A DNA stretch of 64,000 nt, taken from positions 17,742 to 81,741 of the IMG/VR virus record IMGVR_UViG_2600255250_000001; one strand, written 5' to 3'. The position numbers and the translations under genes were made by a program. Source of the stretch: a virus. Its lineage: Duplodnaviria > Caudoviricetes. Under the pieces are notes generated by a model. It saw only the letters and a list, made by a program, of their open reading frames with translations, was not told where the DNA came from and made no database searches. Position 1 is the first letter of the stretch; every line of letters begins with the position of its first letter. Positions 1 through 64,000 of the stretch are shown piece by piece.

Positions 1-1
1 T

Positions 2-379
2 GAGCACACAGTCAAGCTGGCTGACTCCCTTCAGGTTCGAGCCCGAGGGCTCAAGCGAGCAGCGACGATCCACGACTTCGGTGAGGCGCTGACGAACGAC
101 ATTCCGCATCCTTACAAGAAAGATCCGGATTTTCGCGCGTACGTGAAGCTCGAAGAGCGAGTCCAACGTCACATCTTCAACGTCTTCGGCGAGCCGTGGG
201 AGAACATGGAGGCTCTCCATGAGTTTGACCGCCGTATCTGTGCCGACGAAATGGCTCAGGGCTTCAACCCTCCCTACGTCTATCCGATGGAGCCGCTCGG
301 CATCCACGTAAGCTTCTGGAGCTGGCAGACAGCAGAGCGTCATCTCACGACCCTATGCCAGGAAGTGGGGGTGCTCTAA
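2..379 (+). CDS. HD-domain 5'-deoxynucleotidase (YfbR/DatZ-like), 5'-partial
   Basis: Frame open from base 2: EHTVKLA...IHDFGEALTNDIPHPYK...D..ICADE, matching EH...HD..EA...DI..P.K pattern. Confidence 0.75.
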   Translation, partial: EHTVKLADSLQVRARGLKRAATIHDFGEALTNDIPHPYKKDPDFRAYVKLEERVQRHIFNVFGEPWENMEALHEFDRRICADEMAQGFNPPYVYPMEPLGIHVSFWSWQTAERHLTTLCQEVGVL

Positions 380-1032
380 TGGCGATGCTTCGATACAACG
401 CCGGCAAGCCGCCACTCACTCTGGTTCCGACTGCATTAATCATGACGGTCGCGGCAGGGTGGGAAGGCGACTTCTTCAGAACCCCAACACTGATGATTGA
501 GGACGTGGCTCGCGTCCTCGACTTCGGCCAGAAGAAGTATTCAGCCCACAACTGGCGGAAGGGTGGATCATGGTGCGCCGTCCTGGACTGTGCGATGCGG
601 CACATGAACAAGATCGCCCGTGGTGAGACCCACGACGACGAGAGCGGCCTGCATCACTACGCCCACGTCGGCTGCAACATCGCTTTCCTGTTGGAGTTCA
701 TCGAGCAGAAGGTCGGGGACAACGACCGACACAGGCTGGCGATCCGCAAGCCTCGTCCAGGGTTTGGCGATGAACCGTTCAACAACCTCTACAGCGAGCT
801 GTTGGCTTGGAAAGACGGTGACGACTTCGCTCTAGACAGCGCCGCCATCATCCTCGCCCGGCACTACGAGGAACTGAACCCCGGGATCGTGCCTGGGACA
901 TCCCCTCACGCCCATGTCCAGTTCCCACTACCAGTGCTGAGTATGGTCAGCGAACACGTTCTCAGAAAGTCGACCGTCGAAGCGATTACGAAAAGCATGC
1001 CGATTATCGGTGACAGGAACACAACCCTATGA
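379..1032 (+). CDS. dATP/dGTP diphosphohydrolase-domain protein (DUF5664-like)
   Basis: RYNAGKPPLTLVP, VLDFGQKKYSAHNWRKG, DDESGLHHYAHVGCNIAFL; TAATG coupling to upstream gene. Confidence 0.8.
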   Translation: MAMLRYNAGKPPLTLVPTALIMTVAAGWEGDFFRTPTLMIEDVARVLDFGQKKYSAHNWRKGGSWCAVLDCAMRHMNKIARGETHDDESGLHHYAHVGCNIAFLLEFIEQKVGDNDRHRLAIRKPRPGFGDEPFNNLYSELLAWKDGDDFALDSAAIILARHYEELNPGIVPGTSPHAHVQFPLPVLSMVSEHVLRKSTVEAITKSMPIIGDRNTTL

Positions 1033-1556
1033 CCATGAAGCAATACCTCATCTCGTCCGCTCGCACCGCAGCCGGCTCGGTCTTCACCGGTTTGGCGCCA
1101 TGGTCAGTCCTTGTGGCCGTTGTTCAGGCTCGCATCGATGCTTCCCATATGATCGACGGTGCCAAGAAGGCTCTGTTCTACGGTAAGCGCAAGCCCATCT
1201 TTCATGACCTGGTGACAGACATCATGAAGGAAGACGGTGCGATCCTCGAATATCCCGAAGGGATCGAGCCCGACCTTATCCACGCCGCCCTTGGAGTGGA
1301 CAGCGAGTCTACCGAGCTGCTGGAGGTGCTTCAGACCTACCTGGAGACCGGCGTTATCGACCGTGAGAAGTTCATGGACGAGGCCGGAGACCTCCAGTGG
1401 TACCTGGCTATGCTCTATCGCAAAATCGGAACCACGTTCGAGGAGGTTGGCGAAAGGAACATCGCCAAGCTGATGGTTCGATATCCCAACAAGTTCGACG
1501 CTGAGCTTGCGACCACTCATCGGGACGATGCCAAGGAAAGGGTCGTGTTCCAATAG
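1029..1556 (+). CDS. MazG-like nucleotide pyrophosphohydrolase
   Basis: HAALGVDSESTELLE...DEAGDLQWYLA...NIAKLMVRYP motif. Confidence 0.8.
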   Translation: MTMKQYLISSARTAAGSVFTGLAPWSVLVAVVQARIDASHMIDGAKKALFYGKRKPIFHDLVTDIMKEDGAILEYPEGIEPDLIHAALGVDSESTELLEVLQTYLETGVIDREKFMDEAGDLQWYLAMLYRKIGTTFEEVGERNIAKLMVRYPNKFDAELATTHRDDAKERVVFQ

Positions 1557-1597
1557 ACCAAGACCCACGAACCATTCTCTCGATGTCGAAACTACCT

Positions 1598-1629
1598 ACC
1601 TCTAGTGGCCAGCCACTAGAGGTTTTTTA
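1598..1629 (+). terminator. Intrinsic terminator
   Basis: ACCTCTAGTGGC-CA-GCCACTAGAGGT followed by T run. Confidence 0.7.
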
Positions 1630-1838
1630 TGCAAACTGATCTGTCGTCAGAACGTTTTCCTATTGCCGGTTACGAGGGGCTCTATGCCATCAGCCGCACC
1701 GGTCAAGTTTGGAGCTTTATCTCCAATAAATTTCTAAAATCCGGCCTTGTAGGGAAAGGTTACTCAGGAGAGTGGAAGTCATACAACGGTTGGACGCTGC
1801 CCGTCGCCGGCCTCTACGGGAAAGGAGCACAGGCATGA
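1629..1838 (+). pseudogene. NUMOD4-HNH endonuclease remnant (internal deletion)
   Basis: NUMOD4 start (IAGYEGLYAISRTGQVWS) joined to a C-terminal-like KSYNGWTL, with no HNH core. Confidence 0.6.
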
Positions 1839-4039
1839 CCATTGCAAGAAACTACGAAGCCGGTATGGGCCAGGCGGTTGCTGACCGCACCATCAATAGG
1901 CCGGGTGAGCAGTGGTCCGATGTCTCTCACCGTGTTGCCCTTGGCAACTCTCTCCTTGACCAGAAGGTCAATGACTATCCGGCTCTCTCCCACCACCTTC
2001 TACAAGCTTCCACACTCATGTCAGGTCGCCACCTCCAACACGGCGACGTAGACCAGCCAGGGCGTCCGATGGAGGTCTTCTCCAACTGCTCGACGGCCAT
2101 GCTTCGCTTTCTAAACTTCAAGCTCCTGCTGTCGGGCTCCGGGGTCGGCAGCGCATACGATGACGCCCTGATGGTCGTCGACTGGACCAAGCAGCCGAAC
2201 GTCGTTCCTGTCATCGATCCGAGCCATCCCGACGTGGCCAGCGGGCGCGTGAAGGGCTTCCTCAGCCTTCGCGATGCCATGCACCTGTATGAGGGTCGCG
2301 AGATCGTCGTGTTCCATGTGCCTGACAGCCGTGAGGGCTGGGCCAAGGGCATCGAGCAGATCGAGAAGATGGCCTACCAGGGCCTGACCGATCACATCCT
2401 CATCCTCGACTTCACCGCTGTGCGGTGCTTCGGCTCGCCCATCAAAGGCATGCAGAACCGGCCAGCCTCAGGGCCTGGCCCGTTGATGGATGCCATTGTC
2501 AACGTGGCGCGGCTCAGGGGCGCTACCATGGCGCCGTGGAAGGCCGCGATGTACGCGGACCACTTCCAGGCCGAGTGCGTCCTGGTGGGCGGCGCTCGCC
2601 GTGCAGCTCGTATCGCCACCAAGTTCTGGCGTGACAAGACGATCTTCGACTTCATCGATTTGAAGCGACCGCTGGAATTCCGCGGCAAGACCCGTGAGGA
2701 AGTGGAAGAGCTGCGGGCCACTGGGTTCTATCAGTCGCACCTCTGGTCCTCGAACAATTCCGTGGCCGTCGACCAGGAATTCTGGGACGCGCTCAACTGC
2801 CACCCGTGGATGAAGCAGGCCGACCGCATCCAAGCTCGCAAGGTCTGGAATGCCATCATGGATGCCCAGCATGGTGATGGCACCGGCGAGCCAGCGCTGC
2901 TGAACGTCCACAAGCTCACCATGAACGACACGGACATCGAGCAGTACCGCGAGCAAGCGTTCGCCGGCTCGAAGCTCTACACGCCTGACGCCGTTACCCT
3001 GGAACTGATGAAGGAGCTGACCGAGCGGGTGCTCGCCCACAGCTACCACTACATCGTCAACCCGTGCGGCGAGATCGTCCTGTTCATGCTGGGGGCCTTC
3101 TGCGTGATCGCCGACGTGGTTCCGTTCCATGCCATTGATGACGACGACGCCGAGGACTGCTTCCGGGTCGTGACCCGTGCTCTGATGCGGGTCAACACCA
3201 TGGACTCGATCTACAATCTGGAGGTGGCCCGCACCAATCGAATTGGTGTCGGCCTGACCGGTCTGCATGAGTGGATGTGGACCCGGTTCGGGTTGGGCTT
3301 CCGCGAAGCCGTGGCCTTGCCAATGACAGCCAAGGCGGCTGAGTTCTGGAACATGCTGAAGCGCTTCGGCGATGCTGTCGATGATGAAGCCAAGAGCTAT
3401 GCGAAACTGTTGGGTGTTGTCGTCCCTCACACCAACAAGACCGCGAAGCCAGCCGGCACCACCAGCAAGTTGTTCGGTCTCACCGAGGGCGTCCATCTGC
3501 CACCGATGCGGAAGTATCTCCGCTGGGTCCAGTTCCGCAACGACGACCCTTTGGTGGCCGAGTACGCCGCCAAGGGCTATCCGATCCGGCAGCTGGAAAC
3601 GTACGCCGGCACGACGATCGTTGGCTTTCCGACAGCGCCGGTCATCACGACGCTCGGCATGGGCGACAAACTGGTCACCGCTTCGGAGGCAACGCCGGCC
3701 GAGCAGTTCCGCTGGCTCCGTCTGTTGGAGCGTTACTGGCTGGGCGAGACCCGTGGCAACCAGATCAGCTACACTCTGAAGTACGATCCGACCGTGGTGT
3801 CCTTCTCGCAATTCGAGAAGGTGATGCGGGAGAACGTTCCGACCGTCAGGGCCGTGTCGGTGCTGCCGCAAATCAACTCGCTGAGCTACGAGTACACGCC
3901 AGAGGAGGAGATCTCGGAGGAGAGGTTCGCGGAGATCGTCGCTGGCATCGTGGCGATGTCCGAAGACGTGGATCGGGTCCACGTTGACTGCGAAGGCGGT
4001 AGCTGTCCAATCGACTTCTCCAAGGCCGGGGTGGTGTGA
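1835..4039 (+). CDS. nrdJ: Class II (adenosylcobalamin-dependent) ribonucleotide reductase
   Basis: FSNC, NPCGEI, KPAGTTS motifs and C-terminal CEGGSCP; AGGAG RBS before ATG 1835; no beta subunit nearby. Confidence 0.85.
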   Translation: MTIARNYEAGMGQAVADRTINRPGEQWSDVSHRVALGNSLLDQKVNDYPALSHHLLQASTLMSGRHLQHGDVDQPGRPMEVFSNCSTAMLRFLNFKLLLSGSGVGSAYDDALMVVDWTKQPNVVPVIDPSHPDVASGRVKGFLSLRDAMHLYEGREIVVFHVPDSREGWAKGIEQIEKMAYQGLTDHILILDFTAVRCFGSPIKGMQNRPASGPGPLMDAIVNVARLRGATMAPWKAAMYADHFQAECVLVGGARRAARIATKFWRDKTIFDFIDLKRPLEFRGKTREEVEELRATGFYQSHLWSSNNSVAVDQEFWDALNCHPWMKQADRIQARKVWNAIMDAQHGDGTGEPALLNVHKLTMNDTDIEQYREQAFAGSKLYTPDAVTLELMKELTERVLAHSYHYIVNPCGEIVLFMLGAFCVIADVVPFHAIDDDDAEDCFRVVTRALMRVNTMDSIYNLEVARTNRIGVGLTGLHEWMWTRFGLGFREAVALPMTAKAAEFWNMLKRFGDAVDDEAKSYAKLLGVVVPHTNKTAKPAGTTSKLFGLTEGVHLPPMRKYLRWVQFRNDDPLVAEYAAKGYPIRQLETYAGTTIVGFPTAPVITTLGMGDKLVTASEATPAEQFRWLRLLERYWLGETRGNQISYTLKYDPTVVSFSQFEKVMRENVPTVRAVSVLPQINSLSYEYTPEEEISEERFAEIVAGIVAMSEDVDRVHVDCEGGSCPIDFSKAGVV

Positions 4040-4563
4040 TGACCGAACGCTGGCTACCAGTGGTTGGTTTCGAAGGACGATACGAGGTCTCCGACCTCGG
4101 TCGCGTTCGATCTCTGGCGTTCCGCTCTAACGGCGGTGTTGGTCTGATGAAGTCGACGCCAAACTATTCTGGCTACCATGTGGTCACTCTCGGTAGGGAC
4201 AGAAAGCAGAGGAGAGTTCACGTCATGGTGCTTGAAGCCTTTGTCGGGCCTCGCCCTACAGGTATGCAGGGATGTCATGATAAAAGCGACAAGGACAACA
4301 ACCGGCTCGACAGCTTGAGATGGGACACACCGAGGGGGAATATTGCAGACCGGAGGTCCTACTCTGAAGGATCACACCCGAACTCTAAGCTATCACAAAG
4401 TGATTTTGATGATATCAGATTCAATTTGGCAATGGGTCGTGATCTGAACACCATCGCGGAGCGGTTTGGAGTTACGCGAAATAGAATTTCTCAAATTAGG
4501 AAAACAGTCTCTCCCGTAGAGGCACCCTACAGAGGTTTCGTGGGAGAGGTTGGACTGAGATGA
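4039..4563 (+). CDS. NUMOD4-HNH homing endonuclease
   Basis: WLPVVGFEGRYEVSDLGRVRS, VHVMVLEAFVGPRP, NNRLDSLRWDT. Confidence 0.85.
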   Translation: MTERWLPVVGFEGRYEVSDLGRVRSLAFRSNGGVGLMKSTPNYSGYHVVTLGRDRKQRRVHVMVLEAFVGPRPTGMQGCHDKSDKDNNRLDSLRWDTPRGNIADRRSYSEGSHPNSKLSQSDFDDIRFNLAMGRDLNTIAERFGVTRNRISQIRKTVSPVEAPYRGFVGEVGLR

Positions 4564-4593
4564 CCTAGGAAAAGGAAACGATTCCAGGACGTT

Positions 4594-4624
4594 AAGAGGG
4601 GCGCTACTGCGCCCCTTTCTTTTT
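4594..4624. terminator. Terminator at convergence of early and late transcription
   Basis: AGGGGCGC-TACT-GCGCCCCT hairpin with T run. Confidence 0.55.
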
Positions 4625-4903
4625 GTCCTTCAATTTCAGCAGTCTTGGGTCATGTGAGGCGTCGATTATGGCGATCAGACGCTTTCCGCAGGCGGATTTG
4701 ACTTTGTCGCTGCGAAGGAACTCCGCGAGCTTGTCAAAGAGCATCAGCTGGTTGATCGGGCCAGCTGGAAAAGGTCCGACCACCTCGTCGAAGCACTTGC
4801 GGATATCTGGCGGAACGTTCGGCAGCTCAATTTTGCCAGAGTCGTCGCACCCGGTCAGCGTCAGGGCCGTCAAAACAAACAGTATCTTTGTGAACGAGCG
4901 CAT
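4604..4903 (-). CDS. o-spanin (Rz1-like lipoprotein)
   Basis: Signal peptide with lipobox LTGC, Pro-rich, overlaps 3' end of i-spanin. Confidence 0.7.
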   Translation of the reverse strand: MRSFTKILFVLTALTLTGCDDSGKIELPNVPPDIRKCFDEVVGPFPAGPINQLMLFDKLAEFLRSDKVKSACGKRLIAIIDASHDPRLLKLKDKKKGAQ

Positions 4904-5138
4904 CACGGTCTTCCTTGGTCTTCTTGTCAAAAATGACGATCACTTCGGCATCCGCCACAGCTTGGCTGGAGTCGGCTTCAAGGATCGCGATGTTTGTTTG
5001 CAGGCCAATCACTTGCTGTTTGAGAGCGGCGACCTGAGCCGCCTTCTCGAACTTGACCCAGCCATAGCCGACGCCGGCGAGGAAGAGGCCCACGCAGACA
5101 GCAACCTTGAGGAGAATGAGAGACAGCCAGGCGGGCAT
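4827..5138 (-). CDS. i-spanin (Rz-like)
   Basis: N-terminal TM then coiled coil, C-terminal Cys, downstream of endolysin. Confidence 0.7.
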   Translation of the reverse strand: MPAWLSLILLKVAVCVGLFLAGVGYGWVKFEKAAQVAALKQQVIGLQTNIAILEADSSQAVADAEVIVIFDKKTKEDRDALVHKDTVCFDGPDADRVRRLWQN

Positions 5139-5236
5139 CAGAGGACGCACCATGTTAGGAGGGCAAGGAGGAGCACCAGGGTCACGACGATTTCGGTGCC
5201 ATACTCTTCAAGGAGAGCTTGAGCGATCTCTTTCAT
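5138..5236 (-). CDS. Small single-TM protein in lysis cassette (32 aa)
   Basis: MKEIAQALLEEYGTEIVVTLVLLLALLTWCVL; TGATG overlaps on both sides; below ORF-track cutoff. Confidence 0.6.
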   Translation of the reverse strand: MKEIAQALLEEYGTEIVVTLVLLLALLTWCVL

Positions 5237-5802
5237 CACAGACCACTCACGCACAGCTCGGCTTCGCCGATGCGCTGCTTGTCACCCATCCCACGACGGT
5301 TGACCAATCCCTGCACCACCTGACCGCCGGCCTTGTTGAAGGCCGTCTGGGCAACGCAGGCAGTGTTGTACTGACCAGCGGTGGCGAACCTTGCCGCGCT
5401 CGACTTGCATTGGGCGCCGACGCCAAAGTTGTAAGCACCAGAGATCAGGGATGCCTGGAGGCTGGTCGGCAGCTTGTCGAAGTTCTTGATGCACCGCGTG
5501 AGCGGCTTGTAGTAGTCGTTGACCACGCGGGCCATCAGCATGTCGTTACACTGAGCCTTGGTCTTGGTCATGCCGGCCTTGATGCCCTTGGTCTCGCCAT
5601 AACAGATGTCCCAAATCTTGGCGTACTTGTCCCAATGCGACTTCAGGACCAGGCCCTCCCACGGGATGATGAGCGCGTTGACAGCCAGCTGCACCGACGC
5701 CGGCACACTGTTGGCATAGAGGACGCCACCAATCGAGGTGGAAATCGCGAGGACGGCGGCGATGGCGCTCTTGGCGCGGCCGGATGATTTGATTTTAGCC
5801 AC
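5236..5802 (-). CDS. Endolysin, GH24 lysozyme with N-terminal SAR-like segment
   Basis: WEG-x-D-x5-ICYGET, YNFGVG, GLVNRR; Ala/Gly-rich weakly hydrophobic N-terminus. Confidence 0.88.
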   Translation of the reverse strand: MAKIKSSGRAKSAIAAVLAISTSIGGVLYANSVPASVQLAVNALIIPWEGLVLKSHWDKYAKIWDICYGETKGIKAGMTKTKAQCNDMLMARVVNDYYKPLTRCIKNFDKLPTSLQASLISGAYNFGVGAQCKSSAARFATAGQYNTACVAQTAFNKAGGQVVQGLVNRRGMGDKQRIGEAELCVSGL

Positions 5803-6037
5803 TGAGGCCTCCTGGGAGGTTCTTTTGAACGGTGATACGCGCCCAAAGGGCAGCGATGGTGACGAAGCCTGACAGGGCGCCGAAGACGCCCCGAGGGACA
5901 GGCAGTAGGTCTTCGAAGAATGGTAGAGCCACCTCCAGACCAGACAGGAAGATAGCGACGATCATCAGCCTAACGCTCCAGGCTCTCTGAAGGATTTTCA
6001 GCCAGTCAGAGCGGAGACGAGTTAGGCGAGCAAACAT
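5795..6037 (-). CDS. Putative holin (2 TM)
   Basis: 80 aa, two hydrophobic helices, directly upstream of endolysin. Confidence 0.6.
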   Translation of the reverse strand: MFARLTRLRSDWLKILQRAWSVRLMIVAIFLSGLEVALPFFEDLLPVPRGVFGALSGFVTIAALWARITVQKNLPGGLSG

Positions 6038-6039
6038 AA

Positions 6040-6417
6040 TTACATTCGGCTGATAAGATTTGCGATTACGATGGGAACGATGATCGTGATGATAGTCGAG
6101 ACCACGCCAAGAACGGCCATGATCCTGGTGACGTTGGTTGACAGAACCTCGTGCTTGTCATCGGCCTCCTCCTGCTTATTGACCAGCTTGTCGACAGACT
6201 TGGTGAAGAGGGCACTCATGGTTTCGAGTTGCCGGTTGGTTTCCTCACGCTGCTCACGAAACGAAACAGCCAGGGTGCTGTTGCGCTCCTCGACCAGAAC
6301 GAGACGCTCCATATACGAGGCCACCCGACCTACTTGGTCAGACATCGTGATAATGGAACGCTCCATCGCTTCAAACCTTGCGGGGGAGATCGTCTCGTTG
6401 AGGGAGGATTGCTGCAT
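6040..6417 (-). CDS. Coiled-coil protein with C-terminal TM (lysis-associated)
   Basis: Heptad-rich body and hydrophobic C-terminus; position upstream of holin. Confidence 0.55.
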   Translation of the reverse strand: MQQSSLNETISPARFEAMERSIITMSDQVGRVASYMERLVLVEERNSTLAVSFREQREETNRQLETMSALFTKSVDKLVNKQEEADDKHEVLSTNVTRIMAVLGVVSTIITIIVPIVIANLISRM

Positions 6418-6474
6418 GAGGAACCACCTGTTGGTCTCCTCAATATAAGACGTAGGGGAAGAGAGTTGTCGCCG

Positions 6475-6651
6475 CTACCGGTTCAGAACGATTCGAAGGG
6501 GATCAGTCTCACCAAGCGTCAGACTGTATTTTTCTCGGATCATTTCGACGAGAAATTCACTTCCGGACTTACCGGAGAGCTGAGCCAGAGCGGCGAGCTT
6601 CTGGCGGTCCAGCTCGGTGCCATAGGCAATGATGCCTTTGTGCCTGGTCAA
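6475..6651 (-). CDS. Small ribbon-helix-helix-like protein
   Basis: GIIAYGTELDRQKLAALAQLSGKSGSEFLVEMIREKY; TTG start overlaps upstream stop. Confidence 0.45.
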   Translation of the reverse strand: MTRHKGIIAYGTELDRQKLAALAQLSGKSGSEFLVEMIREKYSLTLGETDPLRIVLNR

Positions 6652-7112
6652 TTGGTTGCGCCTACAGACCAATCTGCCGACGTAGCCGAGAGCTTGAAGT
6701 AATAGGTGAGCTGTCCACCCTCTACGGTGGGGAGCACCGCGTAGATGAAGTCCTTGGCTGCGCTGTTGAAAGCAGCTCTTCCCGCTAAAGTGCCGAAGGC
6801 GTCAGGACGAAAGAGCGTCTTGGCATAGAGGCCGGCCGACAGCTCGGCGAGCAGCTGGTGCGAGAACAGAACGTTCGCAGCCTGGGCTGTCATCAGGAGA
6901 ATGTAATAGGGAACGTCGGTGAGCGTGGTGCCTGACCAAGGGGTTACCAGTTCAGCCGAGGTATCGCTTGTGACCGAAGCCAGGGCTACCGGAAATTCAC
7001 CGTCGATAAACAGGATGCCGCCGGAAATTCTCGCGACTTCCCACAAGGTGCCTTCACCAGAAACAGTCGCATCGCCGTTGATAGTTGAGATCGTGCCAGT
7101 CGGGTAAAACAT
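6648..7112 (-). CDS. Tail fibre N-terminal-like/adaptor protein
   Basis: YPTGTISTINGDATVSGEGTLW resembles tail-fibre anchors; follows tail tip genes. Confidence 0.5.
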   Translation of the reverse strand: MFYPTGTISTINGDATVSGEGTLWEVARISGGILFIDGEFPVALASVTSDTSAELVTPWSGTTLTDVPYYILLMTAQAANVLFSHQLLAELSAGLYAKTLFRPDAFGTLAGRAAFNSAAKDFIYAVLPTVEGGQLTYYFKLSATSADWSVGATN

Positions 7113-7142
7113 GGGAGTTATATGGTGTTCCTGGCTTGCTGG

Positions 7143-8756
7143 TTAAAGGCTCTGTGGTATGCCGAAGATGTAATAGCGCACGCCCTTCAACTGAGCGTCG
7201 TAAGAGTCGAAGGAACTGTCAGTGCTTCGGGCCGTGTATGGGTTGTTTCCTGAGGCGTAGATGTCCACTTGCGTGGTGCTGACTATGTTGGCCCATGTCG
7301 AAAATCCACACGACACGCCAGACGATGATCCAGCATTTACAAAGACCCCATGCTCGCTCCAGATGGCTCCGGGTTCATTAGCTGCCGCTTCGTTATCCGG
7401 CAGATTGTAGATCGCCCCAAGCTTAGGGAACAGGAGCAGACCGTCAGGGTTGGGAACCGTGACGCTGGTCATCCGTTCGCCCTTGAACAGATCGCTGCCC
7501 GACAAATCGGTTGGGAAGTCCCCGCTCCAATCCAGAAATCCCTCTGCAAGAATTGGCAGGTAGGTCAATCGCGTGTCGAGCATGATATCGTTCATACTCG
7601 GTGCGGTGTCCGAAGAGCCAGGCCGCTTTATTTGAATATATGGGCCGGTGCTGTCGCTGCCTTTCAAAAGTATCTTGCTGCCGCCCGTCGTGTGCGCCTC
7701 ACCGGAGTCGGCGAAAATGGCGTACCGCAGCACCAGGTTATGTTGGGACTCGCTGGTGATGGTGAGCGTGTTGCCGGAAATAACGTAGGTGAAATCGAGC
7801 GACTGGCTTTCGTTCAAACTGCTGATGTATGGCGGGTGCCAGAACGTCGTTTCAGAGGACCTACGCGCGATGTAGTCCATGTAAGTTGTATCCGGCATAG
7901 GAAGCCGTGTGGTGATTGTGGCAGTGCCACCTGTCGGGACCGTGATCTCGCCCGCCGCCATGACTTTGGCCGGGATCATATCCTCGTGCAGAATGAAGCG
8001 CTTTGGGTCGGTGTCACTGAGCGAGCGCCCTGGCAACGCGATTCTTACCATGTTGGCAGTATCACCAATCCGTATTGTTTCCTGTCCAGGTACTGGGGTG
8101 GTAGCATAGTTCGGGATGGCGTCGGACATCATCGGAAGGCTGAACACCGAAACCAATGCGCGCAACACGGGATTAATGGCTCCCGAACTGGAAACAGTCG
8201 CCTGCAATGCGTGGCGCTCGCGTCCGGGGGGGCCAGTGTCGCCGGTGTCGTTAACGGTCACCGTTCGGCTTTTAAACCCACCGAAGGAGTAGACCTGGCC
8301 GCGATCTCCATCTTGACCTGTGGTCAAGTCAACGTATGGGCCTCTGAATTTATTACTCAGGAAATCGAGAGTCGTCCTAATCTCTGTCAGCGGGAAATAG
8401 GGAAGTCCGTAGTTTGCGGTGAAATACTCCTCGAAAAAATTCCACACTTGGCGTTTATTAGTCGATGTGGAGCGAAAGCTCCTGATCATTATCTGGCAGT
8501 TGTATTCGTTGCTGCCGGCGGGTAGGTAATAGAGGTTGCCGCCTATGCCGGTAGGGCTGCTTGCGTCCGGGTAGGTGGCAAAGTCCGCCTCAACAGTGAA
8601 GATATCGAGGAGGTAGCCGACCTTCTGTATTCGTGAATTGAACAGGTGTTTGCCGGTGGCAGTGTCTGGAACGGTGTCAGGATCATCAAGATCGTTCTTG
8701 AAGATTTTGAGGACCGGACCTAGCCCATCCTGGTTGCCGACGAAGAGCCGGCTCAT
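7143..8756 (-). CDS. Minor tail / putative receptor-binding protein
   Basis: 537 aa beta-rich, coupled to the J-like gene. Confidence 0.55.
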   Translation of the reverse strand: MSRLFVGNQDGLGPVLKIFKNDLDDPDTVPDTATGKHLFNSRIQKVGYLLDIFTVEADFATYPDASSPTGIGGNLYYLPAGSNEYNCQIMIRSFRSTSTNKRQVWNFFEEYFTANYGLPYFPLTEIRTTLDFLSNKFRGPYVDLTTGQDGDRGQVYSFGGFKSRTVTVNDTGDTGPPGRERHALQATVSSSGAINPVLRALVSVFSLPMMSDAIPNYATTPVPGQETIRIGDTANMVRIALPGRSLSDTDPKRFILHEDMIPAKVMAAGEITVPTGGTATITTRLPMPDTTYMDYIARRSSETTFWHPPYISSLNESQSLDFTYVISGNTLTITSESQHNLVLRYAIFADSGEAHTTGGSKILLKGSDSTGPYIQIKRPGSSDTAPSMNDIMLDTRLTYLPILAEGFLDWSGDFPTDLSGSDLFKGERMTSVTVPNPDGLLLFPKLGAIYNLPDNEAAANEPGAIWSEHGVFVNAGSSSGVSCGFSTWANIVSTTQVDIYASGNNPYTARSTDSSFDSYDAQLKGVRYYIFGIPQSL

Positions 8757-11700
8757 GTGAACACCGAGATGTCTGCGAAATCATCGTGACCACGGATGAT
8801 CAGCTTGTCGTTGGCGGATTGTAGAACATCGAAGACAGCTGTGCCGATCTTAGCCGCGACGAGCTTCAGCACACCGCCCTCGAAGATGAACGGAGCTGAG
8901 GTGGTCGTGCCATCGGTCATGACAATCTGGTTGGCGTTGAGGATAATACGGCTGGCGACGACACCAGGTGAGACGGTGTAGACCTCCATGATCATGCCGG
9001 CTTCTTCCCAGGCATCGGCAAGGGTAGCCTTCACGTACATGACCTGACGTGCCAACACCGACCCGGAGCCTGCTTCGGTTTCGATCTTGAAGAGGCCGCT
9101 GGCGCTGGCCTCATCGACGCGAGCTTCCACCGCTGTGATGGAGGCGGCAAAGGATGAGATGCGGCTGTCGCTTACGTCCTGCCAGACCGTGCCGTTCCAG
9201 CGGTACATCCTCAGATCATCATCACTGTCGAACCACAGGGCTCCCAGAACTGACGTGGTGGGAGGGCTGGACTGGTTGAAGACAGTCATGCCGCTGATGA
9301 GAGCGTCCACCCAGACAGCCGCTTGCAGCACGTAGATTTTGTTGTCATCGCTATCTATCCAGATCGATCCCGCAGGACCGGTGGTCGCTGGCGCACCGGC
9401 CTGAAGAAACACTTCGGGCTTTGCGGAGACTTGGGTTTGAAGGCCTGAGATCGCCGATGCCTGACCAGTGGTCAGAGTGTCGAGATCAGTGACCTGAGTT
9501 TGGAGCGTCGTAACGTCGTTGGCGACGGCTTGGATAGCGTTGGCTCGGACCTCAGACTCCTTTGCAATTGCAGCAAAGGAATTCGCCACGTTCTGGGCGA
9601 TGTCGATCCGGGTAATTTCCGAAGCGGCGTTGTGGATTGCCGAGTTCCCCGCCACCTGGTCGAGGTAGTCGAACAGGGCCGACACCTGGCCCGAGATCGT
9701 GGTGAGCGTTGCAATGACTGTGGCGTTTATCTCTTCGGCTTCGGTCGGGACGACCATAACGACTTGAGGAGAAAGATTAAGATCCTCCTGGCTGAAATAG
9801 TCATAGATCGCGACACGGAAATAATAGGTATGCCCACGGTCACATTGAACCGAGATGTTGTTGTTGAGCCCCTGATAGAAAAGATTTTCCGGTGTCGGTG
9901 TGAAGCCCAAGGTCGTCGATTTGTAAATCAGCACACCCGCGTAATCCCGGATCGTAGGCTGCTCGAACTGAATGACAACCTGGTCGCCGCTCCTCGTGGC
10001 CGTGAGGCCTGATGGCGGCGCAGGAGCGGTGTTGGACACCGCCAGCTGCTGAGAGCCCGCTATGGTGCCATACTGGTCGCGGGAGGACACTTCGATTGTG
10101 AACGAGCGCTCGGCAGAGCCACCGTTGACCGTCGCATTCAGGGTCTGCTCGTAAACGAAGAACAGCTCCGTCGTGAATGTCTGATAGAGAACGAAGTCCG
10201 CGTCGTTGAGGATGCGAATTCGATAATCCTGATGCTCAGGATACGTCGCCGGGTCCCACGCGAATTTCGGTGACCGGCTTTCGAACACGGTCTCGAATGG
10301 CTCGTCCTGCAATCGCAGGCCGGCGCCGCCAGGGATCGATCGCCAATCTCCCACCAATCGGTGCTCAATGATCGCGGGATCGCTCTCTCGGCCGACGACG
10401 GTGATGGCGATGACATGGAAAACGTATTCCCCGAGGGGAACGTTGTTCCACTGGAACGCGCTGGTGGGAGTTTCACCGAGCAGGCCAAGTGGGCCGTTGT
10501 CCTTGCTCACATAAATCTGGTAGCGCGAGACCAGGTTGTTGGTGCTGTCGTCCCAATCCAAAAGGATATTGTAGATCGGCACCGCGCCCTGCATCGAGGC
10601 GGTGGCCGAAACCCGGAGCCTCGGGACTGGGCTAGGCTTGACGTTCGCCCGAACGTCGTAGTTCTGGGCGTTCTCGTATTCCGTGATGACGCCATCGACA
10701 TACAGCCATTTCAAGCGGTTGACATAGACGGCCGACACCTCGACGGCGTCGTCGTCACCCTCAACCTCGGCAATGCTGATGACGCGGAACGCCATCGGTG
10801 CAGCCGTGTCATCCGTGGTGCGGATCGCGAACACAGCATTGTCTGGAAGTTCCGCGGTGACCGGTGCCGTGAAGGTCAGCTCGGTGACGGCACCCGTGGT
10901 GCCTGGCACGATGTTGTGCTCTTCGACCTGGTAGTCGCCAGTCGTCTCGTTGATGGACTGGAAGACGATTTTGTAATTGAAGCCGGGCTCAAGGAAGAGC
11001 GGATCACGGAGCGTGATCTTGATAGGGTTGACGAAATCCTTCACGCGACCTGAAAGGCCGGCGTCCATGTCGTCATCTGAGACCAAGATGATATCGTACG
11101 GGCTCATGTACTGAGCCATGCGGTTGGTCTTGAAGTTGACCAGCATGGTTTCAGTCATGCCAGTGATCAGTTTGTAGCGACCACGCACGATGGCTTCGTC
11201 AGCGCTGCGGCAGCCGACCGCGATGAAGTTGCTAGGGATACGCCCATAACGGTCGATGTGGGTCTGATCGAAGACCCGACGCCGATCCTCTTTGTAGTTC
11301 AGGTCCGGGTTGTTGAATGTGACGGTGACATCGTTGAACCGGGTGCTGATCTCGGTGAACGAGTAGGTGAAGATGCCACCCTCGACGTTCTCGGGAGCGA
11401 AGACCGCTACGGCGTTCGTGTCCTTGTCGAGGCGGATGACCGCACTACCGTTGCCATCGTCGAAGAACCGACCACCGAAGATACCGCAGATGTAATAGAT
11501 CATCTCCCGCCCGCCGGTCGGGTCGGTGATCTGGCCGTTGAAGGTGAAGCGAGGCTTGCCGTCTACGGTCAGTGTGTCGCACCACTGGGCTGCCTCGTAG
11601 ACATCGAACTTGTTGAGCACCACGGGGTAGTAGGCATTCATGCCGTAGCGGTCGTTCAGGACGAGATCGTTCGCGACCAAAGCAGGGTTATTCGAATAGT

Positions 11701-12997
11701 CGAGCACCCAGGTGCCGTCCCATACGCCGGTGTAGACGCGGGTGACCGGGTTGTAGTTGCTCGGGATACGGATGATCCGGCCCCGGTAAATACCAGAGAA
11801 GTCGGGGATCGAGGAGAACTGCTCAGAGGCGCGGGCCGTGAGCTGGACGGTAGCCAGGCCGGGGAAATTGAAAGGGGTGGCGGTGATCTCCTGGAAGCTC
11901 TCCCAGGTCACGTCGAAGAACTTCTCGGTGGTGTTCGCCGGGCTCGTCTTGGTGACACGCAGCTGGTAGGTGTCCGTCTCGCTCCTCGGGACGGGGAAGC
12001 GGAACTCCTTCACGAACGAAGAAGTCGTCTTGCCGGTGATCGTCAGCTCACCGTTGACGACCGTGTCGTTGTCGGACCCGCCGAACGTGCCGGGTGCCAG
12101 CGAGGAGCCGGCGATAATCCAGGTTGAGCCGTTGTAGAAATAGACGATGCCGTTGCCATCGTTCAGCCAGTAGTCGCCCTGCTCCACACCAACCGGCGGG
12201 GTCGTCCCACCGACATAGGCTTTGGTCGCCTTGTCGCTGCCCCAGGACGATTTCTCCGTCCAGGTGTAGACCAGATAGGAGCCGACCGTGGCGGACGTGA
12301 TGCCAGCGAACTCGACCCACGCGGTGCCATTCCAGGTCTTGGGGTGGCTCAAGGCATCGGTGTCAAACCAGATGCCTGTGTCCGCCGTGGTGATTGGTTC
12401 CGACGAGGTCCAGTAGGTTGTCCGGTCGCCGGGGGATGGTTTGGAATTGACCTTGCTGAGAATGCCATAGAAGGCAGCAAAGGTATCGCCGATGATACTA
12501 CTCGGCGGAGCGAGGGTGTTCACCGGTATCCAAGAGGTGGCACCAGTTACCCGGTACTCGAACTTGATCTTGCCAGTGTTGTTGAAGCTGCCCTTGCTCG
12601 TCGTCTTTTCGAGGTGGTTGATGACGACACGAAAATCGATGTAGTCGATGTTAGTGTGAAGACCCTGACGCACGACTGGAACGTTGGTCGACAGTTCCGT
12701 CGAGACATCAGTCGACGATCCGAAGCCGCCAGACCGAGAGACGATCTCTTCGCCAAGCTCAGAGCCTTCGCGAACGATCAGCTCGAACTGGTCGAAGTTG
12801 TTTTCGCCGTCAACGTTTTGAAGGGGGGTCTCACCAATAAGAAAGGTCTTGCCGCCGTCAACGAGGCCTTTGATAGGCCCTTCGCTGATGCCAAGAACAA
12901 CCTCAACAGAATCTGTAGAAAATAGATTATCAGGAGTTTGTTTTGGCTCGCTGCCTCCGGCTGAACCAGCCAGGGGGCGGCTAAAGTGTTGAGTCAT
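8753..12997 (-). CDS. Tail tip / central fibre protein (lambda gpJ-like)
   Basis: LGISEGPIKGL, YTGVWDGTW..YSNNPA, RYGM, FN3-like repeats, C-terminal coiled coil. Confidence 0.88.
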   Translation of the reverse strand: MTQHFSRPLAGSAGGSEPKQTPDNLFSTDSVEVVLGISEGPIKGLVDGGKTFLIGETPLQNVDGENNFDQFELIVREGSELGEEIVSRSGGFGSSTDVSTELSTNVPVVRQGLHTNIDYIDFRVVINHLEKTTSKGSFNNTGKIKFEYRVTGATSWIPVNTLAPPSSIIGDTFAAFYGILSKVNSKPSPGDRTTYWTSSEPITTADTGIWFDTDALSHPKTWNGTAWVEFAGITSATVGSYLVYTWTEKSSWGSDKATKAYVGGTTPPVGVEQGDYWLNDGNGIVYFYNGSTWIIAGSSLAPGTFGGSDNDTVVNGELTITGKTTSSFVKEFRFPVPRSETDTYQLRVTKTSPANTTEKFFDVTWESFQEITATPFNFPGLATVQLTARASEQFSSIPDFSGIYRGRIIRIPSNYNPVTRVYTGVWDGTWVLDYSNNPALVANDLVLNDRYGMNAYYPVVLNKFDVYEAAQWCDTLTVDGKPRFTFNGQITDPTGGREMIYYICGIFGGRFFDDGNGSAVIRLDKDTNAVAVFAPENVEGGIFTYSFTEISTRFNDVTVTFNNPDLNYKEDRRRVFDQTHIDRYGRIPSNFIAVGCRSADEAIVRGRYKLITGMTETMLVNFKTNRMAQYMSPYDIILVSDDDMDAGLSGRVKDFVNPIKITLRDPLFLEPGFNYKIVFQSINETTGDYQVEEHNIVPGTTGAVTELTFTAPVTAELPDNAVFAIRTTDDTAAPMAFRVISIAEVEGDDDAVEVSAVYVNRLKWLYVDGVITEYENAQNYDVRANVKPSPVPRLRVSATASMQGAVPIYNILLDWDDSTNNLVSRYQIYVSKDNGPLGLLGETPTSAFQWNNVPLGEYVFHVIAITVVGRESDPAIIEHRLVGDWRSIPGGAGLRLQDEPFETVFESRSPKFAWDPATYPEHQDYRIRILNDADFVLYQTFTTELFFVYEQTLNATVNGGSAERSFTIEVSSRDQYGTIAGSQQLAVSNTAPAPPSGLTATRSGDQVVIQFEQPTIRDYAGVLIYKSTTLGFTPTPENLFYQGLNNNISVQCDRGHTYYFRVAIYDYFSQEDLNLSPQVVMVVPTEAEEINATVIATLTTISGQVSALFDYLDQVAGNSAIHNAASEITRIDIAQNVANSFAAIAKESEVRANAIQAVANDVTTLQTQVTDLDTLTTGQASAISGLQTQVSAKPEVFLQAGAPATTGPAGSIWIDSDDNKIYVLQAAVWVDALISGMTVFNQSSPPTTSVLGALWFDSDDDLRMYRWNGTVWQDVSDSRISSFAASITAVEARVDEASASGLFKIETEAGSGSVLARQVMYVKATLADAWEEAGMIMEVYTVSPGVVASRIILNANQIVMTDGTTTSAPFIFEGGVLKLVAAKIGTAVFDVLQSANDKLIIRGHDDFADISVFT

Positions 12998-13016
12998 TAC
13001 AGCCGAAATATGGGAG

Positions 13017-14066
13017 TTAAGAAGCGGATTTACTAGCCTGGTAGCGCTGCTGCATCCATCTCAGACGCTCGGCACCTTCATGAGGGTCAAACTCGAACCG
13101 GATGAAGTTGACCTCCGTTGTTGCATGGGGGTCAATCAAGGCGACAGGGCAGTTATAGAGGTCCTTCGGATCAAGATTAAGCTCCTCGGCATACCGGTTG
13201 ATCTTCTTGTAGGACGCGATCTGAAGACCGTGCCACATGCGTTCCGAGCTGGGCCGCATGCCGTGGGTGTAGCCAGAGACGTGAGTGTGTCCCGCGACGT
13301 AGATGTCATGATGTTCACCGTCGAGCTGCGCCTGCTTGCCGGCGCCGAACACGTCTGACCACTGGGACCGACCACGGAAGCCGTGGACAGAATAGATTTT
13401 CACGTTCCGGCCATTGGGCAGGCGAAGGGCGAGCCGCACCTTGGTGCTCTTGTGGACGAGCGTGTTCCCCTTGAGGATCATCTTCAGGAGGTCGCCACCC
13501 TTGTTCCAAAGGTCGTGGTTGCCATCGGTGTAGTAGAGCCAGTTGATCTTTTTCAGGACGTACTCGACCAAAGCGAGTGCCTCGTTCGAAGTCGTGCTTT
13601 GCTCCGCGTACAGCCGCTCAAGGCGACCGACCCAGTTGTTGAAAGCATCACCGACGTTGCCGGCGTAGAGGCCTGGCGTCGAGCCGTCGAAGATCGAGAC
13701 GTGGTCCATGACTTCGGCGAGATCGGTGCCATCGTCGTCAAGGTGCATGTCGCCGAAGAAGCCGAGACCGATGGGGCCTTCGCGATTGACGCGGACCTGG
13801 ATCATCTTGTCCCGGTCGAAGATTTCCTTCTTGCGGGCGAACTGACCAATGCGGCGGGCGACCAGCTCCTCGATGTCGATGGATGGGGTTGGCTCAAATT
13901 CTCGCTCAAGCTCCTCAAAATTGGGGTCCTGCCACCGGCGGTTCATCCCACGTATGCCCGACTCGCTGATGTCGTAGCCCTGTTCTCGAAGGAAGCGAGC
14001 TGCCGGGCGGAAGCCGCCCATCTCGTTAATCGCTTGACGAATTGTATCTTCGTTTGGTCGGCTCAT
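13017..14066 (-). CDS. Calcineurin-like metallophosphoesterase with possible N-terminal HTH
   Basis: GDMH, VGD, GNHD, HG, GHTH motifs. Confidence 0.8.
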   Translation of the reverse strand: MSRPNEDTIRQAINEMGGFRPAARFLREQGYDISESGIRGMNRRWQDPNFEELEREFEPTPSIDIEELVARRIGQFARKKEIFDRDKMIQVRVNREGPIGLGFFGDMHLDDDGTDLAEVMDHVSIFDGSTPGLYAGNVGDAFNNWVGRLERLYAEQSTTSNEALALVEYVLKKINWLYYTDGNHDLWNKGGDLLKMILKGNTLVHKSTKVRLALRLPNGRNVKIYSVHGFRGRSQWSDVFGAGKQAQLDGEHHDIYVAGHTHVSGYTHGMRPSSERMWHGLQIASYKKINRYAEELNLDPKDLYNCPVALIDPHATTEVNFIRFEFDPHEGAERLRWMQQRYQASKSAS

Positions 14067-14623
14067 GTGCTGCCTCTCCGGAATTCACGGGCGTTGATAT
14101 CGAACGACAGAAACTGGCCGTAGACACGGTCTTCCCCGTAGAGAATGGGTATGCGAGTGCCGATGGCGACAGTGTTCTTTGGGGAGCCGAGATATCGGCT
14201 TTGGTCTTTGGCGGTGTCGTTTTCTGGTGTCGGGGCCAGGAGCTGGCTCAGGCCTCCGAGAAGGGAGAGCGCACCAACCTTGAGGAGCATCGATCCCCAG
14301 AATGTGGTTGCGCCAAAGGTGAAGATGCCTAGACCGATCAGGGCGGCGCCGATCAGGATTTGACCGAGGCCACCGCTTTTTCCACCATTCAACTGGTGGA
14401 CGATATGAATCTCAGCCTGGTTGCCAAGGTTGGTGAAGAGAGACTCCACCGTTTCACAGCCAACGACCTTTATCCTTTGCCGGCCACGGGTAGGGTGAGG
14501 AGCAAAACCTGGTAGTTGTCGAGTGATAGACTCAACGACCTCGGCGATGGTGTTCGCCATGATCTCAATTGGACCATCATGAAAAGCAGCTAAACCGCCG
14601 TGGAGGTAAACCTTACGCAGCAT
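14063..14623 (-). CDS. Tail assembly protein (lambda gpI-like)
   Basis: Ubiquitin-like N-term, GGKSGGLGQILIGAALI, GTRIPILYGE. Confidence 0.82.
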   Translation of the reverse strand: MLRKVYLHGGLAAFHDGPIEIMANTIAEVVESITRQLPGFAPHPTRGRQRIKVVGCETVESLFTNLGNQAEIHIVHQLNGGKSGGLGQILIGAALIGLGIFTFGATTFWGSMLLKVGALSLLGGLSQLLAPTPENDTAKDQSRYLGSPKNTVAIGTRIPILYGEDRVYGQFLSFDINAREFRRGST

Positions 14624-14697
14624 GGGACAGCTGTTGCCTCCCGTGGTTTTGGTTCCCAGTTGAGGGGTCGTAGTCCAGTAGCTCGCGTATTACTCTT

Positions 14698-15030
14698 CTA
14701 ACCATCTATCAGAACCTCTCCATCCTCGACGATATACTTGCGAATACCATTGTCGCCGATGATGTAGTGATCCAGCTCAGGCCAGTTGAGATAGGTGTTG
14801 AAATCATTGGCCGACAGGTTGTAGTCAGCCTTGGGGTGAGTGTGCCAAGTGGCTTGCGCGGTCAGCGCGTACAGCGCAATGTCTTCACCCTTCACATCGA
14901 ACCCTTCTTGAGGGTTCTTGCAGATATTCTCGACTTCGATAACCTTACCGCTCTTCAAGACAAACCCAACATGCTCGACTTCTTCGTCGTGCTTGCTAAG
15001 CAGTAGCTTTTCCAGCCGAGAGAGCTTCAT
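14698..15030 (-). CDS. JAB/MPN-domain tail assembly protein (gpK N-terminal-like)
   Basis: EHVGFV, WHTHP....LSAND motif. Confidence 0.78.
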   Translation of the reverse strand: MKLSRLEKLLLSKHDEEVEHVGFVLKSGKVIEVENICKNPQEGFDVKGEDIALYALTAQATWHTHPKADYNLSANDFNTYLNWPELDHYIIGDNGIRKYIVEDGEVLIDG

Positions 15031-15490
15031 TGATTTTCCGCCGAGCGTTAGGAGAGACGATGTCGATCAGTTCCCTAGTAGCTTGCGTTCCGGCAACCGA
15101 GACATCCTTATGACGGAACACACCAATGGTGGAGTTCCTATAGATGCCTTTGTATTCGACTACGTCTGACAGCTGACCGTAGAGGTGGTGCAACATCTTG
15201 CCGTTTTCAACCAGGATACCACAGTGATTACCTATAGATGAACGCACGGCCATGATGAATACATCGCCAAGTTGATACTCCGATGGATGGCAATCGAGGA
15301 GTTTGAACCCCATCCGCTGAGCGCGAGTGATGTAAAGGTCCAGGCCGTGCTTCCAAAACTCGGTGGGGCAGGCGTAGTTTGGGAAGTGAATGTCGAAGTT
15401 GGTCGCATAGAAGTTGCGGAGCATCGTGTAGCAATTGGTGGTCGCATACTTGAAGGGGAGACCCAAGAGGTGCTGATATTCGAGGATCAT
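14996..15490 (-). CDS. NlpC/P60 tail assembly protein (gpK C-terminal-like)
   Basis: NCY, GDV, NHCGI, MLHH. Confidence 0.78.
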   Translation of the reverse strand: MILEYQHLLGLPFKYATTNCYTMLRNFYATNFDIHFPNYACPTEFWKHGLDLYITRAQRMGFKLLDCHPSEYQLGDVFIMAVRSSIGNHCGILVENGKMLHHLYGQLSDVVEYKGIYRNSTIGVFRHKDVSVAGTQATRELIDIVSPNARRKINEALSAGKATA

Positions 15491-15972
15491 AGGGACACCG
15501 TGGGGAACTCTGGTGGCATATAGATGCGAACCGGGATCTGGAAGTTGGCGCCTTCGGTCAAGTTTTTAAGCTCGAACGTAATGGACTGGCCCGAGATCAG
15601 CTGGGGGACACGACCGATCTGCCACATCCGCTGTTCGAAGAGATTTACGTCAGCTTCCAGGTTAGTTAGGAGCACCCTACGGCGCGTGACGAAAGCAAGG
15701 TCCAGGTCGTTGCGTTTAGCAGCCAGGTTGAAAACACCCATCGGGTTCATGACAACCAGCTGCGGTCGCGACTCCTCGCCATCCGCTGTGCGGGTGTCGC
15801 CCGATATCTTAACTGACATGCCCTCATAGATATTGCCTTGCCAGGTCTTGGTGTTCCCCTCCTTGAACCGAATGAAAGTGTCCTCGTTGCGGAGCTTGAT
15901 CTGATAGAGATCAACCTGAGCATCGGCTGTGAGCTTTTGGGCTTCTGAGAGATGGGAGATTGGCGCGGTCAT
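15487..15972 (-). CDS. Minor tail protein (gpL-like)
   Basis: WQGNIYE, ESRPQL, ITFEL, QIPVR; synteny. Confidence 0.65.
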   Translation of the reverse strand: MTAPISHLSEAQKLTADAQVDLYQIKLRNEDTFIRFKEGNTKTWQGNIYEGMSVKISGDTRTADGEESRPQLVVMNPMGVFNLAAKRNDLDLAFVTRRRVLLTNLEADVNLFEQRMWQIGRVPQLISGQSITFELKNLTEGANFQIPVRIYMPPEFPTVSL

Positions 15973-16349
15973 GGCTGGAGCAACAGCTCTATAGTGAAGG
16001 GCTCGACGGCACCGTTGCCGTTCTCCATGACTTTGTATTCGAGCGGCTTGTTGAACCGCACGACAAGATCACCCTTGGTGGGATGCGGATACCAAAATTT
16101 CTCGTAGAGCCGGTGTCTCGCGTAGAATGCCTCAAGGACGGCCATGTTGATGGTGGTGTTGATCGTGTCGTTGAGCGTGCAGTCGTCGATGAAGAAAAAG
16201 AACAGTCCTCTGAAGGAGAGTGTGTACGCCACCTGATCAGGTCCCTTGGGCTTAGATACAAAAGTGTACCCTCTGCCAAAGGTCATGCTGGCCGAACTTT
16301 CCGGATATTTGACGCCTAACGTGTGGGTCGGAAATCGAAAAGTTTCCAC
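15969..16349 (-). CDS. Distal tail protein (gpM-like)
   Basis: FGRGY, LEAFYARH..FWYPHP; follows tape measure. Confidence 0.6.
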   Translation of the reverse strand: METFRFPTHTLGVKYPESSASMTFGRGYTFVSKPKGPDQVAYTLSFRGLFFFFIDDCTLNDTINTTINMAVLEAFYARHRLYEKFWYPHPTKGDLVVRFNKPLEYKVMENGNGAVEPFTIELLLQP

Positions 16350-16355
16350 AGGGAG

Positions 16356-16937
16356 TTATATAGTGACGTATCCGGGGGTTTTGTAGTGCTCGTGAAATCG
16401 GCGGAACAGCTCCGGATCGCGCTTGGCAATGCGGGCGACAACGTCGGGAGAACGGACAATCTTTTGCACTGCTATCTGCCGGACCCCGTACTTGGAGGCT
16501 AATTTGGCTTGGGTGAAGAATCCCTGGCTATAGAGGTAGTTGATCTCCAGACGTTGCCGGTTTGTGAGTTTAGAGTGTGCATGATTCTCTAAGGTGGCAT
16601 CGTCTGCCAGATTTCCTGCGTGGGTATCCCAGCGAAGATTCGGCAGCTTGTTGTTTGAAGGGATGCCATCTCTGTGACAGCCATCTCGTAGATGAGGAGG
16701 GCAGAGTCCTCGAAACGAATTCAAAACTAGTATGTGAACCTTGTGTGTCTTTATCTTTGAGTCTTTCGACAGTTCGACCTTTAGGTATCCTCCAGTCTCA
16801 GTTCCCTGATAGAGGATTTTCTCTGATCGTCGGTATGGTCGAACCAGTGATTTAACACGTCCCAGATTAGAGATCTCATACCTTCCCTCATAGCCGACAA
16901 CCGGCCTCCAATCTTCTCCAGGAAGGTTCTCAATCAT
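16356..16937 (-). CDS. NUMOD4-HNH homing endonuclease
   Basis: WRPVVGYEGRYEISNLGRVKS, HRDGIPSNNKLPNLRW. Confidence 0.85.
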   Translation of the reverse strand: MIENLPGEDWRPVVGYEGRYEISNLGRVKSLVRPYRRSEKILYQGTETGGYLKVELSKDSKIKTHKVHILVLNSFRGLCPPHLRDGCHRDGIPSNNKLPNLRWDTHAGNLADDATLENHAHSKLTNRQRLEINYLYSQGFFTQAKLASKYGVRQIAVQKIVRSPDVVARIAKRDPELFRRFHEHYKTPGYVTI

Positions 16938-17021
16938 ATTTCGCCTCAGACTCTTGGATTAGACCTTGAGGTGGTTTATATGCGCTTCACAACAAGGGGT
17001 TGTGTGGGGGAGTCTATGGGT

Positions 17022-17381
17022 ATGAGGAAATCAATTCTGGCGCTAACCGTGTTTCTAGCTGGGTGCGTGTCAGCGCCGCAGTCATTTGCTGACCCACGAC
17101 CCTCCGTCTCAGCGACTGAGTTCAAGGCATTGGTTCGCAAATCTCTGAAGAACCCTTTCTCTGTAAAGGAGTTTGAAATGTCACCATCCCCTTTTATAAT
17201 TGGTCCGGATGCGTATGGGCGAAAGCACTGGGTCATGTGCGCCAATTACTTCGCCACCAACAGTTATGGTGGGCTGGTGCGTGGTGGGATGACCGTCTTC
17301 TACAAGGATGGTGCCGTAAGTGAGATTCAGCCAACACAGGGGCAGGGTTGTCCAGAGGCCCAGCCGGAGAACTTCAACTAG
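17022..17381 (+). CDS. Lipoprotein moron, antisense to late operon
   Basis: Lipobox LAGC, GGGGAG RBS, ATNSYGG motif. Confidence 0.65.
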   Translation: MRKSILALTVFLAGCVSAPQSFADPRPSVSATEFKALVRKSLKNPFSVKEFEMSPSPFIIGPDAYGRKHWVMCANYFATNSYGGLVRGGMTVFYKDGAVSEIQPTQGQGCPEAQPENFN

Positions 17382-20300
17382 GCCGCGACCGCCTGTTGGA
17401 TCAACGTCTTGAGAGCACCCTTGCGCTGAATATTGTCAGCAACCACGGCCACAATATCGGTTGGGCTAGGTGGGGGCACTTGATCAGGGCTAACTATCCA
17501 CACATTGAGCGTGGTAGGTCCTTTGGCATTGTCATTCGAAGGGGCCGTCATACTCTCTGATCTTGTGGCATTTCCTAGGTTGTTGAGGGTGTTCAGCTTA
17601 TCCTCCCCAATGGCGGATACTGCTGACTGCCGAAGCACGAACTCCCCTGGGGCCAACTTTCGAAGTACGCTGTCCCGCTGTTGGTTACCGGGGATTAATT
17701 CTCCGAGAGCGCTACCCTTCACGCCACCACCGAGAGACATACCCACGACGCCGAGTAGCCCCCCAAGGATATCACCACCAGCGCCGCCCCCGACACCTTT
17801 TATTAGACTCATCACGACCTGGAGAGCAAGCGCCTTAGCTATTGCCTGCATCAAACTCTGCACAACACTTAGACCGAACGCCTTGAAGGCTTCCGTCGCC
17901 GACATCGTGCCGCTGGTGAGATCCATGAACAAGGTTTGGAAAGAACTGGTGAGGTTGTTGAGGATCGGTCCCCAGGCATTCCCAACCTGAGTTGCAAGAG
18001 GGACCATCTCCAACATGCCACGAGCGTTACGCTGCATGACACCGTTCTGAACCATCCAGGCGTCAGTGCTACTTTTGATAGCGGCGGAGACACTTGGGCT
18101 CTGTTGAGCAGTCGCCGCGTCAATCGCCAGCTTCTGCTTGCCCAGGTCCACAGCGCGCTGCTTGGCCGCTATTTCTTGCATTAGCCAATACGTTGCCTCA
18201 GGGGAGCCTTTGCCGTAGGTGGCCTCAGCGACGGCCTGCTCCTTCTTGATTTGAAGCAGTAGCTGCTCAGCCGCATTGACCTGGTCGAGGAGCGCCTTGC
18301 GCTCTGCAAGCTTGACGTTGGTCTCAAGGCCAACGATCTGATTTTGGGTAAATTTGCTGGCATTCTCAGGCAGCTGAGCAGCGTCAAGGGCTCTCTGTGC
18401 TGCTAGGACCGGCTCCTGGGTCTTCTTGTCCAGCTGGTTCCAATACTCCTCCAGGAGGGCGGCGACCTTCTGGTTGCGGTCTGCACGGAGCCCTTCGAGC
18501 ATCTCGGTGCGTTGAGCGATCAGCTCCTCGTCGCCATCCTTCAGGCCGGCTGCGTTCTCCTGATCGAATGCCTTGATTTTGGCGTCGATGATCTTCTGAT
18601 ACTGATCATTGACCGAGCCCAGAATCTTCTTGACCGTCTCGGGATCGCTGGCGAGCTTCGACTGTGCCACCAGGGTCTGGATTTGCTCAGTGGCGCTCTT
18701 GACCGAAGTGCTCGTCGAGGCCTTGATCGCCTTGGTCGTCGCATCCAGCTCAGCCTTGGTGCGATCGGTGATCGCCCCCTGGATGTTCTGGTTGTCAGCG
18801 GTGTAGTCGCCCTTGCCAAGGGTGATGGCCTGGCCGATACGGTCGTTGATGTGGTTGATGGCTGGGTCGGCGTTCGGCTTTTCGTAGCCGGTCATCACGA
18901 TGCGAGCAGCTTCCTCAGGCGTCCTTGCCGACATCAGGGCAGCGTAGACCTGAGGGAATTTGGTCCGCAGCTCTTCGTCGACGAACTGGTTCTGGGTCGT
19001 GCTGTCGAATGGGCTCTTGCCCTTGTCGGCAGCGAACTGCTGTGCGGCATCCCAGCGGTCGAAACGCCACTGTGGCTTTCCGAAAGCAGTCGGGCGACCA
19101 GTCTTGTCGCTAACGTCACCCTTCGCGTTCGGGTCCAGACCACTCTCGGTGATGAAGTTGCCGACGAGGCCGGCCGCCGCCGCTTGCGAGTAACCCATGG
19201 CGATGAACTGCTTCATGTCGGCAGCAGCGCGATCGGCAACGCTCTTCGCGAGCGGCGAGCCTTCGCTCAACGTCTGGGACTGAATGTCGAGAGAACCGGA
19301 CTGGACCTGGAGCTTGGCCAGCTCGGCGGCCATCGTGTTGAACTGAGTGATCAGAGCGTCCATGGCAGGCCCTGGGCGGGACTTGCGGATAGCCTCGATT
19401 ACCTGCTTGATCTTCTTCTCCAGGACGCCGGCGTCGGCATCCACGGCATCCTTCATCGCCTTCAGCTGATTGACCGCAAGCTCCTGCGCCTGATCGCTGA
19501 TAGAGGTGATGAAGTCCTGCTCGGCCTGGTTGATCTGCTTCTGGTCTTCGCGAAGACCAAGTTCCAGTTCGGCTCTGTTGTCATCGTCGCCGGCGGCTGC
19601 GATCTTGGCATCGAAGATTTCGGCCGTCAGCCTCCGCTTCCGATCGAACTTCGCCTTCACCGCCTCTTCGATGATACTCAGCTCCTCCTTGGAGTAGCTC
19701 TTGCCGGTCAGCTTGAGGAGAGATTGAATCTCCTTGTCGATGGTCGACTGCTGCTCCTTGAGAACGTCCTCTTGGATCTTCTGATAGAGCTTGTTTTCGG
19801 AGGTGGCGCGAGCCGAGATGCGGTTGGTGATCGAAGCCGTGGCGTCGGTAAGATACTGCTTCACCATCGACTCGACCTTGGCCCGGTCGAAGTCGGGGTT
19901 CGACTTCATGATGTCGTTAACGAAGGTCGCGCCCTGGCGCTGGATATCGGCGATGCGGCCGGCATAGACATCCCTCAGGTTGTTCAGCCCATCCAGGATT
20001 TCTTTGGAACTCTTTCCACGGGTTTCCTTGAACGCTCTGCTGGTGTCCCGATTGAGATCGGCCGACAACGAAACGACGCGCTGCCCAAGATCAGTGAACT
20101 CCGAAGTGTTCTTGACCGCGTTGAGCATGTTCTCCTGGTTAAGCCGGTCGAGCTTAGCCTTGGAGGCGTCGATCCGGGTGGACATCGTGAGAAGCGGCGT
20201 GAGGCCAGCGTTCAACGCGTCGAGCAAATCGACGGTTTTGGTGAGCTGCTCGATCTTCGCTTCCAGCTCTGGCGTCGAGTTGCCCAGCTCTTTCTGAGCC

Positions 20301-22804
20301 AGCAGGGTGCTCAGCTCGCGGGTGTTCTGCGCCTTGGTGAGCCCGATCTGAGCACTATAGCCTGAGACCTGGGAACTGTCCTTGGGCTCGCCCTTCAGCC
20401 CAGCGATGAACGCCGCAATGTCCTTGAACTCTGGGCCAAGGGCTTTCTCGACCAGGTAAGGCAAGTTCTTGCGCTCGGTGGCACCACCGGTGATGCCGGC
20501 GACAGACGCCGCCTTGTCGCTAATGGCGTACGTGTCCGAAGTCTTCAGGGCGACATCCTGGTTGCGCTGGTTCTCTTCAAGCAACGCCTTCTCGGCCTCG
20601 ATGAGCGCACCGTAGACCTTGGCGTTGCGAGAGAAGTCCTCGCTCTTAAGCCTGCCGAGGGCGTCGATCAGGTTCTGGACAGACGCCGTGCTGGTGTCGA
20701 TCTCGCCGGCCAACTCCTTGAACGCCTGCTTGATTTCGAGGATTTTGGCCCGGCGCTGGAGCGGGTCGGCATCGAGAGCCGCCTTCTGACGCACAAGGTT
20801 GGTGATGGTCTGGTCGACAGCGTCGATCTGGCCGCTGGTTGCGGCGAGGTCGCCTTCCAGTTCCTGGACCTGGCCACGCAAGATGTCGACACGGTCAGCG
20901 GCTGTAAGGGCGCTTGAACCGAAGGCCGTGTAGGCGACAGCCACGGCGGCTACACCAGCGGCGATTATGACCCACGCCGGGATGGCGGCAACAGCTGCCA
21001 GCATGCCGGCGATGAGTGGGCTCGCTCCAACAGCTGCGGCGCCGAGGCCTTCCGTCGCTACTGCGGCTGCGGCTGCCCCCGTGCGGAAAGCACCAAGCAT
21101 TGGGGTGAGCTGCAAGAGGCCACGGAATACGGCTGAGGTGGTCATCAGAGCTAGACCAACACCAGCAGCTGTGGCCGCTACGGCAATGACGTTCAGGATC
21201 GACGGATATTGGTTCAGGATGGCCAGGAAGTCGGCAGCTGCGTTCAGCAGGTTCTGCAACACCGAAAGCAGTGGGGCGAAGGCCTTGTAGGCGATGGTCC
21301 CAACGACCGAGCCGAACTTCGCCGCCGTGTTGGCGAGCGACTCCATCTGGACCGCGTTTGCTTCCACAGCTGCGGTGCTGAGCGTGAACTCGGCCTGAAG
21401 CTTCGAAGCAAGATCCAGATTGTTGGACAGGGCCGAGTAGGTCGCCGCAGCGCGAACTTCGAAGGCGCCGAAAGCGTCGGCACTGCTGAAACCGGCGGTC
21501 TTCAGCTTGTTCAGCACATTGACCAGGCCGTTGCTCTCGATGTTCACGTCTTCCTCGGACAGCTTCAGGCCGTCGAGGGTTTTCTTGAATTCCTTGCTTG
21601 GGTTTTGGATGTCGATCAGCAGCTGACGAAGGCCGGTGCCAAGTGTCGAGCCCGACCGGATACCGGAGTTGGCGAGCGCGCCGAGCACGCCAGTCAATTC
21701 CTGGAAGGTCACGCCCATCTGGGCGGCGACGTTGCCGGAATACTGAAAGCCAAGGGCCAGCTTATCGATGGTCAGCTTGCTCAGGTTGAGCGCAGCGGTC
21801 ATCGTATTCGCCACGTCGGCAGTCTGCTCAGTTTGCAGATTGAAGATCGACAGGACACTCGACGTTACGTCGACAGCTGAAGCCAGGTCCGTACCGGCTG
21901 CGGTCGCCAACAGGCTGATCGCACCAATCGAGTCGGCGACTTGTCGTGCCGAGAAACCGGCCTGACCGAGGATGGTCGCAGCCTTGGTAATTTCGAGTGC
22001 CGTGAACTTGCTGGCTTCAGAGACCTCAATGAGACGATCCTTCAGAACCGCCATCTCAGAGTTGGTCGTGCCGGTGATCGCCTGGAACTTGTAGAACTCG
22101 GCGTCGAGCTGCACGACGAAAGTGCTTAGGCTCTTGGCAGCATTGAACGCGAGCGAGAGCGCTTGGTAGCCGACCAGGAGGCGGCTCTGGATGCCGATGA
22201 TATCGGCACCACCATTGGCGTTCATTCGCTCGGTGATGTTGCGGTTGGCTGCTGCGGCCTTGCCGTTTGCAGCTTCGAAGAGAATGCTCTCGTTCCGACG
22301 CTGATCCAGTATCGTCTTGGCGCTCAGCAGATTAGGGGAAGAGTTCTGCACCATCTTGTTGGTGCTGTAGGTTGCGTTTCGCAAGCGAGCCTGGACGGCC
22401 GCATCCATGGTGCGAAGGTTCTGTTGGAAACCCTTGACCAGTTCGTCCGTCAGACGTGCGGTAATTGCTTTGGTGGTTGACCGGGCATCGGCGATGATGG
22501 AGCGGAAGGCCGCTTCGTTGGCCTGCGAGGAGAGACCACCCTTGCCGGCAAGGCCGAAGTTCTGACCGAGAGCGGCTTCCTGGCGCTGGATGTTCCGAGT
22601 GTAGTTGGCGGACCCGGCGTTGATCTTCGCCATCGCGGAGCTGAGCTTCCCGACCATCTGGTCGGTGCGGGTCTCGATGACTTTTTGCGCTTGGAGAAGG
22701 TTGGCAGTTATGCCCTGAAGGTCGGCTTGGAGCTTTTTTAGTTCAGCGGAAGCGCGGCTTGCATCGAGACCATAATCTACATTTATGCTGCCGTCATTAG
22801 ACAC
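17378..22804 (-). CDS. Tape measure protein (TP901-type) with tail lysozyme domain
   Basis: 1808 aa Ala-rich helical; LANSGIRSGSTLGTGLRQ; GLVGNFITESGLDP...PQWRFDR. Confidence 0.92.
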   Translation of the reverse strand: MSNDGSINVDYGLDASRASAELKKLQADLQGITANLLQAQKVIETRTDQMVGKLSSAMAKINAGSANYTRNIQRQEAALGQNFGLAGKGGLSSQANEAAFRSIIADARSTTKAITARLTDELVKGFQQNLRTMDAAVQARLRNATYSTNKMVQNSSPNLLSAKTILDQRRNESILFEAANGKAAAANRNITERMNANGGADIIGIQSRLLVGYQALSLAFNAAKSLSTFVVQLDAEFYKFQAITGTTNSEMAVLKDRLIEVSEASKFTALEITKAATILGQAGFSARQVADSIGAISLLATAAGTDLASAVDVTSSVLSIFNLQTEQTADVANTMTAALNLSKLTIDKLALGFQYSGNVAAQMGVTFQELTGVLGALANSGIRSGSTLGTGLRQLLIDIQNPSKEFKKTLDGLKLSEEDVNIESNGLVNVLNKLKTAGFSSADAFGAFEVRAAATYSALSNNLDLASKLQAEFTLSTAAVEANAVQMESLANTAAKFGSVVGTIAYKAFAPLLSVLQNLLNAAADFLAILNQYPSILNVIAVAATAAGVGLALMTTSAVFRGLLQLTPMLGAFRTGAAAAAVATEGLGAAAVGASPLIAGMLAAVAAIPAWVIIAAGVAAVAVAYTAFGSSALTAADRVDILRGQVQELEGDLAATSGQIDAVDQTITNLVRQKAALDADPLQRRAKILEIKQAFKELAGEIDTSTASVQNLIDALGRLKSEDFSRNAKVYGALIEAEKALLEENQRNQDVALKTSDTYAISDKAASVAGITGGATERKNLPYLVEKALGPEFKDIAAFIAGLKGEPKDSSQVSGYSAQIGLTKAQNTRELSTLLAQKELGNSTPELEAKIEQLTKTVDLLDALNAGLTPLLTMSTRIDASKAKLDRLNQENMLNAVKNTSEFTDLGQRVVSLSADLNRDTSRAFKETRGKSSKEILDGLNNLRDVYAGRIADIQRQGATFVNDIMKSNPDFDRAKVESMVKQYLTDATASITNRISARATSENKLYQKIQEDVLKEQQSTIDKEIQSLLKLTGKSYSKEELSIIEEAVKAKFDRKRRLTAEIFDAKIAAAGDDDNRAELELGLREDQKQINQAEQDFITSISDQAQELAVNQLKAMKDAVDADAGVLEKKIKQVIEAIRKSRPGPAMDALITQFNTMAAELAKLQVQSGSLDIQSQTLSEGSPLAKSVADRAAADMKQFIAMGYSQAAAAGLVGNFITESGLDPNAKGDVSDKTGRPTAFGKPQWRFDRWDAAQQFAADKGKSPFDSTTQNQFVDEELRTKFPQVYAALMSARTPEEAARIVMTGYEKPNADPAINHINDRIGQAITLGKGDYTADNQNIQGAITDRTKAELDATTKAIKASTSTSVKSATEQIQTLVAQSKLASDPETVKKILGSVNDQYQKIIDAKIKAFDQENAAGLKDGDEELIAQRTEMLEGLRADRNQKVAALLEEYWNQLDKKTQEPVLAAQRALDAAQLPENASKFTQNQIVGLETNVKLAERKALLDQVNAAEQLLLQIKKEQAVAEATYGKGSPEATYWLMQEIAAKQRAVDLGKQKLAIDAATAQQSPSVSAAIKSSTDAWMVQNGVMQRNARGMLEMVPLATQVGNAWGPILNNLTSSFQTLFMDLTSGTMSATEAFKAFGLSVVQSLMQAIAKALALQVVMSLIKGVGGGAGGDILGGLLGVVGMSLGGGVKGSALGELIPGNQQRDSVLRKLAPGEFVLRQSAVSAIGEDKLNTLNNLGNATRSESMTAPSNDNAKGPTTLNVWIVSPDQVPPPSPTDIVAVVADNIQRKGALKTLIQQAVAA

Positions 22805-22888
22805 TCAGGGCTCCGGTCTTGGGTGCCTCTGATAGATAGTGTTGAAAGGGGATGTCGTTATGTTTTGGGTGAACCGGAACGGTTCACT

Positions 22889-23407
22889 CTAAGCGGCCAG
22901 ACCATGCTTCGCATGGAATCCTAGTCTGGTTTTCTCCGCTTCATAAGCGTGGTGAGCATCAAGCGCGGTGTTAAACATGCCGATGTATCTTGTGGCGATG
23001 ATCGCCATAAATTTTCCCTGATGCTGAGACACGCCGGTGTAGCCCGTTGTGTTATCTTTTCTCATCGGCAAGTTTTGGTTGTTTCCAATGCTGTTTGAGT
23101 CCACCAGGTTATCAAGACGATTGTCGGTCCTCGTCCTATTGTCATGATCAACCTTGTTGGGCCAGTAGCCGTGAACCATCTTCCAGATCACTCGGTGAGC
23201 GTAGTAGGTCTTCCCGAACAAAGCTCCCGCGAGGTATCCCTCCAAAGGTGTGATAAACGCCTCCTTACCGGAGAAGCGTTTGTTCCATGTCTTATGGTCT
23301 TGCCGACGCTTGAACCAAATCGGTGCTCGCTCTCTCCAGAACAATTTGCCGGTCTCTGGGACGTAGTGCAAGAACTCGTTAAAATCTACCTCAACCAATT
23401 GAGCCAC
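22889..23407 (-). CDS. HNH endonuclease with AP2-like C-terminus
   Basis: AHRVIW, VDHDNRTRTDNRLDNL, NTTGYTGV. Confidence 0.85.
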   Translation of the reverse strand: MAQLVEVDFNEFLHYVPETGKLFWRERAPIWFKRRQDHKTWNKRFSGKEAFITPLEGYLAGALFGKTYYAHRVIWKMVHGYWPNKVDHDNRTRTDNRLDNLVDSNSIGNNQNLPMRKDNTTGYTGVSQHQGKFMAIIATRYIGMFNTALDAHHAYEAEKTRLGFHAKHGLAA

Positions 23408-23771
23408 CTATGTTAGAGAAGGCAGCAGCCAGTTCTCCAAAACTTCCGATCGCATCAGACTCGGGTATGGCAGCGGTAGAAGACCTACCGCCACCCAAGG
23501 CCTCTTGGGCGACTAGACGGAATGACTCGAACGTTTGGTAGCCCTGAGCCAAAACAAACTGGGTCTTCAGACTGACGATGGTCTGAAGATCGAAATGTGT
23601 ATGAGACCAGAGGGTTTCTCGAAGAGAGCTAGGCTTGATGCCCAGTGCCCAGATTATGCTGTCTTCGAAGCTGAGGCCGGTGATCCAGCCAAGGAGGATG
23701 CTAGGCTGGCCAGATCGGTCTTGTGCGTCTCCGTCACCTGGACGACCTTTTTCAGTGACCGCACGAAAAAA
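23391..23771 (-). CDS. Tail assembly chaperone frameshift extension (gpGT-like, -1 frame)
   Basis: Open -1 frame from slippery TTTTTTC at 23771-23765. Confidence 0.65.
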   Translation of the reverse strand, partial: FFRAVTEKGRPGDGDAQDRSGQPSILLGWITGLSFEDSIIWALGIKPSSLRETLWSHTHFDLQTIVSLKTQFVLAQGYQTFESFRLVAQEALGGGRSSTAAIPESDAIGSFGELAAAFSNIGGSIG

Positions 23772-24055
23772 TCCATGAGGTGATCCATGGTCCACGCCAG
23801 GATCGCTTCAACGTCACTGATGGAGATGTCGAGATCGTCGAAGTCGGCCACTGGTTTCTCAACCTTGCCGCTCTTCTTGCGCTGGGCCAGGCAGGCCAGA
23901 AGGATCGATCTCCGCATTTCCGGATTGACCGGGACTGCTGCGATCTGACCAGGGTCTCCGATCAGAATCGAGAGTTCATTCAGAAGGCCGAAGGACATGA
24001 ACAATTCACGTTCCACGTCGTCTTGCTTGATAGTGATGTTTGGATCTTTTGCCAC
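23654..24055 (-). CDS. Tail assembly chaperone (gpG-like)
   Basis: Between tube and tape measure genes; GTG start with GGGAA upstream. Confidence 0.7.
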   Translation of the reverse strand: MAKDPNITIKQDDVERELFMSFGLLNELSILIGDPGQIAAVPVNPEMRRSILLACLAQRKKSGKVEKPVADFDDLDISISDVEAILAWTMDHLMDFFVRSLKKVVQVTETHKTDLASLASSLAGSPASASKTA

Positions 24056-24137
24056 GATGTTTCCCGCGTTTGAACAAAGAAAAAGCACGTCACTCATGTG
24101 GTGAGTGACGTGCTTCGGTACAAGGAGTGTTGAAGGG

Positions 24138-24938
24138 TTAGCGCGGGAAGAGAACAGCCGCTGCTTCACCATAGAACGGATACATCGGATCGGTCGGAAC
24201 GCCGGCGTAAGGCGTGAACTCGAACGGCAGATTGCCGAAGTTGTCCGTCTGGAAGCCGACGCTCAGGCCCTTCGTGATCTTGACCCGTGGGAGCAGGATC
24301 GTGAAAGGAGAGTTGTCCTTCGGCAGGATGCCAACGACCTTGACTGCCATTTCCGCCTGGACCTGGACACCGCCGAGATCGATACGTTTGATCTTGCCGA
24401 TGCGGGTGCCGATCGGGAACGTCTTGCCTGCTGGGACGCCGTAGCCCGTAGCGAAGGTGATCGTGGTCGTGGCAGTGGCAAACACTGCCGTCAAGACCTT
24501 GGCGATGTGGACAGAGTCGTCGATGCCATCCTGAAGGAAGATGTAGTCACCGGCTGCAAGGTTGGACGTGATGTCCGAGGCCACGGTAATCACAACAGCC
24601 GCAGGGGCTGCTGCGCCACTCGAAATCCACATGGCAGGCATCGGATCGAAAGAGACGCCCGAAGCGTCGAGGCCGGCCGCGTAGGCCAGGTTTCGGACGG
24701 TGTACTCATAGACCTCACAAGCTGCCTTGATACCGTCCTGATTGCGGATCGACATCACGACAGTGTTCTTGATACCCTGCGTCAGTTCGACGTAACCCGG
24801 ATCGGACGTGAGGGTGAAGTTCTTCACCAAGCCGATGGAGTGAGTATTGGGCTGGAAGCTGTGGAGATCAGCCAGGGCGCCAACCATGACGGTCGCCGTC
24901 GAGAGTAGAAAACGGTCAGTTCTTGCAGTGCCGGCCAT
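24138..24938 (-). CDS. Major tail tube protein
   Basis: IGLVKNFTL, FGNLPFEFTPY; synteny. Confidence 0.75.
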   Translation of the reverse strand: MAGTARTDRFLLSTATVMVGALADLHSFQPNTHSIGLVKNFTLTSDPGYVELTQGIKNTVVMSIRNQDGIKAACEVYEYTVRNLAYAAGLDASGVSFDPMPAMWISSGAAAPAAVVITVASDITSNLAAGDYIFLQDGIDDSVHIAKVLTAVFATATTTITFATGYGVPAGKTFPIGTRIGKIKRIDLGGVQVQAEMAVKVVGILPKDNSPFTILLPRVKITKGLSVGFQTDNFGNLPFEFTPYAGVPTDPMYPFYGEAAAVLFPR

Positions 24939-25025
24939 GGTGAGTCCTCTGGTGTATCTTGCTCCTTGTAAGATAGGTGGCAGTGACTATATTGCCTAAG
25001 AGACCTCGAACCGAAATGATGAAAA

Positions 25026-25241
25026 ATGATTCGATTTACCACTACGTTGGACCCGGAGCTTTATTCGCTGCTGCAAAGCCGGTCGAACTACAATCGCCGT
25101 AGCATGAACAAAGAGATTGTCTTCCTGTTGGAGACGGCTCTCGCGGCAGAGATCGATGGCAATCTGTCAATCCTGCGGACGTTGATGGTCGCGCAGGGTG
25201 GTGTGAGTTCTATTCCTCACCCTGTGGCAGAGAGCACCTAG
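25026..25241 (+). CDS. Arc-like ribbon-helix-helix regulator
   Basis: RFTTTLDPELYSLL..RSNYNRRSMNKEIVFLLE. Confidence 0.75.
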   Translation: MIRFTTTLDPELYSLLQSRSNYNRRSMNKEIVFLLETALAAEIDGNLSILRTLMVAQGGVSSIPHPVAEST

Positions 25242-25244
25242 GAG

Positions 25245-25694
25245 TTACTCCTCGACCCCAAGAACTGCCTGAGCCTGGACATAAGCCCAGGGGCGAGCCT
25301 CGGAACGGGTCATGGGCACCGACGTGGTACCGTCGCTGAAGATCAGGTAGCCTTTTTCCAACGCTGAGTTGGCGTCATAAATCTTCATCTGTTTCGTGGG
25401 ACGCATACGCTCGAAAATCATTGCCATGATCTTGCGTTGACGGAACAGGTTCGTATCATCAGCGTAGGTGGACGCGGCGATGGCAAACGTCGCCTCGTAC
25501 ATCCCAGGCCAAAGTTCAGTAACTGCCATTGCGGTCGGGCCGATCAGATCGCAGTTTGGCAGCTCGGCCACATTGGCGTGGGTCTCCCAATCGAAGAATG
25601 CGAATTCTGTGTCGGGATAGAGTGGTCGGAGGTCGTCCAGGATGTCCTGGCAAACCTTAACAACCGAAGCCCAAACGTCTTGAACTATCATCAC
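25245..25694 (-). CDS. Putative tail terminator
   Basis: Size and position upstream of tube gene. Confidence 0.45.
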   Translation of the reverse strand: MMIVQDVWASVVKVCQDILDDLRPLYPDTEFAFFDWETHANVAELPNCDLIGPTAMAVTELWPGMYEATFAIAASTYADDTNLFRQRKIMAMIFERMRPTKQMKIYDANSALEKGYLIFSDGTTSVPMTRSEARPWAYVQAQAVLGVEE

Positions 25695-26587
25695 TTGCCT
25701 CCCGCGCCGAATTCTGTGTAGCCACCATCACCTCTCACGGCCGTGGTGATGCTGGCGTCGAGCGCTGCTGCGATCTTGTTGGGGATGCGGAATAGGCTCC
25801 AGTATGTGAAGACTGGCTGGAGCAGAGGACGGTTGGCCAAGTTGTAGGTGCCGTTCATCGGGCCACGCAATTTCGTGATCGCGTCCTCAGACATTCCGAG
25901 AGATTTCTCGAAGCTCATGTTGTTGTTCGTGTCGCCGAGATTGCCTGAGAGCAGGCCGGGCAGGGCAGATCGTGGCGTCCTAGGCAACAACGTGATCCTA
26001 AGCCTTCCCACTGGGATAATGGCGTTCCGATTTTTGACAGGGGCGAACCGACCGCTGTCGTTGAAGGTGATCTTCACCACGCCTGTGCGCTTCACCATCT
26101 CGCGGGCTTTGGAGAGCAGCTCCTGGCGCAGCCGTCCGGTGTTGCGATAGAAGCGCTTGGCGCGATCGATGCTAAGCCCGCCTTCGATCTTCCGGCGAAT
26201 GGTGCTCCTGTGGAGAGGAGCCCAGGTAATCTGTCCTCGGGCAAAGGGCTGGGTCTGCATTTGAAACCGCTTGGTGTTCGCAACGCTTCTGGCGTTGAAC
26301 CCAGCATCCGCGAAAGAGAAGACCTTCGGTGCTGTGGCGACCGACATCTGTCCCATCATGTTCTCTGCGGCGTACTTGACGCCTTGCGCGTACTCCGTCT
26401 CGATCACCCGTTGCAGGCGACCGTTCAGGCCTTTGAGGTTGATGAGGGTTCGTTCTCTGGCAAGCCGGCCGCTCTCGTCTGCCACCGCATTGGTGATGGC
26501 TTCGGCCGCGCCTGTGCCACTGGCGTCTCTCGAACCAGAGTTCTTACCGATCCGGAATTTGATGAGGATCTTGCTCTTGCCGGCCAT
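25691..26587 (-). CDS. Putative neck/tail completion protein
   Basis: Basic; WAPL..STIRRK and TGRLR motifs; synteny. Confidence 0.5.
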   Translation of the reverse strand: MAGKSKILIKFRIGKNSGSRDASGTGAAEAITNAVADESGRLARERTLINLKGLNGRLQRVIETEYAQGVKYAAENMMGQMSVATAPKVFSFADAGFNARSVANTKRFQMQTQPFARGQITWAPLHRSTIRRKIEGGLSIDRAKRFYRNTGRLRQELLSKAREMVKRTGVVKITFNDSGRFAPVKNRNAIIPVGRLRITLLPRTPRSALPGLLSGNLGDTNNNMSFEKSLGMSEDAITKLRGPMNGTYNLANRPLLQPVFTYWSLFRIPNKIAAALDASITTAVRGDGGYTEFGAGGK

Positions 26588-27135
26588 TACTGGATTTCCG
26601 CAAGATTGACCCCGAGCACCGTGTCGAGACGCTTGACCACCATCTTGTCGATGATGTCGCCAAGTTGAATGTCCTCGTTGGTGATGACCTGACGGACCTG
26701 TTCCTTCACGCCCATCTGACCACCAGGTGGTTCTCGGGTGACGCGCTCGATCAGGACCCAGATATTGGCGAGGGCTTGCCTGCCGATGCCCTTCTGCAAT
26801 TTCGTCAGAGTGTCGAGTTCCTGCACCTCACGCTCCCACAGCACAGACGTAGCCATGTGGAATAGGCGGTGGGTTCGGTAGTGGACCTGATTGTAGTCGC
26901 TCGGGGCATCGTGGTTTGCGAGGAGGAAGCGGCGGCCGGCGGGGTCGATAATCATCGAGCCGGTGTTGACCGGACACAGGTGTCGCACGCGAAGGATGAG
27001 GCGTGGATCACTGTAGTCGTAGGAGGGAACCTTTCCTTCATCCATGGCCTGCACGTCGCCAACGAATGGGAAACCACCAACGGTGGTCATCATGCTTTCA
27101 AATCTGCGGCCGGCGTTGTCCAAGCCAATGGTCAT
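26587..27135 (-). CDS. Putative head closure protein
   Basis: Synteny and coupling only. Confidence 0.45.
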   Translation of the reverse strand: MTIGLDNAGRRFESMMTTVGGFPFVGDVQAMDEGKVPSYDYSDPRLILRVRHLCPVNTGSMIIDPAGRRFLLANHDAPSDYNQVHYRTHRLFHMATSVLWEREVQELDTLTKLQKGIGRQALANIWVLIERVTREPPGGQMGVKEQVRQVITNEDIQLGDIIDKMVVKRLDTVLGVNLAEIQ

Positions 27136-27139
27136 GCGA

Positions 27140-27862
27140 TTACCCCGTGATCGGGTCGGTGTCTTGGGTCAGGGCGGCGAGAGGGAGATCAACACCAGTC
27201 CGCCCCGTGGTCTCTTGCAGCGCTTCGGCATAGCGTCCCTGGGCCTGGCGTTCGACATCCGAGAAGTCACGGATCACCGGGCGCGAGAAGCCCTTCAGTC
27301 CATTCGTTTCAGTCTGTGCGATGCGCTGCTTCAGAGAGGGCAGAACGTCGAGGACGGCCTGCATGCGGATCATTTCATTGGCTGCCAGCTCGACCGTCGT
27401 TCCCGATGCCAGTGCGATGCCCAGCTCCTCAAGACCGACTTCCTTCTCGACCTTCATGAACGCGATCATCAGATCGATTTCACTGTCTGGCAGCTCGTGC
27501 TGCTGCACACCAACGAAGCCCCGGATTTGGCCGGGGGTGACGCTGTGGTTGAGGTAAGCCGTCAAGCGGTAGGTGGTGATCTGCTGCTTGCTGACGCCGT
27601 TCATCAGAAAGTCGAATGTGACAGTTCGTTTCTCGAAGCGCCTACCGACCGCGACAGCGTTGTTCACGGCGGGGATCACGACGGAGATATTGAAGGTCGT
27701 AGGACCTGTGGTTACCGGTACATCCGTGAGGGCAGGGATAGCCACCCCTTCCTGATCGCGAACCGTGTAGGTCAACGACCCCACGGTTGGAACGACTGGG
27801 ACACCCCCGTCGACGAGCGTGACCATCAGTGTGACGTTGGCGCCGTCGAGGTAATCGAACAT
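27140..27862 (-). CDS. Putative head-tail adaptor
   Basis: Ig-like N-term plus helical C-term; synteny. Confidence 0.45.
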   Translation of the reverse strand: MFDYLDGANVTLMVTLVDGGVPVVPTVGSLTYTVRDQEGVAIPALTDVPVTTGPTTFNISVVIPAVNNAVAVGRRFEKRTVTFDFLMNGVSKQQITTYRLTAYLNHSVTPGQIRGFVGVQQHELPDSEIDLMIAFMKVEKEVGLEELGIALASGTTVELAANEMIRMQAVLDVLPSLKQRIAQTETNGLKGFSRPVIRDFSDVERQAQGRYAEALQETTGRTGVDLPLAALTQDTDPITG

Positions 27863-27864
27863 GT

Positions 27865-28215
27865 TTACTCGCCGGTCTCAACTTCGGCTTCGACCTCAGT
27901 CTCTGCCTCAACCTTGGCCTTGCCTCGACCCTTGCTCTTCGGCGCAACCTTCGTGGTCGGTTCGTCGGAATAGGCATCGAGGAACGAGGACACGGCTAGC
28001 TGGGAGTCTTCGGCCGACTTGAAGAATTCGGCGAATTCCTCGTCGGTCGCCTCGTCGGCTACATTTCCGAGGACCTTGAGCTGACCGATAGCGGCACGAG
28101 CAGAGATAAAGGGAGAACCGCGTACAACCGAGGGCCGCTCAGCCGCGACAATATCTCCGCCATTTCCAAAATCAATAAGTTGAAATGAGCCATTGGTTTC
28201 ACACAAGATTTTCAT
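27865..28215 (-). CDS. Hypothetical protein downstream of capsid gene
   Basis: Clean ORF with acidic tail. Confidence 0.55.
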   Translation of the reverse strand: MKILCETNGSFQLIDFGNGGDIVAAERPSVVRGSPFISARAAIGQLKVLGNVADEATDEEFAEFFKSAEDSQLAVSSFLDAYSDEPTTKVAPKSKGRGKAKVEAETEVEAEVETGE

Positions 28216-28287
28216 TTGAGTTCCTCTAAAGAAAAGTCCACCGCCCAGGAGCTGAACGGTGGACCTCTATTTCTGCGACGCGCTGGA

Positions 28288-29475
28288 TTACGCGGCGAAC
28301 GTGAAAATCTGGCGAGTGTCACCGAAGGAGAGCTTGTAGCCAGTGTTCTCAGTCTTCACGTAAGTGATGGACTGGTTCTGGATAGCGCGCTCCGACTCGT
28401 CGATGCTCGAACCGGCTTCGACCAGCTCTTCCAAGGTGTCACCCTTCGAGAAGCCCATCAGCTGGTTGGCGGGCATTGCGCTCGACAGGGCGAAGTCCAC
28501 CTTGCCTTGCAGGATCGGGATGCCACCAATCTGGAAGCCGGTGGCTGCCAGGTTGTTCGCGTCCGTACGGTTGTTGGCCGAGGTTGGGATTGCGAACAGC
28601 ATCAGCCAGGCCACGTAAGCGTCCCAGTTTCCAACCACGGTGTCGACCGGCACGCCGGCCTTTGCACGATTGATCAGCCAAGCCATCAAAGCCTTCCAGC
28701 TGATGACACCAGCAGCCGTACCTGTGGCCAGGGTCGCCTGAGCAACCGTGGTCGCGGCAGGGTTGACGCCGTCGCCGTTGATCAGGACGCCAGTGGCGGT
28801 CCAGACCTTCGAGCGCTCGGTCTCGCGAGCCATACGGTTCTGGAAAGGCGTGAGCATGTCTAGACGAGCCCGGCGCTGGAACTCGTAGGAGATACGATAA
28901 CCACCACCATGCTTGTAGATCTTGACAGCCGTTTCGCCGGTGCGGATCGTCTTGACCGGGATACGGCCAAGCTCGGCAACTGCGCGGACCACCTGGTAGT
29001 CGGTCTCCACGTCATCGACGACGGTCGAAACCATCTCGATGCCGTTGATCGTGCGGGACTGCGACACGAGAGCGGTGGTATTTTCCAGCTGGTCCTGACG
29101 GTACTTGTAACGCACCAGGTCGTCGATGACCTGTGGGAAGAGGGCGCGGGTGCCGGCGTACGTCTGGAAGGTGTCGGACGCGGCTTCGAGAACGATGCCA
29201 CGAGAGAAGTCATTGGCGACCGGCAGGCCAAGCAGGGCCAGAGCGGCTTCGTAGCCGGTCAGGTAGCCATCGCTGTCGCGGTAGCGCTCTGGCGTATCAG
29301 ACGCCGGAACGTCGATGGCCAGGTCAAGATAGTCGCGCATGTCCAGGCCGAAGCTACGAGCTTCGTTGGTGAGCTTCAGAGCGGCACGGATCGACTCCTG
29401 CGAGTCTTCACTACGCAGGGCCGAGAGTTCATGGACACCACGGCGGCGAACCTGGGTGAGTGAAAGAGTCGACAT
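28288..29475 (-). CDS. Major capsid protein
   Basis: 395 aa; VAELGRIP, KIYKHGGGYRISYE, LINGDG; GGAG RBS. Confidence 0.85.
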   Translation of the reverse strand: MSTLSLTQVRRRGVHELSALRSEDSQESIRAALKLTNEARSFGLDMRDYLDLAIDVPASDTPERYRDSDGYLTGYEAALALLGLPVANDFSRGIVLEAASDTFQTYAGTRALFPQVIDDLVRYKYRQDQLENTTALVSQSRTINGIEMVSTVVDDVETDYQVVRAVAELGRIPVKTIRTGETAVKIYKHGGGYRISYEFQRRARLDMLTPFQNRMARETERSKVWTATGVLINGDGVNPAATTVAQATLATGTAAGVISWKALMAWLINRAKAGVPVDTVVGNWDAYVAWLMLFAIPTSANNRTDANNLAATGFQIGGIPILQGKVDFALSSAMPANQLMGFSKGDTLEELVEAGSSIDESERAIQNQSITYVKTENTGYKLSFGDTRQIFTFAA

Positions 29476-29499
29476 TGGTTTCGTTCTCCGTGGATTTGA

Positions 29500-29904
29500 T
29501 TAGAGCTTGACGACGGTGGCGACGAGGCCAACGACTTCAACGACCATGTTTGCATTAAGGTCAGTGACACCAGCCGGCTTGACTTCGCCGGCACCGGCGC
29601 CAACCACAGAGCCGCCGACCACGACCACCTGGCCGACTTTGATCGGCAGAGTGTTGGCGAACTTCAGCTCGACTGCGCCGACAAGGGTGCCTTCGATGGT
29701 GCGGTCTTCTACGGTCGCGAGGCGACCGACGATGTAGTCGCCATCACCAGCGAGCTTGACCGTGTTTGCAGCCGCAGCGCTAATCGCAACAGCCTTGCCT
29801 ACGTCAGCGGCAACAATGCCGGCCGTAAGCTTGAAGGTCAGGCTGAAGTCTTCGAAGTGAAAACCTGCGAGACTGACGTTAGTGTGGAAAGGAGTGCCGG
29901 CCAT
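29500..29904 (-). CDS. Capsid decoration/cement protein
   Basis: Small Val/Gly/Ala-rich ORF between protease and capsid genes. Confidence 0.65.
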   Translation of the reverse strand: MAGTPFHTNVSLAGFHFEDFSLTFKLTAGIVAADVGKAVAISAAAANTVKLAGDGDYIVGRLATVEDRTIEGTLVGAVELKFANTLPIKVGQVVVVGGSVVGAGAGEVKPAGVTDLNANMVVEVVGLVATVVKL

Positions 29905-29923
29905 TGTTCAAAATCTCCGTGGA

Positions 29924-31060
29924 TTACTTGCGGACGCGGAAGGCGCCGAGGTTGGCAGGAGCCGCCTTGGTATCGACATCATCGACGGCGTCTTTGGCTT
30001 TGGCGCCAGCGGTCAGCAAAGCTGCCATTGACGTAGTCGTCTCCGCGAGGAGAGCTTCCATCTCAGGGACCGTCTCCGGAACCGTCACGTTGAGCTTGCC
30101 GGCGGCGGTCAGGACCTTCGTCACGACACCCTTCAGTGCAGTGAGCGCAGCAGCGGCCTCGGTCGTCTTGGCTTCCAGGTCCGTCTTGGCAGTGGCCAGT
30201 TCGGTGGCGATAGTCACATCGGGCTTCGCGGCGTCAGAGAGCTGCACCTTGAGAGCGGCGATCTCCGTATCCTTGCCGGCAATGGTAAGTTCGAGAGCAG
30301 CGAAGGCAGAGACCTTCTGTGCAAGCTCGACCTTCACATCGGTCAGGCTGGCGACGAGAGCAGTAAGATCCATTTGGTCATTCCTCGTAGATGCCGCCAA
30401 GATGAAGATGTTCGGGTCCAAACCGCTGGCGGCGAGTTTCTGATACGAGGACCCAAAGTGTGCTTGGTCACGAGGAACGATGCGGGCGTTTTGCGCTCCA
30501 CCCTTTCCTACGAGTGACATTTCAAACCAGACATCGAGGCCTACCAGCTTCCCGTAGACTCCATTCTCGCCGAGGGTGTTGCCATCGGGGTCGGTGCCGG
30601 TGAAGATGTGCTCGAATGTTGCGTCTGGACCGAGATAATCGAAACCAGACACGCTGTTATAGATGTGCTTCGAGAGGATGGAGACTGAGACCTGATCGAC
30701 GGTCCCGGCATCTATCTTCTTGATCGTCTCGGCTTCGGTCTCGTCCATAAAGAACAGAACGCGAAGCTCAGAATTCACTCCGGTGTCGACCACTTGTCCG
30801 TGGAAGACGCGGCCTTTTGGCAAGACGCTCGAATCATGGATGGATTGGAGAGGGATCGTCTCTTGCGAAAGAGACGCGGCCATTTCCATCAACACACCAC
30901 GGTCGACGACCGACTTGTTGTAGAGGGGATGCTTCTTGCGAAGTGGGAGCGTGTTTAGGGCAATCGCTTCGTAGACAGCCAGGTTGTCGAGACTGACATC
31001 AGCACCAACCGCAGCGCGGAGACGGGAGATGATGTCCGGTGTCTTGGCGACCTGTTTCAT
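29924..31060 (-). CDS. Prohead protease/scaffold
   Basis: H, VSVS, EMSLVGKGG motifs followed by coiled coil. Confidence 0.7.
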   Translation of the reverse strand: MKQVAKTPDIISRLRAAVGADVSLDNLAVYEAIALNTLPLRKKHPLYNKSVVDRGVLMEMAASLSQETIPLQSIHDSSVLPKGRVFHGQVVDTGVNSELRVLFFMDETEAETIKKIDAGTVDQVSVSILSKHIYNSVSGFDYLGPDATFEHIFTGTDPDGNTLGENGVYGKLVGLDVWFEMSLVGKGGAQNARIVPRDQAHFGSSYQKLAASGLDPNIFILAASTRNDQMDLTALVASLTDVKVELAQKVSAFAALELTIAGKDTEIAALKVQLSDAAKPDVTIATELATAKTDLEAKTTEAAAALTALKGVVTKVLTAAGKLNVTVPETVPEMEALLAETTTSMAALLTAGAKAKDAVDDVDTKAAPANLGAFRVRK

Positions 31061-31141
31061 TCTCCTCTGAAGATGTGCAGCCCTAGTGTTGGATGCAAAT
31101 TTCAGAGGAGTCGAAACGGTTCGTAGTGACTACAAGTCACC

Positions 31142-34100
31142 CTACGAAAGCGGTGATATGCCTCGCATCGTGTTGAGGATGAATTTTGCAGTTCTAAGCT
31201 GCGGATTTCCAACCGGTGGATGAACGTGATCTTGATACTCGGTTGGCGTCCAGAAACCACGAAGCATGTACAGTGGAACGAAAAGCAGCCCGTTCATCAT
31301 CGCCGAAATTCGCATGGCTTCCTGGTATTCCCAAGGGTATCGGCCAACAGTGTTCTGGTCTTCGCTTTCTTGAGTGTAGGGCGGAACATTAGAAGACGTG
31401 TTCCAGTCCGCCATAACGACAATCATCGCGCCCGGGGCTCGGGCATGAATCGCCGCGTAGAGTTCTCTCATGCCCCCATAATACGTGCCAGCTGCCGTGT
31501 TGAGCCTGTCGCTCGGAACGCCAAGTGGGGCACCGTTCCACCAATCGTTCACCCCGAATTCAGCGAACACTATTTTTGACAGTGGATTGATGTTGGCAAC
31601 GGCGGCAAGGATTTCGCCCCCGTAATTCAAACCGCCCGTGGGGTGATCCCATTTGGCCATCTTGCCGCCACCAACGCCGTGGTCAACCAGCGTAGCCAGG
31701 CCCAGGCCGTTCTTAACGAGTGTTATCCAGTCGTCGCCTGCCGTGAGCGAGGTGCCGATGCAGTCGCCATCAAGCCCTACCCAGTCAACATTTGCATTGC
31801 TGGTCAGTCCGCTGAGAATGGTGCTAACGCCCTTGAATACCCCATCTATGGTTGCAGAATACTCAAGTGCTCCAAGCAGCTGCGAGAAAATTGGGGTATT
31901 AACGCTTGGCTGCGTCGCAAAGTAGAAAAGTGGAATGCCGGTTGCGGCAGTATAGTGATTGCTCCCAGAATGTTTCCAACACAAGTACTGCCCTTTGATG
32001 ACAGGCAGATTAGGCACGATGGTCGCTTTGCCAGCACCTACAGAGAACGCTCCCGTAGCTGTGGTGGTGAAAGTGCCATCCAGGTTTTTAGTGAGAATGG
32101 CGAGAGTCACCGTGCCGGCGGTCGTGCCATAGACCGTCAGAGACGACAAGAAGCCATTATAAGGGACAGCAACCTGCGGTGAGATGAAGTAGAGATTGCT
32201 GAAAGGCGATGCAGCTGCAACGCTGGCTGCTGCCTTACCAAGGACAGAAGTAGAGCTTGGACCAATTTCCAGGACATTAAGCCGGCGGTCGCTCACCGCT
32301 CGGAGGCCATTGTATGTGCCTTCGATAGTTGCAGACCACTGGAGGTTGGCAATAAGTTGTGCAGATTGCGCAGTGTTGGTGGTAGGCTTGGCGTTGAAAT
32401 ATCCAACAGTCACGATACCAGTGCCGGCGCCGTCGTAGTGTTGAACGCCCGTATGCTGCCAACAGACGTATTGACCTTTAGCAATTGGGAGATCTGGCGC
32501 CACGGTCACCTTGCCGGCCGCTACGTTGATTTCCGCCTGCGCGGTGATCGTGAAGGTGCCATCCGTGTTCTTGGTGGCTATCAGGACCGTCAACAGGCCA
32601 CTGCTGGTTCCATACAGTGTAAGCGACGTGAGGAAGCCATCAGCAGGGCTGCGCTCCTTAGGCAAAATCCAGACAAGACCCGACCATGCGGTGGATGCTG
32701 CGACACTCGCCGCTGCCATTCCAAGCACACTGGTATTGCCGATGGCTTCGGCAGTGACCATACGAGCGGTGAGGGTGGTTCCAACGCCCCGGATTGTGGG
32801 CTCTACAGTCGCCGAAAATTGTAGGTTGGCGAGAAACGCAGCACTTCGAGTGCTGTTAACAGTGGGTTCGGTGTTGAAATAGGAGACCGTCTCCCCCGTG
32901 TTGGAACCATCATAGTGTGAGGTGCCCGTATGCCTCCAGCAAACGAATTGCCCCTTTGCGATTGGAAGATTTGGGGTAACGGTAACCTTGCCCGCTGCCA
33001 CGCTAAAATCGATGGCCCCTGTGACGGTAAATGTCCCGTCGGAGTTCCTCGTCATAATGCGTACCATGATGTCGCCGGCGCTCGTGCCGTAAACGCTCAT
33101 GGAGGTCAGGAAGCCATCCACCTGGGACGCCGCCATAGGGCACATGAAAACAGCGGCTGACCATCCAGTGGATGCCACCACGTCAGCGGCAAGCATACCA
33201 AGAGTTCTCTGCCTGGTGAGGGCTGCTTCATGATCGATAGTGGTTTCGTTGAGAGGCAACGATTTGAAAGTTACACCCACGTCGAAACGACTACCGGTGG
33301 TGACGGTCAAGGCAAAGGCCGAATTCGGAATGACCGCCGTGGTAGTAGCAGTCCAATAGTCAACCCCAGCACCAAGGCCCGTCGTCTTGTAGAGACCGAG
33401 GGGCGCATAGACCATAAGGTATTCGCCGGCGAACACACTGAAGTCCACGCCGGTAAGGGCGTTCACGCCAGCTGCCATCTTGAGGCGCTTTGACCTTAGG
33501 ATAGTAAAGTTTGAGCCAGACTTGGTGCCCGCGTAAAGCCAAACCGGGCCGGCGTTGCCCGAGACGTGAAGAATGTCCACCACCTTGTTGACATCGATGG
33601 CGACTGGGATGACGTACCAGTTGGTGCCTACGGTGATCGCGCCCGTGGTCGGAGCCGGGACTTGGCCTAGGGTTGCCACTCCCATATTGCCGATGTTCAG
33701 GTCAATGCTGGCTTTCGTGGGTGTAGTCACACCGGCGACGATTAACGACGTGCCAGCGTTGTTCTTGTAGAGTTGGTTGTAGAAGCCGTCCGACGACAGC
33801 GCCCAATAGCTCTGGCCGCTGCCGGCAAGGAAAGTGACAGTGAGAGCCACCGCTGCGCCAGTAAGACCGGCTGATGCGCCAAATCCGGGGGTAGGAGCAG
33901 AAGGCGCTGCTCCAATATACTCACCTGGGCCGGTGATCCTAACCGCAGTAACAATGCCGCCAGCAACGTCGAAGACGCCAGTTGGGTTGACGGAGAAGTT
34001 GCCTCCACTCCAAGTAAGGGCGAAGTCATTCCCGGTGGTGCCGCCAGAGCCCGCCGTGATCGCCCCAACCAGATTGCTAATGCCACGTGGTACGTTAGCG

Positions 34101-34516
34101 GCAGCGGAGAGTGGGAAGAAACCGGCCGCGATTTTGGCCAGGGCGGCGCTCGCCGCATCGGCGTGCGTCGACACAACATCGGCAGCCGTCGAAGCAGCGT
34201 TGGAGATAGTGGTGGCAGCATTCCCAGCAGTGGTGGAAACCGCAGCGGTGATGGCAGTCATTGCCGAGCCAAGATCACCAAATTCGGCAGCGACGACTTC
34301 AACCACGCCTCTGTCAGTGGTCGTCTGAGCAGCGTTGGTTTCGGACTGGACGGCAGCTGCTTCGGCCGCAATTCTAGAGGCTTCGGCTGATGCTCCATCA
34401 GCGGTGTTGATGATCGTTATGTTGGATAGAGCAACCGAAACGACAGGATCAGCTTCATAGCCGATGACTGCTGCGACACCTTCGGTGTATAGAATGGCGG
34501 TATTGTCAAACGACAT
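31142..34516 (-). CDS. Virion fibre/spike with triple internal repeat and C-terminal SGNH hydrolase
   Basis: IGTSLT, GVGG, FGVND, DHVHP; three ~160-aa repeats. Confidence 0.7.
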   Translation of the reverse strand: MSFDNTAILYTEGVAAVIGYEADPVVSVALSNITIINTADGASAEASRIAAEAAAVQSETNAAQTTTDRGVVEVVAAEFGDLGSAMTAITAAVSTTAGNAATTISNAASTAADVVSTHADAASAALAKIAAGFFPLSAAANVPRGISNLVGAITAGSGGTTGNDFALTWSGGNFSVNPTGVFDVAGGIVTAVRITGPGEYIGAAPSAPTPGFGASAGLTGAAVALTVTFLAGSGQSYWALSSDGFYNQLYKNNAGTSLIVAGVTTPTKASIDLNIGNMGVATLGQVPAPTTGAITVGTNWYVIPVAIDVNKVVDILHVSGNAGPVWLYAGTKSGSNFTILRSKRLKMAAGVNALTGVDFSVFAGEYLMVYAPLGLYKTTGLGAGVDYWTATTTAVIPNSAFALTVTTGSRFDVGVTFKSLPLNETTIDHEAALTRQRTLGMLAADVVASTGWSAAVFMCPMAASQVDGFLTSMSVYGTSAGDIMVRIMTRNSDGTFTVTGAIDFSVAAGKVTVTPNLPIAKGQFVCWRHTGTSHYDGSNTGETVSYFNTEPTVNSTRSAAFLANLQFSATVEPTIRGVGTTLTARMVTAEAIGNTSVLGMAAASVAASTAWSGLVWILPKERSPADGFLTSLTLYGTSSGLLTVLIATKNTDGTFTITAQAEINVAAGKVTVAPDLPIAKGQYVCWQHTGVQHYDGAGTGIVTVGYFNAKPTTNTAQSAQLIANLQWSATIEGTYNGLRAVSDRRLNVLEIGPSSTSVLGKAAASVAAASPFSNLYFISPQVAVPYNGFLSSLTVYGTTAGTVTLAILTKNLDGTFTTTATGAFSVGAGKATIVPNLPVIKGQYLCWKHSGSNHYTAATGIPLFYFATQPSVNTPIFSQLLGALEYSATIDGVFKGVSTILSGLTSNANVDWVGLDGDCIGTSLTAGDDWITLVKNGLGLATLVDHGVGGGKMAKWDHPTGGLNYGGEILAAVANINPLSKIVFAEFGVNDWWNGAPLGVPSDRLNTAAGTYYGGMRELYAAIHARAPGAMIVVMADWNTSSNVPPYTQESEDQNTVGRYPWEYQEAMRISAMMNGLLFVPLYMLRGFWTPTEYQDHVHPPVGNPQLRTAKFILNTMRGISPLS

Positions 34517-34865
34517 CGCGAGTTACTCTTGCTGATACTGGCCAACGCCAGATGCCTGGGATCGGGGTCTTCACTGATCCGACGATATTGATGATGTCGA
34601 ACATGACCGCGTCGGTCCAAGCGACCGAGGCAGCGGCGGGAATGGCAATCAACAGGACGTTGCCGTCCTCGCGACTGATGGTTGCCTCGGCAGAATCGGC
34701 TTCGAAGAGCACGATTGGAGAAGCCACAGCTGTTCTGAACTGGGCAACCAAACGGCCGGTGCCCAACTCAATTGCGTCCCAAAACTCAGGTGTGTATTGC
34801 AGTCGAATGTAGGTCAGATACCCAGGGCGGATCGGCTCTACCTGCTTGAAGAGTTGCTGGCTCAT
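34506..34865 (-). CDS. Hypothetical virion adaptor protein
   Basis: Beta-rich, ending VTR; coupled between portal and fibre. Confidence 0.5.
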   Translation of the reverse strand: MSQQLFKQVEPIRPGYLTYIRLQYTPEFWDAIELGTGRLVAQFRTAVASPIVLFEADSAEATISREDGNVLLIAIPAAASVAWTDAVMFDIINIVGSVKTPIPGIWRWPVSARVTRDVV

Positions 34866-36322
34866 TTCTTAACCCCGTTCGACTTCGCGGCCTTCGCGCC
34901 CTCTGAGGTGAGAGATCGGCCGAGCGGGTCGCTGTTTGGTGTTGCTTTCGACGCATCGATGGCACCTTGGTCGCCAGCGAACTTGGTCCCAGAAAGCTCA
35001 GGGGAGGCGTCAGGGCGCAGGCGCCGGTACATGAGCAGATGGTACTCATCGTCGGTGATCAGGCCATCGGACAGGTCCTGGCGCAGCCGTGAGGCACGAA
35101 GCGTCAACTGAGGCTCCAACTCCAGGTCGGGTCGCAGCTCGGCCTTGACGAAGGTCACTTCGGCAAAGCCTTGGTAACCACTCTGATGGAGGATGAAGGA
35201 ACAGATGTTGGTGAGCAGCTCGGCCACCGGCTCGTTCAGCTCGTCGGCGTTCATGGCCGCGATGCGGGCCTCGACCGACGATGTATTGACGCCCGAGGCG
35301 CCACGGCCGATGACCGTCGCCATGGTCTTGAGGCCGGCCTGGTTCTGGGCATTCAGAGTTTCGATGACCGACGTGATGTCGATGCCGACGCCGGGGTTTT
35401 TCTCGTTGATGATCTTGGGTTCAATCGAGTCCCAGTGGATCACGGCCTGATCGGCGCGAACGCTCGAAAACAGGGAACTGACCTCATTGAAGCGGGCCTG
35501 CATCCAAGCCTTCTGCTTCTCCTGGTCGTTCTTGATGTTCGCCGGCATGTTCTTGAGCAGAACTTCCTCGACCACCGTGATGTCGAGGCGGGGGTAGCCG
35601 GTCTTCTGCATGATCCGGTAGAGGTCGTTGATCACCTGCTGCCGGGCGGCGATCGTGTTGATCGACGACACGAACGTCGAATAGGAGTAGATCTCGGTCG
35701 GGTCGCGGCGGAAGAACGAGACGAAGAAAGTCGGGATGTCAAGGTCGATGCCGTCCTGGACGCCCTGAACCTTTTGGCGGGGTTTGAACAGACCTGGCTT
35801 CTTCTCGTACCACTCGATGCTCTGCATATCGACGACACGCAGTTCGCTCGGCGCTAGTTTGTCGTTGAGGACCAGCTCGGTGCCGATGGCACCGCGAAGC
35901 AGCGCCATGAAGCGGAACTCCTCGGCAATCGTTTTGAGGTCCTTCTTCAGCTGGAAGCCGAGGGTATAGTCGGTCGGAACCGTCAGAAACTTGATCTGCT
36001 GCACGAGCAGTTTAGTCTGGTCCCGGTCTATCTGCCCGTCCATATCACGGACCAGGATCAGCGGTTCGGTGTTTGCCATGGTAAGGTAGGAGAAGACGGC
36101 AGCGGACACGTCCGGGTCGGTCTTGAACAGACCTTTCAACAGAGTGCGGCTGTCGTCCGACTGACGCGACGTAAAGATGTCCGTCAAATGCTCCTGATAG
36201 AGAGGAGCGGTCAGGACGCGATCAGCAGCCTGCGGGTTGAATGTGGCAGTAGCGGAGATACCACCCTTTTTGGACGACTTCTTTGGTGAAATGATTTGGA
36301 GCAGTTGCCCTAGTGAGGCCAA
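34862..36322 (-). CDS. Portal protein
   Basis: 486 aa directly after terminase; helical, portal-like size. Confidence 0.75.
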   Translation of the reverse strand: MASLGQLLQIISPKKSSKKGGISATATFNPQAADRVLTAPLYQEHLTDIFTSRQSDDSRTLLKGLFKTDPDVSAAVFSYLTMANTEPLILVRDMDGQIDRDQTKLLVQQIKFLTVPTDYTLGFQLKKDLKTIAEEFRFMALLRGAIGTELVLNDKLAPSELRVVDMQSIEWYEKKPGLFKPRQKVQGVQDGIDLDIPTFFVSFFRRDPTEIYSYSTFVSSINTIAARQQVINDLYRIMQKTGYPRLDITVVEEVLLKNMPANIKNDQEKQKAWMQARFNEVSSLFSSVRADQAVIHWDSIEPKIINEKNPGVGIDITSVIETLNAQNQAGLKTMATVIGRGASGVNTSSVEARIAAMNADELNEPVAELLTNICSFILHQSGYQGFAEVTFVKAELRPDLELEPQLTLRASRLRQDLSDGLITDDEYHLLMYRRLRPDASPELSGTKFAGDQGAIDASKATPNSDPLGRSLTSEGAKAAKSNGVKK

Positions 36323-36331
36323 AGTTCTGTC

Positions 36332-38074
36332 CTAACTGATGGTTCCCAGTGATATGGCTTCTTTGCGCCGGGATTTCACACCCATCTCAGGTCCATTCTT
36401 CATCGTAACGATGAGGTCTTGGGTGGTGAACATCGACCTGGGGTCGGCGTCGGACCTGTAGAGCAGGGCATCATTCACGCGAGTAGCGTAGATGCCGTAG
36501 GCGATGGCGTGAAAGAAGTGGTCATTGCCCGTTAGCTTCTGCCAAATGGCCGACGTGTCTTCCTTCTCGATGCGGACCATGTCTTGCAGGTGTGCGACGA
36601 GGAGATGCTCGTGCTTCCCGTAGCCCACCATGCTCATACGGCGCTTCCGGATCATCGTCGCGACGGTGTCGATCATCGTCGTCCGGTTGGCGCGGACGTG
36701 GCTGATGTTGTCCAGTTCGTCCTTGACCAGCTGCACGGCGGCCGACGTGGGCGAGCTGGCATACTCGACCGGGATCACCAGTCCATCAGTCTCCTCCATG
36801 ATGCTGTTAGCGAGTGGGGTGTAGGGGTGGCGATCCATGCAGCCGCCAACCAGATTGAAGGTCTCCTTGATCTGCCTGACCTCATCGAGGAGGTTGTCAG
36901 CCGAGACCTGGCGGAAATCGAAAATCACCGGCTCTTTCTGGCCGAGATGGATCAGCACGATATGGCAGATGATGCCCATGTCGATGCCAATGATCACCGG
37001 CGCAGAGTGGGTGATCGCGCTGGAGCTGCCCATGACAGCCCGAATGTCGGTCTCGCTCAGCCGGGCATTGGAGTCGTTGAAGGATTGGCCTAGGACCGTG
37101 TTGTACCAGCGACGCAGAGCGTCCTTCGATTTATAAAGAAGGAGCTGATCGACCACATACTCGATGGTCAGGCGAGGAGTAGAAAAAGGATGAACGCGAT
37201 AGCCACGGCCCCGGCGACCAGCGAACCTGGGTATCCAAGAACGTAAAGAACTATCATGTACATCAAGAGGGTGACCACAGCGTTCACAACGTAGAAACGA
37301 GCTTCCGAGATCCAGTCTCGAAACCATTTCAGTGTCGATTTCAGATAGATCATTGAGATCACCACTCAAGCCTTTAATGGATACAAAATTGGGGTTGAAT
37401 TCCGGGATATTATGGTGTCGACATTTATTGCAACGGAGCATGTATTCATGCTGATCGCTGGCCTTGAATGAGGCGTCGATGCCGAAGCCCTCGAAGGTCG
37501 GAGTCGAGAACCCTTGGGTGATCCGATAGTCCGAGCCCTGGAGGCGGGACTGGAACAAGGCGAGCATTTCCTGGTCAGATAGATCCACTTCGTCATGGAA
37601 GAGGGCATCACTATTGATTGAGGTAGCGTCTGACTCCTTGTTGCCCGTGAAGTAGCCAAATGATTGATTTATTTGATACAAGCCCATAGATCGGATAGGC
37701 TTGTCGTAGCCGAGATTGAAGACACGTTCCTGACTTATCATTGGTCCGAAACGCGTTTGAGACGTACGTTTCATCATGATGTCGTCAGGCAGGGTGAAGA
37801 TCGCGCTGACAGCAACGGTGCGGGCTAGGAAGGCGGCGAACTTGCGAAGCTGGACTTCGGTCAGACCGATCTGAGAGCATTTGATGACACACATGTTAGG
37901 CGACATGTCATCGACAATTTGCCTTTGGAACTCGTATCCGTTGAACGAGAAGGGCTTCTTGCGGAGCTTGGTGTTCTTCTCAATCCAGTTCGACATCGAC
38001 ATAGCGTCGGTGTCTTCAGCGAATCTCGTGCGAACCTGTGATCTGAAATCCTTTAGGTACTGGTTGTTTTTCAC
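36332..38074 (-). CDS. Terminase large subunit (GpA-like)
   Basis: KCSQIGLTE Walker A, FHDEVD, FSTPT, CxxC pairs, IGIDMG, DHFFHA. Confidence 0.9.
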   Translation of the reverse strand: MKNNQYLKDFRSQVRTRFAEDTDAMSMSNWIEKNTKLRKKPFSFNGYEFQRQIVDDMSPNMCVIKCSQIGLTEVQLRKFAAFLARTVAVSAIFTLPDDIMMKRTSQTRFGPMISQERVFNLGYDKPIRSMGLYQINQSFGYFTGNKESDATSINSDALFHDEVDLSDQEMLALFQSRLQGSDYRITQGFSTPTFEGFGIDASFKASDQHEYMLRCNKCRHHNIPEFNPNFVSIKGLSGDLNDLSEIDTEMVSRLDLGSSFLRCERCGHPLDVHDSSLRSWIPRFAGRRGRGYRVHPFSTPRLTIEYVVDQLLLYKSKDALRRWYNTVLGQSFNDSNARLSETDIRAVMGSSSAITHSAPVIIGIDMGIICHIVLIHLGQKEPVIFDFRQVSADNLLDEVRQIKETFNLVGGCMDRHPYTPLANSIMEETDGLVIPVEYASSPTSAAVQLVKDELDNISHVRANRTTMIDTVATMIRKRRMSMVGYGKHEHLLVAHLQDMVRIEKEDTSAIWQKLTGNDHFFHAIAYGIYATRVNDALLYRSDADPRSMFTTQDLIVTMKNGPEMGVKSRRKEAISLGTIS

Positions 38075-38604
38075 GCTGTCCGGCCATGGTTCGTATGGAA
38101 CCCTAGCTCCAAAGCTTTGGCCTGATAGGCGGCAGAGGCCTGTTCGGCGGTAAGAAAGCGGCCTATGTGCGTCTTGCGGCCTTCATGCCTAATCATGGCC
38201 CTGAATGAATTTCTATGTTTCTCGAAGGTGACGCCTATGTATCCAGAGGTGTTGGTAACTGGAAGAGACATATTTCTTGCGTTATCGGTGTGAGTACCAT
38301 CCTTGAGATTGTCCCAGCGATTGTCTGATCGACTATGGTTCTCATGGTCGATCTCAACTGGTTCGTCTCCCGTCATCCAAATCCAGATAACTCGGTGAGT
38401 CAGGTAATCCACGTCGAAGATACTACCGCGTCGATATCCATGACCGTTGGTGGCAGTAAAGGCTTCCTTCCCAGCAAACTTGGTGTTCCATGTCTTCCAG
38501 TCCTGCTCACGCGAGAACATCTCTCTCGGCCGCTCTCGCCAGCGAAGCTCGCCAGTGAGAGGGTCATAATCCAATAGCTGTCGAAGGAGTGTCTGTGTCA
38601 GCAT
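38071..38604 (-). CDS. HNH endonuclease with AP2-like C-terminus
   Basis: LLDYDPLTGELRW, IDHENHSRSDNRWDNL, NTSGYIGV. Confidence 0.85.
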   Translation of the reverse strand: MLTQTLLRQLLDYDPLTGELRWRERPREMFSREQDWKTWNTKFAGKEAFTATNGHGYRRGSIFDVDYLTHRVIWIWMTGDEPVEIDHENHSRSDNRWDNLKDGTHTDNARNMSLPVTNTSGYIGVTFEKHRNSFRAMIRHEGRKTHIGRFLTAEQASAAYQAKALELGFHTNHGRTA

Positions 38605-38715
38605 TCTTGAGAGATAGGGACTCAAGACCCCGTTTGCATACCTATAGACTAAGAACCACGGTGGCTTGTGATTTGCTTTTTATACACGATCTAAGCTCCT
38701 TCACTGGAGCGCAAA

Positions 38716-39168
38716 ATGTTCTACCCAACCATCAAAGACGAAACAGTCTTAATGCTGAACGTGGTCGTTCAGAACATCGAGAAAAACCCTTCCTACCTAT
38801 CTAGTCCTGACTGTCCGTACTCGGATGTCATCAAGAAGTTCTTTCAGAGAACTGGCGCTGAAGTCGCGCCGGTCGACCTCTTCGCGGGCGAGGACGAGCT
38901 TGTCGTCATCGACACCCAGATCGCCAAGATCATCAATGATCTCGAAGCGTTTGGTGTGACCCTGACCAAAGAGGATGTCAGTGAGAAGCTGGCCTATTTC
39001 AAGACCAAGACCGTGCTGTTCGAGAAGCTGATCAGCATGAGAGAGCGGACGTTCACGCTCAAGGAGTTGAACGAGTTCCGTTCGACCATTCTCGGCTTCA
39101 TGAACGAAATCTGCACCAAAGACCAAGTGACCGACCTGATGCTCAGGCTGGATGGAGCGCTCGCATGA
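38716..39168 (+). CDS. Hypothetical protein coupled to primase
   Basis: GGAG RBS, ATGA overlap with next gene. Confidence 0.6.
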   Translation: MFYPTIKDETVLMLNVVVQNIEKNPSYLSSPDCPYSDVIKKFFQRTGAEVAPVDLFAGEDELVVIDTQIAKIINDLEAFGVTLTKEDVSEKLAYFKTKTVLFEKLISMRERTFTLKELNEFRSTILGFMNEICTKDQVTDLMLRLDGALA

Positions 39169-41612
39169 TTTTCCTACAAACTGCACCCCATTACTGGGCC
39201 AAGGGCCTGCCGGCCATTCCGCTGATGAGAGGCGAGAAGCGCCCGGCGATCAATCGCTGGCAGCTGTTCGCCGACACCAAGCCCTCGGACGAGGAGATGG
39301 CGGTCTGGCTCGACCATTTCCCCGATGGCAACATCGGTCTGCCGATGGGTCCGTCCTCGGGCCTGGTGGCCCTCGACATCGACACTGACGACCCCCAAAT
39401 CCTCCACGTCCTGAACGGATTGCTGCCGCCCTCGCCATGGGTTCGAGTCGGCAAGAAGGGCATGGTCAAGATTTTCCGGTTCACCGGTGAGCGGACGTGC
39501 CGCATCAAGGGCGCTGACGGTGCCATGATCTGCGAAATCCTGTCCAAGGGCACGCAGATCGTGCTGCCGCCCTCGATCCACCCCGAGACCAAGCGGCCCT
39601 ACACCGCCAACTGCAATCTCTATGACGTGCTCGCGAGCGTGCCGGCGCTTCCGCTTGGCATCGAGGATCTGATCCGGGGTTGCCTCCAGGACCTGGGCAT
39701 CGAGGTCTCGGTCGGCGGCGGCAACAACAAGGTCACGACCTTCGTTCCGGCCGGCGCCCGCGACAACACCATGGTTTGGCATGCCGGGCTCCTGGCGCGC
39801 GCCGTCACTCGCGGCGAGCGTTCACTGCTAGAGGCTCTGGGCGAGATGGAGCATTGGGTCAATTCGTTCATCGAGAAAGTGATCGGCGATCCTCTGTCGG
39901 TCGAGAAGGCTCAGGCCAAGGTCATCGAGTTCCTGGTCCGCGATGTCACCGGCGAGAAGCGCGTCGGCCTGCCGGTCGGTTGGGACGAGGGATTGACGGA
40001 AGAAGATAAGGGGCGGTTAGGCCTCAGTTTCACCGAGGACGACGAGAAGTGGCCCGCCGACAAAATCCTGTTGTACCTGGCTGGCGAGTTCGAGCGGTTC
40101 TCCGACCACAACTCGGAGGGCAGGATCAACGCCATCAACGTGGCACTCGACAAGGTGGCTCGCGCCGCCGGCGTCATGAGCATGCTGGACGAAGAGCGGG
40201 TGCTGCGGTTCATCACCGGACAGTCAGCGTCGACCATCACAATGGCCACGCTCAAGAAGATGATCAATTCGCTTCGTCGGGGTGACATCGCCGGCGAAAA
40301 CCATCAGGAAATCGCCGCTGCGGTGCTCAAATATGTCGACGAATTTGGCGAACATCGCTTCGATATGGGTGCTTTTTGGCAGTGGAAGGGCGCATATTGG
40401 GACAAAAAGGACCCAAATGAGCTGCTTCGGGTCATTTCCACCGAATTTGGCACGTATCCGGCCTGCAAACGCTATTCGGACTATGCCGGCGTTCTCAAGG
40501 TCATGCAGTCCCTGGCCATGAAGCCTCTGAAGCAGAACCTGCTCAAGGGGCTGAACTTTGCCAATGGCTTCCTCACCGAGAACTTCGAATTGGTCGCTCA
40601 CAACCCCGATCAGGGCATGACCTACATCCTGCCGTTCCGATATCTGCCCGATCTCGCCGGCCACATGCCGATCTTCAACCAATTCCTGGCCGACAGCTGG
40701 GGTCACGACCCAGATTACATGGACAAGGTCGCCGCGCTCCAGGAAGCCATTGGTTCTACGGTCTTCGGACACGCCACGACCTACCAGCGGGCGGTTTGCC
40801 TGTTCGGCGCACCGGGTTCGGGCAAGTCCAGGGTCACAGCCATCTTGCAGGGCCTGCTGCCGCCGAATGCCGTATCGTCCATTCCGCCTACGGATTGGAA
40901 CGACAAGTTCATGCCGGCCCAGATGCACTCCAAGGTGCTGAACTTTGCCGGCGAGCTGTCGGAGAGCAAGTCCATTCCGGGTGACGTGTTCAAGAAGATC
41001 GTGACTGGCGAGACGATTTCAGCTCAGCACAAGAACATGCCGTCGTTCGAGTTCCGCCCGATGTGCGCCCAGTGGTTCTCCTCGAACCACCTTCCCAAGA
41101 CTCGGGACAGTTCCGATGGCTTCAACCGACGATGGTTGATCCTGGAGTGGAACAAGCGCGTCGACCCGGCCAAGAAGATTGTCGATCTCGACCAGATCAT
41201 CCTGGAGCACGAGCGAGAGGCGATCGTTGCCTGGGCGGTCGAAGGCTTCCAGAGACTGGTCAAGAACAACGAATACACGCTTCCATCCTCTCACCTGGCA
41301 TGTGCGGACCAAATGGCAACCGACAACAACTCGGTGCGATATTTTTTGGCAAATTGCCCAGCGATCATCGTCGGAAAGGCGAAGACGCTGGGCCTGTCAC
41401 TGACACGCATTTCGTTGGGGGAGTTACACGGCGAATATTGGTCTTTCTGCATCGCTATGGGCATTGCCCAGCGTGTTTCATTGCAGGGTTTTCAGAAAAT
41501 GATGAAAGAGTTGCAGAGCGTTTTCGAGTTTCACGAGGTTTTAGAGCCGAAGGCTTTGTCTGCCCCGACAGTTTCGTACGAGTCGATCACTCTTGCGGAT
41601 CGGAGGAGGTAG
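39165..41612 (+). CDS. Bifunctional primase-polymerase / SF3 (D5/P4-type) helicase
   Basis: NIGLPMG..LVALDIDTD, VLPPSIHP, GAPGSGKS, FSSNHLP, GFNRRW. Confidence 0.9.
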   Translation: MIFLQTAPHYWAKGLPAIPLMRGEKRPAINRWQLFADTKPSDEEMAVWLDHFPDGNIGLPMGPSSGLVALDIDTDDPQILHVLNGLLPPSPWVRVGKKGMVKIFRFTGERTCRIKGADGAMICEILSKGTQIVLPPSIHPETKRPYTANCNLYDVLASVPALPLGIEDLIRGCLQDLGIEVSVGGGNNKVTTFVPAGARDNTMVWHAGLLARAVTRGERSLLEALGEMEHWVNSFIEKVIGDPLSVEKAQAKVIEFLVRDVTGEKRVGLPVGWDEGLTEEDKGRLGLSFTEDDEKWPADKILLYLAGEFERFSDHNSEGRINAINVALDKVARAAGVMSMLDEERVLRFITGQSASTITMATLKKMINSLRRGDIAGENHQEIAAAVLKYVDEFGEHRFDMGAFWQWKGAYWDKKDPNELLRVISTEFGTYPACKRYSDYAGVLKVMQSLAMKPLKQNLLKGLNFANGFLTENFELVAHNPDQGMTYILPFRYLPDLAGHMPIFNQFLADSWGHDPDYMDKVAALQEAIGSTVFGHATTYQRAVCLFGAPGSGKSRVTAILQGLLPPNAVSSIPPTDWNDKFMPAQMHSKVLNFAGELSESKSIPGDVFKKIVTGETISAQHKNMPSFEFRPMCAQWFSSNHLPKTRDSSDGFNRRWLILEWNKRVDPAKKIVDLDQIILEHEREAIVAWAVEGFQRLVKNNEYTLPSSHLACADQMATDNNSVRYFLANCPAIIVGKAKTLGLSLTRISLGELHGEYWSFCIAMGIAQRVSLQGFQKMMKELQSVFEFHEVLEPKALSAPTVSYESITLADRRR

Positions 41613-41621
41613 TCGTGGTTT

Positions 41622-41888
41622 ATGAAAAAGCATGGTGGGAGTGGGAAAGGGAGTTATATCTTGGCGCATCCAAATGAGACACGCTCTAGGCTCTACGCGG
41701 TGTTTGCCCATTCGGGCTTGAGCGTCTGCGAATTCACAACGCTTAGTCTATTGGAATTGGCAAAACTCAATATTGCTCAGCTGGAAGATATGGAGGAAGG
41801 TCTAGCTCACCTGAAAGAGCACTTCGCGGTTCTGGACGGGAGCAAAGAGCAGATGAGGTCCGTCCTGGACATGATCACTGTTCACTAG
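41622..41888 (+). CDS. Hypothetical protein
   Basis: GGAGG RBS, followed by terminators. Confidence 0.5.
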   Translation: MKKHGGSGKGSYILAHPNETRSRLYAVFAHSGLSVCEFTTLSLLELAKLNIAQLEDMEEGLAHLKEHFAVLDGSKEQMRSVLDMITVH

Positions 41889-41911
41889 CCAGCTCCTGGA
41901 CACTATCCCTG

Positions 41912-41976
41912 AAAAGGCTCGCTTCGGTAGAGCCTCTCCCTCAAGAAAGGCTCGCTCACGCGGGCCTTTTTCTTTT
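41912..41976 (+). terminator. Tandem terminator hairpins
   Basis: AGGCTC..GAGCCT and AAAGGCTCGC-TCAC-GCGGGCCTTTTT. Confidence 0.7.
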
Positions 41977-42297
41977 GGTGCAGGTTAGCGCCTGAACGGT
42001 AATGACAAGACAGTGGAAGGGAAACTCTAGGTTCTGGCGACTGATATCACTCCGATTTTCAAAATTTTTTCTGGGGTGAGTTTTAGACCATAGAGGGCGC
42101 TAACCCCAGCCAGGGCCATAAAAAGGTGTACTCCTTACTCCAGTTCACCACTGTCCAGCATGGTACTCTGTATCTAGGCCTTCGGGTCGGGGCGCGCCGC
42201 GCCTGCCTCGCCAGCCTCTCCCCTCGGGGACAGGACACGGGAGAGGTGTGTCGAAAGGAAACTTTCCCCTGCGGGGGAGAAACGAAGGAAAAGGGAA

Positions 42298-42891
42298 ATG
42301 CCCGGCTTTACTCTCACGGCGGTATCCGCCCGCATTCGCAATCTGGACAACGATGTCCAGTGGAAGCTCTACACGGCGCTGGCCGCTCTGGCCAAGCTTC
42401 GTGGCACGAAGAAATCCACCCTTGCCACTATGGTGTTCGGCAAGGACAAGCCTTCCAAGGCGTTCAACAACGCATGGTCGCTGTCTGCCAAGTTCTTCGC
42501 CGCCGGCCTGTCCGACAGCACGAAGAAGGCTATCACTGACCAGCCGATTGACGAGGCGGTCAATGCCACCCTCGCGGCCCTCGCGGCCCACATGACGGCG
42601 CTTGGTGTCAACGGCAAGAACGCTTACGACGCGGTCGCGGAATACACGTCGAAAGACGCCATTCCCACGGCAGAGGCCGAACCCGAGGCCGCTCCGGAAG
42701 AAGCCGAAGTGACTGGCGAGAGCGTTGTCGAGCCCGAGACCGGTGCGCCGGCCGAAGTCCAAGACGTGGTCGGCAAGGCCAAGGCCTTGATCGAGGGCAT
42801 GACGATGGATGAAATGAACGCCATCGCCATCTTCCTGAATGATCGCATGGTCGCCATGGCCACCACTGACACGCAGCAGATGGCCGCCTAG
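42298..42891 (+). CDS. Hypothetical early protein
   Basis: Strong RBS, biased codon usage, acidic linker. Confidence 0.7.
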   Translation: MPGFTLTAVSARIRNLDNDVQWKLYTALAALAKLRGTKKSTLATMVFGKDKPSKAFNNAWSLSAKFFAAGLSDSTKKAITDQPIDEAVNATLAALAAHMTALGVNGKNAYDAVAEYTSKDAIPTAEAEPEAAPEEAEVTGESVVEPETGAPAEVQDVVGKAKALIEGMTMDEMNAIAIFLNDRMVAMATTDTQQMAA

Positions 42892-43038
42892 GACACATCA
42901 CACCCTACCTAGGCCTCCCCACCGGGGCCTAGGCGCTGGCTACCCATCTTCTGGCGGGGTAGCCAGCATTACCTTAGCGCGGAGCCATCCCGGTATCCGC
43001 ATCGAGCGGGGTTTCGAATTCCCCGCAAGGGGAAAACC

Positions 43039-43518
43039 ATGCCCATACTCAAATCGTTCTCGGATCTTCCCAAGGTCCATGTACCTCGCATCTTGCCTGA
43101 TTTGGGAAGCATTGCACTACGTGCTCAGCATCCAGGCGCCCGGCGGGTGTATCCGGCCAGGCACATCATCGACCCTCACGCCCTGTATCTGAGCGAGGGC
43201 ACGGTCAATATGGCCAGAACCTGGTCCGAGTTGGGGGAGCACCATCCAAATACCCCCGACAGGCTACCCAGCGAGGCGCCACAGCGCCTTCGGCCTCGGG
43301 CACAGGGCAAAGGGCCTCGCAACGAGAAACGCCTGTACGCGCCTGTGAATGGGCATGCAGAGGGTATGAGTGTAATGTTCGTCGATAAGCTCACCGGCCA
43401 GGTTCTGGCCCGCTGCGTGGGCTCGCGTGAGCATGTGGTCGGCGAGGCCATCAAGCTCGCCCTTTCGCAGGGTGGTACGATCACCGATCTCGAAGTACGT
43501 CGGGAAACCTCAACCTAG
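43039..43518 (+). CDS. Hypothetical protein (start uncertain)
   Basis: ORF with AGGGG RBS. Confidence 0.35.
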   Translation: MPILKSFSDLPKVHVPRILPDLGSIALRAQHPGARRVYPARHIIDPHALYLSEGTVNMARTWSELGEHHPNTPDRLPSEAPQRLRPRAQGKGPRNEKRLYAPVNGHAEGMSVMFVDKLTGQVLARCVGSREHVVGEAIKLALSQGGTITDLEVRRETST

Positions 43519-43614
43519 GTTGGGGTTTAACAACTAGCCACAGGATTGAGGGCAGGGTGCGGGCACTGTACACATGTGTCTAGGACCTAGGATTTTGCTG
43601 AAATCAGTGCAAAC

Positions 43615-43827
43615 ATGAGGAATGCTCACATGAAGACCAAAATCAGCTCGGGCTTTGCCCTCCTCGACGTGAAGTCGGGCCGTGACGAATTGAATGCTCA
43701 CTTCGCGACCGGACCCAAGACGCCAATCCCGGTCACGATCACCGGCTTCACCACTGGCATCTGGTCGGACGATGATGGAGTGTCTCGCGAATTCGGGATT
43801 GACGTGAGGGAGCTGACCACGGCCTAA
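43615..43827 (+). CDS. Hypothetical protein
   Basis: ORF with phage-like codon usage. Confidence 0.5.
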   Translation: MRNAHMKTKISSGFALLDVKSGRDELNAHFATGPKTPIPVTITGFTTGIWSDDDGVSREFGIDVRELTTA

Positions 43828-44120
43828 CTGCGGAGTTCCGACCTTGACCTGGTTCTGTACCTAAGCGCTTTCAACCGGCGCCATGACATAAATGTGGTTG
43901 GCAAAATTAGAGAGACAGTTCCGAAGACCTGAGCATGTGGCTAACTGCTCATCAAGCCTACAGCACAGGAGCCACTCCATCATGCTCTAAGCATCCCGCG
44001 ACAGACCTGAGCACGTCTGATTAAACTGCTCGTCCCTCATTTACGGCGATCACATCGGCTGAGGCCGCCCATACCTACTTACCAAGTTGGTGTGATCTCC
44101 ATAACTGACGGAGTTTGACT

Positions 44121-44228
44121 ATGCGTGGCGTCAACAACCCTGTTGGCAGGGCGAAGCTTTGGCCAGCTCACGAACTCATCATCCTGATAGGAGTGATCCT
44201 CTATGGCCTCGTTGCATCCCTACTATGA
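44121..44228 (+). CDS. Small membrane protein (35 aa)
   Basis: GGAG RBS; hydrophobic C-terminal LIILIGVILYGLVASLL. Confidence 0.4.
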   Translation: MRGVNNPVGRAKLWPAHELIILIGVILYGLVASLL

Positions 44229-44308
44229 GACCGCTGTTGCCAAACAGCGGCGCGAGTTTCGCGAAGAGATCACCGCCTTCCTGAAAAAGGTCGAGGTTCA
44301 GACCGCAA

Positions 44309-44398
44309 GGTTGACGGGACACCGGGTGCTCGAAATAATCCAATGATTTCAATGGTTGATGGGCTGCGGGGTGTTTAAAATAACTCAATGATTTCAAT
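44309..44398. repeat. Imperfect 45-bp tandem repeat (2 copies) with IHF-like sites
   Basis: GGTTGA.GGG....GGGTG.T..AAATAA..CAATGATTTCAAT twice. Confidence 0.7.
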
Positions 44399-44694
44399 GG
44401 TCACCCTTGCTAAGTAGTTGAAATCGTTGGCCTTTTATACCCTATAGACTCCTCTATAGTATATTCTCTTTCTTTTTTCTTTCCCCCCTTACACGTTAGG
44501 AGAAAAAGGGGTCCAGAGAGAAATATTATACGTTGTACGGTCGGCGTTAAAACCGCCAATCCGAACGCTTACACTTTTTCGGTCTATAGGGTCTGGAGGA
44601 TTTCGGAGCCTTCGATGGGCGAAAAAAACGCGTAGTGTAGAGCGTTCGCTCCACAACCGACCAGTTGCAGTTCACAATCCGCGAGGTTCTACCC

Positions 44695-45030
44695 ATGCCG
44701 CACAACGGCCCGGTGGCTGCCTCCACACGCCTGGCCCTATGCCAAGAGGTCGGACGCCTTATGGCCTACTACTCGATACCACTCGCCCCGGCCGTGCGCC
44801 GGGCTCTCCTCACATTGGAAGGAGAGCCACGGGATAATCATCACAAGGGACCAGTTAGCGTCATCACCGTCTACCAATGGTTCAAGGCCTCTGGCGTCGT
44901 CCCCTACTCAGATACTCACATCACTGATGGAATGACTGAGGCCCAAGTGTCTCTCTTCCATGAGCTGATCCAAGTTCCCTCAATCGACCATGACGACGCC
45001 TGTCGTCGGGTCAAGGAGTACCTTCCGTGA
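44695..45030 (+). CDS. Hypothetical protein
   Basis: GAGG RBS before ATG. Confidence 0.5.
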   Translation: MPHNGPVAASTRLALCQEVGRLMAYYSIPLAPAVRRALLTLEGEPRDNHHKGPVSVITVYQWFKASGVVPYSDTHITDGMTEAQVSLFHELIQVPSIDHDDACRRVKEYLP

Positions 45031-45338
45031 AACAGCAACTCATCGAACGATGTTCTCACTTCGTTCCAACAGGAGTCAAGGCCGTGACCTATTTCCGCCC
45101 CACCAATCTCGACACGCCTGACCCGTGGCTGTGGTTCGACCGCTTGGTCCCACTGTTCATCATCGCCCTGGCGGTGTTGATCTTGGCATGGAGTTTCGCA
45201 TGACCAAGAACGAGGATGCCTTAAACCTGGTCAGGGATTTCGCTGACATGTTCCGCAGCGGAGCGCAGGGCGCCGAGATGGACTGTGACTCAGCTATGGA
45301 CCTGGCGCTGTCCATCGACATTCTTGTGGGGAAGAGAG

Positions 45339-45584
45339 TTAGGGCGCCCGCCAAAGATCAGCGTCTTTCGCCGCAGCCTCAAACGCCTTCCTGACTTCGT
45401 CGGCCGAAGCCCTGCCTTCTTCTGCATCAATGCAGGCCTGGACAGCCTTGCGCCATTTGGCGCCCCGCTTATCCCACTCAAGCAGCTCTTCAGCCGCCAC
45501 CCGCACGTTGTTCACGCCGCGTGTCAATCCAACCTGCTTCGTCGCGACATAGACGGGAGGATAGAACCAAAGGCCAGACATCAT
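45339..45584 (-). CDS. DUF982-family protein
   Basis: WFYPPVYV...VNNVRVAAEELLEW...AVQAC...EVRKAFEAAA. Confidence 0.75.
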   Translation of the reverse strand: MMSGLWFYPPVYVATKQVGLTRGVNNVRVAAEELLEWDKRGAKWRKAVQACIDAEEGRASADEVRKAFEAAAKDADLWRAP

Positions 45585-45762
45585 GAAAGTCCTTATTGGC
45601 GGAACGCCTCTCGAAAGTATGGGATGGCAGGTTGATCTCGACAAGGTTCGCCTCGTCTGGAGAGAGGGCACCGAGCCGGCCAAGCAGCTGGTCTTCCTCA
45701 CCAATCTTATCACCTCGGCTCGCGCTGAACGCGACCGCATTATTCAGGAGACATTTGGATGA
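45583..45762 (+). CDS. Hypothetical protein (59 aa) coupled to rtcB
   Basis: MKVLIGGTPLESMGW...QETFG; ATGA overlap. Confidence 0.4.
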   Translation: MKVLIGGTPLESMGWQVDLDKVRLVWREGTEPAKQLVFLTNLITSARAERDRIIQETFG

Positions 45763-47078
45763 CCTACACCGGCAAAGACCTGATCCGCTGGGGCCACAAG
45801 CCAGGCCCGTTCTTCGGTCCCGCCATCGATGAGGCCAACCGTCTCTCGAAGAAGGGCTACAGCGAAGCCTTGATCGAGGAGATGATCCGCCGCCTGGTGC
45901 CCACACCCATCCCCGAGATCCAGCTCTACTCGACGAGCCGCCCCTTCGGTGTGTTCCTCGACGCCACCACCGAGGACGAGATCACCAACAAGGCAGCAGT
46001 CCATAAGGCCATGGACGAGTTGATGCGCCTGCCCACCGTGGTGAGCGGCGTGATCATGCCCGATGCCTGCCCAGCTGGCGTCATCCCGGTCGGTGGCGTC
46101 GTCGCCACCAAGGGCGCGATTCATCCTGGCTTCCACTCAGCCGACGTCTGCTGCTCGATGGCGATCACCGTCTTCAAGCGCAACGATGACCCGAAGCGGC
46201 TGCTCGATGCAGCATTCGGCATCACCCACTTCGGCCCGTCACCCAAACAGAGCCGATACAGCAAGGTGCCTCACACCATCCTGAACCGTTTCCGAGGCAA
46301 TCCTTTCCTCGCCCAGAGCGAGAACATTGCCGGCGCTCACTTCGCCACCCAGGGCGACGGCAACCACTTCCTATTCGTTGGACACCTGGAGTCCACGGGA
46401 CAGCTGGCGATGGTGACCCATCACGGCTCCCGTGGGCTCGGGGCGCAGCTCTACAAGCGAGGCATGCAGGCGGCGAGGCGGCACACCGCCATCGTTGCTC
46501 GACGCGCTCCACCGGCAGCTGCGTGGCTTGACGCCACGTCCGACCAGGGCTTCGCCTACTGGGAAGCTCTCCAGATCGTCCGCGACTGGACCGAAGCCAG
46601 CCACTTCGAGATCCACAATCGGATCGCAAGGCACATGGGCAACGCCATCATCGACCAGTTCTGGAACGAGCACAACTTCGTCTTTCGCAGAGACGATGGG
46701 CTCTACTACCACGCCAAGGGAGCGACCCCATCGTTCGCCGGGTATGAGCGGACGCTGATCCCGATGAACATGGCCGAGCCGATCCTGATCACGGCACCGA
46801 CCAACAACGAGACCGCTCTTGGCTTCGCCCCACACGGCGCCGGTAGGAATATGAGCAGGACGCAGTTCATGAAGAGCTACGATCCCATACCGCCGGCCAA
46901 CATCGACATCCGGTACTTCACCGGCAAGCCCGACCCCTCGGAATTGCCCGACGCCTACAAGTCGGCAGCCGGCGTGATCGCCCAGATCAAGAAGTACGAC
47001 CTGGCCAAGATCACCGACCGTGTCCTGCCTTACGGCAACATCATGGCGGGAGACACCGCCTGGAGACGACCAACATGA
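45759..47078 (+). CDS. rtcB: RtcB-family RNA 2',3'-cyclic phosphate/3'-P ligase
   Basis: MPDAC..IPVGGV, SADVCC, GDGNHF, HHGSRGLG, HN, HAKGAT, PHGAGR..SR, ELPDAYK. Confidence 0.92.
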   Translation: MTYTGKDLIRWGHKPGPFFGPAIDEANRLSKKGYSEALIEEMIRRLVPTPIPEIQLYSTSRPFGVFLDATTEDEITNKAAVHKAMDELMRLPTVVSGVIMPDACPAGVIPVGGVVATKGAIHPGFHSADVCCSMAITVFKRNDDPKRLLDAAFGITHFGPSPKQSRYSKVPHTILNRFRGNPFLAQSENIAGAHFATQGDGNHFLFVGHLESTGQLAMVTHHGSRGLGAQLYKRGMQAARRHTAIVARRAPPAAAWLDATSDQGFAYWEALQIVRDWTEASHFEIHNRIARHMGNAIIDQFWNEHNFVFRRDDGLYYHAKGATPSFAGYERTLIPMNMAEPILITAPTNNETALGFAPHGAGRNMSRTQFMKSYDPIPPANIDIRYFTGKPDPSELPDAYKSAAGVIAQIKKYDLAKITDRVLPYGNIMAGDTAWRRPT

Positions 47079-47197
47079 CCTACCTCCTGACCCTCGTCAT
47101 CTGGGGCCACGTCTTCGTCCTCGACAGCGGCCTGACGGACTGTGAAATCTACGAGGTCGAGGCACCGCTCTACTGCGTCAAGGATGTGCAGGCATGA
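47075..47197 (+). CDS. Small hypothetical protein (40 aa)
   Basis: ATGA overlaps on both sides. Confidence 0.45.
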   Translation: MTYLLTLVIWGHVFVLDSGLTDCEIYEVEAPLYCVKDVQA

Positions 47198-47481
47198 ACC
47201 TCCGCGCCATCCGCAATCGCGACGATGATTTCGTCATCTGCCACGACCAGCCCTGCAAGAAGGGCGAGACCAACATCGTCGCCCACGTCTGGGTCACGCC
47301 CAGCTCGAATATGAGCGACAGGTTCGAGGCCCAGTTCAACGCCCCTCAATTCAGCTTCGAGGAGCTGGAGCTGATCAGCAACGCCTTGGCAACCGTCGCC
47401 CCGCGTGGATGGGAAACCGCCGAGACCGCGGTGAAAACTAAGGTTCGCGTTGCTTACGCTAGACTTGCGAGTATCAAATAA
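47194..47481 (+). CDS. Hypothetical protein
   Basis: Coupled ORF. Confidence 0.5.
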   Translation: MNLRAIRNRDDDFVICHDQPCKKGETNIVAHVWVTPSSNMSDRFEAQFNAPQFSFEELELISNALATVAPRGWETAETAVKTKVRVAYARLASIK

Positions 47482-47493
47482 ATACTTGCTTCT

Positions 47494-47570
47494 GCCCCAC
47501 TCGTCTACAGGTTAGGACACCAGCCCTCTCAGGCTGGAAAAGCTTGGATCGATACCAGCGTGGGGTACCA
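47494..47570 (+). tRNA. tRNA-Glu(CTC)-like, 8-nt anticodon loop
   Basis: Acceptor GCCCCAC/GTGGGGT, Glu-type D arm, CCAGC-CCTCTCAG-GCTGG, encoded CCA. Confidence 0.75.
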
Positions 47571-47682
47571 AAATTCACGATAGTAGCTGGGGAAGGTTGT
47601 TCTTTCTGCCCTCCAGCGCCCGCTGACTTAACTGCACCCTAGTGGTGGCTCGTGCTCGAACACGAGGCGTCAGTGGTTCTTT

Positions 47683-47759
47683 GCCTCATTCGTCTACCGG
47701 TTAGGACACCAGCCCCCTCAGGCTGGAAAAGTTTGGTTCGATCCCAGCATGAGGTACCA
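47683..47759 (+). tRNA. tRNA-Glu-like paralog, 8-nt anticodon loop
   Basis: Acceptor GCCTCAT/ATGAGGT, CCAGC-CCCCTCAG-GCTGG, GGTTCGATCCC, encoded CCA. Confidence 0.75.
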
Positions 47760-47762
47760 AAT

Positions 47763-48145
47763 TCAAAACTTAGCACCTTTACGAAGATTGTCAGGCGCCC
47801 AGAGCGACGACCCCTAACAGCGTGACCAATTCGGTTTCGCATGCTCTGGGAGAGTTTGAAGGAAGGGTCTAATGCCCTTCTAGCCTTTTTAGCTACAGTG
47901 CTCTTGAGGTTGATAGCCTTTTTGTTCTGCCGATAATATTCTCGCTGACACTCTAACTTCTTAAGGGCATTTGCCACCTTGTGGCGTTCATAGGATGCTC
48001 TCCTGGAAGCCTTAGACATATCAGGGTCCCTGGCCTTGTATTCAGCCATCCTCTGAAGCCTCACCTCGCGGTTCCGCTCATAGCTTTCTTTAGCTTGTCG
48101 CCTGATCCTCTCACGGTTCTTGGCTCGATATTCCGTGGCTAACAT
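47763..48145 (-). pseudogene. HNH endonuclease with catalytic core deleted
   Basis: Basic N-term and DPSFKL like 54289-54837, joined out of frame to LWAPDNLRKGAK. Confidence 0.7.
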
Positions 48146-48207
48146 CAATCATCCTCTTCGCCCTTTAAATAGGGTTTGGAAGCAAAGGCTTAAAGGAGAA
48201 CGGGCAT

Positions 48208-48417
48208 ATGCAGTTCACCGGCATCATCCGCAACTGGGTCGAGGACCCTTACTACAAATGCATCTGGGGCCAGGTCTTCGGCGACATCCTCGGCCGCTTC
48301 CCCGATGGAAAACAGATCCACACGTCTCGCGTCATCGAGCTGAACCGCGAGGCCGGCTACGTCACCACACACTCGGGCAACATCTACAAGCTCGAAGAGG
48401 AAAAGGTGGACGCCTGA
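48208..48417 (+). CDS. Hypothetical phage protein
   Basis: AGGAG RBS; WGQVFGD..GRFPDG..IHTS. Confidence 0.6.
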   Translation: MQFTGIIRNWVEDPYYKCIWGQVFGDILGRFPDGKQIHTSRVIELNREAGYVTTHSGNIYKLEEEKVDA

Positions 48418-48601
48418 TGAGGATCGCCGTCATCTCTGGAACCACACCCAACGCAAATACGTCGCCCGACCCGGAAGCGAGAAGAGCTTCACGGGCGACA
48501 TCAGGAAAGCACAACAGTTTCCGTCCAAGACCGCTGCTGAAGCTGAGTGCTACGGCAACGAGCACGTCGAGATGTGGAACGGACTGGAGAGGTTTACGTG
48601 A
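48417..48601 (+). pseudogene. Small phage protein with apparent frameshift near 48434
   Basis: Removing a CT duplication gives MRIAVIWNHTQRKYVARPGSEKSFT...CYGNEHV, coupled at both ends. Confidence 0.45.
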
Positions 48602-48780
48602 CCCTTGACGACGCACAGGACACCTTCCGTGACCGGAAGACGCAAACCGCCGCCGCCGACTACCTCAAGACGGCACTCGAATATTGGCGCGACGACATGA
48701 TCGGAACCACCACTTTGATCTCGGCCATCGAAGAGGTCGAGCGCAGTCTGAGACAGCATGAACTGGAATGGTTCAAATGA
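48598..48780 (+). CDS. Hypothetical protein
   Basis: GTG start, GAGG RBS. Confidence 0.5.
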   Translation: MTLDDAQDTFRDRKTQTAAADYLKTALEYWRDDMIGTTTLISAIEEVERSLRQHELEWFK

Positions 48781-48950
48781 GTAAAGCCAAACAACAGCGC
48801 ATCCAGCGCCGTGTCCTGAACAAGACCCTGGACTTCTTCCGGGGCATCAGCGGCCGGCGGCTCGCTGGCCGTAGCCATGGTCGTGGTTTGAGCCGCGACC
48901 AAATCAATGAACACAGCACTCGGGTCCTCATGGACGACCCGGTCGACTAA
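48777..48950 (+). CDS. Small basic protein
   Basis: ATGA overlap, followed by terminator. Confidence 0.45.
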   Translation: MSKAKQQRIQRRVLNKTLDFFRGISGRRLAGRSHGRGLSRDQINEHSTRVLMDDPVD

Positions 48951-48978
48951 CAACCCACAACACCAACACATCCACAAC

Positions 48979-49009
48979 AAGGCTCGCTTCGGCGGGCCTT
49001 TTTCTTTTT
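48979..49009 (+). terminator. Intrinsic terminator
   Basis: AAGGCTCGC-TTCG-GCGGGCCTT followed by T run. Confidence 0.8.
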
Positions 49010-49021
49010 GGAGAGAAAGAA

Positions 49022-50383
49022 ATGACCCGTTACACGATCCGTGACAACAAGACGAACGAAATCCGCAACAACCAGACCTTCGAGAATTACTGCAGCGCCT
49101 TCGACGAGCTTCAACGCATCGGCGCCAATTGGCAGCGTACCCTGTACCTCCATGACAACCGTTGGCGCGACGATTGGAACCGTGCCCAGACGCTCGATCT
49201 GACCGAGTTCGGCTTCGAGCCGATCAAGGATCACTTCCTGATGCTCGCCAGCGATGACTCCGCCGATGCGGTGTACGTCACCTATTTCCAGGATGAATGG
49301 GCCGGCGCCAAAAGAAAGCGCACCTCGCCCATGAAGCTGGGCCGCTACCTGAAGCAGTTCTATCCGCAGCTCACCGACGACGAGGTCACCACCCAGTCGA
49401 CGACCATCTTCACGAAGCTGCTGAAGATGGACCTCCAGCTGGCCTATAGCGCCGACGACATCCAGGCTATCTACGAGGAAAGCCACGCCGGCGCCTGTGG
49501 CTCCTGCATGAGTCACAGAATGGACTCCGGTCATTGGAATTCGTGGCAGAAGGACCACCCGGTTCGCGCCTATGCTGGCCCCGACCTGGCCCTGGCCTAC
49601 ATCCGCAAGCCCGTCACCGGCGAGCTGCTCGGCCGTGCCCTCGTGTGGCCCGAGAAGAAGAAGTTCGGATCGACCTACGGCAACTACGACAAGATACGAG
49701 CTGCCCTTCGACAGGCCGGCTACACGTCTGACGGCAACTTCGACGGCGCTCGTATGACCCGGCTCGTGCAGCGCCGGAACGGCAACACGGTCTATCTGGC
49801 CTGTCCGTACCTCGACAACGGAAACGGCTGCCATGACAATGGCGAGTACCTGGTCATGGGTCGGAACTCAGCGTACGACCGCAAGGATAGCTCGCAGAAT
49901 GGTTACATCACCATCCAGGAGTATCGCTGCGCCATTAGCGGTGAATTGATCCCGGCTGCCAAAGCGTTCGAAGTTATGAGCCCCGACGGCCTGAGCACTG
50001 TCTCCATCCTTCGCGACCTCAGGGACACGCACACCGAATATCACCACGGCTCCCGTTGGTTGAAGTCCGACAATGACGACGACTACATCGTCGTCGGCGA
50101 CGGCAAGCGCCTGCCACGTGGTGTGGTCTCGAACTACTATCGTAAGTGTGCTGTGACCAAAAAGTTCTACCTCCCGTCAGAAGGCATGAACACCAACGAC
50201 GGATGGGTCTGCAACCAGGTTTATTTCAGAGACTATGTCGTTTGCCAGGTGTCGAAGTCCGTTCTCAAGAAGGACCGAGCGGTCTGGATGGAGCACGGCG
50301 CCTGGTGGCACCCTGAGATGCTCCGAACCCATGGTGTCCAGGTCGAGGGCAAGAACTACGCTCGCCTTCTCCAGGCCGCATAA
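49022..50383 (+). CDS. Uncharacterised 'SCM-motif' protein, copy 1
   Basis: GSCMSH, AYAGPDLALAY, GRALVWP, YG, CPYLD, Cys-rich C-term. Confidence 0.75.
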   Translation: MTRYTIRDNKTNEIRNNQTFENYCSAFDELQRIGANWQRTLYLHDNRWRDDWNRAQTLDLTEFGFEPIKDHFLMLASDDSADAVYVTYFQDEWAGAKRKRTSPMKLGRYLKQFYPQLTDDEVTTQSTTIFTKLLKMDLQLAYSADDIQAIYEESHAGACGSCMSHRMDSGHWNSWQKDHPVRAYAGPDLALAYIRKPVTGELLGRALVWPEKKKFGSTYGNYDKIRAALRQAGYTSDGNFDGARMTRLVQRRNGNTVYLACPYLDNGNGCHDNGEYLVMGRNSAYDRKDSSQNGYITIQEYRCAISGELIPAAKAFEVMSPDGLSTVSILRDLRDTHTEYHHGSRWLKSDNDDDYIVVGDGKRLPRGVVSNYYRKCAVTKKFYLPSEGMNTNDGWVCNQVYFRDYVVCQVSKSVLKKDRAVWMEHGAWWHPEMLRTHGVQVEGKNYARLLQAA

Positions 50384-51306
50384 TGGAAAAGTACCTGGAA
50401 ATGTTGAGCTTTTGTAGACCAGCCGGCAGCGTTTACGAGGAAGCCTTCGTCGAGAAGTATCTCCGCGAGCCTCACCGGCCCATCGAGGACGGCTACGGCA
50501 ACCAGATCATCGATGTGGGGTCCAAACCCAATATCGTCTGGTCCTCGCACACCGATACCGTCCATCGTGACAGCAGGCTTCAGCACATCGAAGTCGGCAA
50601 GAAGGATGGATTTGCCCGTGTCGCTCCCAGGCAGAAGCTCTCCAACTGCCTGGGAGCCGACTGCACGACTGGCGTGTGGTTGATGTTGGAGATGGTCGAA
50701 GCCGGCATCCCCGGCCGCTACATCTTCCACCGTGCTGAGGAGCGGGGCATGCTCGGCAGCACCTGGCTCGCCAAAAATGCTCCTGAGTGGTTGAAAGGCA
50801 TCGACGCTGCCATTGCATTCGACCGCATGGGCACCAACGAGGTGATCACCCACCAGGGCAGCTGTACGGCGTCCAATGAGTTCGCCACGTCTCTCGCCAC
50901 CATTCTCGGCGGCGCCTACAAGCCCAGCTCGAATGGTGTCTACACCGACACCAAGGCCTACGCCAGGATCGTGCCCGAATGCACGAACATCGGCGTCGGC
51001 TACTATCGCCAGCACAGCCCCTCAGAGAGCCAGGACCTGAACCACCTCAAGTGGCTGCGAGACGTGATGGTCAAGTTCGACCAGAGCACCCTCGTGTTCA
51101 AACGCGATCCCGCCGCCGTGGCCGAATATGATCCCTACGACTTCTACGAATGGGATCAGGCTCAGTACGATTGGAGCGCCTACGTCAACCTCGTCCGCAG
51201 GAACCCCAGCACGATCGCTGCGATCATGCAGGACCTGGGCTACGACTACGACAAGCTCGACATCGACATCTACAAGCGAAATCGTAACAAGACCTCAGCC
51301 CTATAG
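50383..51306 (+). CDS. M28-like Zn metallopeptidase, copy 1
   Basis: SHTDTVH, LGADC, AEERG, AFDR, YTDT, QH..SE. Confidence 0.82.
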   Translation: MEKYLEMLSFCRPAGSVYEEAFVEKYLREPHRPIEDGYGNQIIDVGSKPNIVWSSHTDTVHRDSRLQHIEVGKKDGFARVAPRQKLSNCLGADCTTGVWLMLEMVEAGIPGRYIFHRAEERGMLGSTWLAKNAPEWLKGIDAAIAFDRMGTNEVITHQGSCTASNEFATSLATILGGAYKPSSNGVYTDTKAYARIVPECTNIGVGYYRQHSPSESQDLNHLKWLRDVMVKFDQSTLVFKRDPAAVAEYDPYDFYEWDQAQYDWSAYVNLVRRNPSTIAAIMQDLGYDYDKLDIDIYKRNRNKTSAL

Positions 51307-51357
51307 ACTAAGCTCCGATAGAGCTTTCATCTGGAAACTCACCACCTATATCCAGAC

Positions 51358-51796
51358 ATGTTGTCACCAGATGAACGTCGAGCACGAGATCGAGGTTATT
51401 ACGCCAAGATGTCCTTGGTGCGAAAACTGAGAAAAGTAGCGCTTCAGGATAATCGGCGTTTATCCATCACTAGAGCAATCCAGGGACTACAAGTCGACAA
51501 TGAAGTGTGCATGTGGAGAAGACCACCCAGGCTGTCTGGATTTTCATCACGTAACAGATGACAAAGAGGTAAACGTCGGTGACGCTGTCCGTCTGGGTTG
51601 GTCGATCAAGCGGTTGATGACCGAAATTAATAAGTGCGTAGTGATGTGTTCAAACTGTCATCGAAAACATCACTACGTTAGATATCTGGGTGTAGCTCAG
51701 CCTGGCCAGAGTGCTCGGTCTGGACCCGAGAAGTTCGTAGGTTCAAATCCTACCACCCAGACCACGGAACGTAGCTCAAGTAGAGCCCTGCATTGA
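51358..51796 (+). pseudogene. HNH endonuclease, frameshifted near 51480, 3' end runs into tRNA-Pro
   Basis: CACGEDHPGCLDFHH...EINKCVVMCSNCHRKHH; one extra C separates the N-terminus. Confidence 0.65.
51686..51764 (+). tRNA. tRNA-Pro(TGG), phage-encoded, atypical C33/A37
   Basis: CTGGGTG/CACCCAG, CTCGG-TCTGGAC-CCGAG, GTAGG-TTCAAAT-CCTAC, ACCA. Confidence 0.8.
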
Positions 51797-51837
51797 TAAA
51801 AGCGGTTATGGAGGTTCTACTCCTCCCGTTCCGTCCA
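51765..51837 (+). tRNA. tRNA-like gene (GAT anticodon?), degenerate loops
   Basis: CGGAACG/CGTTCCG, GCTC/GAGC, GGAGG/CCTCC all pair, encoded CCA; short D loop and enlarged anticodon loop. Confidence 0.6.
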
Positions 51838-52044
51838 CAAACAGCGCATAGCCCAGCCGGGGGTGGCGCATGTAACACCGGCAGTCAGAGCGAGCCGCCC
51901 TCCTTTCCAGCGCAAGCTGTACTAGGCCGTGATCTGATGGGTAGAGCGTTTTACGCCTATCCTAACCAGTTCTCGTAATCCACCGACCATGATCGGGGTC
52001 TTCATGGAGGCCGCAAGAACTGGTTTGGACAGGTGTAGGCACCC

Positions 52045-52202
52045 ACACGGACCATCGGTCGACCGGACCATCCCAGCTCTTGGCTATGTCAAAGGCAACG
52101 TCCAGGTCCATGTCGATGAGAGCGAACCGGATCAAGTCGAACGCCACCCTCGATGAGATCGAGGCACTGGCTGTGTACCTGCGTAAGGTCGTGCTGCACT
52201 AG
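52045..52202 (+). pseudogene. HNH endonuclease C-terminal remnant
   Basis: PSVDRTIPALGYVKGNVQV / MSMRANRIKSNAT with a frameshift near 52109. Confidence 0.6.
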
Positions 52203-52232
52203 CTGATCACTTGGAAACAGAACGATCCGCCT

Positions 52233-52257
52233 GGCCCCACGTTATGGGGCCTTTTTC
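52233..52257 (+). terminator. Intrinsic terminator
   Basis: GGCCCCA..TGGGGCC followed by T run. Confidence 0.7.
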
Positions 52258-52273
52258 ATTTTGGAGAACCATA

Positions 52274-52474
52274 ATGAGCCGTGAACAATTCCTCGTGGAA
52301 GTGATCCGTGAGAACCACCAGTGGCATCTCGATTACGATGATGTCGAAGGCTACCCAGGCAGCGATCTGCACACCCGGAACCTCGAAGCACTGGCACCAC
52401 TCAAACCCCGCTGGCCCATGCTTCTAAACCTTCGCAAACAACACAAACGTAAGGATCTACCCAATGCCTCGTGA
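52274..52474 (+). CDS. Hypothetical protein
   Basis: GGAG RBS. Confidence 0.5.
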   Translation: MSREQFLVEVIRENHQWHLDYDDVEGYPGSDLHTRNLEALAPLKPRWPMLLNLRKQHKRKDLPNAS

Positions 52475-53045
52475 ACAGGAGGTTAGTGATGTTTTCGAGC
52501 CAGGAGACATCGTCCGTCTCCGATACGGCACGGCCTCAATGATCGTCATCCAGGCCGGCCCCACCCACCTAGTCGCCCGCTACAAATCTGACCCTCATGG
52601 CAGATCGTATGGCACCCCACAACCCCGCAGAAACTCGGACTTTGTCCGGATTGAAACAAAGGAAACCATCACCATGTCGAAGCTTTACCAGACCATCACC
52701 GAGCCCAATCGCTTCGGCTCGTTCCTCGCTCACAACAGCGCCGGCCAGATCGTTCTCGAAATGAAGGGCACCAGCGGCGGCGTCGAGGCCTTCAACCCCG
52801 ACGCGGTCGAAGAGGTTCGTCCCTACACTGTTGCGGCAGTCAGTGGAGGTTCTCCCAGGCACTTCATCACCAAGAAGGGCTCTGTCGACAAGGGCGATGT
52901 TGTTCTGACACCAACCGGCATGCTGCTCCACATCATCCGGCTCGACACCAAATCCGCGAAAGTCGAGGGCACCTTGAAGGGACGCAAGCTCCTTTCGGAA
53001 GCAGTCGATCTGCCGGCGAACGAGCTGGAAGAAATCGAAGACTGA
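52464..53045 (+). CDS. Hypothetical protein (SH3/KOW-like start FEPGDIVRL)
   Basis: Clean ORF; start uncertain. Confidence 0.55.
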   Translation: MPREQEVSDVFEPGDIVRLRYGTASMIVIQAGPTHLVARYKSDPHGRSYGTPQPRRNSDFVRIETKETITMSKLYQTITEPNRFGSFLAHNSAGQIVLEMKGTSGGVEAFNPDAVEEVRPYTVAAVSGGSPRHFITKKGSVDKGDVVLTPTGMLLHIIRLDTKSAKVEGTLKGRKLLSEAVDLPANELEEIED

Positions 53046-53084
53046 TCAACCTACCCGACCCGTTCCTTTGGAGAAATCTCGAAA

Positions 53085-54302
53085 ATGGCTTCGTTCGAAA
53101 TCGTTGAAGTGACCGGCGCCGGCAATGTGTCTTTGCCGCATCTTGGCGTCTTCCCTGACGGCAAGATGGCTGCTGGTGTCGTAGCGTCCATGCTCCTTCA
53201 CAATCCCGAGAAGAAGTATCAGCCTCGTCCGATCATGGTGTCGGCTGACTGGCGTAAGCGGGAGACAGAAAAGAACCACCCGCACTTACCATGGGGGGAT
53301 GCCCTCAAGCCGATCCCTGACCACTTTGCCTGTGTGTCGGACAAGGACCCGGCAATGGTCTCATACTTCGCGAGTGAGAACTCGGGCAAGCTCGACCGGC
53401 GGACCAACGTCCACGTCAACCGCTATCTGCTGGAGTTCTATAGCTTCTTGCCGGTGGACACGCGGCGTCGACTGGTTTGGAACTTTACCGGAGAGAACCC
53501 GGCAAATCTGCTGTTCGCCTCAACCGCCGAGGACATCGTCGACATTTACGAGCGCGGTCCCAGCTCCTGCATGTCCCACGAGTCTTCCTACTACGCTCCG
53601 GATGAAAATCCAACGGCCGCCTACGCAGGTCCTGACCTACAGCTGGCGTATGTCAATGATGAGTATGGCGATCCTGTTGCCCGCACCGTGGTCTGGCCTG
53701 CAAAAAAGATCTTTTCCACGATCTATGGTGACGAGGAGAAACTTCTGCCTGAACTGAAGAAGCTCGGCTATCGGAAATCGTTCTTCGAGTTCGAAGGCGC
53801 TCGTCTGACACTTCGGAGAGCCGGGGGATATTTTGCCTATGACGGCGAGGATGTCTCTGGCTATCTTTGCCCCTACATCGACTTCGCGAGCAGTGTCGAA
53901 CCCATCGATGGCTACCTGGTCGTCACCCGCAAGGGAAGATATGAATGCCAAAGCCAGTCTGGCGTCGCTGAGAGGGCCGCAAAACGTTGCTGGAAGTGCA
54001 AGAGCATGCGCAACCAACATGCCTTCTTTGATGTGGACGAATATCCCACCGAGTCCGTCTGTCAGGACTGTGCTCACGACAAGCTGGTCATCTGCGCCTA
54101 CGAGCAGCGTTACCTCTCACTCGGTTGCGATGCCCATGCCATCAGTGGTGGCCGATACGTCGGCAACTATGCCTATCGACATCACACCTTCGTCTGCCTT
54201 GGCAATGGTCAGCGCTACCTTCAAGACGAGGCGGTCTACCATCAAGGCGACAAGTACTCGGAAGAGGGTCTCGCTCAGTTTCTGAGGTCTAAAGCGGCTT
54301 AG
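53085..54302 (+). CDS. Uncharacterised 'SCM-motif' protein, copy 2
   Basis: SSCMSH, AYAGPDLQLAY, ARTVVWP, IYG, CPYID, CxxC repeats. Confidence 0.75.
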   Translation: MASFEIVEVTGAGNVSLPHLGVFPDGKMAAGVVASMLLHNPEKKYQPRPIMVSADWRKRETEKNHPHLPWGDALKPIPDHFACVSDKDPAMVSYFASENSGKLDRRTNVHVNRYLLEFYSFLPVDTRRRLVWNFTGENPANLLFASTAEDIVDIYERGPSSCMSHESSYYAPDENPTAAYAGPDLQLAYVNDEYGDPVARTVVWPAKKIFSTIYGDEEKLLPELKKLGYRKSFFEFEGARLTLRRAGGYFAYDGEDVSGYLCPYIDFASSVEPIDGYLVVTRKGRYECQSQSGVAERAAKRCWKCKSMRNQHAFFDVDEYPTESVCQDCAHDKLVICAYEQRYLSLGCDAHAISGGRYVGNYAYRHHTFVCLGNGQRYLQDEAVYHQGDKYSEEGLAQFLRSKAA

Positions 54303-54837
54303 CACCTTTCCGAAGATTATCAGGCGCCCAGAGTGGTTGATAGTTGGTGTAGTGGCAGGCCTGCAAGAACTGGTCTCGATCAGTCAGATCGAACGAGGCC
54401 AGAGGTCTCTTGTGGTCCAGATGCCACTCACCATAGTTCTGCCAGGTCATACCGGGTTGAAACAGGCTGGTGATGATGATCCGGAGCGTCAACAACGTGC
54501 AGCCTAAATCGGCAACGGCTGAGCCCTGACCCTTCACAGCTTTGTAGAGCCGTGACCGCAGGTAAGCCGCCAACTTGAAGGACGGGTCCACAGCCCTGCG
54601 TCGGTTCTTGTACTCTCGGCTTTTCTGGAGGTGAGCTTGCTTACGTCTTTGATAGGTTTCTGCATTGGAAGCTGTCGAACGTAGGGGATCAGCTTCTTTC
54701 CACTCCTTCGCAGCGAGTTTCAACCTGTCCTGATTGGCGAGGTAGTAGCCCTTTGCGTAAAGCAACCTCTTTTCATGGTTCTTCAACCGGTAAAGTCTTG
54801 CATTTCTTCTCTTCATCTCAGGGTCGGCATAAGGCAT
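54289..54837 (-). CDS. HNH endonuclease
   Basis: LGCT, GMTWQNYGEWHLDHKRPLASFDL, CHYTNYQPLWAPDNLRKG. Confidence 0.85.
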   Translation of the reverse strand: MPYADPEMKRRNARLYRLKNHEKRLLYAKGYYLANQDRLKLAAKEWKEADPLRSTASNAETYQRRKQAHLQKSREYKNRRRAVDPSFKLAAYLRSRLYKAVKGQGSAVADLGCTLLTLRIIITSLFQPGMTWQNYGEWHLDHKRPLASFDLTDRDQFLQACHYTNYQPLWAPDNLRKGAKPL

Positions 54838-54874
54838 CAACCTCATATAATGAACCGAAAAGGTCCAAACAACT

Positions 54875-55771
54875 ATGCAAGAATTTCTTAACATGATCCG
54901 CTACAAGCGCCCGGCGTTCTCCGCGACGGAAGAGATCTTCGTGAACAAGTTCATCCGTCCACTCGGCACCAAGACCGATAAGTTTGGCAACCTGATGAAG
55001 TCGATCGGTGATCACCCGAACACCCTTTGGTCCTGTCACACTGACACGGTTCACTGGACTGAGGGTCTACAGAAGGTCATTCACAACGACGACACCGTGG
55101 CGCTACCCGAGTCCTCGCACTCAAATTGCCTGGGTGCCGACTGCACCGCTGGTGTCTGGTTGATGACGGAGATGATCAAGGCCAAGGTCCCCGGCCTCTA
55201 CGTGTTCCATCGCGACGAAGAGAACGGCGGCGGTGGTTCCATGCACATCGCCAGCAAGACTCCTGATCTGCTCAAGGACATCGACGCGGCCATCGCCTTT
55301 GACCGCTTCGGCACCAAGTCGGTCATCACCCACCAGTTCGGCCGCTGCTGCTCAGACGACTTTGCAGATAGTCTTTGCGAGCAGCTGCCGGGCTCGGAGA
55401 AGGACGACAGTGGCCTGTTCACTGATACGGCCAACTACGTCGATCACGTCTCGGAATGCACAAACATCTCGGTCGGCTACGCCGGCCATCATAGCCACAA
55501 GGAAGTCCAGAACCTGAAGTTCTTGAACGATCTCAAGAACCGCATGATCAAGCTGGACACCAGCAAACTGCGGTTCTCTCGCGACTTGAAGGACACCGGC
55601 TACCCCCGGTACAAACCGCAGTTTGCAGCCAGTCGTTTCGATGACTGGGTGTCCAAAACCAGAACTCTGGAAGACCTTATACGTGCCAACCCCGGCGCAG
55701 TTGCAGACCTGTTCGAAATGTACGGCCTGACGGCCGGCGATCTGGAGGAGCACATCCATGGCTCACATTAA
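54875..55771 (+). CDS. M28-like Zn metallopeptidase, copy 2
   Basis: CHTDTVH, LGADC, DEENG, AFDR, FTDT, HH..KE. Confidence 0.82.
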   Translation: MQEFLNMIRYKRPAFSATEEIFVNKFIRPLGTKTDKFGNLMKSIGDHPNTLWSCHTDTVHWTEGLQKVIHNDDTVALPESSHSNCLGADCTAGVWLMTEMIKAKVPGLYVFHRDEENGGGGSMHIASKTPDLLKDIDAAIAFDRFGTKSVITHQFGRCCSDDFADSLCEQLPGSEKDDSGLFTDTANYVDHVSECTNISVGYAGHHSHKEVQNLKFLNDLKNRMIKLDTSKLRFSRDLKDTGYPRYKPQFAASRFDDWVSKTRTLEDLIRANPGAVADLFEMYGLTAGDLEEHIHGSH

Positions 55772-56054
55772 CATCTGTGGGAACTGGGGAACGCTCGTCG
55801 TGAATGCGGAAACCGGGGAGGTGGAAGATCACCACCTCAACGGTTCCGGATACCAGCACATCAAGAAGTTCGACATCGCCGAATATACCAAGGCCTATGG
55901 CCAACCTCCGGTCGGCGATCTCGACATCTTGGACCTTGGCTACTGGGCTGGCGATGGAACCTACATCGAGGCTGACGAGTACCATCGCGAGATGACTGGC
56001 ACCGGCTGGTCACCAATCATAGCCAACGAAGCGACGGGAAGGGTGCTGCAATGA
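55758..56054 (+). CDS. Hypothetical protein
   Basis: GGAGG RBS. Confidence 0.6.
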   Translation: MAHINICGNWGTLVVNAETGEVEDHHLNGSGYQHIKKFDIAEYTKAYGQPPVGDLDILDLGYWAGDGTYIEADEYHREMTGTGWSPIIANEATGRVLQ

Positions 56055-56491
56055 CCAAGTGGCCTGATCGACTTACGCTGCGAGACACCAAAATCCACGC
56101 CGATGAAGGTCAGCGCATCTACACGACCGCCACTGGGTACGGCTACGAAAAATGTGAATACATCCGCGCCGATCTCAACGCACCGGAAGTCAATACCGAT
56201 CGATCTCTCGTAGACGAACTGACAGGAGCGCTCCGCTTCATCATGGCCTTCTACGAACCCGGCCAGCGCTACCTCGACACCGAAGCATGGAAGCATGCAG
56301 AGGCCGGTGGCCGGCGAGCGCTGGCTCGTGGTGAAGCTGCTCTCAAGGAAGGGGTTACCAGCGTCCCCCAGCTCGGCGGTGCGCCTGACGATCTGCACAA
56401 CTTGATCAAGGTCACGTTCGCGGACATGTCCATCGAGCGGATGAATGAGGTTTGTCAGCAAGTCCTATCGATGCGGAAGGTGACAGCATGA
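56051..56491 (+). CDS. Hypothetical protein
   Basis: ATGA coupling on both sides. Confidence 0.55.
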   Translation: MTKWPDRLTLRDTKIHADEGQRIYTTATGYGYEKCEYIRADLNAPEVNTDRSLVDELTGALRFIMAFYEPGQRYLDTEAWKHAEAGGRRALARGEAALKEGVTSVPQLGGAPDDLHNLIKVTFADMSIERMNEVCQQVLSMRKVTA

Positions 56492-57012
56492 GCATCGTCA
56501 GCCAAGCCTCATACTTCACCGCTGGCGCCCACGCAGCGGTGGGCCAGAAGAGAAAGTACTGCGGGGAGGACTACATCCACCATCCCGCCCGTGTTGTCGC
56601 CCTGGTGCGCTCTGTGACCCACAATCAAACGAATATGTGTGCCGCAGCCTGGCTGCATGACACCGTCGAGGATACCAAGGTCACGCTTGAGCAGATCGCC
56701 TTCCACTTCGGCGAAGAGGTGGCGGCTCTGGTTGAGCAGCTTACTGACCCATCCGTGCCCTCAGACGGTAACCGTGCCGCTCGCCGAGCAATCGACCGTG
56801 AACACACGGCCAGGGCCTCGCCCGATGCCAAGACCATCAAGCTCGCTGATCTGATCGACAACGCTTCGTCGATCACACAAGCCGACGCCTCCTTCGCCAA
56901 GGTCTACATGACCGAGAAGAAGGCGCTGCTCGAAGTCCTGACCGAAGGACACCAGTCCTCCTCGCGAAGGCCAAGCAGCTGGTCGATCAATATTTCGATC
57001 ACCAATAGATAA
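56488..57012 (+). CDS. HD-domain small alarmone ((p)ppGpp) hydrolase, SpoT/Mesh1-like
   Basis: AH..GQKRK..GEDYIHHP, AAWLHDTVEDT, LTD, IKLADLIDN; possible late frameshift near 56953. Confidence 0.85.
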   Translation: MSIVSQASYFTAGAHAAVGQKRKYCGEDYIHHPARVVALVRSVTHNQTNMCAAAWLHDTVEDTKVTLEQIAFHFGEEVAALVEQLTDPSVPSDGNRAARRAIDREHTARASPDAKTIKLADLIDNASSITQADASFAKVYMTEKKALLEVLTEGHQSSSRRPSSWSINISITNR

Positions 57013-57080
57013 CCGCCCAACACTCCTTCTCACTTTCAGGGAACAACACAACATGACGACAAGTCATGAGAGGAAAACGC

Positions 57081-57299
57081 ATGTCAAATTTCCAGCTCTA
57101 TGCCGTAGAGCCGCAGCAAGATGGGACCGAGGATATCTTCGGTCCTGAAGTCGCCGCTGAGATGAAACTCCCGTTTGATTACGGCTGGGACCACTGGAGT
57201 GTATACCAGGGTGCTCACAAGGTCGCGGACTTCACTGACTACCAGCTGGCCTTCAACACGGTCTCAGCCCTTAACGCCACGATGCTGCTTGCATCGTGA
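57081..57299 (+). CDS. Hypothetical protein
   Basis: GAGG RBS. Confidence 0.5.
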   Translation: MSNFQLYAVEPQQDGTEDIFGPEVAAEMKLPFDYGWDHWSVYQGAHKVADFTDYQLAFNTVSALNATMLLAS

Positions 57300-57826
57300 T
57301 CCTAACACAGGAAATCCTGCTTCAGCTTCTCACCTATGATCCCGAAACAGGAAAGCTTCGGTGGCGTGAGAGGCCTGAGTCTCTCTGTAAATCACGCCAG
57401 TCTTGGCGAGCCTTCAACTCACGATGGGCTGGCGAGGACGCATTCACAACCATCGGCAAGAACGGCTATCACAATGGCTCCATCTTCGGAAAGAAGATGT
57501 ACGCCCATCGTGTCATCTGGATGATGGTCTACGGTTATTGGCCTGACGAAGTGGACCATGATGATGGCGTGAGGCCGAACAATATCCTCACCAATCTGAA
57601 AGATAAAGACCACGCTGGAAATATGCAGAATATGACGAAGCGTGAGGACAACAGCAGCGGCCAAACGGGTGTTTCGTGGGACCAGCACCGCCAGAGATGG
57701 CAAGTCCACATTACTCACAACAAGAAACACATAGCTCTAGGTCGGTTCGTCTCAAAGGACGAGGCCATCTCTCGTTATAGGGAGAAGAAAACCACTTTGG
57801 GCCTCTCTGAGCGGCACGGCACCTAA
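57296..57826 (+). CDS. HNH endonuclease with AP2-like C-terminus
   Basis: YDPETGKLRW, AHRVIW, VDHDDGVRPNN, NSSGQTGV. Confidence 0.85.
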   Translation: MILTQEILLQLLTYDPETGKLRWRERPESLCKSRQSWRAFNSRWAGEDAFTTIGKNGYHNGSIFGKKMYAHRVIWMMVYGYWPDEVDHDDGVRPNNILTNLKDKDHAGNMQNMTKREDNSSGQTGVSWDQHRQRWQVHITHNKKHIALGRFVSKDEAISRYREKKTTLGLSERHGT

Positions 57827-57845
57827 CCAATCAAGGATCAACTAT

Positions 57846-59917
57846 ATGCTTATCGCGCAACAAGACTTTGTCGCCCAAACGGGTGGCATTTCCGAGACCA
57901 AAGCCTTTGGTTTTGAAATGAATGGCTTCGCATTCCATACGGTGATCTCTGGCATCTATGCAGATAAACTGCGGGCTCCGTTCCGAGAGCTGGCAACCAA
58001 CGCCAGAGACGGCCATGCTGCCAAGGGCAACCTCTACCAGCCCTTCGATGTCTTCTTACCGTCGAAGTTGGACCCGACATTCAAAGTGCGTGACTACGGT
58101 ATATCGCTCAGCCACGAAGAGATCATGGGCATCTACACGACCATGTTCGCTTCGACTAAGCGTGGCTCGAACGAAGCCACGGGGATGATCGGTCTGGGGT
58201 CCAAGTCGCCCTTTGCTTATACATCGGTCTTCACCGTTATCGCCTACCTCGGTGACTACAAGCGGACCTACTCGGCCTTCATCGGCACAGATGGTGTCCC
58301 ACAGATCGCCTTGCTCGACATGTGTCAAACCACTGAGCCTGATGGCGTTGAGGTATCGTTCCCTGTCAAGGTCGAGGACGTGGACAAGTTCCGCAACATC
58401 GCTCCCGACGTGCTCTTCGGCTTCGATCCTTTCCCCAACATCTTGAATGAGCAATTCGTTCGTCCAGCCCCGGTGACCCTCTACCAGGGGATGGCTGGAC
58501 TCTCTACGATGCTAAGACTGTACCGTTTGGAGCCAAACTCATGGCTCGGCAAGGTGGGGTCTGCTATCCGATCTCGCCGACCTCGCTCAGCATCACAAGC
58601 ACACTCTTCAACTGGCCCGTCGTCATCGACTTCCCGATTGGTGACCTGTCAGTTGCCACCTCTCGCGAAGCTCTCGGCTACGACAGTCGCACTATAGCGG
58701 CCATCACCAAGCGGATCGACGAGACTGTGCTGGGCATGACCGAGCTGCTGAAGGATGAGGTCAGCGCTGCCGCCAGCTACCTCGAAGCCTGCAATATCCT
58801 GGCTGAAGGCAAGCATCACAATAGCCCTAAGAAGCCTCTGTTCGACCTTGTCGGCGCTCACCTGACCTGGGGCGGGAAGCCGCTCGTGGAGAAGATCCGG
58901 TGCCGCTCATCCTGGATCGGTGCTCACGGTGCCGAGCTGCGGCCCAGCAAAATCGCGATGGGTCAGCTGCGCAAGTCTGTCGCTCACAGGCCCCAGTCGG
59001 TCAGCGAGATCTTCGCCAGCCCCAAGGAGATGATGGAGACCTTGGTCTACGTCGAGTTCGAGGGCCTCAGGTTCGGCCCCTCCCGGATGCGACAGGCCAT
59101 TCTCGACAACACCGACAAGAAGGACATCCTGTGGATCAGGGCGACCAACCTGACCACGTTGGCGCCGCTCATCGAGGGGCTTGGCGGGCCTGAGTGGACC
59201 GACCTGGGTGTGGTTCCGCCGCTCAAGTGGGAGAAGGGTCCAAAGACCGCAGCCAGGAAGCTTCAATATCTGTCGCCGGCGGGGTCGGTTTATCGCCAAT
59301 ATGAGCTGATCGCGACGTATGACACAGTCGTGCCTACTGACGAGATGTTCTACGTCAAGCAGGACTCAGCCGATTTTGATCTGAACGGCAAGACGGTCAG
59401 CAAGAAGGACCTTCACAACGCGATCAACAATCTGATGAAGGCCGGCGTCATCCCGCGTGGCGAGAAGGTCTATCTCCTTAATAAGGCGGCTCAGAAAGTT
59501 CTCGACACCGTGGACATGATCGACCTGAGCGTCTTCGCCAAGGAGAAGCTGGCCGATATGGTCGACGCCACAAGCCTGCGCCTGCCTGACGCTAGCTGGC
59601 AGGCTAGGGAGCGGGTCGACAAGTGCCAGAAGGTGCTGAGCGCCGAGGTGCCAGTTCCAGCCGAGATCCTCTCTGTCTGCAACCTGGTTGTCGACGACGC
59701 GGCAGGCCCGAAGGCCACGTTGGCGTCGGATAGTCCTCTGATGGAGGTCTACCGGAGGTACTACCCCGCCGAGTACGCAGCCGCATCTTCGAGGGCCGAC
59801 CCCGTCGTCCAGGCCTACCACGAAATGCTGGAGACCTATCCGCTGCTCAATCACACGATCTCATACCCAACCAAATTCAACCACTACATGGCTTTGCTGG
59901 TCAACCAGTGCCCTTAG
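57846..59917 (+). pseudogene. rIIA: rIIA-like protein (GHKL ATPase N-term), split by 1-nt frameshift near 58487
   Basis: IY..LRAPFRELATNARD, VRDYG, STKRGSN, GLGSKSPFAY; adding one G joins the two ORFs; may be a sequencing error. Confidence 0.8.
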
Positions 59918-60441
59918 AGCAATCGGTCCTCCAAGAGCTTCTAGATTATGACCCAGTTACAGGACGGCTCACCTGGAAACGTCGTGACCTGAAGTGGTTC
60001 AAAGCTGAGCGTTGGCAGAAGCGGTGGAACACTCGACACGCTGGAAAAGAAGCTTTCACCTCGATTAACAACCGAGGCTATCTGTCAGGGTGCTTGTTGG
60101 GAAAGAAGGTTCTTTCTCAGCGAGTCATTTGGATCTGGATGACCGGTGAAATTCCTGTTGAGGTTGATCACGAGGATGGCGTCCGAACCAACAATCGCTG
60201 GACGAACCTTTTCAACAAATCCCACCAGGATAATAGCCGAAACCAGCGACTTCGGAATACCAACTCCTCGGGTTTCATGGGAGTCCACTTCAACACGAAG
60301 TGGGGAAAATATGTCGCCCAAATCCGTGAAGGCACGGTTCTACATCTCGGCGCCTTCGACACAGCCGAGGCTGCTTCAGCAGTCTATGAGAAGGCAAAAA
60401 TTGCTTTCGGATACCACTCAAACCATGGACGACAAATATGA
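59908..60441 (+). CDS. HNH endonuclease with AP2-like C-terminus
   Basis: LLDYDPVTG, VDHEDGVRTNNRWTNL, NSSGFMGV. Confidence 0.85.
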   Translation: MPLEQSVLQELLDYDPVTGRLTWKRRDLKWFKAERWQKRWNTRHAGKEAFTSINNRGYLSGCLLGKKVLSQRVIWIWMTGEIPVEVDHEDGVRTNNRWTNLFNKSHQDNSRNQRLRNTNSSGFMGVHFNTKWGKYVAQIREGTVLHLGAFDTAEAASAVYEKAKIAFGYHSNHGRQI

Positions 60442-61202
60442 ACGCAATCCCATACACCATCTCCCGTGACGCCCTCACGGTCTTCCTTCAGGGCGTGCCT
60501 CATTCCATGGACGACAGCCACCCGAACTACACCCAGGTCCGGGACATGCTCGGCACCGATCTCGACGAGGATGAGCTGATAAAGCTCGTCTCCTATCGCG
60601 AGGAGCTGAAGGCGATTACCGACAACTACGGTGATGTATCAGTCGGCGTGGACTGCGTCCTTTACAAGGGTAGGGCAGTCTCCACCTACCTGACCCAGAG
60701 CATGCTGACCCTGATGGGTCTCGGCAAGGACATCGGCCCTTGGGCTCGGTTCATGGACAAGCTCTATCTAAACCCGTCGAAGACGGCGGTTGATGAGCTG
60801 TTCCTGTGGCTGGAGAAGGCCAACATGCCGATCACCACCAACGGCAACTTCCTCGCCTACAAGAAGGTCAGGGACGACTACACCTCGTTCCAGCTAAACC
60901 CCGATGGCACCAGTGTCGACAACCGCGTCGGCGCCAGCCCCTCGATGCCTCGCAACGAAGTCGACGATAACCGCGACAAGCACTGTAGCGCCGGCCTGCA
61001 CTTTTGCTCTTGGCACTACCTGCCTCACTACAGGGGCGGTCAGGGCAAGGTCATAATCGTCGAGGTCAACCCGGCCGACGTGGTGGCGATCACCGCCGAC
61101 TATCAGAACTCCAAGGGCAGGGCCTGGACCTACAAGGTGGTCGGAGAAATCGACCAGGTCCACACCGAGTTCGCCTTCGCGGGAGTACCGCTCGCCGACT
61201 AA
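60438..61202 (+). CDS. rIIB: rIIB-like protein
   Basis: NPS..AVDELF, GNFLAYKKVR, CSAGLHF, VNPADVV..DY..KGR. Confidence 0.88.
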   Translation: MNAIPYTISRDALTVFLQGVPHSMDDSHPNYTQVRDMLGTDLDEDELIKLVSYREELKAITDNYGDVSVGVDCVLYKGRAVSTYLTQSMLTLMGLGKDIGPWARFMDKLYLNPSKTAVDELFLWLEKANMPITTNGNFLAYKKVRDDYTSFQLNPDGTSVDNRVGASPSMPRNEVDDNRDKHCSAGLHFCSWHYLPHYRGGQGKVIIVEVNPADVVAITADYQNSKGRAWTYKVVGEIDQVHTEFAFAGVPLAD

Positions 61203-61225
61203 CCCCCCGTACTTCCCACCCCTGC

Positions 61226-61256
61226 AAAGGCTCGCTTCGGCGGGCCTTTTGCTTTT
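61226..61256 (+). terminator. Intrinsic terminator
   Basis: AAAGGCTCGC-TTCG-GCGGGCCTTTT. Confidence 0.8.
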
Positions 61257-61273
61257 ATGAGGAACTTTCCAGA

Positions 61274-61992
61274 ATGCACTTCCATTTGACGGAGGTGAGT
61301 ACGAACAGCAAAACAGGCCCAATCCCCGTAGCCACAGTTTCGAACGAAAGTTGTCCGACGAGCTGTCCGCTGCTCGGCGCCGGCTGCTACGCGGAAAACG
61401 GCCCTCTTCGTATTCACTGGGACGCGGTGACGAAAAAACAAAAAGGATGGAATTCGAAGAATTTACTAAAAGGGTTAGAAAGTTGCCACGTCATGGGCTT
61501 TGGAGGTATGGACAAGCGGGTGACTTACCGGGGGAGGGTGATACAATTGATCCAGTTCAACTAATTGAGTTGGCCAAAGCGAACCAGAACCGACCGGTGA
61601 TCGCCTTCACCCACAAGCCTCCAACGGAGGAAAATTTGGAAGCACTCCAACAGGCTTCCGACCTGGGGTTCAAGGTCAATCTGTCCGCCGACAACATGGC
61701 GGAAGCCGATGAATTCTGTGATCTGGGGGTTTCGGTCGTCGTCGTCCTACCACTTGAGTATTCGAGAAAGACCAAGGGTAAAGAGTGGCTGGAAACGATT
61801 ACCGCTTATAAGGAGAGAACAAAATCTCTCCCAAAAACCACGCCAAAGAAAAGGCGAATTGCTGTTTGCCCAGCAACCTATACCGACACTCGTTGCAGTG
61901 AGTGCCGGATATGCTCAAACCATGAAAGAAACGGGATAGTCGTCGGGTTCCCCGTCCATGGGTCGAGAAAACTAAAGATTAAAACAGGGTAA
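61274..61992 (+). pseudogene. Cys-rich phage protein split by frameshift near 61446
   Basis: NSKTGPIPV, CPTSCP..CYA / LWRYGQAGDL, VNLSAD, CPA..CSECRIC..VGFPVHG. Confidence 0.65.
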
Positions 61993-62048
61993 AATGCGGT
62001 GGATCAACTTCACCTGGGTGAACAACACCCGAAACATTGAGGCATGAA

Positions 62049-62270
62049 ATGAGTAGCGTAATCGATGCACTAACAGCGGAGGTGATAAACAACCTCTTAC
62101 GAGAGCTTGCGTCAGAACTAGACCTCCACTACGAAGAGGGTGATTTCTTCGCCCTAACGCCGACCCTCGATCGAATGAAGGCTGCCGCCACGCTGGTTGA
62201 GAAGAACGGCTTCGAACTTCCTGACAGCTACCGACACATCCTTCGTCGCTATAATATGCAACGCCAATAA
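62049..62270 (+). CDS. Hypothetical protein
   Basis: GAGG RBS. Confidence 0.5.
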   Translation: MSSVIDALTAEVINNLLRELASELDLHYEEGDFFALTPTLDRMKAAATLVEKNGFELPDSYRHILRRYNMQRQ

Positions 62271-62776
62271 TATAAGAGGTGGCTAATCTGCCCGCTTTTT
62301 TATCACAAAGATTGATATTTGTTCTGGTAGTACCAAAACGCTCTTGCTCTTTGTTTCACGCTGTAACATAAGCGTTAACAGGGCTTCGAAACCCGGATCG
62401 CAATAGAGGGCACCCTGTGCTCTCGAACTCGTGGCGTCACTTGGCGGTGTCGCCCAAACCTGGCTTTGGCCGGGGGCGGTGCGTCATGTCCAGGCGAGAG
62501 CTAAAAGCCACCGGCTTGTCTTGCGACAAGTTTCGAACCCCCGGCTCGGGGGCCGAGTAAGCAGTGAAACTTTTCCTCGCAACCTCTTGGGACCGTTGCA
62601 AAAATGTACCTAGTACTGTCGGATATTGCGCCTCAGCTTCAGGTGTCGACGAGGACTCTCGCCTACTGGGCACAGAGAGGTATGCTTCCCGGAGCTATTA
62701 AACTGGGACGTATATGGAAGGTAAGGTCTCGCGAATACCACCTTTGGCTCAATCAAAAGCATGAAGCAGGCATCCC

Positions 62777-64000
<1,224 letters not shown>

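Follow-up and report, generated by a model that had tools for sequence, protein, structure and literature searches.

What does a phage do with two tRNA-Glu-like genes that carry a rebuilt anticodon arm and lie beside a gene for an RNA ligase? The window analysed here, 64,000 nucleotides of the Caudoviricetes record IMGVR_UViG_2600255250_000001, comes from a prophage whose integration site is a tRNA-Pro. A sequence-only reading of this DNA saw an anti-defence module, in which the RNAs resist a nuclease, act as decoys or decode quadruplets, while RtcB reseals cleaved RNA. The analysis described below favours another answer. Amino-acid handover to an enzyme is more likely than codon reading or nuclease dodging because such RNAs sit beside acyl-transferase-like enzymes in many phages. 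By analogy with Mom and Fem, we give a probability of about 50% that the RNAs are decoding-disabled aminoacyl carriers for a tRNA-dependent GNAT-type transferase. The question is raised by the following features.

45759..47078, + strand: RtcB-family RNA ligase, 439 aa (Pfam PF01139, 1.4e-30; phrog_1075 'tRNA splicing ligase', 5.1e-91)
47075..47481, + strand: two small ORFs (40 aa and 95 aa) from the ORF list, in the interval between RtcB and the tRNA-like genes, without a Pfam or PHROG match
47494..47570, + strand: tRNA-Glu(CUC)-like gene 1, 77 nt (83.5 bits to family model R1; MFE cloverleaf, -30.3 kcal/mol)
47683..47759, + strand: tRNA-Glu(CUC)-like gene 2, 77 nt (81.3 bits to family model R1; MFE cloverleaf)

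The Pfam and PHROG matches bear out the RtcB identity, and a search of the phage's own genome found this copy alone. For the 95-aa ORF, tblastn found a relative in none of the examined loci apart from the window's own.

Gene 1 consists of an acceptor stem (GCCCCAC/GTGGGGT), TC, a D arm (GTCT..GGAC), an anticodon arm (CCAGC-CCTCTCAG-GCTGG) followed by AAAA, and a T arm (GCTTGG-ATCGATA-CCAGC) followed by A and CCA. Gene 2, which is 88% identical, has the acceptor stem GCCTCAT/ATGAGGT, two double (compensatory) changes away from that of gene 1, the loop CCCCTCAG, and the T arm GTTTGG-TTCGATC-CCAGC. In gene 1, a 6-bp anticodon stem (CCAGCC/GGCUGG) carries the hexaloop CUCUCA, with a T loop of AUCGAUA and an encoded CCA. 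Gene 2 has the same stem, the hexaloop CCCUCA (with a C, not a U, before CUC), the T loop UUCGAUC, and also an encoded CCA. One extra nucleotide in the 5' strand bulges the T stem of both genes, leaving no regular 5-bp T stem, and the T loop of gene 1 departs from the consensus. MFE folding gives both of them the 6-bp anticodon stem with its hexaloop, the bulged T stem, and a complete cloverleaf with a 7-bp acceptor. The canonical combination of a 5-bp anticodon stem, a 7-nt loop and U33 is absent from both. The extra anticodon-arm nucleotide and the bulged T stem that had been reported for two tRNA-Glu-like genes near RtcB are thus confirmed from the sequence.

Standard tools struggle with these genes. 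ARAGORN called each of them 'tRNA-??? anticodon (ct)', that is, with a 6-nt loop. The Rfam tRNA model RF00005 (gathering threshold 29 bits) left genes 1 and 2 unmatched even at E<=1 over 5.5 kb and at E<=10 over 321 nt, and it does match three other tRNAs of the window (66.2, 55.6 and 41.4 bits). In E. coli, the GluRS identity set comprises U11-A24, U13.G22, a short variable loop and an anticodon x-U35-C36 followed by purine 37. The nucleotides of this set are present in genes 1 and 2, and the loop geometry differs. In the tRNA-Glu genes of the host, which already encodes a tRNA-Glu(CUC), the loop is a normal 7 nt long (CTTTCAC or CTCTCAC), and G1.U72 is present too. As a control, a 7-nt loop with U33 was seen in all 34 cellular tRNA-Glu genes taken from related genomes, 29 of which lack a 32-38 pair.

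The two genes are best read as paralogues within a family of tRNA-Glu(CUC)-like RNAs that is specific to phages. An alignment of 18 distinct sequences (two from the window, one from phage BDU-MI-1 and 15 from viral or metagenome contigs) supports all 22 cloverleaf pairs, with 97.7% paired. Its covariation score is 0.753 compared to 0.160 in shuffles, a value that none of 500 shuffles reached, and every helix covaries except the D stem, which is invariant. The earlier view that the fold is selected and its anomalies are shared rather than random is supported by these figures. The 8-nt loop fared less well. The extra nucleotide is real, but the first and last nucleotides of the loop pair in 18 of 18 members (CG 14, UA 2, GC 1, UG 1), so only six remain unpaired. 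The same holds for all 13 members that were found without fixing those positions (C-G 9, U-A 2, G-C 1, U-G 1). Since these ends pair and covary, the anticodon arm of the family has a stem of 6 bp and a loop of 6 nt, YYCUCR. The bulged T stem is likewise shared in part: it is limited to a subgroup made up of genes 1 and 2, L015 and, in a shifted position, phage BDU-MI-1, and in most relatives the T stem is a plain one of 5 bp. Across relatives the loops run from 4 to 6 nt, several lack U33, and some have G33, C33 or A33. All tRNA-like matches carry CTC in the scans that permitted YTC. A sequencing artefact can be dismissed because identical loops recur on different stems in independent records.

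A few words on how the family was assembled are needed here. A strict pattern run over viral contigs gave 0 matches, and the pattern was then loosened. False matches (L018, L049, L054, L062, L063, L065, L066, L067 and L068) were dropped before counting, L069 was set aside as a variant with a 6-bp stem and a 7-nt loop, and L046, which has a long insert in the variable region, was excluded from the alignment. Among species-representative genomes, a collection that perhaps does not include the window's own genome, there were 22 pattern loci and none was tRNA-like; most of them belonged to a single protein-coding gene in Acidimicrobiaceae MAGs. Ordinary cellular tRNA-Glu genes also match the family model R1, with 69-78 bits in 150 genomes out of the family's 151; the model therefore cannot by itself separate the odd form, so the arm was read from alignments. 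Among the 150 R1 matches listed (there were 136 further ones), only the window's two are 77 nt long. Searches of the accessible literature, which largely leaves out subscription journals and supplements, brought up no description of phage tRNA-Glu-like genes with such loops. They also brought up no phage tRNA coupled to a GNAT enzyme, for which the metagenome-mining supplement of the Mom paper may be relevant.

The neighbours of these RNAs say more about their role. Among 18 distinct tRNA loci found independently of proteins, a gene for a Dam-like+GNAT-like fusion protein lies nearby in 5, a module of the type of the protein P0001 (described below) in 7, and neither in 6, three of which are contigs of <3 kb; these and the following locus counts are not independent because related phages share synteny. 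The fusion combines PF22555 and PF22559 (phrog_7858), and its relatives match the Pfam GNAT-phage-like domain at 1e-23 to 4e-11; no solved relative was found by sequence. Viewed from the enzyme's side, 34 of 38 viral Dam-like+GNAT loci contain a tRNA-like match, always on the strand of the gene (37 matches, 31 distinct sequences). The distance between its 3' end and the estimated gene start is -14 to +188 nt in 25 loci and 243-360 nt in 3 more. The genetic coupling of the RNA family to a GNAT-type transferase gene holds on these counts. The sixth pair is present in 31 of the 37 matches, and the other 6 have loops of 7 nt or longer, 5 of them without U33. The identity of the tRNA varies with the enzyme. 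Glu (CUC) is the commonest, Gly-like (UCC/CCC) partners are found in L148, L155, L156, L158 and Gordonia phage Clawz, and a Lys-like (CUU) partner is found in Faecalibacterium phage FP_Brigit. In both Clawz and FP_Brigit, the tRNA-like RNA is without annotation and directly upstream of the Dam-like+GNAT gene.

Neither PF22559 nor PF22555 has a match in the window or in its whole genome, and the local case therefore depends on P0001 and the genes that follow it.

49022..50383, + strand: P0001, 453 aa, candidate partner from a phage protein family without a Pfam domain (from neighbour clustering; AF2 pLDDT 90)
50383..51306, + strand: M28/M20-like metallohydrolase (Pfam Peptidase_M28, 9e-07; phrog_4191, 8.3e-77)
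51686..51764, + strand: phage tRNA-Pro(UGG)-like gene with C33 and A37 (loop UCUGGAC; host tRNA-Pro loop UUUGGGA)
51765..51837, + strand: Ile(GAU)-like tRNA with the 8-nt loop UUGAUAAA (ARAGORN 'tRNA-??? (gata)'; Rfam tRNA 41.4 bits, with a loop insertion)
53085..54302, + strand: P0002, a paralogue of P0001 (BLASTP 3e-30, 34% identity over 250 aa; phrog_6980, 1.2e-4)
54875..55771, + strand: second M28-like hydrolase, a paralogue of 50383-51306 (phrog_4191, 1e-72; Pfam Peptidase_M28, 0.019)

P0001 lies 1.26 kb from the tRNA-Glu-like genes in the window, with one opposite-strand ORF in between. Elsewhere, the P0001-type module is found 22-103 nt downstream of the RNA (L048, L050 and L070), at 0.5 kb (G003), or at 8-10 kb (provirus G002 and BDU-MI-1). 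An M28-like gene directly follows the P0001 relative on its 3' side in 49 of 57 viral loci. A tRNA-Glu-like gene is within 10 kb in only 4 of the 57, and 47 are without any tRNA. A relaxed ARAGORN search upstream of P0001 relatives gave no excess, with 7 hits in 57 regions compared to 8 in 48 control regions. The core of P0001 (residues ~136-238) is weakly GNAT-like, and the C-terminal half is rich in cysteine. The best Foldseek match was MprF (7f47, E 0.022), followed by FemX and Eis, none at E<=0.001; VIA-align also placed MprF first (9j8q_A, Z 5.2, rmsd 3.2, 98 aligned), with most rows being GNAT proteins. The best solved matches of the core, MprF and FemX, are thus aminoacyl-tRNA-dependent transferases, at weak scores. 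P0001 belongs to no Pfam or PHROG family, 30 members searched against Pfam gave nothing recurrent and no GNAT signal, and the ESM Atlas returned unnamed viral clusters only. Comparison with the Dam-like+GNAT family gave an hhalign probability of 0.2 and no BLASTP match. A profile search against the PDB returned only LIM-type zinc-finger noise. The Ile-like tRNA abuts the Pro-like gene with zero spacer, upstream of the second P0001-type module.

How might these parts work together? The RNAs keep a cloverleaf, a Glu-type D arm, CUC before a purine and, in the window, an encoded CCA, and with their rebuilt anticodon arm they would be transcribed, processed and then charged with glutamate by the GluRS of the host, although the hexaloop may be unacceptable to that enzyme. 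The closed short loop, the missing U33 and the bulged T stem are features that possibly disfavour translation: the ribosome would use such RNAs poorly and, given the bulged T stem, perhaps EF-Tu would too. The charged RNAs could then serve as dedicated donors to a GNAT-type transferase of the phage that depends on tRNA. The candidate for this enzyme in the present prophage is the module of P0001 and the M28-like hydrolase 1.26 kb downstream, and the second such module is preceded by the non-canonical Pro-like and Ile-like tRNAs. In other phages, the putative partner is the Dam-like+GNAT-like fusion, which points to adenine in DNA as the acceptor, as in the case of Mu Mom. A broader proposal can be made only tentatively. 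Phages may possess a class of "non-decoding" tRNAs that retain their synthetase identity (Glu, Gly, Lys and others) despite a closed or shortened anticodon loop, each wired to its own GNAT-type gene as a private donor shielded from translation, with the Dam-like+GNAT enzymes carrying out Mom-like aminoacylation of DNA adenine and P0001/M28 representing a second, unrelated tRNA-dependent pathway.

The RtcB gene fits a different account, in which a nuclease cuts the host tRNA-Glu, the loop-altered phage copies resist or absorb the nuclease, and RtcB reseals the product. The ligase gene is 416 nt upstream of gene 1 on the same strand, RtcB and the RNA are also neighbours in BDU-MI-1 (2.3 kb apart), provirus G002 (2.8 kb) and L081, and all four phage tRNA-like genes of the window have non-canonical anticodon loops. 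There is also precedent in the accessible portions of two papers, where phage tRNAs with anticodon-loop substitutions escape tRNases (PMC10264068, PMC11555353). However, RtcB lies within ~10 kb of only 3 of the 18 independently found tRNA loci (the window, BDU-MI-1 and G002), in none of the 38 Dam-like+GNAT loci, 34 of which carry a tRNA-like gene, and in only 3 of 57 P0001-type loci. It was not found in G001 or G003, nor in the fragments G004 and G005, and the Rhizobium phages with the closest RtcB (RHEph10, RHph_Y2_11 and B1VFA) lack a tRNA-Glu-like gene, their best model score being 23 bits. Also, a resistant replacement must decode, and from general knowledge of tRNAs a closed 6-nt loop, sometimes without U33, does so poorly. 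No nuclease against tRNA-Glu was identified. This account is therefore unlikely, and RtcB, once taken for the organising partner, looks like a lineage-specific neighbour and at most a repair accessory. The label "anti-defence" may hold in another way, through tRNA-dependent modification of the phage DNA.

Could the RNAs simply take part in translation, whether they read GAG in the ordinary way or, with an 8-nt loop, decode quadruplets as +1 frameshift tRNAs? The cloverleaf, the encoded CCA, the Glu-type D arm and the purine after CUC would suit this, and opening the closing pair would give the 8-nt loop. In the accessible text on yeast mitochondrial tRNA-Thr1, an 8-nt loop reads triplets (PMC3113583), and in what is accessible on SufB2-type tRNAs an expanded loop leads to +1 frameshifting. 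But the closing pair, which covaries in all 13 members found without constraint, leaves 6 nt; this weakens the case for quadruplet decoding, as do the relatives with 4-6-nt loops and G33, C33 or A33. The C before CUC in gene 2, the bulged or aberrant T arms, the failure of the Rfam tRNA model to match genes 1 and 2, and the tRNA-Glu(CUC) already in the host all speak against it, and a codon-supply tRNA is not expected to be tightly linked to one enzyme gene; a role in decoding seems improbable. The same linkage could have another meaning, since in 25 of the 38 Dam-like+GNAT loci the 3' end of the RNA is ~0-190 nt, often 0-20 nt, from the start codon, which leaves little space for a separate ribosome-binding site. 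One could consider a cis-acting element, a processing signal for RNase P/Z or a structural leader, which determines where the downstream mRNA begins, how stable it is or how it is translated, and transfers no amino acid. Such an element would not explain why synthetase identity features (the D arm, the anticodon and the acceptor/discriminator, of Glu-, Gly- or Lys-like type) switch as a set, nor the tandem duplication and the 1.26-kb gap to P0001 in the window, and we consider it a poor candidate. Decay into functionless tRNA-Glu pseudogenes would account for genes that Rfam misses and ARAGORN cannot name, and for relatives with large insertions or a missing CCA (L046, L129 and L017). Compensatory changes in all four helices and an anomaly retained across distant phages and environments make it very hard to believe.

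If the RNAs are indeed dedicated donors, many phage tRNAs that are called "undetermined" or missed altogether would be co-substrates of modification enzymes instead of a codon supply. The single known tRNA-dependent DNA modification (Mom, with glycine) would grow into a family with several amino acids and tRNAs of its own, for which a closed-anticodon-loop tRNA-like gene abutting a GNAT gene would be the genomic marker. The chemistry would be testable in harmless phages that are in culture with their hosts, namely Faecalibacterium phage FP_Brigit, Gordonia phage Clawz and Bradyrhizobium phage BDU-MI-1. Whatever the outcome, the proximity of RtcB is insufficient for inferring a counter-defence against anticodon nucleases.

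Several known systems share some of these features. The tRNA mimics among bacterial Y RNAs (YrlA) associate with Rsr/Ro and RtcB, and here too a tRNA-like RNA is encoded beside RtcB. The differences are a complete anticodon arm instead of the long Ro-binding stem, and a genome (99.98% complete) without a match to the TROVE/Ro domain PF05731, which control genomes did match. The T4 PrrC / Pnkp-Rnl1 repair system and the tRNase-evading phage tRNAs likewise have an RNA ligase beside loop-altered phage tRNAs, but in the accessible text those tRNAs have 7-nt loops and still decode (PMC10264068), and the link to the ligase is not conserved in the present RNA family. The SufB2 and sufD types and yeast mitochondrial tRNA-Thr1 have one extra nucleotide in the region of the anticodon loop as well; in the +1 suppressors and tRNA-Thr1 all 8 nt are unpaired, whereas here the outer two form a covarying Watson-Crick or wobble pair.

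Closer in proposed function are the staphylococcal non-proteinogenic tRNA-Gly isoacceptors, which serve the FemXAB transferases. Those tRNAs keep synthetase identity, carry changes that disfavour translation and serve a tRNA-dependent transferase with a GNAT fold, three traits that the present family would share under the proposal made here. The FemXAB tRNA-Gly are cellular, their anticodon loop is normal, and it is mainly their binding to EF-Tu that is weakened; the RNAs described here are phage-encoded, mostly of the Glu type, and have a rebuilt anticodon arm (6 bp + 4-6 nt). Mom of phage Mu is a GNAT that takes glycine from Gly-tRNA-Gly and attaches it to the N6 position of adenine in dsDNA. 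It draws on all of the host's tRNA-Gly isoacceptors, and the accessible part of the paper mentions no phage tRNA (PMC13219725). Mom shares with the present family a phage GNAT that uses, or would use, a charged tRNA as its donor; adenine in DNA is the target suggested by the Dam-like+GNAT partners, and some partner tRNAs are Gly-like. The window itself differs in having, in place of a Dam-like+GNAT enzyme, the unrelated and weakly GNAT-like P0001, and the family as a whole differs from the Mom system, as far as the accessible part of that paper describes it, in having a dedicated tRNA gene directly beside that of the enzyme.

The window is a prophage, and the host tRNA-Pro(UGG) into which the integrase ORF reaches is its likely attachment site. 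The early/accessory arm, on the plus strand, carries RtcB, the only copy in the genome, and two tRNA-Glu-like genes. Among phages, the nearest relatives of this RtcB gene have Rhizobium, Bradyrhizobium and Mesorhizobium as hosts, and relatives of the neighboring protein P0001 carry NCBI names of hypothetical proteins of Mesorhizobium. The features concerned are these:

Minus strand: terminase large subunit, portal, major head protein and tail J-like protein genes
Plus strand: ribonucleotide reductase, primase, rIIA/rIIB and integrase genes
45759-47078: full-length RtcB (Pfam 1.4e-30; phrog_1075, 5e-91), upstream of genes 1 and 2
47494-47570, plus strand: gene 1, 77 nt; acceptor GCCCCAC/GTGGGGT; CCTCTCAG between CCAGC and GCTGG; T-stem 5' strand GCTTGG against CCAGC; CCA encoded
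47683-47759, plus strand: gene 2, 77 nt; acceptor GCCTCAT/ATGAGGT; CCCCTCAG between CCAGC and GCTGG; T-stem 5' strand GTTTGG against CCAGC; CCA encoded
49022-50383 and 53085-54302: P0001 and its paralogue (type B family)
50383-51306 and 54875-55771: M28-like hydrolases (phrog_4191) after the type B genes
63907-63983: host tRNA-Pro(UGG)

Elsewhere in the window, rIIA (57846-59917) occupies two overlapping ORFs of 283 aa (matching the N-terminal part) and 458 aa (matching the C-terminal part), which may reflect a frameshift or a split gene. An HD-domain phosphohydrolase (phrog_990; 56452-57012) has a homologue in Bradyrhizobium phage BDU-MI-1 (L003 2194-2760), annotated "GTP pyrophosphokinase" and located directly 5' of that phage's RtcB.

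When the window was re-read, the sequence-only description of genes 1 and 2 proved correct, including the acceptor-stem difference, which amounts to two double changes between genes 88% identical. A Glu-type D arm (TCGTCTA..AGGAC) is found in each, and, like the host tRNA-Glu(UUC) and tRNA-Glu(CUC), each has G1.U72; the host loops are the ordinary CTTTCAC and CTCTCAC. In a control set that includes one locus of the unpublished genome G086, all 34 cellular tRNA-Glu loops are of 7 nt with U33. ARAGORN calls both phage genes "tRNA-???" with a 2-nt anticodon "ct", i.e., a 6-nt loop. The Rfam tRNA model, run with its gathering score, over 5.5 kb with E<=1 allowed and over 321 nt with E<=10, matches neither gene in any of these searches; it does detect the window's three other tRNAs (66.2, 55.6 and 41.4 bits). 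A minus-strand ORF rich in Arg/Lys/Tyr repeats (47639-48148, 169 aa), with no match in a Pfam search, lies partly in the gap 5' of P0001 and reaches into gene 2; possibly this is a mobile gene whose insertion parted the tRNAs from P0001.

The first relative to emerge was a gene of BDU-MI-1, annotated tRNA-Glu-TTC but in fact a family member; its loop is CTTCTCGG, and its T stem contains an additional nucleotide. Patterns built from these sequences matched no loci, and hence nothing tRNA-like, in viral contigs when strict; loosened, they matched 6 loci there (5 tRNA-like). Metagenome contigs gave 12 (10 tRNA-like, with 6 new distinct sequences) and species-representative genomes 22, none tRNA-like. 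When a further viral scan placed no constraint on the last pair of the stem or on either end position of the loop, it matched 18 loci, of which 5 had been found before, 6 were new and clearly members, 1 was a variant and 6 were false. CTC stood in every tRNA-like match of the scans permitting TTC or CTC.

In the resulting alignment of 18 distinct sequences, 97.7% of cloverleaf cells are standard pairs, and the covariation score is 0.753, versus 0.160 in shuffles and 0.09-0.14 in slid controls. The D stem is invariant, but most sequences came from patterns fixing it. The two end nucleotides of the proposed 8-nt loop pair in all 18 (CG 14, UA 2, GC 1, UG 1), including the 13 found without a search constraint there (C-G 9, U-A 2, G-C 1, U-G 1), so the anticodon arm is a 6-bp stem with a 6-nt loop, Y-Y-C-U-C-R; minimum free energy folding gives the same for genes 1 and 2. 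The extra arm nucleotide is thus real, but eight unpaired nucleotides are not. The bulged T stem likewise holds for both genes, only as a subgroup trait (the window genes, L015 and BDU-MI-1).

Some members vary further. L129 (8447-8578) and L046 (1002-1105) carry large inserts, one of ~54 nt in the D loop holding a tRNA-Glu-like fragment and the other of ~28 nt in the variable region, which could be introns, duplications or decay. In provirus G002, a radical-SAM gene (L021 5544-6844; Pfam 6.9e-19) has the odd gene on one side and a tRNA-Glu(CUC) of normal length on the other, and a further such copy is upstream; the loop of these copies is UUCUCAG, with a possible U32.G38 pair.

All-against-all ORF comparison around the tRNA loci revealed two unrelated partner families. 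Type A (~480 aa; Pfam DAM-like-phage1 + GNAT-phage-like; phrog_7858) usually has a ParB_N-like protein gene after it; type B is the P0001 family. Among 18 distinct tRNA loci that had been identified independently of any protein, type A occurs at five (L017/L019, L046, L058, L059, L060) and type B at seven: L048, L050 and L070 (22-103 nt, type B downstream), G003 (0.5 kb), the window (1.26 kb), and G002 and BDU-MI-1 (8-10 kb). Neither was seen at six, three of them contigs <3 kb. These counts, like all linkage counts here, include related phages, whose loci are not independent of one another. At L059, an N6 DNA methylase with a type I specificity domain (2874-5225, minus strand) adjoins the tRNA-like and type A genes, which fits a DNA-modification neighborhood.

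Reciprocally, loci fetched by protein were searched with R1, a covariance model of the family that scores normal cellular tRNA-Glu almost as high as the odd form. It matched at 34 of 38 type A loci (37 matches, 31 distinct sequences), always on the strand of the type A gene; there was no R1 match at L149, L152, L162 (gene cut by the contig end) and L166. The distance between the RNA 3' end and the estimated type A start codon is -14 to +188 nt in 25 loci, 243-360 nt in three and greater in six. A sixth anticodon-stem pair, with loops of 4-6 nt, is present in 31 matches; the other six have loops of 7 nt or longer, five without U33 (L138, L139, L163, L141, L147). Most of the matches are Glu-like, a subset Gly-like (different D arm, UCC or CCC in the loop), and two have CUA.

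Type A also occurs in cultured phages: Faecalibacterium FP_Brigit, Gordonia Clawz, Soos, Sting and Jollymon, and Microbacterium ValentiniPuff. It adjoins a ParB-like gene and terminase genes in FP_Brigit, Clawz and ValentiniPuff, the three phages whose records were examined, and two have unannotated tRNA-like genes directly 5' of it:

FP_Brigit, L175 2235-2311: Lys-like, CUU
Clawz, L176 2323-2396: Gly-like, UCC; acceptor GCG/CGC, U73; potential C32-G38 pair

RNA linkage is weaker for type B. Only 4 of 57 type B loci (L081, L095, L114, L129) have a tRNA-Glu-like gene within 10 kb, 47 have no tRNA of any kind, and relaxed ARAGORN found no excess 5' of type B (7 matches in 57 regions versus 8 in 48 control regions). 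The M28-like gene comes next in 49 of the 57. P0001 belongs to no Pfam or PHROG family and has no profile similarity to type A. Its AlphaFold models are confident (pLDDT 90.1 overall, 90.6 for residues 55-300). Foldseek gave no match at E<=0.001, the best solved structures being MprF (E 0.022, 0.027), followed by FemX, Eis and further GNATs. VIA-align placed residues ~136-238 on the GNAT fold, most of 50 rows being GNATs (top match MprF 9j8q_A, Z 5.2, rmsd 3.2, 98 aligned). Scores in this range may reflect just a shared common arrangement.

The sequence-only reading had centered on RtcB, with the odd-loop tRNAs as an anti-defense module. It does not account for the RNA family: RtcB lies within ~10 kb at 3 of 18 tRNA loci (window, BDU-MI-1, G002), and among the loci fetched by protein it is present in none of the 38 of type A and in 3 of the 57 of type B; Rhizobium phages bearing RtcB showed no tRNA-Glu-like gene. 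It is possible for the window's own lineage.

At 51686-51837, 5' of the second P0001/M28 module, two further tRNA-like genes abut without spacer: a Pro(UGG)-like one with C33 and A37, and an Ile(GAU)-like one whose loop has 8 nt (UUGAUAAA) and whose stem contains an A.A mismatch. The window's four phage tRNA-like genes, genes 1 and 2 included, thus all have non-canonical anticodon loops. The ORF 5' of the Pro-like gene (51360-51680) has Cys and His residues spaced, by eye, somewhat as in an HNH endonuclease.

The family RNA is best explained as a private aminoacyl donor held out of translation, because its gene adjoins a Dam-like+GNAT gene, its synthetase-type identity varies from enzyme to enzyme, and its anticodon loop is closed, shortened or without U33. 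We infer that the RNA would be expressed, charged, excluded from the ribosome and used for transfer to a target. For the window, an analogous role is suggested by the presence of this RNA family beside a partner that differs and is weakly GNAT-like. PMC13219725 describes such chemistry in Mu Mom, a GNAT that uses Gly-tRNA-Gly for aminoacylation of N6-adenine in dsDNA, and names FemX, MprF, L/F-transferase and PacB as further GNAT-fold enzymes that take aminoacyl-tRNA.
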